64,000 nt of DNA, taken from contig JAPDFW010000070.1 in assembly GCA_028826165.1 (NCBI GenBank), positions 1,364,001 to 1,428,000 of the forward strand, in the 5' to 3' direction. Every line of letters begins with the position of its first letter. Position 1 is the first letter of the stretch. This document shows positions 1 through 64,000 of this stretch, piece by piece. This stretch comes from Anaeramoeba ignava BMAN. Taxonomy: Eukaryota; Protista; Anaeramoebae. Made by a program: the position numbers and the translations under genes. The notes under the pieces were generated by a model, which worked only from the letters and a program-made list of their open reading frames with translations, made no database searches and was not told the DNA's origin.

Positions 1-1317
1 GAAATTGCTTTACGAACAAAAGCTTCTGTATCTTTACATAAATTGGATATTGCTCTATTTTAAATAATAAATATTAATTTTAATTTTAATTATTAAATAT
101 TTGATTTTTTAAATCAATTACTGTCTTAATTCAATTTGAGAATCAGGATCACATTTTGGATAGGTGCAGTTGAATAAAAAGCAAGAAGAAGAGCGAGGAA
201 CAAAGCATGGACTTTTTGATAATTTTATAACAAGTGGGAAAATGTTATCTTGAATTTGTCTTTGATTCATTCCTTCACTTATTTTAATAACTGATTGGAT
301 ACTCTATTTAAAGAATGAAAAGAAAAAAAAATTTTTTTTTGAAAGTTTGAATAATTTAAAAAAAAAAAAAATTTTAATTGCAAAATTACATTTTCTCTTG
401 TTTTTTGGTCTTCATGAGATAATAAATAATCAAAAATCCCGATAATGCAATCAACATATTCATAGCCACCAATTAGTGGAATAAAATCACCTAATTCTTC
501 TGCAATAACACGAAGTACTTCTTCATCTTCATTCTTACATTCTTTGATTTGATTATTTTATTTCATTTCATTTCATTTCATGTAATTAAATTTTTTTCAT
601 TTTAATTTATTTCATTTCATGTAATTATATATTTTCTCTTACGACTCAAAAAAACTATCAACTCGGTTCTTGTTCTTTGCTCGCCAATTGCTTTGGAAAT
701 TTTATGAAGATTCCTGAATGAAATTATTCGAGCTTTGAGATCTGTATTTATTAATCCATCAATTAAACCTGCTACTTCCTTAATAAATTTTTCTTGAACA
801 GTTTTTTCATCTTCATCTTCATCATCTACAAATTCGTTGTCTTGGTTATCATTTAAATTTTTATTAATCTTAATTTCTGTAATTTGAGTATGCTCTTGGT
901 TTTCGTTTTTATCTTCATTTTCATTTTTATCTTTATCTTTATCTTTATCTTTATTTTCATTTTCATTTTCATTTTCATTTTTATTTTTATTTTTATTTTC
1001 ATTTTCATTTTCATTTTCATTTTTATTTTCATTTTCATTTTTATTTTCATTTTCATTTTCATCTTCATTTTTATCTTCAGTATTTTCTAAAATGGTTTCT
1101 TTAATCAACTTTGGATCATTTTCTTGTGTTTCTGATTTATTATTTTGCAAATGGTTGTTTGGGGTGTTATTATTTGAATTACTTTCCTCATTAGATGTAT
1201 TATTTGCTTCTGCTAAATTTTCTTTGTTTGGTTCTTGAACTTGTTCATTTTGTTCAATTATATCCTGTTTTATTGTTTTTTGTTCAGAATCTAAAACATC
1301 ATTTTTTTGTTCGTTTG
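1..1317 (-). CDS. PP2A scaffold (A/PR65) subunit-like HEAT-repeat protein with an acidic low-complexity N-extension; multi-exon, 3' end runs off the window start
   Basis: Spliced translation gives VAGLIDGLINTDLKARIISFRNLHKISKAIGEQRTRTELIVFLS then CKNEDEEVLRVIAEELGDFIPLIGGYEYVDCII, matching PPP2R1A HEAT1-2 ([44 protein letters not shown]). GT-AG introns. A possible 7-nt first exon ATGATGT|GTAAGT lies at 1593-1599. Confidence 0.8.
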
Positions 1318-1860
1318 CTATTTAAATTTTATTATAAATTTCATTATAAATTTTATGTTTTTTTTTTTTCGATTTTTAATTTTTTAATTTTTTTAATTTT
1401 TCATCATAAAATTTTTCATTTTTGTTTATATTTTTTTTTTGGTGTTAATAAAGAGAAGTTTTTTAAATTAAATCTGAAGATATAAAATTTATATTTGTTT
1501 TTTCTTTTCTTATTGAAAAAAAAAATGTATTCGATTTAAAATGTGTAAAGAAAAAAAACACACAAATAAACCTTTTTTTTTGTTTTACTTACACATCATA
1601 ATTTTAATTTAAAGGAGAAAAAAAAAAAGAATGAAAAAAAATGAAAAAAAAATTATTTAAAAAAAATTTTTTTTTTCTTTTTTTCTTTTTTTTTAAAATA
1701 AAAAAATATAACTTTGTTTATTTTATTTTATTTAAATCAAATATTAAAATCTTTTTAAAATCTTTTTAAAATCTTTTTAAAATTTGTTCAACATTTTTTT
1801 TTCTTTTTTTTTTGGATCGAAAAGTGGAATATTTTTTTTTTAAAAAATTAATTAAATTAA

Positions 1861-4800
1861 TCAAATTAATTGAATAATTTTGTTAAATAATTTTTCAAAT
1901 TCTAAAATTATTTTTTGATTTTTTTCTTGATAAATTCTTAAAATTAATTGATTTTCGTTTTTCAAAATTTCTTCAATAAAAACTTCTAAAATTCTTTTAT
2001 TTTGTGTTTCTAAATTATCATTTTTTTGTTTAGTTAAATTTATAATTGATTTTAAAATTTCTTCAATTTCAAGTTTTTCAGTAATTTTCATTAAATCAAT
2101 ATAATTTTTGATAATATTTGATATGTTTTTATTTTTTACATTTTTGAGAATTTGATTTAGGATTTGGTTTTCATTTTCATTTTCATTTTCATTTTCAATT
2201 TGAATTTGATTTTGATTTTCATTAATCTTTTTTGGTTTATAAATTAGAATATAAGCTGAAATACCAGAAGAAAGATATGAATTTTGATATGAATTTTGAT
2301 ATAAATTTTGAAATGAATCTTGAAATGAATTTTGATTTAAATTTTGAAATGAATCTTGATTTAAATTTTGATTTGAATCTTGAAATGAATTTTGATTTAA
2401 ATTTTGATTTAAATTTTGATATGAATTTTGATATGAATTTTGATTTAAATTTTGATATGAATTTTGATTTGAATTTTGATTTGAATTTTGATTTAAATTT
2501 TGATATGAATTTTGATTTAAATTTTGATATGAATTTTGATTTGAATTTTGATTTAAATTTTGATATGAATTTTGATTTGAATTTTGATTTGAATCTTGAT
2601 TTAAATTTTGATATGAATTTTGATATGAATTTTGATTTAAATTTTGATTTAAATTTTGATTTAAATTTTGATAAGAATTTTGATATGAATTTTGATTTAA
2701 ATTTTGAAATAAATTTTGAAATAAATTTTGATATGAATCTTGATTTAAATTTTGAAATGAATCTTGATTTAAATTTTGATTTGAATTTTGATATGAATTT
2801 TGATTTAAATTTTGATATGAATCTTGATTTAAATTTTGATTTGAATTTTGAAATGAATCTTGAAATGAATCTTGAAATGAATTTTGAAATGAATCTTGAT
2901 TTAAATTTTGATTTAAATTTTGATTTAAATTTTGAAATGAATCTTGAAATGAATTTTGATTTAAATTTTGATTTGAATTTTGATATGAATTTTGATTTAA
3001 ATTTTGATATGAATTTTTTTGATAATTTGATTTATCTCCAAAACAAATTCGTTCAAAATTATCCATATCAAATTCACTTACTAATGAATCATTGAATTCA
3101 ATCCATTTGTTTTGATCTTTAATAATTGAATAATAATGTCCAAAATAAGTTGTTCCTATATGAACAATAACTCCATTAAGTTCATATAAATAATTTTGTT
3201 TTGGTGTTTTTTCAATTATATCTTGATAAAATTTCATTTGTTCTTCAAGTTTAATTTTAATTTCAATGTTGTTTTTTGTTTCTTTAAATTCATTTAATCT
3301 CTTTTTTATTTCTTCATATTTATGTTTTGCAAAATATTCTCTTGTATATTTCTCCATATTAATTTCCATAGGAAATTCAAAATAATCATTTAATTTAAAT
3401 CTTGTATTTCTTTCATAATCATATTCAAATCTTTTTAAATGGAAAATTAAGTATTTAGGAAGTTTTTGGAAATAAACATATTTTTTGGTATCAAATTTTC
3501 GTTTTAATTTTAAACTTAAATATTGATTTTTTCCTGTTAATAATTCTTCTGAAATATATGAATTAAGTGATGTTTCTAAATCATTTTTCCTTGAAATATC
3601 AACACTTATTGATAAAAATTCTTCATCAACTTCTTCTAAATCTTCAGTTTCAATAATATTCATTAAATTCATTGATATTCCTCCAAAAGTTTGTTTTGAG
3701 AATATCTTTTTGTTTTGTTGTTTTTAATTGATCTTCAATCAAATCAAATAAACAATTCATAAATTCATATGTATCTTTTTGTTCTCCAAAATTTAAAGGA
3801 TCTCCCCAAAATCTAAAGTTTCTTCCAAAATTTCTAGTACTAACAACTCTTTGATTTCTTTTTGAAACTTCTGAAAATAAATTATAAAAATGTTTAAATG
3901 ATCGAAAATCTTCATCATTTTTTCCTTTTTCTTTTTCTAATTTTGATATATCAACAGAAAGAATTTCTTTTCTGAAATTGTTATTCATAAATAATTGTTG
4001 AAGTATTGAATTCATATAACATGTTGCTCCAAGATTTGTTAATCCAGAATAATTTGTATGATTAATTAAATTTAATTCATCAATTAAATATTTACTAATT
4101 TCTTCTTGATTTTTTGTTGTTATTGATTTATTATTGTTTATTAATATATTTTGTAAAATTTGAAGTTTATAAATAAATTTATATAATTCTGTTTCTTTGA
4201 TTTCTTTTTGAATTTGTTCTTTTGTTATTTCTTCTTTTTCTTCTTTAATAATTTTATTAATATTTTCAATATATTTTGGATTTGTTGGCATTCTATTTAT
4301 TATTTGAATTATTTCTTTTTGGATTTCTTTTCCATATTTCATCATTTCAATAATTTTTTCAAAATATTCTATTAAAATATAACTTGCTATTTTTTCTTTT
4401 GAAATTTCTTTTTTCTTTTCATTATTAATTGAATTTGAATAATTTGAATAATTCCATTTTGATTTTAAAATTTTGATAATAATAATTGGATTAGAAATTA
4501 AATTAATTTCTTCAACTGTTTTATATTGATTTTCTTTGTTAATTTGTGGATGTGATTCAATTTGATATTCTGTTTTTTTCTTTTCAATTTTTTCTTCAAT
4601 TTGTTTTATTAATGAATAAATACTTTCTTCTTTACAAATTTCTATTGTTATCTTTTCTTCTTTTTGATTATTGTAATTGTAATAATTATTATAATAATTT
4701 GATTTTTGTTCATTATAAATTATTAATTCAATTTCAAATTTTGGATTTTCAAATAATAATGTTGAATAATGTCTTTCAAATGGTAAATCTTTTCTTAATA

Positions 4801-7800
4801 TTTTACTTTCATTTCTTTCAATATATTTTTTCAAAATAATAATAAATCGATAAATTTTCTTTTCTTTTTCTTCTTTGTTTATTTCTTTTTTATTTCTTCT
4901 TTTTCAATTCGTGAAATACATTCTGAAATGAATTGTTTTGGATAATTTTCTTCTTTTCTTTCATTTTCAAAATCATTATCAATATAATTATAATTATTAT
5001 CTTTAATTTCTTTTTCAATTTCTTTTTCATTTTTATGTTGAAAATCAATTAAAAAATCAATACTTAATTTGGAAATTTCTTCATTTTCTGTTTCTAATAT
5101 TATTTCCCATAATTCTTCTTTTCCAATTATTTTATTTTTATTTTTATTTTTGAATTAATTTTGATAAAAAGTTTTTTCCAATTTTCAAAAATTATTTTAG
5201 TAAATTGTTTCTTTGGAATTGAATTTAATTTTATAAAAAATATTTCAATTTCATTTTCATTTTCATTTTCATTTTCAATTTCATTTTCAATAATTTTTGA
5301 AAAAAATTGAATAAATAATTCTTTTTCTTTAAATATTAATGATTTTTCAAAAAATATTTCCCAAAATTTTTCAATTTGTTTTTCTTGAATAATTTCTAAA
5401 AAATCAATCCATGTTTCAACCTATTTAAAAAAAATTTTTGATATTATTTAAATTTTTTGATTAAGATTAAAAAATTAATAAATATATAAATAAATAAATA
5501 TTTAATTAAATAAATAAATAATTAATTACATGATTAAGATAAGTTCTATTTTCAAAAATTTCATTTTCAATTTCATTTTTGATTTGGTTTTTGATTGAAA
5601 TAATTGAATTAATTATTATTTCTTCAATTTTATATTTCTCTTTTAATTTTTCAATAAATTTTTCTTTTGTAATTTCTTGTTTTTTTGTTTTTTGATTATA
5701 ATAATTTTGTTGATTATTTTGATTAGAAGAAGAAGATGGTAAATAATTGATTATTTTTTTAATAAATAAAAGGAAATTTGATAATTTTTGATTATTCTTT
5801 TCAATTAATTCAATTCCTTTTATAATTATTTTTTCTTCAATTTTTTCTTGTATTTTTTCTTCAATATTGAAATTTGAATTTGAATTTGAATTTGAATTTG
5901 AATTTGAATAAATTATTTCAATTAAACTTTCAATCATTTTTTCTTCAATTCTTTTTTCAATTTTTGAATCTATAATTAATTTATTCATTAAAAAAATTGG
6001 TTTTAATCTTTTTTCAATTTCATTTTCTTTTTCTTCTTGAATTAAATTTTGAATTTGATTTTCTTCTTGAATTAAATTTTCAAAATTAATTTTAGTTAAA
6101 TTTTGAATTGAAAAATCTTTAATTAATTTAATAAGATTAATTGTCCATTCTTTATTTTCTTCAATTTCAGAAAATAATTTATTGATTAATTCTTCTTCTT
6201 CTTCTTCTTCTTTTTCTTTTTCTTTAAATTCTTTTAAAATTTCAAATAAAATTTCAAAAATTGATTCTTTGATATTTTGATCTTGTTTCTATTAATTAAT
6301 TAAATTAATTTAATTGGGAAAAGAATGATAAAATATAATTAATTATATTTGTAATTATATTTATAATTATACTTACTTTTGTTTTATCTAAAATTTGGAT
6401 AAATTGATTTTTTGAAAATAAATTATTTTGTTTTAAAAATAAAATTATTTCTTTTGATTGTTTGATAATTTCTTGATGAATTTCTTTTCCAAATATAATT
6501 TCAATAATATTTTTTGAATCAAACCATGAAATAAATAATCTTATTTTGTTTAGATAATAATATAAATAAAATAATATAAAAGAATATAAATATTTGTTTT
6601 TGAATTTTAAAATAAATTACTCTTTATCTATTTTTGGATAATTTGAGTTTGAATTTGAATTTGAATAATTATAATTTGAATTAAATCCAAATGATTCATT
6701 TTGTTTTTGTTTTTGTTCTTGTTCTTTAATTATTGAAATTTTTTGTTGAATTTTTTTAATTCCTTCAATTTTTAAAGGAATTGATGATGTTTTTAAATAT
6801 TTAATTGAAATTTCATTTTCAAATTTCATTTTAAATTCAAAATATTCTTTTCTTTCTTCTTCTGTTTTATTTGTTTTTTTTATCATTTTAAATATTTTAG
6901 AACTTATTTCTTCAATTTTATTTTTTGTAAATGATTTAATTTCTTCATTTTCACTTTCAATTAATTTTTCAAGAAATGATTTAAGAAAATTTGAAATTTT
7001 TTGATAAAATTCTTCTGAAAAATTTTCTGAAATCTTTTTATTTTTAAATTTTAATTAAATTTTAATTTAAATTATAATAAAATAAAATGAAATTATTTTA
7101 TTTTACCTGAATAATTGAATTAAGATAATAATAAGTAATTTCAGAATTTAATTTATGATCTTTTGAAAGAATAAAACAAATAATTTTTTCAAATCCTCTT
7201 ATTCTTCCAAAATATTCAATATTTTCTTGTTTTAATTTTGAATAATTTTCTCTCTATTTTGTATTTTAATTTTGATTTTAATTTTAATTTTAATTTTAAT
7301 TTTAATTTTAATTTTAATTTTAATTTTAATTTTAATTTTAATTTTAATTTTAATTTTAATTTTAATTTTAATTTTAATTTTAATTTTAATTTTAATTTTA
7401 ATTTTAATTTTAATTTTAATTTTAATTTTAATTTTAATTTTTAAATTTTAATTTTTAATTGGAATTTTAATTTGATTTTAAATAATTTTTAAAATTTTAA
7501 TTTTTAAAATTTTCATTTTAAATGATTTTGATTTTAATTTTAAATCATTTTGATTTTTTTTAATAATTTTAATTTTTAATTTTAAAATTATCTTCTTTTT
7601 TTAAATTCTTAAATTATTATTTTTGTTTTTAAAATTTAAAAGAAAATGATAAATTAAAATTTTTTAATTTTTAAATCTCTCTTTTTATAAATTAATCATT
7701 TTTTTTGAAAATAATTGATTAAATAATTAAATATTTCATTTTTAAAATAATAAATTAATCTTGATTTTAAATTATTTAAAAAATAAATTAAAAAAAAATG

Positions 7801-8304
7801 AAAAATTAAAAATGAATAAATACTTTTTCCATTTTTTTAAAATTAAAATCATCTTCTTCTTGAGAATTATAAAGAGATTTTTTTTCAAAATTAAGAATTA
7901 ATGAAAGAGATTTGGCAATTCCTTTGTTTTCTTCTTCAATTTTTAAAAAAATTAAATCAAGACATTTTCGAAAAAAATTATTAATTAATTGAGTTGTTTT
8001 TGTTTTGAATTGAGGTTCAAATTCATAAATAGAATTAATCATTTCATAAAGATAATTTTCTAAAAAAACAAATTCTTTTTCTTTTTCAAATTTTCCTTCA
8101 ATTATTTTATTAATTTCTTTTTCAATTTTTTGGATACATTCAATCACATTCTTTTCTTTTTGATTTTTGTTTTTAAAATTTTCTGAATTAAATTGAATTA
8201 GTTTGAATTAATTTAAATTAATTATTTTAATTCTTTTTATTTAATTACGACTTAATAAAGAAGCTAAAATATTATCATAATCTTCAAATTTGTTTTAATT
8301 CCAT
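1861..8304 (-). CDS. Ubiquitin-specific protease (peptidase C19), USP9/24/34-like; multi-exon with apparent 1-nt frameshifts
   Basis: Cys box GLTNLGATCYMNSILQQLF, QKDTYEF, LPKYLIFHLKRFEYD, His box GVIVHIGTTYFGHYYS..WIEFNDS, SAYILIY. The upstream exon IFGKEIHQEIIKQSKEII resembles the USP34/24 N-terminal region. A frameshift near 3680 joins ORFs 3650-4834 and 1861-3672. The 5' boundary is approximate. Confidence 0.85.
2278..3015 (-). repeat. In-frame 12-bp coding minisatellite encoding QNLN/QNSY/QDSF tetrapeptides inside the USP catalytic domain
   Basis: About 60 copies of variants of TTTTGATTTAAA / TTTTGATATGAA; the reading frame stays open throughout. Confidence 0.9.
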
Positions 8305-8527
8305 TTTTAAAAAAAAAGGAAAAAATGAAAAAAATTAAATAAAAAAATTTTTTTTAAACAAAAAAAAGTGGACAATTTTGTTTTTTTGCTTTTATTTCCC
8401 TTTTTTTTTTGGAATTTAATAAATAAATTGGAATAAAAAGAGGAATTGAATTTTGAATTATTTTAAAAAAATAAATAAATTGAATTTTCATTTTTTTCAT
8501 TTTTTTCATTTTTTTTATTTTTTAAAA

Positions 8528-11500
8528 ATGTTTAGAAAAATATTTGGAAGAAAGAAAAAAGATCAAGAAAAACCAAAACAAGATAATCCAAAAACTTCTG
8601 GAGAAAATAATAAAGTATCAAAAGAAGAACCACAACCACAACCACAAGCTAAAGATATGTTTTCAGGATTATCAATGAATCCTCAACCAATAACGTAAAT
8701 TTAAAATTTTAAATAAAATTATAAATTAAATTTTAAATTTGGAATTTTTTAAATTAACAAAAAAAAAGACCAAAAGAACCAATTCAAACATTTTCTACAG
8801 TTCAAAATCAACCAAATCAAACTCGTTCAAGTTTTGATTTTTTGAATAAAACCCCAAATAAAAAACAAAATGAATTTCAAACAAAAAATAAAAATGAAAA
8901 TCAAGAAAAATCTCAAGAATTTCAATCATCTTTTTCATTTATTTCTTCACCTTCTAAAATTAAAACATATTCAACAACATCTGAATCAGATACACCCAAT
9001 ACACAAGAAAGTAAATTTACATATTAGATGAATTTAATTAAAATTTAATTAAAATTAAATTCAAAATTTAATTCAAAATAAATTCAAAAATTAAATCCAA
9101 AATTTAATTCAAAATTCAATTCAAAATTTAATTCAAAATTAATTCAAAATTAATTTAAAATTTAATTCAAAAATAAATTCAAAATTAATTTCAAAATTTA
9201 AATTCAAAATTAAATTCAAAATAAATTCAAAATTAAATTTAAAATTTAATTCAAAATTTAATTCAAAATTTAAATTCAAAATTTAATTCAAAATTTAATT
9301 CAAAAATTAAATTCAATTCGAAATTCAAAATTTAAATTTAAAATTAAATTCAAAATTAAATTCAAAATAAATTCAAAATTAAATTCAAAATTAATTTCAA
9401 AATTAATTCAAAATAAATCCAAAATTAATTCAAAATTCAATTCAAAATTTAAATTCAAAATAAATTCAAATTAAATTCAAAAATTAAATTCAAAAAATAA
9501 ATTCAAAATTAAATTCAAAATTCAATTCAAATTAAATTTAAAATTAAATTCAAAATTAAATTCAAATTTAATCCAAAAATTAAATTCAAAATTAATTCAA
9601 AATTAAATTCAAAATTCAAAATTTGATTTAAAAAGGAACAAGACATCCAATAAAAAAGTCAGTTACAAAAAGAAGACACAAACACAAAAAATCACCCAAT
9701 AAAACAGAACTAAAAGAAGAAAAGAATATTACTGAGCAGCAAAAATCACAAAATTTATTCAATATGTTAGATATAAAAGACGAATCAAAAATGGAATTTT
9801 TTCAACTTTTACAAAAAGATATGAATCAAACAGAACAAAAACAAGAACCAAAACAAGAAGATAAAACAAAACAAAAAGAATCTGTTGATAAAGAACAAAA
9901 GAGTGCTGACGCTAGCCAAGAAGAAGATGATCAAAGTATAGAATCTGAGAATAAGAAAGAGCAAATAACAACCACAAAATTGGAGCAAAAAAATTCGAAA
10001 GATGAAGTTAAAGCAAAACAACAACAAAAACAAAAGGAATTTTCAATTCCAGAACCACAAATTCACACAACAAAAGAAATTGAAGATATTTCAAGCAAAT
10101 TCGCAATTTTAAACACAATAAAAACAAAACAGCAGAATTTAATTCAAAACCAAATTGAAATTTTTGAGGAACAAAAAAAATTAATTCAAGAAGAAAACCA
10201 AGCAAATATTTATTTGGAAACAAATACTAAATTGATTGAGGAATTATTTTCAAAAGATGAATTTGAAAAAATTGAAAATATTCAAAAGGAAAATGAAAAT
10301 TTGAAACAGAAAATCAAAAATATAAGAAAAAAAGATATTGGAAATCAAAAGAAAATATCGCAATCTGAAAACGAGAAAATCCAACAAATTCGCGAGGAAA
10401 TTGAAATTCACCACAAAAAAATACAAGATTTAACACAATTAAGATACACAAAAGAAGATCAATTGAGTGAATTTGAAAATGCTTCAAAAAAAGTATTGGA
10501 GCGATTAGAAAATAATATGGAATTGCAAAAAGATGAAACAAACCGCTTCAAAAAACAACTCGATGTGGATGTTGCTAATCTTGAGAAATTACGAGAGAAT
10601 TTAGAGAAAAAAGTCCAAAATGAAACTAATGAATTGCAACAAAAAAAAGACGAAGTTTCAAATGATATTAAAGAACTTGAAGTAATTTTATCACAATTTT
10701 TTGATGAAAGAAAATCTCAATTCATTTTGCAATATATTTAAAAAATATAAATATATAAATATAAATATTTTTAGGAAAATATTCACACAAACCAAGAAAC
10801 TCATAAAGAAAAAATTGCCCAAAAACAACAATTAGAAACTGATTTACAATCACTTAATTCCAAATTAAAACAAATTCAAGTCGAATTCCAAGATGAACAA
10901 AAAGAAATTGAAAAACAAAAAGCAAAATTAGAAGAGCAAATAAATATTTTGAAGGAAAAAGAAGAAGAATACAAACAATTAGAAGAGTTAAATGAAAATA
11001 AAAAACAAGAAATTTCGCAAAACAAAAAAAGGTTTGAAAAAGAACTTGAAAACCTTGAAAAAACAATTGAAGAATTTGAAGAGAATTTTCAAAAAATGAA
11101 GGAAATATCAAAAGAATCAGAAGAAAATCAAAAGAAACAAAAAGAGGAAATTTTAGAAGAAATGGATTTTTATGAGAAACAAATAAATCTTGAAGAATCA
11201 ATCGCATTAACTGACCAGAAAATTGAACAACTTACTTCACAATTCTTGATTGCAAACAATGAAGTTTCCAAAATTGAGTCTGAAATTAAAGCAGAAAAAT
11301 CATCCATTTCAGAACTTGAAACATCAAAACAAATTGCTATAAATGGAAGAAATTTTTCTCAAGCAAAAGAAATTTATACGAAAATTCAACAACTTCAAAA
11401 GAATTGTGATGATTTAGCAACTCTTTTGGATAAGAATTCTCTTCAACAAGAACAATATAGGCAAAATATTGAAAAAGAAAAGAAAAATCAACAAGATTTA

Positions 11501-11799
11501 GTTCAACAGTTTAATTCTTTTATTATGACTCAAAATACTGAAAGGAAGTCTATTTTAGAAAAAAGAATTTCAATTATTTCTGAAAAACTTAAAGATCAGT
11601 AAATTTATTTATAAAATTAAAATCAAATTAAAATTAAAATTAAATTCTCTTCTTCTTTTTATTTTATTTTATTTTATTTTATTTTTTTAGAAATCAATTA
11701 AACACTTTAGATAAAGAGATTCTTTCTTTAAAAATTCAAGTTTTTCAATCTGAAATGGTTTTACTTGGTGAAATACTTAATTCAATTAAAGAAAATTGA
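8528..11799 (+). CDS. Long coiled-coil protein with UVR-like motifs; multi-exon
   Basis: ATG at 8528 (MFRKIFGRKK). GT-AG introns include 9011-9635. E/K/Q-rich heptads. KQIAINGRNFSQAKEIYTKIQQL resembles a UVR (UvrB/C) helix-hairpin motif. TGA stop at 11797-11799. Confidence 0.65.
9011..9635 (+). repeat. Intron filled with degenerate AAATTC/AAAATT repeats
   Basis: GTAAAT...AAAAG boundaries; almost no G on the sense strand. Confidence 0.8.
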
Positions 11800-12393
11800 A
11801 AATAATAAAAGAAAGATCCTTTTCTCCTTTTTTTTAATAATAATATAAAATAAAATAAATAAAAAGCAAAAAAGTGGAAAAAATATCTTAAAAAGATGAC
11901 TAATCCAAAAAAAAAAAATTTTTTTGTTTTTTGTTTTTAATTTGTTTTTAATTTGTTTTTAAATTTGATCCTTTTAATTAAAATAAATTAATTTTAATAA
12001 AAATTTATAAATAAAAGAGATGACACAACTTTTTTAATTTGTTTTTTATTTTTTTATTATTAAATTGAAAAAGCAAAAAAGAATAAAAAAAAAGAATAAA
12101 AAAAAAAGAATAAAAAAAAAAGAATAAAAAAAAAAGAATAAAAAAAAAATGGATATTTTTTTATCAATAGGCTCTTAACTAATTCTTTGTACACAGATCA
12201 ATTTAAAATTTCAAATAAAATATTTTTTTATTATTATAAGTTTATTTTTTTTATAAAAATTTTTTATTATTTTAAAGATCAAAAAATAAATAAAATAAAA
12301 TAAAATAAATAAAAATTTTTTATTCAAAAGGGCAAGAATGGACTTAAATGTTTTGAATATTTAGAATCATTTTTCAATTTTATTTTTATTTAA

Positions 12394-14661
12394 ATGACTT
12401 CGGGATTCTTTTCGAAATTTTTCTAAAAGAAATTTAATAAAAAAAAATTATTTTAAAAAAAATGAAAAAAAGCAGATAAGTGAACCAATAACAGAATTAA
12501 AAGATTTTTCAAATTCAATACTCAAAGATAATCAAGATGATATTGTGGAATCTTTGTTCTTAACACAAGATCCTTTTTTGCTATCAGGACCATTTATGGA
12601 TAACTTAGAATTTTTTAAAGAAAATGATAAAAAATTAGTCGATTTTAATATTAATGAAAAGAAGAATAATAATAATAATAATAATTTCGATAATACTTTT
12701 AATGGTTATATTTATGGTTCCAATAATTATGATGATCAAAATTTATTTTATGATGGCAAAATTGAAAATGAAATTCCTTATATTCCTTCTTATAATTCCA
12801 CTGAATCTGATTTTCTTGATAACTCAATAAGATTTTTGGAAGAATATTCAATTAAACAACATTTAGAAAAAGTAATTTTGAATTTTTTTAAACTAAATAT
12901 TAAATTAAATATTGAATTGATTTAAATATTAAATTAAATATTAATTTAAATATTGATTTAAATATTGATTTAAATATTGATTTAAATATTGAATTAAATA
13001 TTGATTTAAATATTGATTTAAATATTAAATTAAATATTGATTTAAATAATTTAAATATTGATTTAAATATTGATTTAAATATTGATTTAAATATTAATTT
13101 AAATATTGATTTAAATATTGATTTAAATATTGATTTAAATATTGATTTAAATATTGATTTAAATATTGATTTAAATATTGATTTAAATATTGATTTAAAT
13201 ATTGATTTAAATATTGATTTAAATATTGATTTAAATATTGATTTAAATGATTTAAAATATTGAATTAAATATTGATTTAAATATTGATTTTAAATATTGA
13301 TTTAAATATTGATTTAAATATTGAATTAAATATTGATTTAAATATTGATTTAAATATTGAATTAAATATTGATTTAAATATTGATTTAAATATTGATTTA
13401 AATATTGATTTAAATATTGATTTAAATATTGATTTAAATATTGATTTAAATATTAATTTAAATATTAAAATTGATTTAAATATTGATTTAAATATTGATT
13501 TAAATATTGAATTAGTATTGATTTAAATATTGATTTAAATATTGAATTTAAATATTGAATTAAATATTGATTTAAATATTGAATTAAATATTGATTTAAA
13601 TATTGAATTAAATATTGATTTAAATATTGATTTAAATATTGATTTAAATATTGATTTAAATATTGATTTAAATATTGAATTAAATATTGAATTAAATATT
13701 GATTTAAATATTGATTTAAATATTGATTTAAATATTGATTTAAATATTGATTTAAATATTGAATTAAATATTGAATTAAATATTGATTTAAATATTGATT
13801 TAAATATTGATTTAAAAATTGAATTAAATATTGATTTAAATATTGAATTAAATATTGAATTAAATATTGAATTAAATATTGATTTAAATATTGATTTAAA
13901 TATTGATTTAAATATTGATTTAAATATTGATTTAAATATTGATTTAAATATTGATTTAAATATTAAATTAAATATTGATTTAAATATTGATTTAAATATT
14001 GATTTGATTTGATTTGATTTGATTTGATTTGATTTGATTTGATTTGATTTGATTTGATTTGATTTGATTTGATTTGATTTAAATTTGTTTTTTCAATTAT
14101 TAGAATCCAGAAACAAAATTCATCTTATCTCAAAAAGATTCAGAAAATGAACAAAAAGAACAAACTCAAGAAACTAATTTTGAAACAATTTTAAATTCAA
14201 TAAAAAACATTTCATCAAAAATTGTAACGGGGAAAAAAAACACAAAAAAGAATCAAAGAAAAGAAGAGAGAATAAGAAAATTATTAGAAAAGATTATAGA
14301 TGAAGAGACTCAAAAATTTTTTCAAGCTCATTCAAGATTTGGAGAAAGATTAGATAAGATGGCTGAATTAAAACCAGAATTAATGATTGGATGGAAAAAA
14401 TTCACTTTCCAAGATTTTCGAAAAACAAAAATTCCACCAAAAAAAGTTGAAATTTCTGAAGATATCGTTTTTTTTATTGCTCTTTGTTTAATTGATCCAA
14501 ATTCTCCTAATTTTTTAAAAGATCTCAAAAGTAAAGAGAAAACAACAAGAAGAGGCTTAAGTAGATTTTTAACAAAAACAATGGAAATGAAGAATTTAAA
14601 ACTTTACAATCATGGTTATATGATTTGGGGAAGAAAGAATCAAAATCCATATAAATACTAA
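12394..14661 (+). CDS. Uncharacterised protein, paralog A: acidic N-terminus plus a basic ~115-aa C-terminal domain; 2 exons
   Basis: Phase-0 intron 12872-14103 joins ORF 12545 to an open frame that runs into ORF 14359-14661. A start at 12394 needs one homopolymer correction. Confidence 0.65.
12890..14080 (+). repeat. Intronic 12-bp satellite (AAATATTGATTT)n ending in (GATTT)n
   Basis: About 90 near-perfect copies visible directly. Confidence 0.95.
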
Positions 14662-15036
14662 TTTAGGTTATTAATTGGATTTTTATTATGAATCTAATTC
14701 TTAATCTAAATGTGCAATTCTTTTCTTTTTTTTTCTTTTTTTCATTTTATTTATTGAGATTTGAATTGATTTAAATTTTATAATTCTTTTTTTTAGAATT
14801 GAAGTTTAAATTGATTTAAATTGAAATGAGTAAAATGTTTTTTTTTCTCCTTTGTTCTTTTTTTTTTTCTCCTTTATTCTTTTTTTTTTTCTCCTTTATT
14901 CTTTTTTTTTTTTTTTTTTTGGATTTAAAAGAAAAATTTTTTTTTAAAAATAAAATTCATTTCTTTTTTAACTTTTTAACTTTTTATCTTTTTATCTTTT
15001 TATCTTTTTAAATTATTTTCTTTTTTAGCTTTTTAA

Positions 15037-16130
15037 ATGAATTATTTTAATTTCAACGAACAAATCAATCTTTCTGAATCAAATGATTTTTTTCCACTTT
15101 TTTTTTCACAAGAATTGTTGAATTTTCCTTCTTTAAATCAAGAAGATGAGATATTTCCATTACCGATCATTGAACAACAACCTGAACTTACAGATTCAGA
15201 TTCAATTCCTTTTCATGAACAAACAAATTTTGAATTAAGCAACACATTAGATGAAATGAATTTTGAAGAATCAGAAACAACTAATTTAGATCCACTCACA
15301 ACATCTTTTGAATTATCACATTTTCTTTCAACTTCAATCGATCTTTCCGTTCTAAATGAATCAAATTCGAATATTTCAATTCTGGATGAAATTGGAAAAT
15401 CAATTGAAATTCCAAAAACAAATTCAAATTCAAAATCAAATTCAAATTCAAATCCAAATTCAAATTCAAATTCAAATTCAAATTCAAATTCAAATCCAAA
15501 TTCAAATTCAAATTCAAATTCAAATCCAAATTCAAATTCAAATTCAAATTCAAATCCAAATTCAAATTCAAATTCAAATTCAAATCCAAATTCAAATCCA
15601 AATTCCAAATTCAAATTCAAATCCAAATTCAAATCCAAATTCAAATTCAAATCCAAATTCAAATCCAAATCCAAATTCAAATCCAAATTCAAATCCAAAT
15701 TCAAATCCAAATTCAAATTCAAATTCAAATTCAAATTCAAATTCAAATAAATCCCAAGAAATATTATCTTCTTTTGGAATTATAGATGAAGAAACTAGAA
15801 AATTTTTTCAAGCTCATTCAAGATTTGGAGAAAGATTAGATAAAGATGGCTGAATTAAAACCAGAATTAATGATTGGATGGAAAAAATTCACTTTCCAAG
15901 ATTTTCGAAAAACAAAAATTTCACCAAAAAAAGTTAAAATTTCCAAAGATGCAGTTCTTTTTATTGCTCTTTGTTTAATTGATCCAAATTCTCCTAATTT
16001 TTTAAAAGATCTCAAAAGTAAGATCAAAACAACAAGAAGAGCTTTAAGTAGATTTTTAACAAAAACAATGGAAATGAAGAATTTACAACGTTACAATCAT
16101 GGTTATATGATTTGGGGAAAGAATATTTAA
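15037..16130 (+). CDS. Uncharacterised protein, paralog B: acidic/Phe-Leu-rich N-terminus, (NS/NP)n linker and the same C-terminal domain as paralog A
   Basis: 15779-16118 is nearly identical to 14293-14630. Apparent 1-nt frameshifts near 15605 and 15843. Confidence 0.65.
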
Positions 16131-16366
16131 ATATCCAAAAAAAAAATATAAAATTGTTTTTGTTTTTGATTTTGATTTTAGAATCTTTTTTTAATTAATA
16201 AATGTTTAAAAAAAAAAAATTAATTTAATCATTTTATATTTTCTCTTTTAAATAATTATTTTCTTTTAAATCATTTGGAAAGTTTTTTTAATTTGGATTA
16301 TTTTCCATTTTTATTATTAAATTTGGAAAAGAAAAAAAAATTGAATAAAAATTTTGCTTTTTAAAT

Positions 16367-19286
16367 TCATTTTTGATTTGGAAATCGATTTGAATTCTTT
16401 TTTTTGTTTTTTCTTATTTTCATAAATGATAATCCAAAAATAAAAAGGAAAGCTAACCATCCAAACTTATCCATTCTGTAAAGCATAATCAAAAAGAAAA
16501 TTGTTGAAAAAATTGACCTAAAAAAAAAGAATAAAGCAAAAAAAATATAAGAATTTATTTTTGATAAAAAATTAGTTAAAGATTTCAATTGAAAAAATTA
16601 CATCCAATCAAGACCTCCTTCTTTATTATGAATAGTTAATTTTATTGAAGATAATAAATCAGAGAAAGAATTTGGAAATTCGATTGAGAGAATTATTGCT
16701 TCTAATTTATTTTGTTCTGCTTCTCTTGAAGAAATAGTATGTACAAAATGACGTGAATATTTTCGTGTTAAAATTGAAGAATCATTTTGTAATGAATCTG
16801 ATTCTGAATCTGAATCTGATTCTGAATCTGTATTTGTAGTTGACTCTGATTCTGTATCTGTATCTGTATCTATATTTGTATAAGATTCATCTTCTCCACT
16901 ATCTTCACTATCTTGATTTTCTTGATTTTCTTGATTTTCTTGATTTTCTTGATTTTCTTGATTTTCTCCACTATCTTCAGTATCTCTTGAAGTTTCACTT
17001 TCTTCGTTAAGTTTTTCTTCAATTTCTTTTAATTTTAATTTTGATTTTGATTTTGATTTTGATTTTAATTTTAAATTTTAATTTTAATTTTAATTTTAAT
17101 TTTAATTTTAAATTTAATTTTAATTTTAATTTTAATTTAAATTAATTTTAATTTTAATTTTAATTTTAATTTTAATTTTAATTTTAATTTTAATTTTAAT
17201 TTTAATTTTAATTTTAATTTTAATTTTAATTTTAATTTTAATTTTAATTTAAATTTTAATTTTAATTTTAATTTTTAATTTTAATTTTAGAATACTTTTT
17301 GATTTTGTTTTAGAAGGTTTTAGATGTTTTGAATTATCCATTGATGACTTAGAAGTGAGAATCGAATCATTTTTCTGGTTTTCTTCTTGATTTTTTGAGT
17401 CATTTACAACAGTATTTTTTTCTTCTTTTCTTGGATCAACAATAACAGTATTTGATTCTTCTTTTCTTGGATCAATAATAATAGTATTTGATTCTTCTTT
17501 TCTTGGATCAATAATAATTGTATTTGATTCTTCTTTTCTTGGATCAGTTATAACAGTTTCTTTTTGTTCATTTGGAATTTTCTTAATTGTATCTGATTCT
17601 TTTGTATCCAATTTAGGTATTATTTCTTTATCCAATTCGGTTTTATTTTGTAATAATCCCATTTTTATTAGTTTTGCTTCCTTTTGTCTTTTGATTTCAT
17701 CTTTTACTTCTCTTACTAACATCGGTATCGTTTTGGGATTAATTTTCTTTTGTATAAATGGATGTTTTTTTAAATCATCAATTGATGCTCGTTTTTCTGG
17801 ATCTTTTACTAAACATTTTTTAAGGAAATCTTGAAATTCTTCTGAATATTTTTGTGGAAATTGAACTGATGGTGGATCTGCAGATGGAATAACATTTAAA
17901 ACCTAAAATAAATATTTAAATAAAATAAATATTAAATTAAATATTAAAATAAATATTAAAATAGATATTAAAATAAATATTAAAATAAATATTAAATTAA
18001 ATATTAATATAAATATTAAAATAAATATTAAAATAAATATTAATATAAATATTAAAATAAATATTAAAATAAATATTAAAAAAAATATTGAAATAAATAT
18101 TAAATTAAATATTAAAAAAAATATTAAAATAAATATTAATATAAATATTCAAATAAATATTAAAATAAATATTAAAATAAATATAAAAATAAATATTAAA
18201 AAATTAAATATTAAATATAAAATAAATATTAAATTAAATATAAAAATAAAATAAATTAAAAATAAAAAATTAAATAAAATAAATATTAAAATAAATATTA
18301 AAATAAATATTAAAATAAATATTAAATATAAATATTAAATTAAATATTAAAATAAATATTAAAATAAATATTAAATTAAATATTAATATAAATTACAGTC
18401 ATGCTTGGCTTATTAAAATAAGGAGGTTTTTTTTCAACAAATTCAATAGCAGTAATACCAAGTGACCAAACATCAACTTTTGCATCATAAGGTTTAGCTT
18501 GAATTAACTCTGGAGCCATCCAAAAAGCACTTCCAACAAAAGAAACAGTTTGATTAAACTCATCCAATTTTTTAGAAACACCAAAATCACCAAGTTTAAT
18601 TTCACCAGAATCAGTAACAAAAATATTACCAGCTTTAATATCACGATGAAGAATTTTTTGAGAATGAAGATAAGAAAGACCATCAATTGTTGATTTCAAA
18701 ACAGCTTGTGCTTGTTCTTCAGTTAATGGTTTTTTTATTTTTTTCATAATATCATGAATACTTCCTTGTGAACAATATTCCATTATAATCCATATTGATT
18801 CATCTTTTTTCACTGTTCCGTAATAAGATACAATTGTTGGATTTCTACAATCACGAAGAAGATTGATTTCATTTCTTAATTTATCAACCATATCAGATTG
18901 AATTGTCATTTCTTTAATTGCAACTTGTATTTTGGTTACTTTATGTTCTGCATGATATACTCTTCCAAATGCTCCTTGTCCAATAAATCTTTTGATTCGG
19001 AAATTATCAGATGTTTCATTTGTATCAATAAGTAAATCAATTGCTTTTGGAAATTAAAATTAAAATTAAAATTAAAATTGGAATTAAAATTAATTTGGAA
19101 TTTTTTTTAAAAAATACTTTTTTTTAAATTTTCTTCGTTTAAATTGTTTGTTTTTGTTTTTGTTTTTGTTTTTGGTTTTGTTTTTGTTTTTGTTTTTGTT
19201 TTTGTTTTTGAATTTGAATTCGGTTTTGAATTTGAATTCGGTTTTGATTTTGATTTTGATTTTACAACTTTCTTTTGTTCATCCAT
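16367..19286 (-). CDS. STE20-family (MST/GCK-like) Ser/Thr kinase with a C-terminal hydrophobic hairpin; about 5 exons
   Basis: IGQGAFGRVY, VAIK, WIIMEYC, HRDIKAGN, KLGDFG, GSAFWMAPE, DVWSLGITAIE. C-lobe exon at 17.9-17.3 kb. Last intron 16518-16601 leads to MSIFSTIFFLIMLYRMDKFGWLAFLFIFGLSFMK. Confidence 0.88.
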
Positions 19287-19369
19287 TTATTATTCCAACA
19301 ATTATTATTTTTTTTTTTTTTGGATTTAAGAAAAAAAAAATGAAAAAAAAAAGGAAAAATTTTTACTTT

Positions 19370-19690
19370 TTAATTTTGATTTTGATTTTAATGATTTTGA
19401 TTTTGATTTTAATTTTAATTTTGATTTTAATTTTGATTTTAATTTTGATTTTAATTTTAATTTTGATTTTGATTTTGATTTTGATTTTGATTTTGATTTT
19501 GATTTTGATTTTTGATTTTTGATTTTAATTTTGATTTTGATTTTGATTTTGATTTTGATTTTGATTTTGATTTTGATTTTGATTTTGATTTTGATTTTGA
19601 TTTTGATTTTGATTTTGATTTTAATTTTAATTTTAATTTTAATTTTAATTTTAATTTTGATTTTAATTTTAATTTTGATTTTGATTTTGA
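19370..19690. repeat. (GATTTT/AATTTT)n hexamer microsatellite between the kinase and RCC1-BTB genes
   Basis: Seen directly. Confidence 0.9.
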
Positions 19691-21501
19691 TTATTAAATT
19701 TGTTAATTAATAAATCAAATAAATTTGGATTTGTTTGATTTAATTGAAAATAATCAATTCCAGTTTTAATTTCATCAATGATTTCTTGAGTAATTTGAAT
19801 TCCTTTTTTAATTTGATTTGAATAAATCCAATATTCAAATATTTCAAATGATTTATCACTTAATTCACTATAATCTCTAACTTTATTAGATTTATCTTCA
19901 GTTACAGATAAAAACATTCCTCGATATAATTCACTTCTCATTATTAATATTAATTTAGGAAATTTATATTGTTTTTCTTTTCTTTCAATTATAAAATCTT
20001 TTTCATTTTCATTTTCATTTAAATAAATTCTTTTCATTGTTTCTTCAATTTTTTCATTTGAATTTATAATTTCTTTAATTTCAGAATATAATTTTGGATT
20101 TATAATTCTGTTTGAATAAATCATTTCAAATATTTGATTTGATTCTTTAATTGATTTTTTTGAAATAATTTCTTTAAGTTTTTCAATTTGATTTTGATTT
20201 TCATCTTTTAATCTATATTTCAATATTAATTTATGAGCTTCAATTATTTCTCCATTTTTGGTTTTAAATGAAATATTACAAAATTCTTTTCTTCTAAATA
20301 GTTTTATCAAATCTTCTTCAAGATTGGAAAAAGAAGAAAGAAAAGGAGAATAATAAAGAAATGATTTGTTAAATCCACAAGAAATATGATAATTAGAAAT
20401 ATTTTCATTAAATCTTAATTTAGGAAGTTCAATTTGAATTGGAATTTTTTGATCATCTGTATCTCCATTTCCTAATTGACCATATTCATTATGTCCAAAT
20501 CCTAAAAGTTTTCCTTTAGTGGTTAAAATCAAAATATGAGAATCTCCAACAGAAAAATCAAGAATAATATCATCATTTTCAAATAAAGATGATTTGATTT
20601 CAGTAAATTCATAAGTATGTTGATTTTTGCCAAGTCCATTATATCCATAATTTCCACATGAATAAAGTTTTCTTTTTGGATTTTCATTTTCATTTTCATC
20701 TTCTATTAGAATTATTGAGTAAGCAATTCCACATTGAATATCAATTATTCTGCCTTTTGGAATATTTTGGATTTTGGTTAATTTTTGGATTATTTGTTCA
20801 TGTCTTGATTTTCCTAATCCAAGTTGACCATATATATTAGAGCCGCATCCAAATAATTCTTGATTTGAATTTAAAATAAAAGTAGAACTTGAAGAATTTC
20901 CTGAAAATATTTTAGAAACATTTTTCATCATTAAAATTGGTTTTTCTGTTTGTTTAAGTGTTTCAGAATCAAAACCAAGTTGACCATCATAATTAGAACC
21001 AATTCCATAAACATTTTGATTTGAAGTTAATAAGTAAATTGAATATCTTCCAGAAACAATATCTTCAATTATTCTATCATTTTTATCTTCAATTAATGAT
21101 GAAATATTGATAAATTCATTTGGATTATTTGGATTAATTCCTTTGGCAAATACATTTCCTTTTATTGTTAAAATAGCTTCATTTGAAAAACCAACAGATA
21201 CTTTTTGAATATTTTCTTCAATTTGGATTTTTGAAGGATTTTGTTTTGAATCTTCTTCATTTAAATATTCTATTGCTTTTCCATTTTTAAAAAGGAAAAT
21301 TGTTGAAAAAAAGCTTGTTGAAATTTGTTTAATTTGTTTTTCATTTTCATTTTCATTTTCATTTTCATTTTCATTTTCATTTTCATTTTCATTTTCATTT
21401 TCAAATTTAAATTTAAATTGAATTGGTTTTGTTATTGAATATGTTTCATTTTTGAAAAGAATTGGTTCTTCATTTGAACCAAAAAATAAAATCTCATTCA
21501 T
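19669..21501 (-). CDS. RCC1-repeat plus BTB/POZ protein, intronless
   Basis: RCC1 repeats (GSNYDGQLG, GCGSNIYGQLGLG, GFGHNEYGQLGNG, FSVGDSH) followed by BTB-like EFCNISF..IEAHKLIL and LILIMRSELYRGMF..FEYWIYS. Likely start MNEILFFGS at 21501. Confidence 0.88.
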   Translation of the reverse strand: MNEILFFGSNEEPILFKNETYSITKPIQFKFKFENENENENENENENENENENEKQIKQISTSFFSTIFLFKNGKAIEYLNEEDSKQNPSKIQIEENIQKVSVGFSNEAILTIKGNVFAKGINPNNPNEFINISSLIEDKNDRIIEDIVSGRYSIYLLTSNQNVYGIGSNYDGQLGFDSETLKQTEKPILMMKNVSKIFSGNSSSSTFILNSNQELFGCGSNIYGQLGLGKSRHEQIIQKLTKIQNIPKGRIIDIQCGIAYSIILIEDENENENPKRKLYSCGNYGYNGLGKNQHTYEFTEIKSSLFENDDIILDFSVGDSHILILTTKGKLLGFGHNEYGQLGNGDTDDQKIPIQIELPKLRFNENISNYHISCGFNKSFLYYSPFLSSFSNLEEDLIKLFRRKEFCNISFKTKNGEIIEAHKLILKYRLKDENQNQIEKLKEIISKKSIKESNQIFEMIYSNRIINPKLYSEIKEIINSNEKIEETMKRIYLNENENEKDFIIERKEKQYKFPKLILIMRSELYRGMFLSVTEDKSNKVRDYSELSDKSFEIFEYWIYSNQIKKGIQITQEIIDEIKTGIDYFQLNQTNPNLFDLLINKFNNQNQNQN

Positions 21502-21681
21502 TTTTTGAAAAGAAAAAAATGAAAAAAAAAATAAATTCAAAATTTGATTTTTTTTTTATTTTTAATTTTGATTTTTAATTTGAAAAAGAATTGAAAAAGA
21601 AAAAGTCAAAAAAAAAATCGGAAAATTTCTTTTTTTTTTGATTTTGATTTTGATTTTGATTTTGATTTTGATTTCTCCAAT

Positions 21682-22008
21682 TTAACTTCTTTTTTGAGCA
21701 TGTTGAGTCAAAGCATGATTGCCTTTCAAATCACGGAAAACAACGAATTCATGTTCTTGTTCATTTCCATAAACATCAGTTCCTTTAATTTGAAATTTAT
21801 AATTTGTTCCGGCAACAACTTGTCTGTAAACTTTAATTACTTCAACTATTTGGAATCTAACATTTGCTTGTTTAGAAACCTCTGAAAGACCAAATTCATA
21901 CGCAATATTAATTGGTTCATCAAAATCTTGAACTTCCGACCAGCCACCAGCTAATTGGGAATTAATAGAACAGAAAAAGAAAAGAAATAAAATGAATAAA
22001 AATTTCAT
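21682..22008 (-). CDS. Secreted cystatin (cysteine protease inhibitor, I25)
   Basis: Signal peptide MKFLFILFLFFFCSINS, N-terminal LAGGW, QVVAG motif followed by TNYKF. Confidence 0.9.
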   Translation of the reverse strand: MKFLFILFLFFFCSINSQLAGGWSEVQDFDEPINIAYEFGLSEVSKQANVRFQIVEVIKVYRQVVAGTNYKFQIKGTDVYGNEQEHEFVVFRDLKGNHALTQHAQKRS

Positions 22009-22167
22009 TTTTAAAAAAAGAGAAATGAATAAAAAAATGAAAAATAAAAAATTAAAATAAAAAATATTTTCTCCTTTTGTTTTTTTATTTTTTCTTCTTT
22101 TTTTTTTTTAATTTTTTTTAATTTTTTTCCTTTTCATTTTTTTTCATTGTTTTTCATTGTTTTTTAA

Positions 22168-23034
22168 ATGATTAATTCTGTTAATCGTTTTTTAAGTGAA
22201 CTTCTATCTCAAAATTCCCAATTAGAAAATGAACTCCAACAAAAAAAATCACAATTTTTAAAACTTGAAACAAAAAATAAAAAACAAGAAGAAGAACTGT
22301 CAAAATTAGTAAGTCAAGACAGTTCTCAAACAACTAAGGATTTAATTGCAGAAACCAAAGAAATCGAAGAGAATTATCAAAAATCACAAAAACAAATTTC
22401 AAAACTTGAAGAAGAAATTGAAAAAATGAATTTACAAAATAAAACGCTTTCTGAAGATTTAGAAAAAAAAAGCCAATTATATTCTCAACTTCAAAAAGAA
22501 AACTCTTCAATAGAAGATTTTTTTGAAATGAATGAAAAATTACAAAGTCAAATTTCAACGGAAAAACAATTAAGTCTTCTTAACGCACAAAAAATAAAAG
22601 AAAAAACGGAAAAAAAGCAAAAAATCGAAAATCAAGTTGAAGAGATACAGAAAAAAATTCAGCAAGTAAAAGAACAACTTGAGCAAAAGAACCTTCAAGA
22701 AAAAGAAAATTTGAAAAATGTTTTGCAACTTTTTGACGAACTTGTTATTCAAGAAGATTCTTTAACGTCAAAATTAACTAATTTTCATCATCACCAACTT
22801 ACTCTCAAACAAATTGAAATGCTGCTTGTCAAAAAATCCCAAATTGATAAGTTAGATAAATCTGAATCTTCTTCTTTAGGATCTCTTATTGCCGAAATTA
22901 ATCGGTTAAAAGGTGAAAATGTTGTCTCTTCTTTGGAAAATGGTTCTTTTCTTGAAAATAAAAATTCTATCGATCAAATTAAATCTTCAATTTCAAAAAT
23001 TCAACAAGAAATTAATCAAAATTTGCAAAAGTGA
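22168..23034 (+). CDS. Coiled-coil hypothetical protein, 288 aa
   Basis: Single open frame with an ATG after an A-rich leader; Q/E/K heptads; no recognisable domain. Confidence 0.7.
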   Translation: MINSVNRFLSELLSQNSQLENELQQKKSQFLKLETKNKKQEEELSKLVSQDSSQTTKDLIAETKEIEENYQKSQKQISKLEEEIEKMNLQNKTLSEDLEKKSQLYSQLQKENSSIEDFFEMNEKLQSQISTEKQLSLLNAQKIKEKTEKKQKIENQVEEIQKKIQQVKEQLEQKNLQEKENLKNVLQLFDELVIQEDSLTSKLTNFHHHQLTLKQIEMLLVKKSQIDKLDKSESSSLGSLIAEINRLKGENVVSSLENGSFLENKNSIDQIKSSISKIQQEINQNLQK

Positions 23035-23201
23035 TCCATTTTTTCTTTTCTTTTTTCTTTTTTCTTTTCTCAAACATTTTTTTCTACAAAATAATAAAAA
23101 ATTGGATTTGAAAAAAATTTAATTTATTCCTTTTTAATTTTATTTGAATTTTATAATTTTTCGTTTAAAAAGAAAGAAGGAAAGAAAGAAAAGTTTTTTT
23201 T

Positions 23202-24864
23202 CTAATCATAATAACGAGGATCAACATTTGGATCATTTTCAACAAAATATTCTTCTTCTGTAAATCCAATGTTTTCTAAATTATTTGATTCTAATTTTGA
23301 ATTTGAATTTTGAATTTGAATTTAAATTTGAATTTTTTTTAATAGGAGTAGAATTTGTTCCAACATTCCAAATCCAAACTTTTTGCGGTTCATTGTTAAC
23401 AACACGAATTTCTTCCAAAATTCTTTGGTCTTGTGAGATGATTTTTTCAACGTAAAACCATAATTCAGAACTAATTTTCGATCTAGAATCAATTTGGGTT
23501 TGTTTTATTGTATCAACTACAACAAAAGGACGGACTTGTGAATCCACTTGCGCCTTGAAATATTCATGATACAATATGGTTGCGATATCTTTTGCAATGA
23601 TATTGGCTTCTTTGTGGAAGGTTTTGTTGATCTTTCTCCTTGTCAAGATTATCATCACAATCGAAATCAAAATGATTATGAAAATTATTATCAACTTATT
23701 ATTCCATATTAAATTCTGAAATCGGCATAAATTAAAGTAGGGAACTTTCGGGCGATATATCAAAAATTCCATTTCGTCACGACTTCCTGTTTCTTGTCTC
23801 GTTATTTCTTTAATTCTTCTTAAAGCACTTATAAATGCTTCCTCTGTGAAATTTTTTTTTATTGCAATATTCTCCTTTAAATAAAATGCATTTATTAATT
23901 TTGGTTGGAAATTGCATTCTAATAGTTTTGTGGGATATTCTTTTTTGAGAAATTTTTCAATTTCGTGTTGAATTTGCCGATTTAATTCATAATCTAATTC
24001 GCATCGATCTTCAATTTGTAAATATCCAGTCTTACAAGTTAATTTTGATTTAAAACAAATTCCATTTTCAGGACAAGCTATACATTTACGTTTTTGAGAT
24101 TTTGGATCGATTCCAGTGTCACAAAAGGGAGTTTTGATAAAGTATTTTTTATAGAGATAATAAACTAAAAATGTGAAAAATATTGTGATCAGAATTGATT
24201 TTACATTTGATTGAAAAAAATCAACAATTTCATTTGTTTGTTGTTTTTTTTTGCTTTTTATTTTTGAGATTGATTGTCTATTGGCACTCTTTAGTGGGTA
24301 TTTGTTTACAAATTGATTTTGATTTTGATTTAAATTTTGAAATTGATTTTGATTTAAATTTTGAAATTGATTTTGATTTTGATTTAAATTTTGTTTTAAA
24401 TTTAAATTTTGATTTAGATTTAAATTTTGATTTCGATTTAAATTTTGATTTTTGAATTGTGAGTAATTCAAAGCAAGTTGTGGTTGTGTTGAAATAAGTC
24501 TTTGCTGTGAATTTCTTTGCAGTTTTTGCTGAAAATTGTTGTTGCTTTTTTGTATGTAATTTGGAGTTGTTTTTTTTTTAATTCGAAGTGGATCTGGTTC
24601 AGTTGATTGATTTTCTGGAATATTTTTATTAAATTGTTGCAGAAAAATATTTGTGTTTCGATTATTTGAAATTGTTTTTTGTGTCTTTTTTGGTTGTTGA
24701 GTTTTTGAAATGTAGGGATGATTTAATAAAGGAAATGAATTATCATCAGAATCAGAATCAAAATTATTGTTATTATTATTATTGTTATTGTTATTATTGT
24801 TATTTTGAAAATAATTAACGTTTGTTATTGGAGATTTTCTCCCACTTTTTCTTTTATTACTCAT
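23202..24864 (-). CDS. Man1/Src1 (MSC-domain) inner nuclear membrane protein
   Basis: TM1, luminal CIACPENGICFKSKLTCKTGY..RC, TM2, then winged-helix WFYVEKIISQDQRI..KVWIW. A frameshift near 23300 extends the C-terminus to TAG at 23202-23204. Confidence 0.8.
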
Positions 24865-25084
24865 TTTATAATTTTTAAATTAAATTTTTTCTTTCTTTCT
24901 TTTACAAAAAAATGAAAAAATGAAAAAATGAAAAAATGAAAAAATGAAAAATAATTTTTTCCGAATTCAAGCAAAATTTTATTCTTGATTTTTTTTTTAA
25001 AAAATGAAAAAAAGAAAGAATGAAGAATGAAGAATAAAAAAAAAAGGTAATAGATATTCATTTTTCATTTAAATGGAGTTTTCT

Positions 25085-26700
25085 TTATGCTATGCTTACT
25101 ATTGCTTGAATCATTGAACAACAACAACATATTCCCATAATTACCATAAAAGCTATTCCTCCTCCTGTAATAGATGGAAGGTCATATAAAACATCTCCAT
25201 AATTTTTCTTATTGTAATAACATTTATGATATTGGGGTGGTGTTGCATCTCCCTATTATAAAAATATTAAATTTTTGAATTAATTTTTATATTTATATTT
25301 ATATTTATATTTATATTTATATTTATAATTATATTTATATTTAAATTTATATTTATATTTATATTTATATTTATATTTATATTTATATTTATATTTATAT
25401 TTATATTTATATTTATATTTATATTTATATTTATATTTATATTTATATTTCTATTTATATTTCTATTTATATTTATATTTTATATTTATATTTATATTTT
25501 ATATTTATATTTATATTTATATTTATATTTATATTTAAATTTATATTTATATTTATATTTATATTTATATTTTATTTTTATATTTATTTATATTATATTT
25601 ATATTTTTATATTTATATTTTCTATTTTATATTTATATTTATATTTATATTTATATTTATATTTATATTTATATTTATATTTTATATTTATATTTATATT
25701 TATTTTCATTTCTATTTCTATTTCTATTTCTATTTTATTTCTATTTTCTATTTCTATTTCTGTTTATTTCTATATTTATATTTATATTTATTTAGATTTT
25801 ATATTTATGTTTATGTTTATATTTTAGTATTTATATTTATATTTATATTTATATTTATATTTATATTTATATTTTATATTTATTTTATTATTTTATATTT
25901 ATATTTATATTTATATTTATATTTTATATTTTTATTTTTTTATTTATTTTATATTTATATTTATATTTATATTTTATATTTTATTTTTATTTTATATTTC
26001 TATATTTTATTTTTATTTATATTTATATTTTATTTATTTTATTATTTATATTTATATTTATATTTATATTTATATTTATATTTATATTTATATTTATATT
26101 TATATTTATATTTATATTTATATTTATATTTATATTTATATTTCTATCTATATTTATATTTATTTTTATATTTATATTTATATTTATATTTATATTGATA
26201 TTTCTATTTATATTTCTAAATCTGAATAAAAATTTTGTTTTACAGAAGCAATTTTTTCAAAAAGTTTTTCAGCATCACTTAAATCACTTGAAGGTCTATC
26301 ATAACTTTTATCTAAATTAATATCTAAATTAATACCATCTGGACGATAATAAAAATCAACCTTTTTATTATTTTTATTATTTTATTATTTTAATTATTTT
26401 TGTTATTTTAATTATTTCAATTTTTGTTATTTTAATTAAAAAAAATAAACAAATTTACTGAATATTTACTCGACGTCCTGCTAACAGAAGTTATTGTACA
26501 TGTGGAATCCGATTTCTTTCTTTTTACTGCTGGTACAATTCCAAAGAAAACAACCTGAAAATAATAAGCAAAATAAAAATAAAATTTTTTTATTATTTTT
26601 CTCTTATTTTCTTTTTAGATTTGCTTTTTTTTTCCCTTACAACTAAAATGAAACCAATTAAAAGAACCCAAAATCGACAACAAGCTCCAACTTTTGACAT
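25085..26700 (-). CDS. Small two-TM protein (146 aa), 4 exons; absent from the ORF track
   Basis: Exons 26700-26641, 26554-26459, 26360-26244 and 25252-25085, all phase-0 GT-AG, give [76 protein letters not shown]. Confidence 0.8.
25270..26220. repeat. (TATATT)n intronic microsatellite
   Basis: Seen directly; lies in intron 3 of the 2-TM gene. Confidence 0.9.
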
Positions 26701-27086
26701 AAAAATTAATCAAGAAAAAAACAGAATCAAATAAAAAATTAATAAAAAATTAATAAAAAAAAAATGAAAAATTAAAAATCAAAAAAATAATTAAAAAGAA
26801 AAAAAAAAAAGGAGAAAACATTTTAAAATAAAATAAATAAAGCAAATAAAATCAGAATTTAATTTCAAATGTTTTTTCATTTTATTTTTCAAATTTTTTT
26901 TTCATTTTTTTTTCATTTTTTTTCATTTTCTTCTTTTATTTTTCTTCTTTTATTTTTTAACATTCAAAACAAATTGCACAATTCTTTTTAAAAATTTTGC
27001 TTTTTTTTTCATTTCAAAAAATCAAAAAAAATTTTTACACATTAATACAAAAATAAAGCAAATATAAAGAAAATAAATATAAAAAA

Positions 27087-30000
27087 ATGAGCACAATAAA
27101 TCAAGGAAAAGATAATTTATTAAATCAATTATTTCAAGAATTGAAGAAAAAAAACGAAGAAATCAAAAGAAAAGCTGCAGAAAACCTGAAGCTATATGTA
27201 AAAGATCGTTCAATGGAATTAAGTGGAGAAGCATTTACAGTTTTTATGAATGATCTAAACAGGAGAATTTTTGAATTTGTTAATTCAACTGACATAAATG
27301 AAAAATTGGGGGGAGTGATCGCTATTGATGAACTTATTGATGTTCGTGGAGAAGATAACGCTTTAAAAATGACACGTTTTTCAAATTATTTGCGACATGT
27401 TCTTGCCACTAATGATCCTGCTATTATGAAAACCGCTGCAAAAACGCTCAGTCATTTAGCTAAAGTTGGTGGTGCTTTAACAGCAGATTTTGTTGAATCG
27501 GAACTTAAAAAAGCTCCTTGAATGGCTTCAGGATGAGAAAATTGAATCCAGAAAACAAACTGCTTTATTGATTTTAACTGAATTAACTAGATCTGCTCCT
27601 ACTATTTTTTATACTCATATTCATACATTTTTGATGTTATTTGGAACGCTTTGAAACATAATAAGGTTAATATTCGTGAAGCTGCTGTTGTTACTTTGCG
27701 TGCTGGTTTGAAATTAATTAATTCTAGAGAGAAAAAATTAAGAGATCAATGGTATTTTAAAATTTATTCTGAAGCTCAAAAAGTATTTTTTTTATACAAT
27801 TTTCCAAATGAAATTTAAAATGAAATTTAAAATGAAATTTAAAAATGAAATTTAAAATGAAATTTAAAATGAAATTTATTTTAAATATTTATATTTATAT
27901 TTATATTTATATTTTAAATATTTATATTTATATTTGTATTTATATTTATATTTATATTTATATTTATATTTATATTTTAAATATTTATATTTATATTTAT
28001 ATTTATATTTTAAATATTTATATTTGTATTTTAAATATTTATATTTATATTTATATTTTAAATATTTATATTTATATTAAAATATTAGTATATCAAACAA
28101 AATAATTCAGATTCAATACATGGCGCACTTCTTGTTTTTGGGGAACTTTTAAGTATAACAGATTCTTTTATTGAATCTTATTTTGGTGAAGTTTGCGATT
28201 TAATATTTTCATTTAGAGATCATAAAGATAAAACAGTTAGAAAAGCTGTAATATATTTAATTCCATTACTTGCAAAATTTTTTCCATCAGATTTTGTTAA
28301 TAGATATCTAGATATATCAATAAAACATACATTAAATTCTTTAAAGAAAGATTATATTGATAAAACAACTATTTTTCAAGCAATTGGAGATTTGTCATTA
28401 GTAATTTAAAATTAATTTAAAATTAATTTAAAATTCATTTAAAATTTAAAATTTAAAATTTAAATTGAAAAAATTTTTTCTTTTTTTTAGGCTGTTAATC
28501 AACAAATTATGCCTTATATTAAAGATATTATGCAAAAAATTAGAGATTCTTTAGTTGTTACGAAGAAAAAAAATTATTGCCCAGAAGCTATGATTTGTGT
28601 TGCTCAACTTTCATCATCATTAAAAACACAACTTGTTGAAGAAATTAAAAAAAATAATATACTTGGTTAATTTTTTAAAAAATTATCTTTTTATCAAAAC
28701 AAATCAAAATTTATTCAGTTCATTTTCTAAATTGAAAAAAAAAACAAATTAATAGATTCAATGTTTAATTCAGGATTAAGTGAAATTTTAATCAGATCTT
28801 TATCACAAATATCAAGAAATATACCTGATTTAAAGCTTGAAATTCAAGAAAGAGTTTTGAATACTCTTTCAATAATTTTATCAAGAAAACCTTATTTTAC
28901 ACCCAAATCTGTTATTGAATCTACAGTAAATACAAATACTCGATTAAATGATTCATTAACTATTGCTATTGATTCAAGCACTCCACAAGTTATTCTTGCT
29001 TTACAAACATTAAGGACATTTGATTTTGGAACAAATGATTTATTGGAATTTGTTCGTGATAAAGTTCTTGTTTATTTGGAAAGTGAAACTGGAGAAATTC
29101 GAACAGAAGCAACAACAACATGTATCAAGATTTTAGTATGCAGTGTTAGTGAGAAAAAAGAGATTGGATCATTTCGTGAAAAACAAGTTGAAAATATTTT
29201 GCATAAGGTTTTAATGCTTGGGATTATTGATCCAGGTTAAATTTCAATTCAATATAAAATTAAATATAATATAATATAATATAAATTAAAATATAAAATA
29301 AAATATAATATAAATTAAATATAAAATTAATTATAAAATTATTTATAAATTTAATATAATATAATATTATTTATAAATTAAATATAAAATAAATTTAATT
29401 ATAATATTAAAGATAACAGAAACAGATACGCAGTCTTCGACTCATTAGACCAAACTCTCGATCCATATCTTTCCAAAACATCTAACTTAGCTACATTATT
29501 TGTAGCACTCAATGACGAAATGTTTGAAATACGAGAATTAGCAATAACAATAATAGGAAGATTATCAGAAAGAAATCCATCAGACGTTATGCCAACATTA
29601 AGGAAAACATTAATTCAGTTACTCTCTGAACTCGAATACACACAAGATCTGCGACTAAAAGAAGAAAGCGCACGTTCATTAGTTCATTTTATACGGTCGA
29701 CTAAGCAATTAAACAAAGCATATTGCAAATCAATATTGCGAGATTTATTACCAAAATTAACAAGCTTAGCAAAAAGCAAGACACATTCAGGAATTTTTAT
29801 GCAGGTTCTTGCTGCGATTGGCGAACTTGGGATGATCGGAAGAGAACATATTGCACCTTATGTGGATCAGCTTGTGGCGCTGATTCTGGAAACTCTTCAA
29901 GAACAAAGCGATCCTGTTCATAGGAAAATTGCATTATACACTTTGGGACAACTTATTGAAAGTACTGGATGGGTTATAGACCCTTATGTCAAGTTCCCTA

Positions 30001-33000
30001 GACTCATGAATACCCTCTTAATCCTTCTTCGCACAGGAAGAGACGAGCAAATCAAGAAAGATGTGCTCAGAATTATGGGAATGCTCGGCGCATTGGATCC
30101 ATACAGACAGAAAATGGTTGTCAGTCACATTTCGGATGTAAATGAAAACGTTGCTGCTAATGCCGGAAGAAGTGGCGGGGGTGTAGCTGTAAATGGCACA
30201 GGAAAAAGAACAAAATCGCGCGGAGGAGCTGCCAAAGTCACAGGAAAAAGAACAGAAGACGAAATAAGTGGACGAGTTGGGGGCAAAGGTGGTAAAGATG
30301 GAGCTAAGAAAAACGAGAAAGCGGCGAGAGGGAATCGCGAGAAAACAAGCGGAACAACGGATCCGATTCTGCCTGGAATATGTCTGTCATTTGACAAATA
30401 TTACGCGTCGGTTGCGATTGATGCGCTAATGAAGATACTTGCTGATCCGACATTGGCAACACATCACACAATGGTTGTGCAGGCATTGATGTTTATATGC
30501 AAATCACTGGGGACTCGAATTGTGCCGTTTTTGGGACAGATTATGCCATCATTTCTAAGTGCGGCTAAGAAAAGCGAGCCACGACTTAGGGAGTTTTTAT
30601 TCCAGCAACTTCCTGGAATTGTGACAATTGTGAGACACAATATCCGCGAATACACTGATGAGATTCTAACGTTAATCCGGGAGTTTTGGGGAGATGATGT
30701 GCTTCCCTACAGTGTGCAACTACTTGAGCAACTTTCCGAATTAAGCGCTGCCAAATTCAAAGTGCATCTTCCAAGCCTTCTTCCGTTGATGTTCAACAGC
30801 ATGCTTGGAGAAAACAACGACGAAAGAAAAGTGACCCAAATTGTGCTTCGTGCGCTAGAGCAATTTGGGCGAAATCTAGACGACGCAGCACATCTTGTTG
30901 TGCCTGTTTTAATCAAACTTTTCGAGCAAGTAAACTCGCCCATCGGCGTGAGAATTGCAGCCATTAAAACACTTGGCGGACTGGCAATCCGTGTTGGACT
31001 TGGGGATTATTCCTCTCGGATCATGCACTCATTAACACGCGTTCTCTGCGTCAATCACGGAGAGCTTAGAACAGCAGTGATGGAGACGTTCTGCAGTATT
31101 GCAATCCAGCTGCAGAGAGAGTACATTATCTATGTCCCAATGGTCGGCGCTGTTCTCGCTGCTAACAGAATACACTACCATCCCTATGACACCATTGTTA
31201 TCAAGCTTCTCAAGAACGAGCCTCTCCCAAGTGTTTCTCTATCGCAAACTTCCGACAGCTCTCTGCAGAACACCTCGGAAAAATCTCGGACAGGAAGGTT
31301 CGGAGAGTCGATCACAAACGACAATGCAGATGACAGTATGGTGCTTCTTTCTTCCGAACTCTCTCTTGATATGGAAATTTCACAGTTAAATTCTGACAGT
31401 GGTGATCCTTTAGCAATTTCGGGGGGACCTAATTCGGAAAAAAAAGGAATATCCCTTTCCGGCAAAGACGGTGAAGAATCACGAAAACCACCGAAAAAAC
31501 TGTATGTGAATCAAGCAGTTCTGAAGAAAGCCTGGGACGCAACTGCCCGATCTACGCGGGAAGATTGGGAGGAATGGATCCGCAAGTTTGCTGTTGAGCT
31601 TCTTTATCAGTCACCGTCTCCTGTCTTGCGGTCGTGTTCTGGACTTGCCCAGATTTATCATCCACTTTCAAGAAGACTCTTCTACGCTGGGTTTTTGAGC
31701 TGCTGGAACGAGCTTTACGATCAGTATCAAGACGAGCTTGTGCACAGTTTAGAAACAGCGTTTATTGCAGATAGTATTCCACCAGATATTCTGCAATTAC
31801 TTCTGAATCTGACAAAATTCATGGAGCATGTTGACAAAACGCTTCCAATCAACATTGGAACTCTGAGCGAACTTGCTATTAAATGTCATGCGTATCCGCT
31901 TGCATTGCGATATAAAGAGCTTGAGTTTCAAACAAATCCATCAGGAACAATTGAGGCGTTTAATCTCTATTAATAATCAATTACAACACAGCGAAGCCGC
32001 GGTTGGAGTTCTGCGGTTTGCGCAACAAAATCACGCAATTGAATTGAAGGAGTCGTGGTATGAGGAACTCAAATCGGTGGGAAGATGCGCTTGCAGCATA
32101 TGATGCGCCGCGAGTACCAGACATAGGTGAGCGAGCGCTTCAAAGAACACTGGGAAAAATCAGGTGTCTTCATGCACTCGGCGACTGGGAGCCTCTTTCG
32201 GATCTTGTCCGCGGGATGTGGGACACAACGGATCCCGAAACACGCAACAGTATTGCAAGCATTGCCGCACTTTCTGCATGGAACACAGCAGATTGGGCCA
32301 CAATGGATCTCTATGTCTCTGCAATTCCACAGTCTTCTATAGAAGGCGCCTTTCTCCGCGCCGTTGTTTGTGTTCATCAAGACGATTTTCTCCGCGCTTC
32401 TGCGCTTATTGATGCCACACGCAGAAGTGTTATCGATACCTTCGGCGCACTTGTTAGTGAATCTTATGGAAGAGCATATAACGAGGTTGTTCTTCTTCAA
32501 CAACTTTCCGAACTCGAGGAAGTCATCGAATACAAGCATGCCCAACGCGATTCTGATCTCCTTAAAATGCAACTTATTCGCGAAAAATGGAGGAAAAGGC
32601 TTCTTGGTTGCGAAAATAATATCTCTGTTTGGCAGCGCATTATGGCTGTCCATTCCTTAGTCGTTCCCCCAGAACAAAATCTTGCTGCTTGGATCAAATT
32701 TGCCTCAATTTGCAGAAATGGTGGCAATTTAAGACTTTCTGAAAAGGTTATCACTTCTTTTTTGCGTCATGCAAGAGATTTATATGGCAAAAATTTAACA
32801 GACAATTCGCATGATTTTGATGAGAATCTGAACAAGAAATTAAATGATCTCAAATTAATGAATAATTTTAATGAAAATAATAATAATTTTAATGAAAATA
32901 AGATTGAATTTGATGAAAATAATATGGAAATTAATAAACTGGAAAATATCCCTTCAAAAATAGAAAAGATCCCCAAACCGCGAAGAAAGCAATCCATCAA

Positions 33001-35743
33001 ACTTTTAGACATCCATGAATCAAATCTTGTGATTGTGCATCCTCACATCGCAATGGCATATTTTGAGCACTTATGGGATGAAGGGAAGCAAATACAAGCG
33101 GTTGAAAAACTAAAAAATTACACTTTAAAACTCCCACACATTTTTGCGGAATATGCAGAACCAATCCGCACATACACATACTGTCTACACAGCACTTCAA
33201 AGAACAACGAAAAAATCGCTCAAAACATACAACAAGAACAGACCATTTTCTCGTTGACAAATTCTCGGTCAATAAGCTCGCCTCTTCTTCATTTAGACAC
33301 GACAGATAGACCAAAGGATATGGTGTCGCGATTGCACGCCAAATTCTACCTCAAACTTGGTGAGTGGCAAAGCGCTCTTTGTGAGGGAGAAATAAATCCA
33401 ACTGATAAAGTTGTTGAACAAATTCTCCAAGCGTTCCAAAAATCAACCCAATGCGATCCACAATGGTATCGTGCTTGGCATTCTTATGCACTCGTGAATT
33501 TCGAGATCTTATCCGCTCTTGAAGGAGTTGATCCACTCACAGACGCACAGATCCAAAAATATCTGATCCCTTCAATAAAAGGATTTTTCCAGTCAATTCT
33601 TCACAGTAAATTCGGACAAAGCATTCGAGACACACTCCGTCTTCTCACTCTTCTTTTCAAGCACGGAAAAACCCCTCAATCAACCCAAGCATTCATCGAG
33701 GGATTCAGTACAGTTTCTATAGATACTTGGCTCCAAGTTATCCCCCAAATTATTGCTCGTATTCACACCCCTTCTCAACCTGTGCGAGAGTTAATCAACC
33801 ATCTGCTCTCTGAGATCAGCAAGGAACATCCCCAGGCACTTGTCTATCCTCTCACAGTCGCCTCAAAATCTCGATCTGCAAGACGCACATCATTCCACCA
33901 AGAACTCCAAAAAGAATCCCCTCAAAAAAAGAAAATACCCCTTAAAAATGTCAATGTCAATGCCAATGTCAATGTCAATACCAAGTTGAAATTCAACGCA
34001 AACCAAAACGAAAACATCACAAGCAAAACAGATGTCAGTCGAGAAATTCTCGAGAACATGAAATCCTTGAGACCGAATCTCGTTGAACAAGCGGAAATGG
34101 TTTCACAGGAATTGATCCGAGTAGCGATCTTGTGGAACGAGATGTGGCACGAAAGTCTTGAAATTGCGTCAAAATACTACTACAAAGAAGGCAATGTCGA
34201 AGCGATGATAGCAGCACTTCAACCGATGCACGAGAAGTTGGAGAAGGGACCCGAAACAGCACGGGAGATATCATTTGCGCAGGCATATGGAGCAGAACTT
34301 GAACTAGCAAAAGCGTGGACTGAAAGATATCAGAAAACGGGTCATTTAGGGGATCTTTCACAAGCATGGAATTTATATTCGTATGTTTTCACACACATTT
34401 CCAAAGAGATTACACAGTTGTCAACGGTTGAGCTCCAGTATGCATCACCACGTCTCCAGAAATCGAAGAATCTTGAGCTCGCAGTGCCAGGAACATACCG
34501 CGCAGGAGAACCAGTTGTGCATATAAGATCATTTGCACCAGCATTACTTGTGATACCGTCGAAGCAGCGTCCGCGCAAGGCGAAGATCTACGGCAGTACA
34601 GGCGCAGCGTACCGGTTTCTACTGAAAGGTCACGAAGATCCGCGACAAGACGAACGTGTGATGCAACTTTTCGGACTTGTCAACAACTTGCTCTCCAACA
34701 CTCCCAGCACATCCAAAATGCATCTCCGAATCCAGCGCTATGCCGTTGTGCCATTATCACCAAACTCCGGACTCATTGGCTGGGTGCCGCATTGCGACAC
34801 ATTGAACAAATTAATCCGCGAATATCGTGAAGCAAACAAAATTCTCCTCGACATCGAGCGACGGTTGATGGATCAAATGGCGCCGGATTACGACAAACTC
34901 AACCTAATCCAAAAGGTCGAGGTTTTCAAGCACTCCCTCGATAACACCACAGGCCAAGACATCGACAGGGTACTCTGGCTCAAAAGTGAGAATTCTGAAA
35001 TATGGTTGGACCGGCGAACCACTTATACAAGATCACTAGCTGTCATGTCAATGGTCGGTTATATTCTCGGACTTGGTGACAGGCATCCTTCCAATCTCAT
35101 GATGGATCGTTTCACAGGCAAGATTCTCCACATCGACTTCGGAGACTGTTTCGAGGTTGCAATGCTGCGCAAACAGTTTCCCGAAAAGGTTCCCTTCCGT
35201 TTGACAAGAATGCTTATCAACGCAATGGAGGTTTCCGGTATTGAAGGCAATTTCCGCTCAACTTGCGAGCTTGTCATGTCCGTTCTTCGCGACAACAAAG
35301 ACTCCCTTATGGCTATTCTCGAGGCTTTTGTCTACGACCCGCTTGTCAACTGGCACATTATGCGTCAAAGTAAAAATCTTTCTGGTCCGCAATTTTCTCA
35401 ACAGGAAAAAATTCCAGATTCTGATGCTCTTTTCCCTTCAAATCTTCGTAAACAAGAACCCCAAAATCAACCTCAAGACCCAAAGAAAAAAAAACCGTAT
35501 CTGATCCAAAATGTCCAAAATATCCCTAAAAATTCTAATTCTATTTCTGATTCTGATCCTGAAGAAATTCTTAATTCTCAAGTTCTTGGTGTTATTAAGC
35601 GAATATCAAATAAATTGACAGGTAAAGATTTTGAACCAGATAAAACGTTGAATGTTCCTCAACAGGTTGATAGGCTTATTCTCCAGGCTACTTCTCATGA
35701 AAATTTATGTCAAGCTTATTCTGGTTGGTGTCCTTTTTGGTGA
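27087..35743 (+). CDS. TOR: Target of rapamycin kinase (HEAT-FAT-FRB-PIKK-FATC); 5 exons
   Basis: Introns 27783-28088, 28401-28490, 28666-28755 and 29236-29412. [21 protein letters not shown]; kinase [30 protein letters not shown]; [16 protein letters not shown]. Apparent 1-nt frameshifts near 27516, 27632, 31960 and 32071. Confidence 0.97.
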
Positions 35744-35882
35744 TTTTTTTTTTATCTTCTTTTCCTTTTTCTTTTTCTTTAATAAAAACTTATTCAAAAA
35801 AAGAAATTTTTCATTTTTTTTCTTCTTCAAAAAAAAAAGCAAAAAAAAAAAAAAAATTTTCAAATATTGAAATTATTTTGAA

Positions 35883-38800
35883 ATGTTAACTTCTCTTATT
35901 CCTAAAATTAAAGTTCAACCTAAACAATATTTACCTTCTTTATTTCAATCTGTAATTCGTTTTCATGGGAATCATTCACATGATGGAGATGATGATGCTT
36001 ATGAAAAATATCAAAAAAGGCTTGATCGGTATAAAATAATAAATATTATTTTTTTTAATTTTAAACAAAAATATTGAACAAATTAATTTATAATTATAAA
36101 TTTAAATTTAAATCAATTTTAAATTTAAATCAAATCAATTTATAAATTCAAAACTAAATCAATTAATAAATTTAAAATCAAATCAATTTATAAATTCAAA
36201 TTCAAATCAAATTATAAATTCAAATTTAAATCAATTTATAAATCAAATCAATTTATAAATTTAAATTCAAATCAATTTATAAATTCAAAATTAAATCAAT
36301 TTATAAATTTAAATTTAAATCAATTTATAAATTTAAATTCAAATCAATTTATAAATTCAAATTAAAATCCATTTTTAAATTCAAATTAAAATCAATTTAT
36401 AAATTTAAATTAAAATCAATTTATAAATTCAAATTTAAATCAATTTATAAATTTAAATTTAAATCAAATTATAAATTCAAATCAAAATCAATTTATAAAT
36501 TTAAATCAAATCAATTTATAAATTCAAATTCAAATCCATTTATAAATTCAAATTTAAATCAATTTATAAATTTAAATTTAAATCAATTTATAAATTTAAA
36601 TTCAAATCAATTTATAAATTCAAATTAAAATCCATTTTTAAATTCAAATTAAAATCAATTTATAAATTTAAATTTAAATCAATTTTTAAATTCAAATTCA
36701 AATCAATTTATAAATTTAAATCAATTTATAAATCAAATCAATTTATAAATTTAAATTTAAATCAATTTATAAATTTAAATTTAAATCAATTTATAAATTC
36801 AAATCAATTTATAAATTCAAATTTAAATCAATTTATAAATTTAAATTTAAATCAATTTATAAATCAAATCAATTTATAAATTCAAATTTAAATCAATTTA
36901 TAAATTCAAATTTAAATCAATTTATAAATTCAAATTTAAATCAATTTATAAATTTAAATCAAAATCAATTTATAAATTTAAATTCAAATCCATTTTTAAA
37001 TTCAAATTAAAATCAATTTATAAATTTAAATTCAAATCAATTTATAAATTCAAAATCAAATCAATTTATAAATTTAAATCAATTTATAAATTTAAAATTA
37101 AATCAATTTATAAATTCAAATTCAAATCAATTTATAAATTCAAATTCAAATCAATTTATAAATTCAAATCAATTTATAAATTTAAATTCAAATCAATTAA
37201 TAAATTCAAATTAAAATAAATTTATAAATTTAAATTCAAATCAATTTATAAATTCAAAATCAAATCAATTTATAAATTCAAATTTAAATCCATTTATAAA
37301 TTCAAAATCAAATCAATTTATAAATTCAAATCAAAATCAATTTATAAATTCAAATTAAAATCAATTTATAAATCAAATCAATTTTTAAATTCAAATTTAA
37401 ATCAATTTATAAATTCAAAATTAAATCAATTTATAAATTTAAATTCAAATCAATTTATAAATTTAAATTCAAATCAATTTATAAATTTAAATTCAAACCA
37501 ATTTTTAAATTTAAATTAAATCAATTTATAAATTCAAAATTAAATCAATTTATAAATTCAAATCAATTTATAAATTCAAATTAAAATCCATTTATAAATT
37601 CAAATTTAAATCAATTTATAAATTCAAATTTAAATCAATTTATAAATTTAAATCAATTTATAAATTCAAAATCAAATCAATTTATAAATTTAAATTTAAA
37701 TCAATTTATAAATTCAAATCAATTTATAAATTTAAATTCAAATCAATTTATAAATTTAAATCAAAATCAATTTATAAATCAAAATCAATTTATAAATTTA
37801 AAATTCAAATCAATTTAAATATCAATTTATAAATCTAAATTCAAATCAATTTATAAATTTAAATTCAAATCAATTTATAAATTTAAATCAATTTATAAAT
37901 TCAAAATTAAATCAATTTATAAATCTAAATTTAAATCAATTTATAAATTTAAATTAAAAATTAAATCAATTTATAAATTCAAATCAATTTATAAATTCAA
38001 ATTAAAATCAATTTATAAATTTAAATTCAAATCAATTTATAAATTCAAATCAATTTATAAATTTAAATCAATTTATAAATTTAAATTCAAATCAATTTAT
38101 AAATTTAAATCAATTTATAAATTTAAATTCAAATCAATTTATAAATTTAAATCCAAAATCAATAGAACTTTAACTGGAGCACCAGCATCAGAAACACTTA
38201 TGAAAATTCTCAAAATAATTGCAACACCAAAAGAAGCCAGATTAGCATCACGACTTCCATCTATGCCAACACCAATAAGCAAACTATCAAAAGAATTAAA
38301 GATCCCAATTAAAGAATTAGATGAACAAATAAGTGTTTTAGCAGATAAAGGATTAGTTATTGACATGCAAATAAACAACGAAAAATATTTCTCACTTGTT
38401 CCAATAGTTATTGGTTTTTTTGAGTTTTTGATGATGAGAGCAAATAATCCTTATGATCTTCCTATTGTTGAAATTACTCAACTTTTTGACAGATATATTT
38501 TCGAAAATGATAAGTTTGCTAATTCTGTTTTTCCTGCTGGTGAAACTCAAATTGGTAGAACTTTGGTTCATGAAGAAACTCTTCCTCAAATGAATGATGC
38601 AAAAATTTATGATTATGAAAGAGCTACTGAAATTATTAAATCCGCTAAAAAAATTACTGTTTCTCTTTGTTGGTATATATTTTCTTTATATTTCATATTT
38701 TATCCCTTTCTGAATTCATTCCAAATTTCATTTCATTTTTTTTTAGTTGTCGAATGAAATCTCAACGTTTGAATCATCCTTGCAAAAAAGATGCACCATT

Positions 38801-40623
38801 AGAAACATGTAAATATTATTTTTAATCAATAAAGTCAAATCAAATCAAAATAAATCAAAATCAATTCAAATTAAATTAAATTAAATCAAATTAAATTAAA
38901 TCAAATCAAAATTAAATCAAATCAAATCAAATCAAATTAAATTAAATTAAATCAAATCAAAATTAAATTAAATCAAATCAAATCAAATTAAATCAAATTA
39001 AAATTAAATCAAATCAAATTAAATTAAATCAAATCAAAATAAATTCAAACCAAATCAAATTAAATCAAAATCAATTTAAATTAAATCAAATCAAAATCAA
39101 ATCAAATTAAATTAAATTAAATTAAATTAAATTAAATCAAATAAAATTAAATTAAATTAAATTAAATATCAAATCAAATTAAATAAAATTATTTAATTAA
39201 ATAAATTTATTGTTAGGTTTAACTTTTGATAGAGCTGCTGGTTTGTTTTTTTAATTCAATCTAGAATAACAATTTTTTTTTGATTCAATTTAATTTCATT
39301 TCCACTTTTTGAAAATAGATTATATATTAAGGCATAATTTTGGAAAAGAGATTACTAATCAAAGAGGACTTGAAATTCTTAAACAAGCTAAAGAATATGG
39401 ATTAGTCCAAATTGTATATTAAATTTATTAATGAATTAATTTAATTTATATTATTCACTTATTTATTAATATTTTATTTTTCCAAAAAAAATTAGGGAGT
39501 AATTGGTTTAATTTTTTCTTTCTTTTCTTTATTAAATTCATTTGGTTGATTTTTTTTTAAATTAATAAAAATAATAGGATAATGTTAAGTATGAACCAAC
39601 TTATATGTGCAATTGTAAATTTTCCATTTTTTACTTTTAAAATTAAATATCAAATTCAAAATCAAATCAATTCCAAATCAATTCCAAATATAAATTTAAA
39701 AATCAATCCAAATATCAATTTAAAAATCAATTTAAATATCAATCCAAATATCAATCCAAATATAAATTCAAAAATCAATTCAAAAATCAATTTAAATATA
39801 AATTTAAAAATCAATTTAAATATCAATTCAAATATCAATTTAAATATCAATTCAAATATCAATTTAAATATCAATTCAAATATCAATTTAAATATCAATT
39901 TAAATATCAATTTAAATATCAATTCAAATATCAATTTAAATATCAATTTAAATATCAATTTAAATATCAATTTAAATATCAATTTAAATATAAATTTATA
40001 TATCAATTTAAATATAAATTTAAATATAAATTTAAATATCAATTTAAATATCAATTCAAATATCAATTTATATATCAATTCAAATATCAATTCAAAATGA
40101 ATTAAAAGGTTGTGGATGTTGTTGTGGAATGCTTCAAGGTTTAAAAACATTTAATCTTCCACATGCAGTAGTCACATCTAATTATATTATGCAAGTTGAT
40201 ACAGAAAAATGTATTGGATGTGGAAAATGTGCAAAAGAATGTCCGATTGATGCAATTGAAATTAAAAAAGATTCAAATGGAAAGAAAAAAGCAATTCGAA
40301 GTGATATTTGTTTAGGATGTGGAGTATGTGTTAGTAAATGTAAATTTGGAGCTTTATCAATGAAACCACGTAAAGAAAGAGTTTATACTCCTGAAACAGT
40401 GTTTGAAAGATATATTGCAATGGCTTTAGAAAGAGGAAAACTTGCTAATCTTCTTTTTGAATATCCTGAAAAGTTTTCACATCGTGCTTTGGGTAGAATT
40501 TTTTCAATGATGGAAAAATTACCTCCTTTAACTATTATTAAAAATAATAAAAAATTAAAATCAAGATTTATTGCTAAAATGGCTGAAAATGCGAAGAAAA
40601 AAGCGATTAAAACCAAAAAATAA
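35883..40623 (+). CDS. Cys-rich 4Fe-4S dicluster protein of anaerobic-prokaryote type with a predicted mitochondrion-related-organelle presequence; copy 1 (intact, 8 exons, 462 aa)
   Basis: Exons 35883-36028, 38166-38672, 38747-38808, 39217-39240, 39319-39413, 39496-39498, 39578-39614 and 40109-40623 total 1389 nt in frame. Motifs [51 protein letters not shown]. Confidence 0.88.
36080..38160 (+). repeat. ~2.1-kb G-free minisatellite (core AAATCAATTTATAAATT, 17-23-bp units) filling intron 1 of Fe-S copy 1
   Basis: Seen directly; intron 36029-38165 has GT..AG ends. Confidence 0.92.
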
Positions 40624-41021
40624 TTCAAATTCAAATTCAATTTATCTTTAATTCAATTTTTTAATCCAATTTTTTAATCCAAATATTTCGATTTCAATTT
40701 ATTTTCTTTTTTGATTTTTTAATCCAATTTTTTAATCCAAATTTTTAATCCAATTTTTTGATTTTTGGATTAAATCATTTTCAAATCAAATTTTATTTTT
40801 TGAAATTTAATTGATCATTTTCTTTATTTCTATTATTTTTTTTAAAAAAAACCCCTTTTTAAAAATAAAAAAATTGATCTTTTTATAATTAATTTTATTT
40901 TAATTTTATTTAAATTTTTCAAATTAAAAATTTTAAAAGAAAAAAAATATTTTTTTTTTAGAATGAAAATCATTTTTTTTTCTACTTTTATTTTGATTTT
41001 AAAATTTAAAAAAGAAATTTA

Positions 41022-44000
41022 ATGTTAAGTGCTATTATTCCTAAAATCCCACTTAAACCACAACAATTCTTTCCACCTTTAATTCAAACAACAATTAGAT
41101 TTCATGGTAATCATGGACATAATGATGATGAAGATTCTTATGAAAAATATCAAAAAAGACTTGATCGGTATTATATTTTTATCTAAAAAATTCATTATTT
41201 GAAAGTCATTAATATCAATATCAATATCAATATAAATATCAATATAAATATCAATATCAATATCAATATCAATATCAATATCAATATCAATATCAATATC
41301 AATATCAATATCAATATCAATATCAATATCAATATCAATATCAATATCAATATCAATATCAATATCAATATAAATATAAATATAAATATAAATATAAATA
41401 TCAATATAAATATAAATATAAATATAAATATAAATATAAATATAAATAAAAATATAAATATAAAGATAAATAAAAATATAAATATAAATATAAATATAAA
41501 TATAAATATAAATATAAATATAAATATAAATATAAATATAAATATAAATATAAATATAAATATCAATATCAATATCAATATAAATATCAATATCAATATC
41601 AATATCAATATAAATATCAATATCAATATAAATATCAATATAAATATCATTATAAATATCAATATAAATATCAATATAAATATCAAAATCAATTTATAAA
41701 TCTAAATCAAAATATAAATATAAATATAAATATCAATATAAATATCAATATAAATATCAATATAAATATCAATATAAATCCAAATATAAATATTATAAAT
41801 ATAAATATAAATATAAATATAAATATAAATATAAATATAAATATCAATTAAATATAAATATAACCAAATATAAATATTATAAATATAAATATAAATAATA
41901 TAAATTCAAATATAAATATAAATATAAATATAAATATAAATATTAATATAAATATAAATATAAATATAAATATAAATATAAATATTAATATAAATTCAAA
42001 TATAAATATAAATATCAATATCAATATAAATATCAATTTAAATATCAATATCAATATCAATATAAATCCAAATATAAATATTATAAATCTAAACATAAAT
42101 ATAAATATAAATATAAATCTAAATATAAATATAAATATAAATATAAATATAAATATCAATATCAATATAAATATAAATATCAATATCAATATAAATATAA
42201 ATATCAAAATCAATTTATAAATCTAAATCCAAAATCATTAGAACTTTAACTGGAGCACCAGCATCAGAAACACTTATGAAAATTCTCCGAATAATTACAA
42301 CACCAAAAGAAGCCAGATTAGCATCACGACTTCCAACAGTTCCAACACCATTAAGCAAATTATCAAAAGAATTAAAGATGCCAATTAAAGAATTAGATGA
42401 ACAAATAAGTGTTTTAGCATATAAAGGATTAGTATTTGATATGGTTGTAAATAAAGAAAGATATTTTTCACTTGTTCCAATCGTTGTTGGCTTTTTTGAG
42501 TTTATTATGATGAGAGCAAAAAATCCTTATGATCTTCCTATTGTTGAAGTTTCTAAACTTTTTGATAATTATATGTTTGAAAATAACAAATTTGCTAATT
42601 CCGTTTTTCATGCTGGTGATACTCAAATTGGTAGAACTTTTATTCATGAAGAAACTCTTCCTCATGATTCTGATGCAAAAATTTATGATTATGAAAAAGC
42701 TACTGAAATTATTAAAACTGCTACAAGAATTAGTTTATCTCTTTGCTCGTAATTTATTTTTTATTTTTTATTTTTTCTTTTTTATTTTTTCTTTTTTTTC
42801 TTTTTATTTTTTATTTTTTATCCGATTTTCAAAAATTTTTTTTCCGATTTTTTTTAATTTGATAATTTAATAATTTTTTAATTTTTTTTAGTTGTCGAAG
42901 AAAATCAAAAAATGCAGGTCATCCTTGTAAAAAAGATGCACCATTAGAAACATGTAAAAATATTTTTATTCAATAAATTCAAATCAAATCAAAATTAAAT
43001 CAAATTAAATCAATTTATTTCAAATCAATTTATTTCAAATTAAATTAATTTAAATCAATTTAAATCAAAATCAAAATTAATTCAAATTAAATCAATTTAA
43101 TTTCAAAATTTATTCCAAAATTTATTTCAAATTAAATTAAATCAAATTAAATCAAATCAAAATTTATTTCAATCAAATTTAATTTAAATCAAATCAAATT
43201 AAATCAAATTAAAATTATTTCAATTTAGGTTTAATTTTTATCAAATCAAATTAAATAAAATTATTGGTTTGTTTTTTTATTATTCAATTTTAACTTTTGA
43301 ATTTTTAATTTTGTTTTTAATTTCAATTAGAAATTTCAATTTTTGATTCAATTTAATTTCATTTTACTTTTTGAAAAAAGAATATATATTAAGGCATGAT
43401 TTTGGCAAAAGAGATTACTAAAAAAAGGACTTGAAATTTCTTAAACAAGATTAAAAAAAATATGGATTAGTTCAAATTGTAAATTAGAAAGAAATATAAA
43501 TTTTAAATTTTAAATTTTAAATTTTAAAATATTTTTCATTTTTATATTCCAAAAATTAGGGGAATAATTGGTAAAATTTTTCTTTAAAAAGATTTTCTTT
43601 ATTAAATAAACAATTTTTAAATTAATAAAAATAATAGGATAATAGGATGTATGAACCAATGTATCTTATGTGCAATTGTAAATTTTCCATTTTTACTTTT
43701 AAAAAATCAATTAAAATATCAATTCCAAAAAAATCAATTTAAATATAAATTAAAATATCAATTTAAAATAATTCAAAAATCAATTTAAATATAAATTCAA
43801 ATATAAATTTAAATATCAAATTAAAAATCAATTTAAATATAAATTCAAATATCAATTTAAAAATCAATTCAAATATAAATTTAAATATAAATTTAAATAT
43901 AAATTTAAAAATCAATTCAAATATAAATTTAAATATCAAATTAAAAAATCAAATTAAATATCAATTTAAATATCAATTTAAATATCAAATTCAAAATCAA

Positions 44001-44601
44001 ATTAAATATCAAATTAAATATCAATTCAAATATAAATTCAAAAATCAATTTAAAATCAATTTAAAATGAATTAAAAGGTTGTGGATGTTGTTGTGGAATG
44101 CTTCAAGCTTTAAAAACATTTAACCTTCCACATGCAGTAGTCACATCTAATTATATTATGCAAGTTGATACAGAAAAATGTATTGGATGTGGAAGATGTG
44201 CAAAAGAATGTCCGATTGATGCAATTGAAATTAAAAAAGATTCAAATGGAAAGAAAAAAGCAATTCGAAGTGATATTTGTTTAGGATGTGGAGTATGTGT
44301 TAGTAAATGTAAATTTGGAGCTTTATCAATGAAATTACGTAAAGAAAGAGTTTATACTCCTGAAACAGCTTTTGAAAAATATATTGCAATGGCTTTAGAA
44401 AGAGGAAAAATTGCTAATCTTCTTTTTGAATATCCTGAAAAGTTTTCGCATCGTGCTTTGGGTAGAATTATTTCAATGATGGAAAAATTACCTCCTTTAA
44501 CTATTATTAAAAATAATAAAAAATTAAAATCAAGATTTATTGCTAAAATGGCTGAATTAGCTACAAAAAAAGATTCAAGAAATGAACCAAAGAAAAAATA
44601 A
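41022..44601 (+). CDS. Fe-S protein copy 2; middle exons (43.2-43.7 kb) are damaged, so either a pseudogene or a mis-assembled consensus
   Basis: Exons 1-3 and the last exon are intact and near-identical to copy 3. The 24-nt exon is missing, exon 5 is frameshifted and the micro-exon donor is lost. Confidence 0.75.
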
Positions 44602-45003
44602 TTCAATAATTTTTAAATATATTTGGAATCTATTTTTAAATATATTTGGAATCTATTTCCAAAATATTTTGATTTCAATTTATTTTCTTTTTTGATTTTT
44701 TAATCCAATTATTTAATCCAAATTTTTAATCCAAATTTTTGATTTTTGGATTAAATCATTTTCAAATCAAATTTTATTTTTTGAAATTTAATTGATCATT
44801 TTCTTTATTTCTATTATTTTTTTTAAAAAAAACCCCTTTTTTAAAAATAAAAAAATTGATCTTTTTATAATTAATTTTATTTTAATTTTATTTAAATTTT
44901 TCAAATTAAAAATTTTAAAAGAAAAAAAATATTTTTTTTTTAGAATGAAAATCATTTTTTTTTCTACTTTTATTTTGATTTTAAAATTTAAAAAAGAAAT
45001 TTA

Positions 45004-48000
45004 ATGTTAAGTGCTATTATTCCTAAAATCCCACTTAAACCACAACAATTCTTTCCACCTTTAATTCAAACAACAATTAGATTTCATGGTAATCATGGAC
45101 ATAATGATGATGAAGATTCTTATGAAAAATATCAAAAAAGACTTGATCGGTATTATATTTTTATCTAAAAAATTCATTATTTGAAAGTCATTAATATCAA
45201 TATCAATATAAATATAAATATAAATCTAAATATTAATATCAATATAAATATAAATATAAATATAAATATCAATATAAATATCAATATAAATATCAATATC
45301 AATATCAATATCAATATCAATATAAATATAAATATAAATATAAATATAAATATAAATATAAATATAAAATAAATATAAATATAAATATAAATATAAATAT
45401 AAATATAAATATAAATATAAATATAAAATATAATTTAAATATAAATATAAATATCAATATCAATATCAATATAAATATCAATATCAATATCAATATCAAT
45501 ATCAATATCAATATCAATATCAATATAAATATAAATATAAATATAAATATAAAAATATAAATATAAATATAAATATAAATATAAATATCAATATAAATAT
45601 AAATATAAATATAAATATAAATATAAATATAAATATAAATATAAATATAAATATCAATATAAATATCAATATCAATATCAATATCAATATTAATATTAAT
45701 ATAAATATAAATATAAATACAAATATCAATATAAATATAAATATAAATATAAATATAAATATAAATATCAATATAAATATAAATATAAATATCAATATCA
45801 AAAATATAAATATAAATATAAATATCAATATCAATATCAATATAAATATAAATATAAATATAAATATCAATATCAATATCAATATAAATATCAAAATCAA
45901 ATTCAATATCAAAATCAAAATGAATAGAAGTTTAACTGGAGCACCAGCATCAGAAACACTTATGAAAATTCTCCGAATAATTACAACACCAAAAGAAGCC
46001 AGATTAGCATCACGACTTCCAACAGTTCCAACACCATTAAGCAAATTATCAAAAGAATTAAAGATGCCAATTAAAGAATTAGATGAACAAATTAGTGTTT
46101 TAGCAGATAAAGGATTAGTATTTGATATGGTTGTAAATAAAGAAAGATATTTTTCACTTGTTCCAATTGTTCTTGGCTTTTTTGAGTTTATTATGATGAG
46201 AGCAAAAAATCCTTATGATCTTCCTATTGTTGAACTTTCTAAACTTTTTGATACTTATATGTATGAAAATAACAAATTTGCTAATTCCGTTTTTCATGCT
46301 GGTGATACTCAAATTGGTAGAGCTTTGGTTCAAGAAGAAACTCTTCCTCATGATTCTGATGCAAAAATTTATGATTATGAAAAAGCTACTGAAATTATTA
46401 AAACTGCTACAAGAATTAGTTTATCTCTTTGCTCGTAATTTATTTTTTATTTTTTATTTTTTATCCGATTTTCAAAAATTTTTTTTCCGATTTTTTTTAA
46501 TTTGATAATTTAATAATTTTTTAATTTTTTTTAGTTGTCGAAGAAAATCAAAAAATGCAGGTCATCCTTGTAAAAAAGATGCACCATTAGAAACATGTAA
46601 ATATTTCATTCATATTTATTTCAATTAATTTATTACAATCAATTTATTCCAATTAATTTATTTCAATTAATTTATTTCAATCAATTTATTTCAATCAATT
46701 TATTTCAATTAATTTATTTCAATTAATTTATTTCAATTAATTTATTTCAATCAATTTATTTCAATCAATTTATTTCAATTAATTTATTTCAATCAATTTA
46801 TTTCAATTAAATTTATTTCAAATTCAAATTTATTTCAAATTTATTTCAAATTTATTTCAAATTTATTTCAATTAATTTATTTCAATTAATTTATCCCAAT
46901 CAATTTATTTCAATTAATTATTTCAATTAATAATTTATTCCAATTAATTTATTTCTAAATTAATTTATTTCAAATTATTTCAAATTAAATTTATTTCAAT
47001 CAATTTATTTCAATTAATTTATTCCAATCAATTTATTTCAATTAATTTATTCCAATCAATTTATTTCAATTAATTTATTCCAATTAATTTATTAATCAAA
47101 TTTTTTAATTTATTTCAATTAATTTAAGAAAATTTATTACAATTAATTTATTTCAATTAATTTATTTCAATTAATTTATTTCAATTAATTTATTTCAATT
47201 AATTTATTCCAATTAATTTATTTCAATTAATTTATTTCAATCAATTTATTTCAATTAATTTATCCCAATCAATTTATTTCAATTAATTTATTTCAATTAA
47301 TTTATTTCAATCAATTTATTCCAATTAATTTATTACAATTAATTTAATTTTTTATTAGGTTTAACTTTTAATGGAGCTGCTGGTTTGTTTTTTTAATTCT
47401 TATTCAATTTTAATTTCAATTTTAATTTCAATTTCAATTTCAATTTCAATTTCAATTTCAATTTCAATTTCAATTTTAATTTTAATTCAATTTTAATTTT
47501 AATTTCCAAAAAGAATATTTAATAAGACATGACATTGCAGAAGAGATTAGTAAAGAAAAAGCACTTGAAATTCTTGCAGATTCCAAAAAACGAGGATTAG
47601 TTCAAATTGTAAATTAGAAAGAAATATAAATTTTAAATTTTAAATTTTAAAATATTTTTTCATTTTTATATTCTTGTTTTAGGGAGTAATAATTGAATAA
47701 AATAACTTTTAAAAAAAAAAGATTTACATAAATAAATAAACAATTAATAAATTAATAATAATAATAATAGGATGATGTTCAAAAAGATGTATCTTATATG
47801 TGCAATTGTAAATTTTCCATTTTTTACTTTAAAAATCAATTCAAAAATCAATTTAAATATCAATTCAAATATCAATTTATATATCAATTTAAATATAAAT
47901 TTAAATATAAATTTAAAAATCAATTCATATATCAATCCAAATATCAATTTAAATATCAATTTAAATATAAATTTAAATATAAATTTAAATATCAATTCAA

Positions 48001-49012
48001 ATATCAATTCAAAAATCAATTCAAATATCAATTCAAATATCAATTTATATATCAATTTAAAATATCAATTTAAATATAAATTTAAATATAAATTTAAATA
48101 TAAATTTAAAAATCAATTTAAATATCAATTCAAATATCAATTCAAATATCAATTCAAATATCAATTTAAATATCAATTTAAAAATCAATTTAAATATCAA
48201 TTCAAATATCAATCCAAATATCAATCCAAATATAAATTCAAATATCAATTCAAATATAAATTCAAAAATCAATTCAAATATCAATTTAAATATCAATTTA
48301 TATATCAATTCAAATATCAATTCAAATATAAATTTAAATATCAATTCAAAAATCAATTTAAAAATCAATTCAAAAATCAATTTAAATATCAATTTAAATA
48401 TAAATTTAAATATCAATTAAAAATCAATTTAAATATCAATAAATTTAAAAATCAATTTAAAGCCAAAAATCAATTCAAATATCAATCCAAACTCAATTTA
48501 AAAATCAATTTAAAATCAATTTAAAACATCAAAATCAATTTAAAATGAATTAAAAGGTTGTGGATGTTGTTGTGGAATGCTTCAAGCTAAAGATACAACC
48601 TTCCACATGCAGTAGTCACATCCAATTATATTAAAGTTGATACGAAAATGTATTGAATGGAAAGAAAAAAGCAGTTCGAAGTGATATTTGTTTAGGATGT
48701 GGAGTATGTGTTAGTAAATGTAAATTTGGAGCTTTATCAATGATACCACGTAAAGAAAGAGTTTATACTCCTGAAACAGCTTTTGAAAAATATATTGCAA
48801 TGGCTTTAGAAAGAGGAAAAATTGCTAATCTTCTTTTTGAATATCCTGAAAAGTTTTCACATCGTGCTTTGGGTAGAATTATTTCAATGATGGAAAAATT
48901 ACCTCCTTTAACTATTATTAAAAATAATAAAAAATTAAAATCAAGATTTGTTTCTAAAATGGCTGAATTAGCTACAAAAAAAGATTCAAGAAATGAACCA
49001 AAGAAAAAATAA
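45004..49012 (+). CDS. Fe-S protein copy 3; the last exon has small indels and a deletion removing the first CxxCxxCxxxCP motif
   Basis: Exons 1-7 are intact, including the GGA micro-exon at 47683-47685. At about 48655, TGTATTG joins directly to AATGGAAAG, unlike copies 1 and 2. Confidence 0.75.
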
Positions 49013-49029
49013 TTCAATAATTTTTAAAT

Positions 49030-50870
49030 AAATCAAATTCAAAATCAAAATCAAAATTAAAATCAAATTCAAAATATAAATCAAAATCAAAATATAAATC
49101 AAATTCAAAATATAAATCAAATATAAATCAATATCAAAATATAAATCAAATTCCATATCAAAATATAAATCAAATTCAAAATATAAATCAATATCAAAAT
49201 ATAAATCAAATTCCATATCAAAATCAATATCAAAATCAAAATTAAAAATCAAATTCAAAATATAAATCAAAATCAAATTCAAAATCAAATTCAAAATATA
49301 AATCAAAATATAAATCAATTTCAAATTCAATTTCAAATTCAATTTCAAATTCAATTCAAAATAAAAATCAAAATCAATATATAAATCAAATTCAAAATAT
49401 AAATCAATATCAAAATCAAATTCAAATTCAAAATATAAATTCAAAATATAAATCAAAATCAAATTCAAAATATAAATCAAAATATAAATCAAAATTAAAA
49501 ATCAATATATAAATCAAATATAAATCAAATTCAAAATATAAATCTAAACCAAATTCAATATCAAAATCAAAATATAAATCAAAATATAAATCAAAATACA
49601 AATCAAAATACAAATCAAAATATAAACCAAAATCAAAATATAAATCAAAATATAAATCAAATTAAAAATATAAATATAAATCAAAATCAAAATCAAAATC
49701 AAAATATAAATCAAATTCAAATTCAAATTAATATCAAAATATAAATCAAAATCAAAATTAAAATCAAATTCAAATCAAATTAATATCAAAATCAATATCA
49801 AATTCAATATCAAATTCAAAATATAAATCAATATCAAATTCAAAATATAAATCAAAATATAAATCAAATTCAAAATCAAATTCAATACCAAAATATAAAT
49901 CAAAATATAAATCAAATTCAAAATATAAATCTAAACCAAATTCAAAATATAAATCAAATTCAAAATCAAAATCAAAATATAAATCAAATTCAAATTCAAA
50001 TTCAAAATCTAAATATAATTCAAAATCAATATCAAATTCAATTTCAAATTCAAATCCAAAATATAAATCAAAATATAAATCAAATTCAAAATATAAATTT
50101 AAACCAAATTCAAAATATAAATCAAATTCAAAATCAAAATCAAAATATAAATCAAAATCAAAATCAAAAATAAAAATCAAAATCAAATTAAAAATCAAAT
50201 TCAAATTCAAATTATAAATCAAAATCAATATCAATATCTAAATATAAATATAATTCAAAATCAATTTCAAATTCAAAATCAAATATAAATCAAATTCAAA
50301 ATCAAATTCAAAATCAAATATAAATCAAAATATAAATCAATTCCAAATTCAATTTCAAATTCAAAATCAAATTCAAATTCAAAATATAAATCAAATTCAA
50401 AATCTAAATTAAAATCTAAATTAAATTAAAATTCAATATCAAAATATAAATTAAATCCAAAATATAAATCAAATTCAAAATATAAATCAATATCTAAATA
50501 TAAATCAAAATCAAAATCAAAATCCAAATCAAATTAAAAATCAAAATATAAATTAAATTCAAAATCAAAATTAAAATTAATATCTAAATTAAATCAAAAT
50601 CAAAATCAATATCTAAATTAAATCAAAATCAAAATCAAAATATAAATCAAAATATAAATCAAAATAAAAATCAAAATCAAATTCAATATCAAATTAAAAA
50701 TCAAAATAAAAATCAAAATCAAAATATAAATCAAAATCAAAATCAAAATCAAAATATAAATCAAATTCAAATTCAAAATTAAATTATAAATTAAAAATAT
50801 AAATATAAATCAAAATCAAATTCAAAATACAAATTCAAAATATAAATCAAATTCAAAATCAAAATTAAAT
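49030..50870. repeat. ~1.85-kb intergenic degenerate satellite (AAAATC/AAATTC/AAAATATAAATC), G-free on the + strand
   Basis: Seen directly; no splice sites and no credible coding frame. Confidence 0.9.
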
Positions 50871-50953
50871 AAAAAAGAAATTTTAATTTTTTTTAATTTT
50901 AATTTTTTTTAATTTTTTATTTTAAATAGAAATATTTTTTGAAAATTTTTTTT

Positions 50954-51033
50954 GAGGTTTTTAAAAAAATTTAAAAAAATGGCACGTTCATTCTAGTTGA
51001 AATCGGAGCAAGTTCAAAACTTGCAAAACCTCA
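50954..51033 (+). ncRNA. tRNA-like element 1 (acceptor-like stem plus T-arm, degenerate D region)
   Basis: GAGGTTTT/AAAACCTC terminal stem; GCAAG-TTCAAAA-CTTGC arm resembling a B-box; internal hairpin TTCA-TTCTAGT-TGAA; downstream T-run. Confidence 0.5.
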
Positions 51034-51115
51034 TTATTTTTTTTATTTAAAATTTAATTAAAAATAATTTTTTAATTTTTATTTTAAATAGAAATATTTT
51101 TTGAAAATTTTTTTT

Positions 51116-51190
51116 GAGGTTTTGGAAAAAAGGATTAAAAGCATGTTTAAGAATATGAATGGTACAAGTTCATAACTTGTAGAAACCTCA
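51116..51190 (+). ncRNA. tRNA-like element 2
   Basis: GAGGTTTT/GAAACCTC stem; A-box-like TGGAAAAAAGG starting at position 8; hairpin CATGT-TTAAGA-ATATG; arm TACAAG-TTCATAA-CTTGTA. Confidence 0.5.
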
Positions 51191-51218
51191 TTATTTTAAA
51201 TTATTTTTTTTTTTTTTT

Positions 51219-51267
51219 GATTTAAAAAAGAAAAAAAATTAAATAAGTTCTAAACTTATAAACCTCA
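51219..51267 (+). pseudogene. Truncated tRNA-like element 3
   Basis: ATAAG-TTCTAAA-CTTAT arm and AAACCTCATTATTTT are retained; the 5' half is degenerate. Confidence 0.4.
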
Positions 51268-51296
51268 TTATTTTTATTTTTATTTTTGTTTTTTTT

Positions 51297-52807
51297 TTAA
51301 TCCATTAAATCAAAATTTTCATTTAAAAATCTTTTCCCAAAATCACTAATTTGGAAACGCACAAAACAATCATTTTCCATTAATCGACAAATAGATTCTT
51401 GAGCAGAATCAAACATTTGCAAATCAAAATTTTGATTACGAACTCTTTCAGAAATTTTAGCTCTTTCTTTAAAATCAATATTAATCTCTTTTGGTGATCC
51501 AGTTTTCACAAATTGTTGAAAAATTTTCAAAGCATATTCATTCATTCCAATTTTGGATTGTCCAATTTCAATTTTTCGAAAATTTTCCACTTCTTGCCAA
51601 AAGTCAATATTTTCTTCTGAATATTCTGTTTGAAGAAAAGAACGGAAATAAATAGTTGAATTTTTCACAAATAAAAATTCAGAAAAATTCGAAAAATATT
51701 TCTCTTTTAATCTTGAATATTCTTCTTCATTCAATTCCTTTTTTTGTGACTTCTTTTGTTTTTGAAGCTTTTTTTGCTTCCTTTTCTGGATAATTCTTGT
51801 AAATTTGCTACTAATTTTATTCTCGTTTTCAATATTTATTTTTTTCTTTTGTTTCATTTGATTTTGATTTTGATTTTGATTTTGATTTTGATTTTGATTT
51901 TGAACACTTTTTCTTTTCTTGTTTTTGTTTTTGTTTTTGTTTTTGTTTTTTTTTTTGCTTTTTTTTGCTTTTTCTTTCAGTTTTTTTTCTTGATTGAAAA
52001 AAGGTTGATTTTGTTCAACAGTTGAAACTTGGCTCAATGATTTTCTTATTGGGAAAATTTTGGATCGAATTAATTGATCATTTTTTTGAGGAGAATTTTG
52101 AGTAATCTATTTTTTTTTAAAAAAAAAGTGGAACAAAGTTTTTTTATGAAAAATTAAAAGAATGAAAAATAAAATTTCTTGTTTTAAGTGAAAAATACTT
52201 TTTTTGGAGAAGGAAACTCTTCATTTTTAATTTTGTTTTGGTTTTCTTTTGAATTTTCTTTTGGGTTTTCTTTTGGGTTTTGATTTTCACTTTTATCATC
52301 ATCATCATCAAGATCATTTTCAAAAACAATAATTTTAACATTATTTTGATTTGTTTCTTTTGGTTTTAATTCTCGAGCCGTTAAACTTCTTTGATGTTGA
52401 TGTAATTTCTGGAATTTAGGTTGATATTGTTGTTGAAATTGATGTTGTTGTCTTAAATGACTAAAATGTTGAGAAATTCGATTTCTTTTTTGATTTAAAA
52501 TTGAAGAAGAAAAAACAAGATCTTGATTCATTAAAAGATTATTTTTTGGATTTGAAATGAAATTTTGATTTTAGATTTGGATTTTGATTTTGATTTGAAA
52601 TTAAAATTTGATTTGATTTTGATTTGGATTTTGATTTTGATTTATATTAATTTTCATTGGTGAAAATGTTCTTTTGAAATCATTTGTAAAAGAATTGCTT
52701 CTTGAATGAAATTTTTGGATCATTTTAGGTTGTTCATTCGAAATTTGTGTTGAATTTTCTGAAATTATATCTCTTGCTACAAATAATCCAAGAGTATAAA
52801 AATCCAT
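51297..52807 (-). CDS. RGS-domain protein (regulator of G-protein signalling) with a long low-complexity N-terminus
   Basis: YFRSFLQTEYSEENIDFWQEVENFR..IFQQFVKTGSPKEINID..MFDSAQESICRLMENDCFVRF. Intron at about 52108-52198. The 5' structure is approximate. Confidence 0.88.
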
Positions 52808-53207
52808 TTTAAAAAAAAAAAATTAATTAATTAAGAAATTAAAAGAAATTAAAAGAAAGAAATTAAAAGAAAGAAAAATGATTTTATTATTTTATTTTAT
52901 TTTATTATTTTTAACAATTTCAACGAATAGGAAAATAAAAAAAAGAAAAAAAATAATTATTAAAGATCGTTAAAAAAAAAAATTAAAAGAGAATTTTTTT
53001 TATCCGATTTTTCTTTTTCTTCTTTATTGTTTTTTTTTTCTTTTTCTTGATTAAAAAAAAAAAAATCCCAACAAGCACAATTTGTTTGTTAAAAAGAATC
53101 AAAGGAAAATTAATTTTCCTTATTAAAAATGAAAAGAAAAAAAAAATGAGAAAATTTCTTTTTTTTTTTTGATTTAAAAATTTAGATTGAAATTAAAAAA
53201 AAAGGAA

Positions 53208-56200
53208 TTATTTTCTTTTTCCTTTTTTTCTGTCTTTTTTTCCTTTTTTTGATTTTTCATCTTCTCCAAAGAAACCTCGAATTTTTTCTAATCCTGTTTT
53301 ATAATCTGGTTTTTTAATACATTCACGATAAAATTTTGAGCATAAAGGGTTTGTAGTTATTGCATGATAAACATGAGCCAAATTCTAATTAGATAAATTT
53401 TTTCCGATTTTAATTTTATAAATTTTAATTTTATAAATGAATTTTAATTTTATAAATTTTAATTTTATAAATGAATTTTAATTTTAATTTAAATTATAAT
53501 TTTATAAATAAATTTTAATTTTAATTTTATAAATGAATTTTATAAATGAATTTTATAAATGAATTATAATTTTATAAATTAATTTTATGAATTTTAATTT
53601 TATAAATGAATTATAATTTTATAAATAAATTTTAATTTTAATTTTATAAATGAATTTTATAAATGAATTTTAATTTTAATTTTATAAATGAATTTTATAA
53701 ATGAATTTTATAAATGAATTTTATAAATGAATTTTATAAATGAATTTTATAAATGAATTATAATTTTATAAATGAATTTTAATTTTATAAATGAATTTTA
53801 TAAATGAATTTTATAAATGAATTCTAATTTTTATTGTAAAAACTTACAACAAACTTCTGCCCAGGAAAATCATCACCAAAATTTTTATAAATCATATGAA
53901 TTTTAACAAACAATGTATTCTTCTCAAAAAAATCTGAGAACATTTTAATATCTTTTTCCATCTTTTTCAAAGGATCTTTAGTTAACAAACGAGAAGGATC
54001 CTTTCCTTTTTGGATACGAATTTCTTCTCTTTGATTCATTGTGAGTATCTTATGCAAAACCTTGAGACCAACATCAGTTACTGAACGATCCGAACTTGTT
54101 GAAACCAATTCAATCATTGATTTGAGATGATTAATTTTTTTCAAATGATTCACAACATCGTTGTGATATTTAATGGAATGATAGTAAATTTTCCACAATT
54201 GCCTGCTTAATTCATAATCCTTGCAATCTCTAAATAAATTAATAAATTGAGGAAAAAATGAATTGGATTCAACTACTAATTGGAATATTTGATCATTGCG
54301 AAGAATGTAAGTTAATGATGCTATCAATTTTCTCTTCATTTCATCAAGTGAATGAGGTGCTGATGCCACAATAGCAAGAATATCAAGGATGTTCTTCTCA
54401 GAAATAATCATTTTCTTCTTCAAACTTGATGCCATTATGATTGTTTTTTTATCTTTTTCAGAAACTTCGATATTGTTTGATCGATAAAATGCATCAACAA
54501 TATTTTTGATTATTGCCGAGATATGAATCAATGTTTCATTTGCATAATTTTGTTTCACAAGATTCTCCAAATGCTTGAAAAGCTCAAAATATAAATTAGG
54601 TGTTGCTATTGGTGAATTCATGATGTCAGATTGAATTTTGATTTCCGAAAATGCTTTGTGGAGAAATAGTCGAAGAAGAACAACAAAATCTGATGCTTTT
54701 TTGTTTTCTTCTTGATCAGATGTTTCTGGTTTAGGTGGTGGTTGTAATTCTTTGATTATTGTATCAACGCTTTGTGAATAATGTTTTATTAAGAATTGTT
54801 TGAAATAAAATGATGATATTAATTCTTTCCATATTTGTGTTTTTGAAAATTGTATATGTGTAAGTTTAGTTGTTTTTTTGATTTTCTCAATTAAATTCAT
54901 TTGGCTCATGATTTCCTATTTTTGAATTTTAAATTTAAAATGAATTATAATTTTAATTTCAAAATGAATTTTAATTTTAATTTTTAATTTCAAAATGAAT
55001 TTTAATTTTAATTTTTAATTTTAATTTTAATTTTAATTTTAAATGAATTTTAATTTTTCAAATGAATTTTAATTTTAATTTCAAAATGAATTTTAATTTT
55101 AATTTTAATTTTAAATTTCAAAATGAATTTTAATTTTAATTTTAATTTTAATTTCAAAATGAATTTTAATTTTAATTTTAATTTTAATTTCAAAATGAAT
55201 TTTAATTTTAAATTCAAAATGAATTTTATTTTAGTTTTAAATTTTAATTTTTAATTTTAATTTTAATTTCAAAATGAATTTTAATTTTAAATTCAAAATG
55301 AATTTTAATTTTTAATTTCAAAATGAATTATAATTTTAATAATTTTAATTATTTTAGTTTCAAAATGAATTATAATTTTAATTTTAATTTTAATTTCAAA
55401 ATGAATTATAATTTTAATAATTTTAATTTTAATTTTAAATTTTGCTTACATTAATCACTGGATCATTTGCTCGAATAAGATAAATGAATAAAATTAAATA
55501 ATATCCAGATATTAAAATCGAACGAGATGTGATTTTTGCAAATATTTCTTCTGTTAAAAATTTTGGATTTGACTGAATTGTCATTACAAAAGAATTTTGA
55601 AGATTTTTTAAATATTGTTGAATTTGAGTAATTGCATTTGCAAAGTTTTGAGGATCTCTTTGTAACCCATTCCAAATAATTTTAAGATAATAATGAGCAA
55701 GAATACTTTGTTCAATTGATAAACTTTCAGTGGAAAACAACTAGAAAAAAAAAATATTTTAAATGTTTTTTAAATTTTTAAATTGTTTTCAAATTAATTT
55801 GTGTAAAGTTTAATTTTCTACAATATTAGATATAGATCTTAATTCAGGTGTTCTAGGAAATAATGGTGATGGAATTGGTGTAAAAAAATTCATTGCATAA
55901 GCAATATAATAAAGGTTGTTCAGATCACGATCAAGTAAATATTTTTCAAATATTTGTTTGGAAACATTTTCTTGTAAAACTGCACCAACAAATTTTGAAA
56001 TCTAAATCAAAATAAAAATAAAAATAAAATTTAAATTATAAATTAAAATTTAAAATTAAAATTAAAATTAAAATTAATATTTAAAATTAATATTTAAAAT
56101 TAAAATTAAAATTATAAATAAAATTATAATTAAAATTATAAATAAAATTATAAATAAAATTAAAATTTAAATTATAAATAAAATTAAAATTAAAATTTAA

Positions 56201-59200
56201 AATTATAAACCTGAGCATGAATTTTAAGGGATAAAGTTTCTTCAAAAAGTTGAAGAATTTGCTCAAAATTATTTGCATCCAAACAAGATACAAAAAGACC
56301 TAAATAAGAAATTTCTCTGTTTTGATAATTCACAGTTTGTGATAAAAGACCTAAAAATTGATCAATGCACATTTCAATACAAAGAATTTGGCGAACATTT
56401 TCAATTGTAAATGTAGGTGATCTTTGGATAATTTCATTAATAAGTTGTTTTTGTTCTTCGAATTTCTATTGATTTTTTTTTGATTAAACAAGAAATTATT
56501 GATTCCAAAAAGAAAATTAAAAGAAAAAATAATGATTTAAACCTCTTTTGGAAATCTTGAAGGGTGATACCAATATTGAATATGATCAAGACGTAATTCA
56601 TTTTCTATAATTGCTAAATCTGTTTTTAAATGATTTCTAACAGTCAAATCATTAATTTTTTTTAAATCAATTGGTTCAGAAATATTATATCTTGGAATAC
56701 TAAAGAAAACAGGAACACCCTAATTTTTTAATTTTAATTTTAATTTTAAATTTTAATTTTTTAATATTAATTTTAATTTTTAATTTTTTAATATTAATTT
56801 TAATTTTGAATTTAAATTTTTTAATTTTAATTTTATAATTTTAATTTTAATTTAAATTTTTAATTTTTTAATTTTGATTTTAATTTTAATTTAAATTTTT
56901 TAATATTAATTTTAATTTTGAATTTAAATTTTTTAATTTTAATTATAATAAATTTTAATTTTTTAATTTTAATTATTTTAAATTTTAATTTACATCAATT
57001 TCTGAAGGACAATCCATTGAAGAATTAATCATTGGACCAGTTAAATCAGTTCTTCTTAAATAAAAAGAAGATATTGATGTTTGCATTAAACCACCTTTTT
57101 GTTCATTTACTTGATTATTTGGAGAATTCAATAGATTTTTTGGAAGTGTTCCATGAATTTTACCAATAATGGGTTGAGTAAGTGTTCTATAAAATTCATG
57201 ATTTTTATTCTTTTTATCAATAATTTTTTGCAAAAACTCTTTGACTAAACTTTTTGTGTTTTCATCCATTATTAAAATTGGTTGTTGATGTTTCTTTTTA
57301 TGTTCAGAAATATTCTCCAATTTATCTCGATCTTCATGAGTCATACTTAATTTTAAAATTATATCTTCATTTTCATTTTGTTTCTTAGATTTTTCCCTTT
57401 GTTTAGCTTTTTCTTTTTCTAATTGTTCATTTTTTTCAACTTTTTGTTTATGAATTCTTTCTTCTTCTTTGATTTGTTCTTTTGTTTTTTTTAGTACTAA
57501 AAATGATAAATTTTCTATTGCTAAATTTCCAGTGCAAATTAAAGAAAGTGATAATCCAAGATTAAGCTTTGAAATCCAATAATAATATCTGTTAATTTCT
57601 GGGATTTGCTTTTTCTTTGTTCTTTTAACACGTTCCTTTAAATTTTGAAAAGTTTTAAATTTTATTTTTTTCAGTTAATTTTTTTGTATTTTTCAAAATC
57701 TTTACTTTAAAAAGTCTTGCATTTTCTTCTTCTTTTCTTTTTCTCATTCTCTCATCAATTTCATTTGCTGTTATTAATCCATACATTTCTGAAAGTTGAG
57801 TTGAATGAGGAGGAAGTTGTGGTGTTGTTTTTACAATTGTTTGCGCCCATTTTTTATAAGCAGCTTCAAATTCTTTTTTTTTTTTGAAATTAATTCAAAA
57901 TAATAAATAAAATTAATTGTTTGTTTTTGTTTCATTTTTTTTAAAAGGAAAAAGTCAATTAATTTTTAAAAACCTTCAAATGTATCATAATGTGATTCTT
58001 CTGGTTCAATTGGAATTAAATTATTTCTCCAACTTTCATGATCAGTCATAACAAGATGAGTATCTTCAAAGAAATCTGGTAATTTATCTCCTTTTTGAAG
58101 CTTTTTTTTTAAATATAATTTTAAATATAATTTTAATATTTTAAATATAATTTTAATTTTATAAATAATTTTAATTTTAATTTTAATTTTAATTTTAATT
58201 TTTTTAATTTTAATTTTATAAATAATTTTAAATATAATTTTCTCATAAATTGATTATCATGATTCTTTACTCGAATTCTATCATCTTCTAAACTAATGCT
58301 TTTTTTCTTATCATCAAATAAATCAGACTGTTTACTCAAAGAAGTTTTTGCTGATTCTTTTGTAAAAGAAGAACGAATATCTGTTGATGATTTTCTTCCA
58401 CTATCAGAAAATTTTTTTTGATCACTTGATAATCTCTCTGATTCTGTTACTGAAGATCTTTCACCAATATCAAATTGTTTTTCTGTCTAAAAAACAAATT
58501 TCAAAAAAAAGGTGAAAAATTTTTTTTTGAAACAGCAAAAAATTTTTTAAAAAAAAATTTACTTGATCTTGATAAAGATAAGGTCTTGGTCTAATGCAAC
58601 CAATAATTTCTGGTAAACGAATTACTCCAAGAATACGATTCATTTCATTTTCCCAATCAATAATTGCTTGTTCAAAATCACTGAATGTTTTGAAATCTTC
58701 TGCTTTTGGAAATTTTGGAGCCTGATTTACGTTTTTTGGTAATTTTTCATATAATTTTTGTTCTTTGATTTTTTGTTGTTTTTGTTCTTCGTTAGTTTCA
58801 TTATCTATTTCTTTTTCAGGAATTGAATAATCAAATTTTTCTGGATTTATTTCATCAAAATAAAGATCATAAAAATTTCCGTTTCTATCAAAATTGGCTG
58901 GAAATCGTTGGTTTTGTGAATCCACATTTATTTGTTCAAGTACATTAATATCTGGACTAGAATATCCTTTTCCACCTTTTTAATATTAGATTTAAATTTA
59001 ATTTTATAAATGAATTTTAATTTTAAATTTAATTTTAATTTTGATTTTAATTTTATAAATGAATTTTAATATTAATTTTAATTTTATAAATGAATTTTAA
59101 TATTAATTTTAATTTTAATTTTTAATTTTAATTTTAAATTTAATTTTAATTTTAAATTTAATTTTTAATTTTAATATTAATTTTATAAATGAATTTTAAT

Positions 59201-60852
59201 TTTAATTTTAATTTAATTTTATAAATGTATTTTAATTTTAATTTTAATTTAATTTTAATTTTAATTTTAATTTTAATTTTAATATTAATTTTGATTTTAA
59301 TTTTAATTTTTAATTTTAATTTTAATTTTAATTTATTTTAATTTTATAAATGAATTTAATTTTAATTTTAATTTTAATTTTAATTTTAAATTTAATTTAA
59401 TTTTAATTTTAAATGAATTTTAATTTTATAAATGAATTTTAATTTTAATTTAATTTTATAAATGAATTTTATTAATTTTAATTTTGATTTTAATTTTAAT
59501 TTTAATTTTATAAATGAATTTTTAATTTTAATTTTAATTTTAATTTTAATTTTAATTTTAATTTTAATTTTAATTTTAAATTTAATTTTAAATTTTAATT
59601 TTATAAATGAATTTAATTTTAATTTTAATTTTAATTTTAATTTTAATTTTAATTTTAATTTTAATTTTAATTTTAATTTTAATTTAATTTTATAAATGAA
59701 TTTTAATTTTAATTTTAATTTTAATTTTAAATCAATTTTAATTTTAATTTTAATAATTTTAAATTTAATTTTAATTTTATAAATGAATTTTAATTTTAAT
59801 TTTAATAATTTTATAAATGAATTTTAATTTTAATTTTAATTTTAATTTTAATGAATTTATTTTAATTTTTAATTTTAAATGAATTTTAATTTTAATTTTA
59901 ATTTTAATTTTAATTTTAATTTTATTAAATTTAATTTTATTTTTAATTTTAATTTTTAAATGAATTTAATATTAATTTTATAAATGAATTTTAATTTTGA
60001 TTTTAATTTTAATTTTAATTTTATAAATGAATTTTAATTTTTAATTTTAATTTTTAATTTTAATTTTAATTTTAATTTTTATAAATGAATTTTAATTTTA
60101 AAAATTTTAATTTTAATTTTAATTTTAATTTTAATTTTTAAATGAATTTTAATTTTAATTTTTAAATGAATTTTAATTTTAATTTTAATTTAAATTTTGA
60201 TTTTAATTTTAATTTTAATTTTAATTTTAATTTTAATAATTTTAATTTTAATTTTAAATTTAATTTTAATTTTAATTTTTAATTTTAATTTTAATTTTAG
60301 TTTTAATTTTAGTTTTAATTTTAATTTTAATTTTTAAATGAATTTTAATTTTAAATGAATTTTAATTTTAATTTTATAAATGAATTTTAATTTTAATTTT
60401 AATTTTAATAAATTTTAATTTTAATTTTTAAATGAATTTTAATTTTTAATTTAAATTTTGATTTTTAATATTAATTTTAATATTAATTTTAATTTTAAAT
60501 TTTAATTTTAATATTGATTTTAATTATAATTTTAATATTAATTTTAATTTTAATTTTAATTTTGATTTTGATTTTAATTATTTTTAATTTTGATTTTAAT
60601 TTAATTTTATAAATGAATTTTAATTTTATAAATGAATTTTATTATTAATTTTAATTTTGATTTTAATTTTAATTTTAATTTTATAAATGAATTTTAATAA
60701 TTTTAATTTTATAAATAATTTTTACCAATTGTTGTATAATGTTTAGTATAAGAAGGAAGATCTGATTGATCAGACATTGTTCTTGTTCTTCCTAGAATTC
60801 TTTTAGCTAGATTTGCTCGTTTATTTGTAATTGATTTCAACACATGACTCAT
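53208..60852 (-). CDS. Large multi-exon protein resembling the Dictyostelium Sca1 scaffold
   Basis: Spliced N-terminus HYTTIGGKGYSSPD..RFPANFDRNGNFYDL, two P-x(3-4)-[FY]xTFxxFExAxxxW repeats, and a helical C-terminal region ending ..LFVKIHMIY... The gene is clear; the family call rests on recalled motif similarity. Confidence 0.6.
58990..60720. repeat. (TTTTAA)n / TTTTATAAATGAA repeat filling the ~1.75-kb first intron of the Sca1-like gene
   Basis: Seen directly. Confidence 0.9.
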
Positions 60853-61222
60853 TTTAAAATAGTATTTATTTTTGTGTTCGTTTGTGTTTTTGTTTGTGTT
60901 TTTTTTTGTTATTAATTAAAACAATTATTGAAAAATTATTAAAAATAGAAAAAAAAATGAAAAATAAAAAAATGAAAAATGATTTTTTTTAAATTATAAT
61001 TTTTAAAAACAAAGAAATGGCAAATTTTTGAGTTTTATTTTTCAATTAAAACAAAAATTAAAACAAAAATAAAAAAAGAAGAAGAAAAACAAGAAGCAAA
61101 AATAAAATAAAATAAAAAGAAGAAAAATTAAAATTTTTTTTTTTTCTCCTTTTTTTATTTTTAAAAAGAAAAAAATTCAAAAAGAAAAAATTCCTCAAAA
61201 GAAAAAAAAAAAATAAAATAGA

Positions 61223-64000
61223 TTAGAATTGTGAAATTGCGGATTTAACTTTTTGAGAATGCATTCTCTTTAAATATAATGATTGAGAAAGAGATCTTAA
61301 ATGCTTTAAATATTCTTCAATTGATATTTTATTATTTTTTAAGAAATAATTAAGATAGAAAATTGTATCATCAATTGATGATTGTTTTGCAGTTAAATCT
61401 TGAAATTGTTCAAATGGAATATCATTTGATGTTGTTTGTTGATCAATATCAAATTCTTGTTGAAGTTGTTGGTTTTCGAATTGAATTTGTTGTATTTCTG
61501 TATCAATTTTTTCAATTTCAGTTGTTGTTTGTTGTTGTTCATAATTTGTTCTTTCCTAATTTTTATTTTAATATTTATTTTGATTTTTAATTTTAATTTT
61601 AATTTTAAATTTAATTTTAATTTTAATTTTAATTTTAATTTTAATTTTGATTTTAATTTTGATTTTTAATTTTAATTTTGATTTTAATATTAATTTTAAT
61701 TTTAATTTTAATTTTAATTTTAATTTTAATTTTAATTTTAATTTTAATTTTAATATTAATTTTAATTTTAATTTTTAATTTAATTTTAATTTTAATTTTA
61801 ATTTTAATTTTAATTTTAATTTTAATATTAATATTAATATTAATTTTAATTTTAATATTAATATTAATTTTAATTTTAATATTAATTTTAATTTTAATTT
61901 TAAATTTAATTTTAATTTTAATTTTTAATTTTAATTTTAATTTTAATTTTAATTTTAATTTTGATTTTAATTTTAATTTTAATTTTAATATTAATTTTAA
62001 TTTTAATTTTTTTAAATTTAATTTTAAATTTAATTTTTATATTATTCCAAATTACAATTTGTTCAGCTAATTTTGAAATTGTTTGAGCTTCTTTTTCTTT
62101 ATCTTTTTCAACTTGACGAGCTTGGTTATCTAATGATTCAATTTCCTGAAGAATAGGAGTTAAAGATCTACGAACTTTTTTTCTCATTTTCTTTTTCATA
62201 TCTTGCAAAGACATTTTTTTCTTAACCTTTTGAGAATTAAGATTAGCAACAACAGCTTGATTAGGATTAGGAAATTGTTGGGAGTATTGACCGTATTGTT
62301 GGGAATATTGTTGAGGAAATTGTTGGGGGTATTGACCAAATTGTTGAGGATATTGTTGAGGAAATTGTTGAGGAAATTGTCTGGGGTATTGTTGGGAGTA
62401 TTGACCGTATTGTTGGGGATATTGTTGAGGAAATTGTTGAGGGTATTGTCTGGGGTATTGCTGGTTCGAAATGAAAGTTGAATATTGTTGTTGATAATTT
62501 TGTGGAGTTGCCCTATTCATCCATGCTTTTGGATCCGTTTTTCCGTTTTTTCCGTTTTTTCCGTTATTTTTTCCAGTTGTTGTTGTTGGTGATGTTGTTT
62601 TTGTTGTTATTGGTGGTGTTATTGTTGTTTTGTTGGTGTTGTTGTTGTTGTTGTTATGTTTCCGCTTTTTGGTGGTGGTTTTGCCCGAAGTGGTGGTACA
62701 TCAGAAAATACTGATGACATTTCTGACCCAACTTGTGTTAATGTGTTTTTGTTCGTCCATTTGGTTAATACTGGAAGAATTATTTTCGTACTAGATAAAT
62801 TGGGATGATTTGGTACAATTGTCATTGTCTTATTTAAATTTTAATTTTAATTTTAATTTTGAATTTAATTTTAATTTTATAAATTAATTTTAATTTTAAT
62901 TTTAATTTTGATTTTGATATTGATTTTAATTTGAATTTTAATTTTGATTTTAATATTAATTTTGATTTTGATTTTAATATTGATTTTAATTTTAATTTTA
63001 ATTTTAATTTTAATATTAATTTTAATTTTAATTTTAATTTTAAATTTGATTTTAATTTTGAATTTTAATTTTAATATTGATTTTAATTTAATTTTAATTT
63101 TAATTTTAATTTTAATTTTAATTTTAATTTTAATTTTAATTTTAATTTTAATTTTAATTTTAATTTTAATTTTAATTTTAATTTTAATTTTAATTTTAAT
63201 TTTAATTTTAATTTTAATATTCATTTTAAATTAATTTTAATTTTAATTTTAATTTTAATTTTAATTTTAATTTTAATTTTTAATTTTAATTTTAATTTTA
63301 ATTTTAATTTAAATTTTAATTTTTGATTTTATTATTAATTTTAATTTTAATTTTAATTTTAATTTTAATTTTAATTTTAATTTTAATTTTATTTTTAATT
63401 TTAATTTTTAATTTTAATTTTAATTTTAATATTAATTTTAATATTAATTTTAATTTTAATTTTAATTTTAATTTTAATTTTAATTTTAATTTTAATTTTA
63501 ATTTTAATTTTAATTTTAATTTTAATTTTAATTTTAATTTTAATTTTAATTATTAAAATAAATAATGTTTAAGTGATCAATTAGAAATAAATAAAATACT
63601 TCAAGAGGTTTTAAAAAACATAAAGGAGGTCCATCTGGATAATTTGGAGAAAGATAAATTTGAACAGGAGTAAAATATTGTTTTTTTTGAAAAACGATGG
63701 GAATTGATCCATCAAAACAAATACAAGGAAGAGTACCGCCTTGTTTGTTTGCTTCTAAAGTGGGAAAAAAACAATAAAAAAAATTTAAATAAAAAATTTA
63801 AATAAAAAAATTAAATAAAAAAATTAAATAAAAAATTTAAATAAAAAAATTTAAATAAAAAAATTCATTCAATAAATTTTTACTTAAATAACTTTGTATA
63901 GGTTTAAAAGAAGGATAAAGTTGAATAAAACTCAAAGAATCTTCAAAAGCTCTACGTGCATTTTGATATTTAATTTGATTAAAAAGAGAAACAAGAAATT
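61223..64000 (-). CDS. VPS23: ESCRT-I subunit TSG101/Vps23; multi-exon, 5' end beyond the window
   Basis: UEV domain (CFDGSIPIVFQKKQYFTPVQIYLSPNYPDGPPLCFLKP..VPNHP..ILPVLTKW..VFSDVPPL), P/Q/Y-rich linker, coiled coil, steadiness box IDDTIFYL..ISIEEYLKHLRSLSQSLY. Confidence 0.85.

Follow-up and report, generated by a model that had tools for sequence, protein, structure and literature searches.

In the genome of Anaeramoeba ignava, three small tandem elements with a tRNA-like layout, matched stem changes and seemingly unrelated middles raise the question of whether they form a selected non-coding RNA family, with a constant scaffold and a guide-like segment, or have a more ordinary origin. The stretch that we analysed (the window, 64,000 nt) is part of contig C60 of a eukaryotic assembly of 42.8 Mb in 147 contigs. 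By composition, non-coding DNA in the window is approximately 10–20% GC and the genes are much higher in GC; the published A+T content of the Anaeramoeba ignava genome, 80.65% (PMC11550330), fits the genome from which the window comes.

Three tandem units beside an RGS-domain gene

The cluster has mTOR, RCC1-BTB and RGS-domain genes around it, and the mTOR gene (29520–35743), with 41–45% GC against 10–20% around it, shows how extreme the contrast between coding and non-coding composition is. The sequence-only reading had reported three hairpins with covarying-looking stems and 7-nt TTCnnAA loops, a common tail after each hairpin and an identical 43-nt segment in units 1 and 2, and all three observations hold (Table 1). 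The segment at 50919–50961 is identical to that at 51081–51123, and the tail, the 15-mer AAACCTCATTATTTT, follows each hairpin and has three exact copies in the 42.8-Mb genome, all at the cluster; its one-mismatch variants number 33, compared with 65 for the reversed control. Such features are well beyond what chance would produce. The description of a three-unit trio applies to units 1 and 2, in which GAGGTTT pairs with AAACCTC, but not to unit 3, a 3′ fragment that lacks the GAGG 5′ partner and has a folding z of approximately 0 beyond its hairpin. On the plus strand, units 1 and 2 fold better than shuffled sequences (z −2.4 and −2.7, respectively), and the minus strand is weaker (z −1.7).

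Table 1 Features of the cluster and its borders, in window coordinates
Feature	Position	Strand	Remarks
Long CAAAAT/ATAAAT-type simple-repeat array, part	49400–50860		Left border of the cluster
5′ flank of unit 1	50919–50953	+	AT-rich; holds TTTAAATAG; identical to 51081–51115
Unit 1, putative heavily decayed tRNA-type pseudogene	50954–51033	+	80 nt; no ARAGORN or Rfam call
Unit 1, acceptor 5′ strand	50954–50960	+	
Unit 1, T arm (hairpin 1)	51008–51024	+	GCAAG/CTTGC, 7-nt loop TTCAAAA; spacer A follows
Unit 1, acceptor 3′ strand	51026–51032	+	
Unit 1, discriminator A	51033	+	
Unit 1, trailer with T-run	51034–51043	+	Pol III terminator type; same trailer type after the intact tRNA
5′ flank of unit 2	51081–51115	+	Identical to the unit 1 flank
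Unit 2, putative moderately decayed tRNA-type pseudogene	51116–51190	+	75 nt; no Rfam tRNA match
Unit 2, T arm (hairpin 2)	51164–51180	+	ACAAG/CTTGT, 7-nt loop TTCATAA; two spacer bases follow
Unit 2, acceptor 3′ strand	51183–51189	+	
Unit 3, 3′ fragment only	51243–51267	+	25 nt; 18.5 bits in the covariance-model scan
Unit 3, T arm (hairpin 3)	51243–51259	+	ATAAG/CTTAT, 7-nt loop TTCTAAA
RGS-domain gene, last exon	51297–52037	−	Convergent; context of the cluster
RGS-domain gene, stop codon	51297–51299	−	29 nt separate it from the end of unit 3

Genome-wide pattern searches with the 41-nt flank, the hairpin plus tail and the full unit, of the kind that the sequence-only reading had proposed for finding more copies, returned no match beyond the cluster locus. 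Comparison of the intergenic DNA with other species is hopeless because the only sequenced relative has a mean protein identity of 37% (PMC11550330), and a word search for RGS homologues that could supply comparative data found none.

An intact AT-rich relative of the units

We built a covariance model (R1) on units 1 and 2 only, taking the terminal stem and the hairpin for its structure, and searched the whole genome. Besides both units, the search of the 42.8 Mb gave one significant match, C71:1055454–1055533(−), at 48.4 bits, and ARAGORN identified C71:1055461–1055533(−) as tRNA-Ile(aat). Under the Rfam tRNA model RF00005, which has a gathering score of 29, this copy reaches 54.3 bits; its acceptor, D, anticodon and T arms all align, with a single G-A mismatch at 31–39, and the gene folds as a cloverleaf whose anticodon loop has the form Y32-U33-NNN-R37. 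As in cytosolic tRNA-Ile(AAU), the C71 copy has U33, the anticodon AAT, A37, G18G19, the T loop GTTCAAATC and discriminator A; the units in the window fall short of the defining features of that tRNA. The approximately 31 nt upstream of the C71 tRNA lie outside the model and resemble the last approximately 31 nt of the unit flanks, a similarity equalled by 0.1–0.2% of AT-rich controls (p ~0.001 for the unit 1 flank against AT-rich segments). Genome-wide, the flank motif occurs before units 1 and 2 and the C71 tRNA, plus at two chance-level matches with nothing tRNA-like downstream. At the level of sequence, the homology of the units to a genuine tRNA-Ile(AAT) gene is thus shown to be specific and to exceed what tRNAs have in common, because R1, to which only the units contributed, picks out one tRNA gene genome-wide and the unmodelled flank is similar as well.

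A refined model (R2), to which the C71 copy was added, found no additional members in the genome; its weak match on contig C35 reached 28.6 bits (E 3.3). Another weak model match, at 32 bits, was set aside and sits in coding-like DNA. For the C71 copy we used the model-based alignment, as MAFFT misaligned its 3′ end. Three canonical tRNA-Ile(AAT) genes are present elsewhere in the genome (52% GC, 65.3 bits), so decoding is independent of the units; the stems of the AT-rich family, whose C71 member is 33% GC, have no specific similarity to those of the canonical genes. A dispersed non-coding RNA or guide family with many copies is rejected by the genome search, which finds the cluster and one tRNA gene only.

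Aligned with the C71 tRNA, the parts of the units acquire evident counterparts. GAGGTTT/AAACCTC is evidently the 7-bp acceptor stem, with the next A as discriminator; the TTC hairpin is the apparent T arm (G53, T54 T55 C56 R57 A58, C61) and the T-run the apparent Pol III terminator; the TGGAA...GG that follows the stem in unit 2 reads as the U8-G10...G18G19 stretch; and the "unrelated middles" are, on this alignment, damaged D and anticodon arms. The tRNA-like layout reported earlier therefore stands as to the terminal stem, the TTC arm, the T-run and the relevance of the plus strand, now with homology to tRNA-Ile(AAT), but its likening to vault RNA finds no Rfam match.

Each unit carries lesions of its own. 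In unit 1, an A/T run replaces the D arm, G18G19 is lost, the anticodon stem is absent and one spacer base has appeared. Unit 2 keeps the acceptor stem and TGGAAAAAAGG, a D-loop/A-box remnant with the GG, but has no D stem; its 5-bp anticodon-type stem is shifted by one, which leaves a 6-nt loop (TTAAGA), a T occupies the near-invariant A58 position, and two extra bases lie between the T stem and the acceptor strand. Only the 3′ third of unit 3 remains, namely the T arm, the acceptor 3′ strand AAACCTC and discriminator A, with the D and anticodon arms missing along with the rest of the 5′ two-thirds, and its purine 57 has become T. Among units 1–3, a canonical T loop of the T54 T55 C56 R57 A58 type is found in unit 1 only, and none has a D arm with G18G19 together with a 5-bp anticodon arm and a 7-nt loop. 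In neither full unit is the acceptor stem stacked directly on the T stem, one spacer base intervening in unit 1 and two in unit 2. Judged by structural lesions only, each unit would be ruled out as a working tRNA. In keeping with the lesions, neither ARAGORN nor Rfam, two of the detectors that the sequence-only reading had named, recognises a tRNA in the units: ARAGORN finds 0 genes in the window, and the Rfam tRNA model has no match at the gathering score in the window, none at E ≤ 10 over 801 nt and none at E ≤ 10 in the 96 nt around unit 2.

We consider it probable that the trio is a local cluster of tRNA pseudogenes, in which an AT-rich tRNA-Ile(AAU)-type gene is represented by two worn copies and one fragment. 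A segment of approximately 160 bp, comprising such a gene with its upstream flank and T-run terminator, would have been duplicated locally, presumably by unequal exchange or slippage. The constant parts would then be the acceptor stem, discriminator A, the flanks and a 5-bp T arm with a GTTCRANNC-type loop as the internal B box; substitutions and A/T-run indels would have eroded the D arm, anticodon arm and variable loop into the variable middle. The compensatory stem changes probably date back to a stage of working paralogs, and GC-to-AT mutation pressure may have helped. Today's copies could not decode; weak Pol III transcription may persist, as the B box survives in unit 1, and the flank and terminator in both full units.

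Known tRNA pseudogenes and partial duplicates likewise retain homology that includes the flanks, the acceptor and T arms and a Pol III terminator, have lost D and anticodon arms or are truncated, and escape tRNA detectors. The cluster differs from the usual case in that the parent type, at 33% GC, is unusual for a nuclear gene, and in that the intact copy is unlinked, on another contig, while the decayed copies form a small tandem array. The cluster is most likely real but ordinary, a set of unannotated tRNA pseudogenes, and should be annotated so; what appeared to be a covarying non-coding RNA family with a guide-like core would then be a clean negative, a group of decaying tRNA copies.

Divergence, covariation and competing explanations

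The middles of units 1 and 2, described as unalignable, do align, at 58% identity with indels and with common blocks such as GCAyGTTyA and GG..CAAG, and the middle of unit 2 is 67% identical to the D and anticodon arms of the C71 tRNA. Compared with that tRNA, unit 2 has diverged evenly along its length, its ends and flanks being 72% identical (Fisher p 0.69 against the middle). Between units 1 and 2, ends and flanks are identical at 78 of 87 positions and the middle at 30 of 52 (Fisher p 3e-5), a contrast that probably stems largely from the replaced D-arm segment of unit 1 and from indels. The flanks, near-pure A/T, close to mutational equilibrium and with little left to lose under GC-to-AT pressure, may add to it, and gene conversion between tandem copies may be a neutral source of uneven divergence.

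Across the three full copies, each of the 12 modelled stem pairs stays paired, and two double changes occur along with a G-U intermediate: at pair 7–66 the units have T-A where the C71 tRNA has A-T, and pair 49–65 runs through G-C, G-T and A-T across the full copies. At pair 50–64, unit 3 adds a C-G to T-A double change, though it is a mere fragment. The hairpin changes are all GC-to-AT, and by our own count, four such hits among six G/C stem positions would land as two complete pairs, nested as observed, with a probability of ~0.07. The covariation had been taken as a signal of selection; with so few sequences it is not significant and is equalled in 113 of 500 shuffles. The stem changes match the pattern of tRNA paralogs, and the G-T wobble agrees with the plus strand. 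The covariance model that the sequence-only reading had called for did yield one further genome match; that match is tRNA-Ile(AAT), no wider family emerged and the covariation fell short of significance. A selected family with a constant scaffold and a guide segment likewise finds no support, the single further copy being a normal cloverleaf tRNA and positions universal in tRNA being mutated in the units.

Uneven divergence and kept pairs are also expected from selection on a tRNA-like minihelix RNA, and this counts against the pseudogene reading. Units 1 and 2 might accordingly be functional tRNA-derived Pol III RNAs with a minihelix scaffold and a free central domain, serving, like vault RNA, Y RNA or mascRNA, in a non-decoding role, a reading that we regard as unlikely. 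It would draw on the perfectly paired acceptor and T stems with their compensatory changes, on plus-strand folds that beat shuffles, on the conserved upstream flank and T-run, on ends that differ significantly less between units 1 and 2 than the middle does, and on a genome with at least eight major-vault-protein loci, in which a vault RNA is expected somewhere. Like vault and Y RNAs, the units pair their 5′ and 3′ ends, carry a B-box-like hairpin ahead of the 3′ strand and have a T-run, and they are clustered paralogs in a genome with vault protein genes. They do possess a B-box-like loop, but the A-box-like TGG...GG occurs in unit 2 only, so that unit 1 differs from vault and Y RNAs in having no conserved A box, and no Ro- or TEP1-type motif was identified. 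The Rfam models for Vault (RF00006), Y_RNA and every other family give zero matches even at E ≤ 10. The full copies number only two, at a single locus and each damaged differently; the T-loop position needed for a tRNA-like fold is mutated in unit 2 (A58T); spacer bases break the coaxial stack of acceptor and T arm; the covariation is not significant; the divergence of unit 2 from the tRNA is uniform along its length; and nothing ties the locus to the vault genes. Homology to tRNA would explain every feature held in common with vault and Y RNA. It seems decidedly unlikely that units 1 and 2 constitute, perhaps together with the AT-rich tRNA-Ile-type gene, a young lineage of tRNA-derived Pol III small RNAs with a minihelix and a free centre; if they did, they would be candidate vault-RNA-like or Y-RNA-like partners in a metamonad that encodes many vault proteins.

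The cluster could also act as DNA, its TFIIIC-bound B-box relics setting up a boundary, or insulator, that separates the simple-repeat array from the RGS gene, much as tDNAs and 'extra TFIIIC' sites serve as boundaries in yeasts. A span of 250 bp, exactly between the CAAAAT-type array and the gene end, contains three T-arm/B-box-like sites, and the C71 relative likewise has a simple repeat on one side and, on the other, the 3′ end of a convergent gene. The argument is purely positional, however: of the three B-box-like loops, two have changes at conserved positions, and compact genomes put tRNA genes near other genes anyway, and we hold a boundary role to be very improbable. Hardly credible at all is that the elements are read on the minus strand, as 3′-UTR or terminator elements of the RGS gene or as guide-type RNAs that combine a constant handle with a unique segment and a T-run. 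The units do begin 29 nt downstream of the RGS stop on that strand, where each unit presents AATAATGAGG and then the hairpin, but the intact homologue is a tRNA on the strand that matches the plus strand of the window, and this orientation excludes the minus-strand guide RNA envisaged by the sequence-only reading. The G-T pair in the T stem of the C71 copy is a wobble on the tRNA-coding strand only, minus-strand folds are weaker, internal T-runs would halt Pol III on the minus strand, and the guide reading has zero further copies and zero targets. Decayed tandem copies of a tRNA gene thus remain our preferred reading.

Vault genes, AT-rich tRNAs and other observations

Major-vault-protein repeats were found at at least eight loci, on contigs C83, C72, C73, C87, C71 and C56, and vault particles are probably made in this host, judging from these gene sequences. 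To our knowledge, no vault RNA candidate is known in the host genome.

The C71 tRNA is absent from the genome-wide RF00005 list despite its 54.3 bits. Counts of AT-rich tRNA-type genes in this genome are probably too low, a practical trap in extremely AT-rich DNA, where such genes slip past fast filters. A 33%-GC tRNA-Ile(AAU) gene beside 52%-GC genes could represent an isodecoder that has diverged, a foreign acquisition or a gene in early decay. A search for its origin gave zero phage matches, and the T-arm word of the AT-rich tRNA matches unrelated bacterial or viral tRNAs (Leu, Trp) or non-tRNA DNA.

At both the window locus (51267–51299) and the C71 locus, the stop codon of a convergent protein gene lies 27–29 nt from the 3′ end of the tRNA or tRNA-like element. 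The convergent partner is the RGS gene in the window and a PfkB-like C-terminus on C71, and a simple repeat lies upstream at both loci. The mRNA 3′ ends of both convergent genes must be very short, or else overlap the tRNA gene in antisense.

Several other candidate features were set aside. An snRNA-type gene was rejected on the CCATAATT box, which we derived from U6 and U2 genes: the box lies 60–100 nt upstream at U6 and three U2 loci and is absent, on either strand, within 20 kb of the units. Among the U2 matches, the two on C57 and C67 are short and near-identical, with a score of only 52 bits. An initiator-like reading of TCATTATTTT was dropped, as TCATT[AT]TTT is common in the window (46 matches) and no plus-strand gene follows the units, and short ORFs (5–14 codons, either strand) were judged meaningless. 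A search with an anticodon-loop/T-loop pattern also brought up CTAATAAATTCCCAAGATTTTGTTCAAGAC, which draws no ARAGORN tRNA call and occurs in four copies, at C5:1396, C55:252450, C62:412167 and C70:444852, one of which differs by one base.
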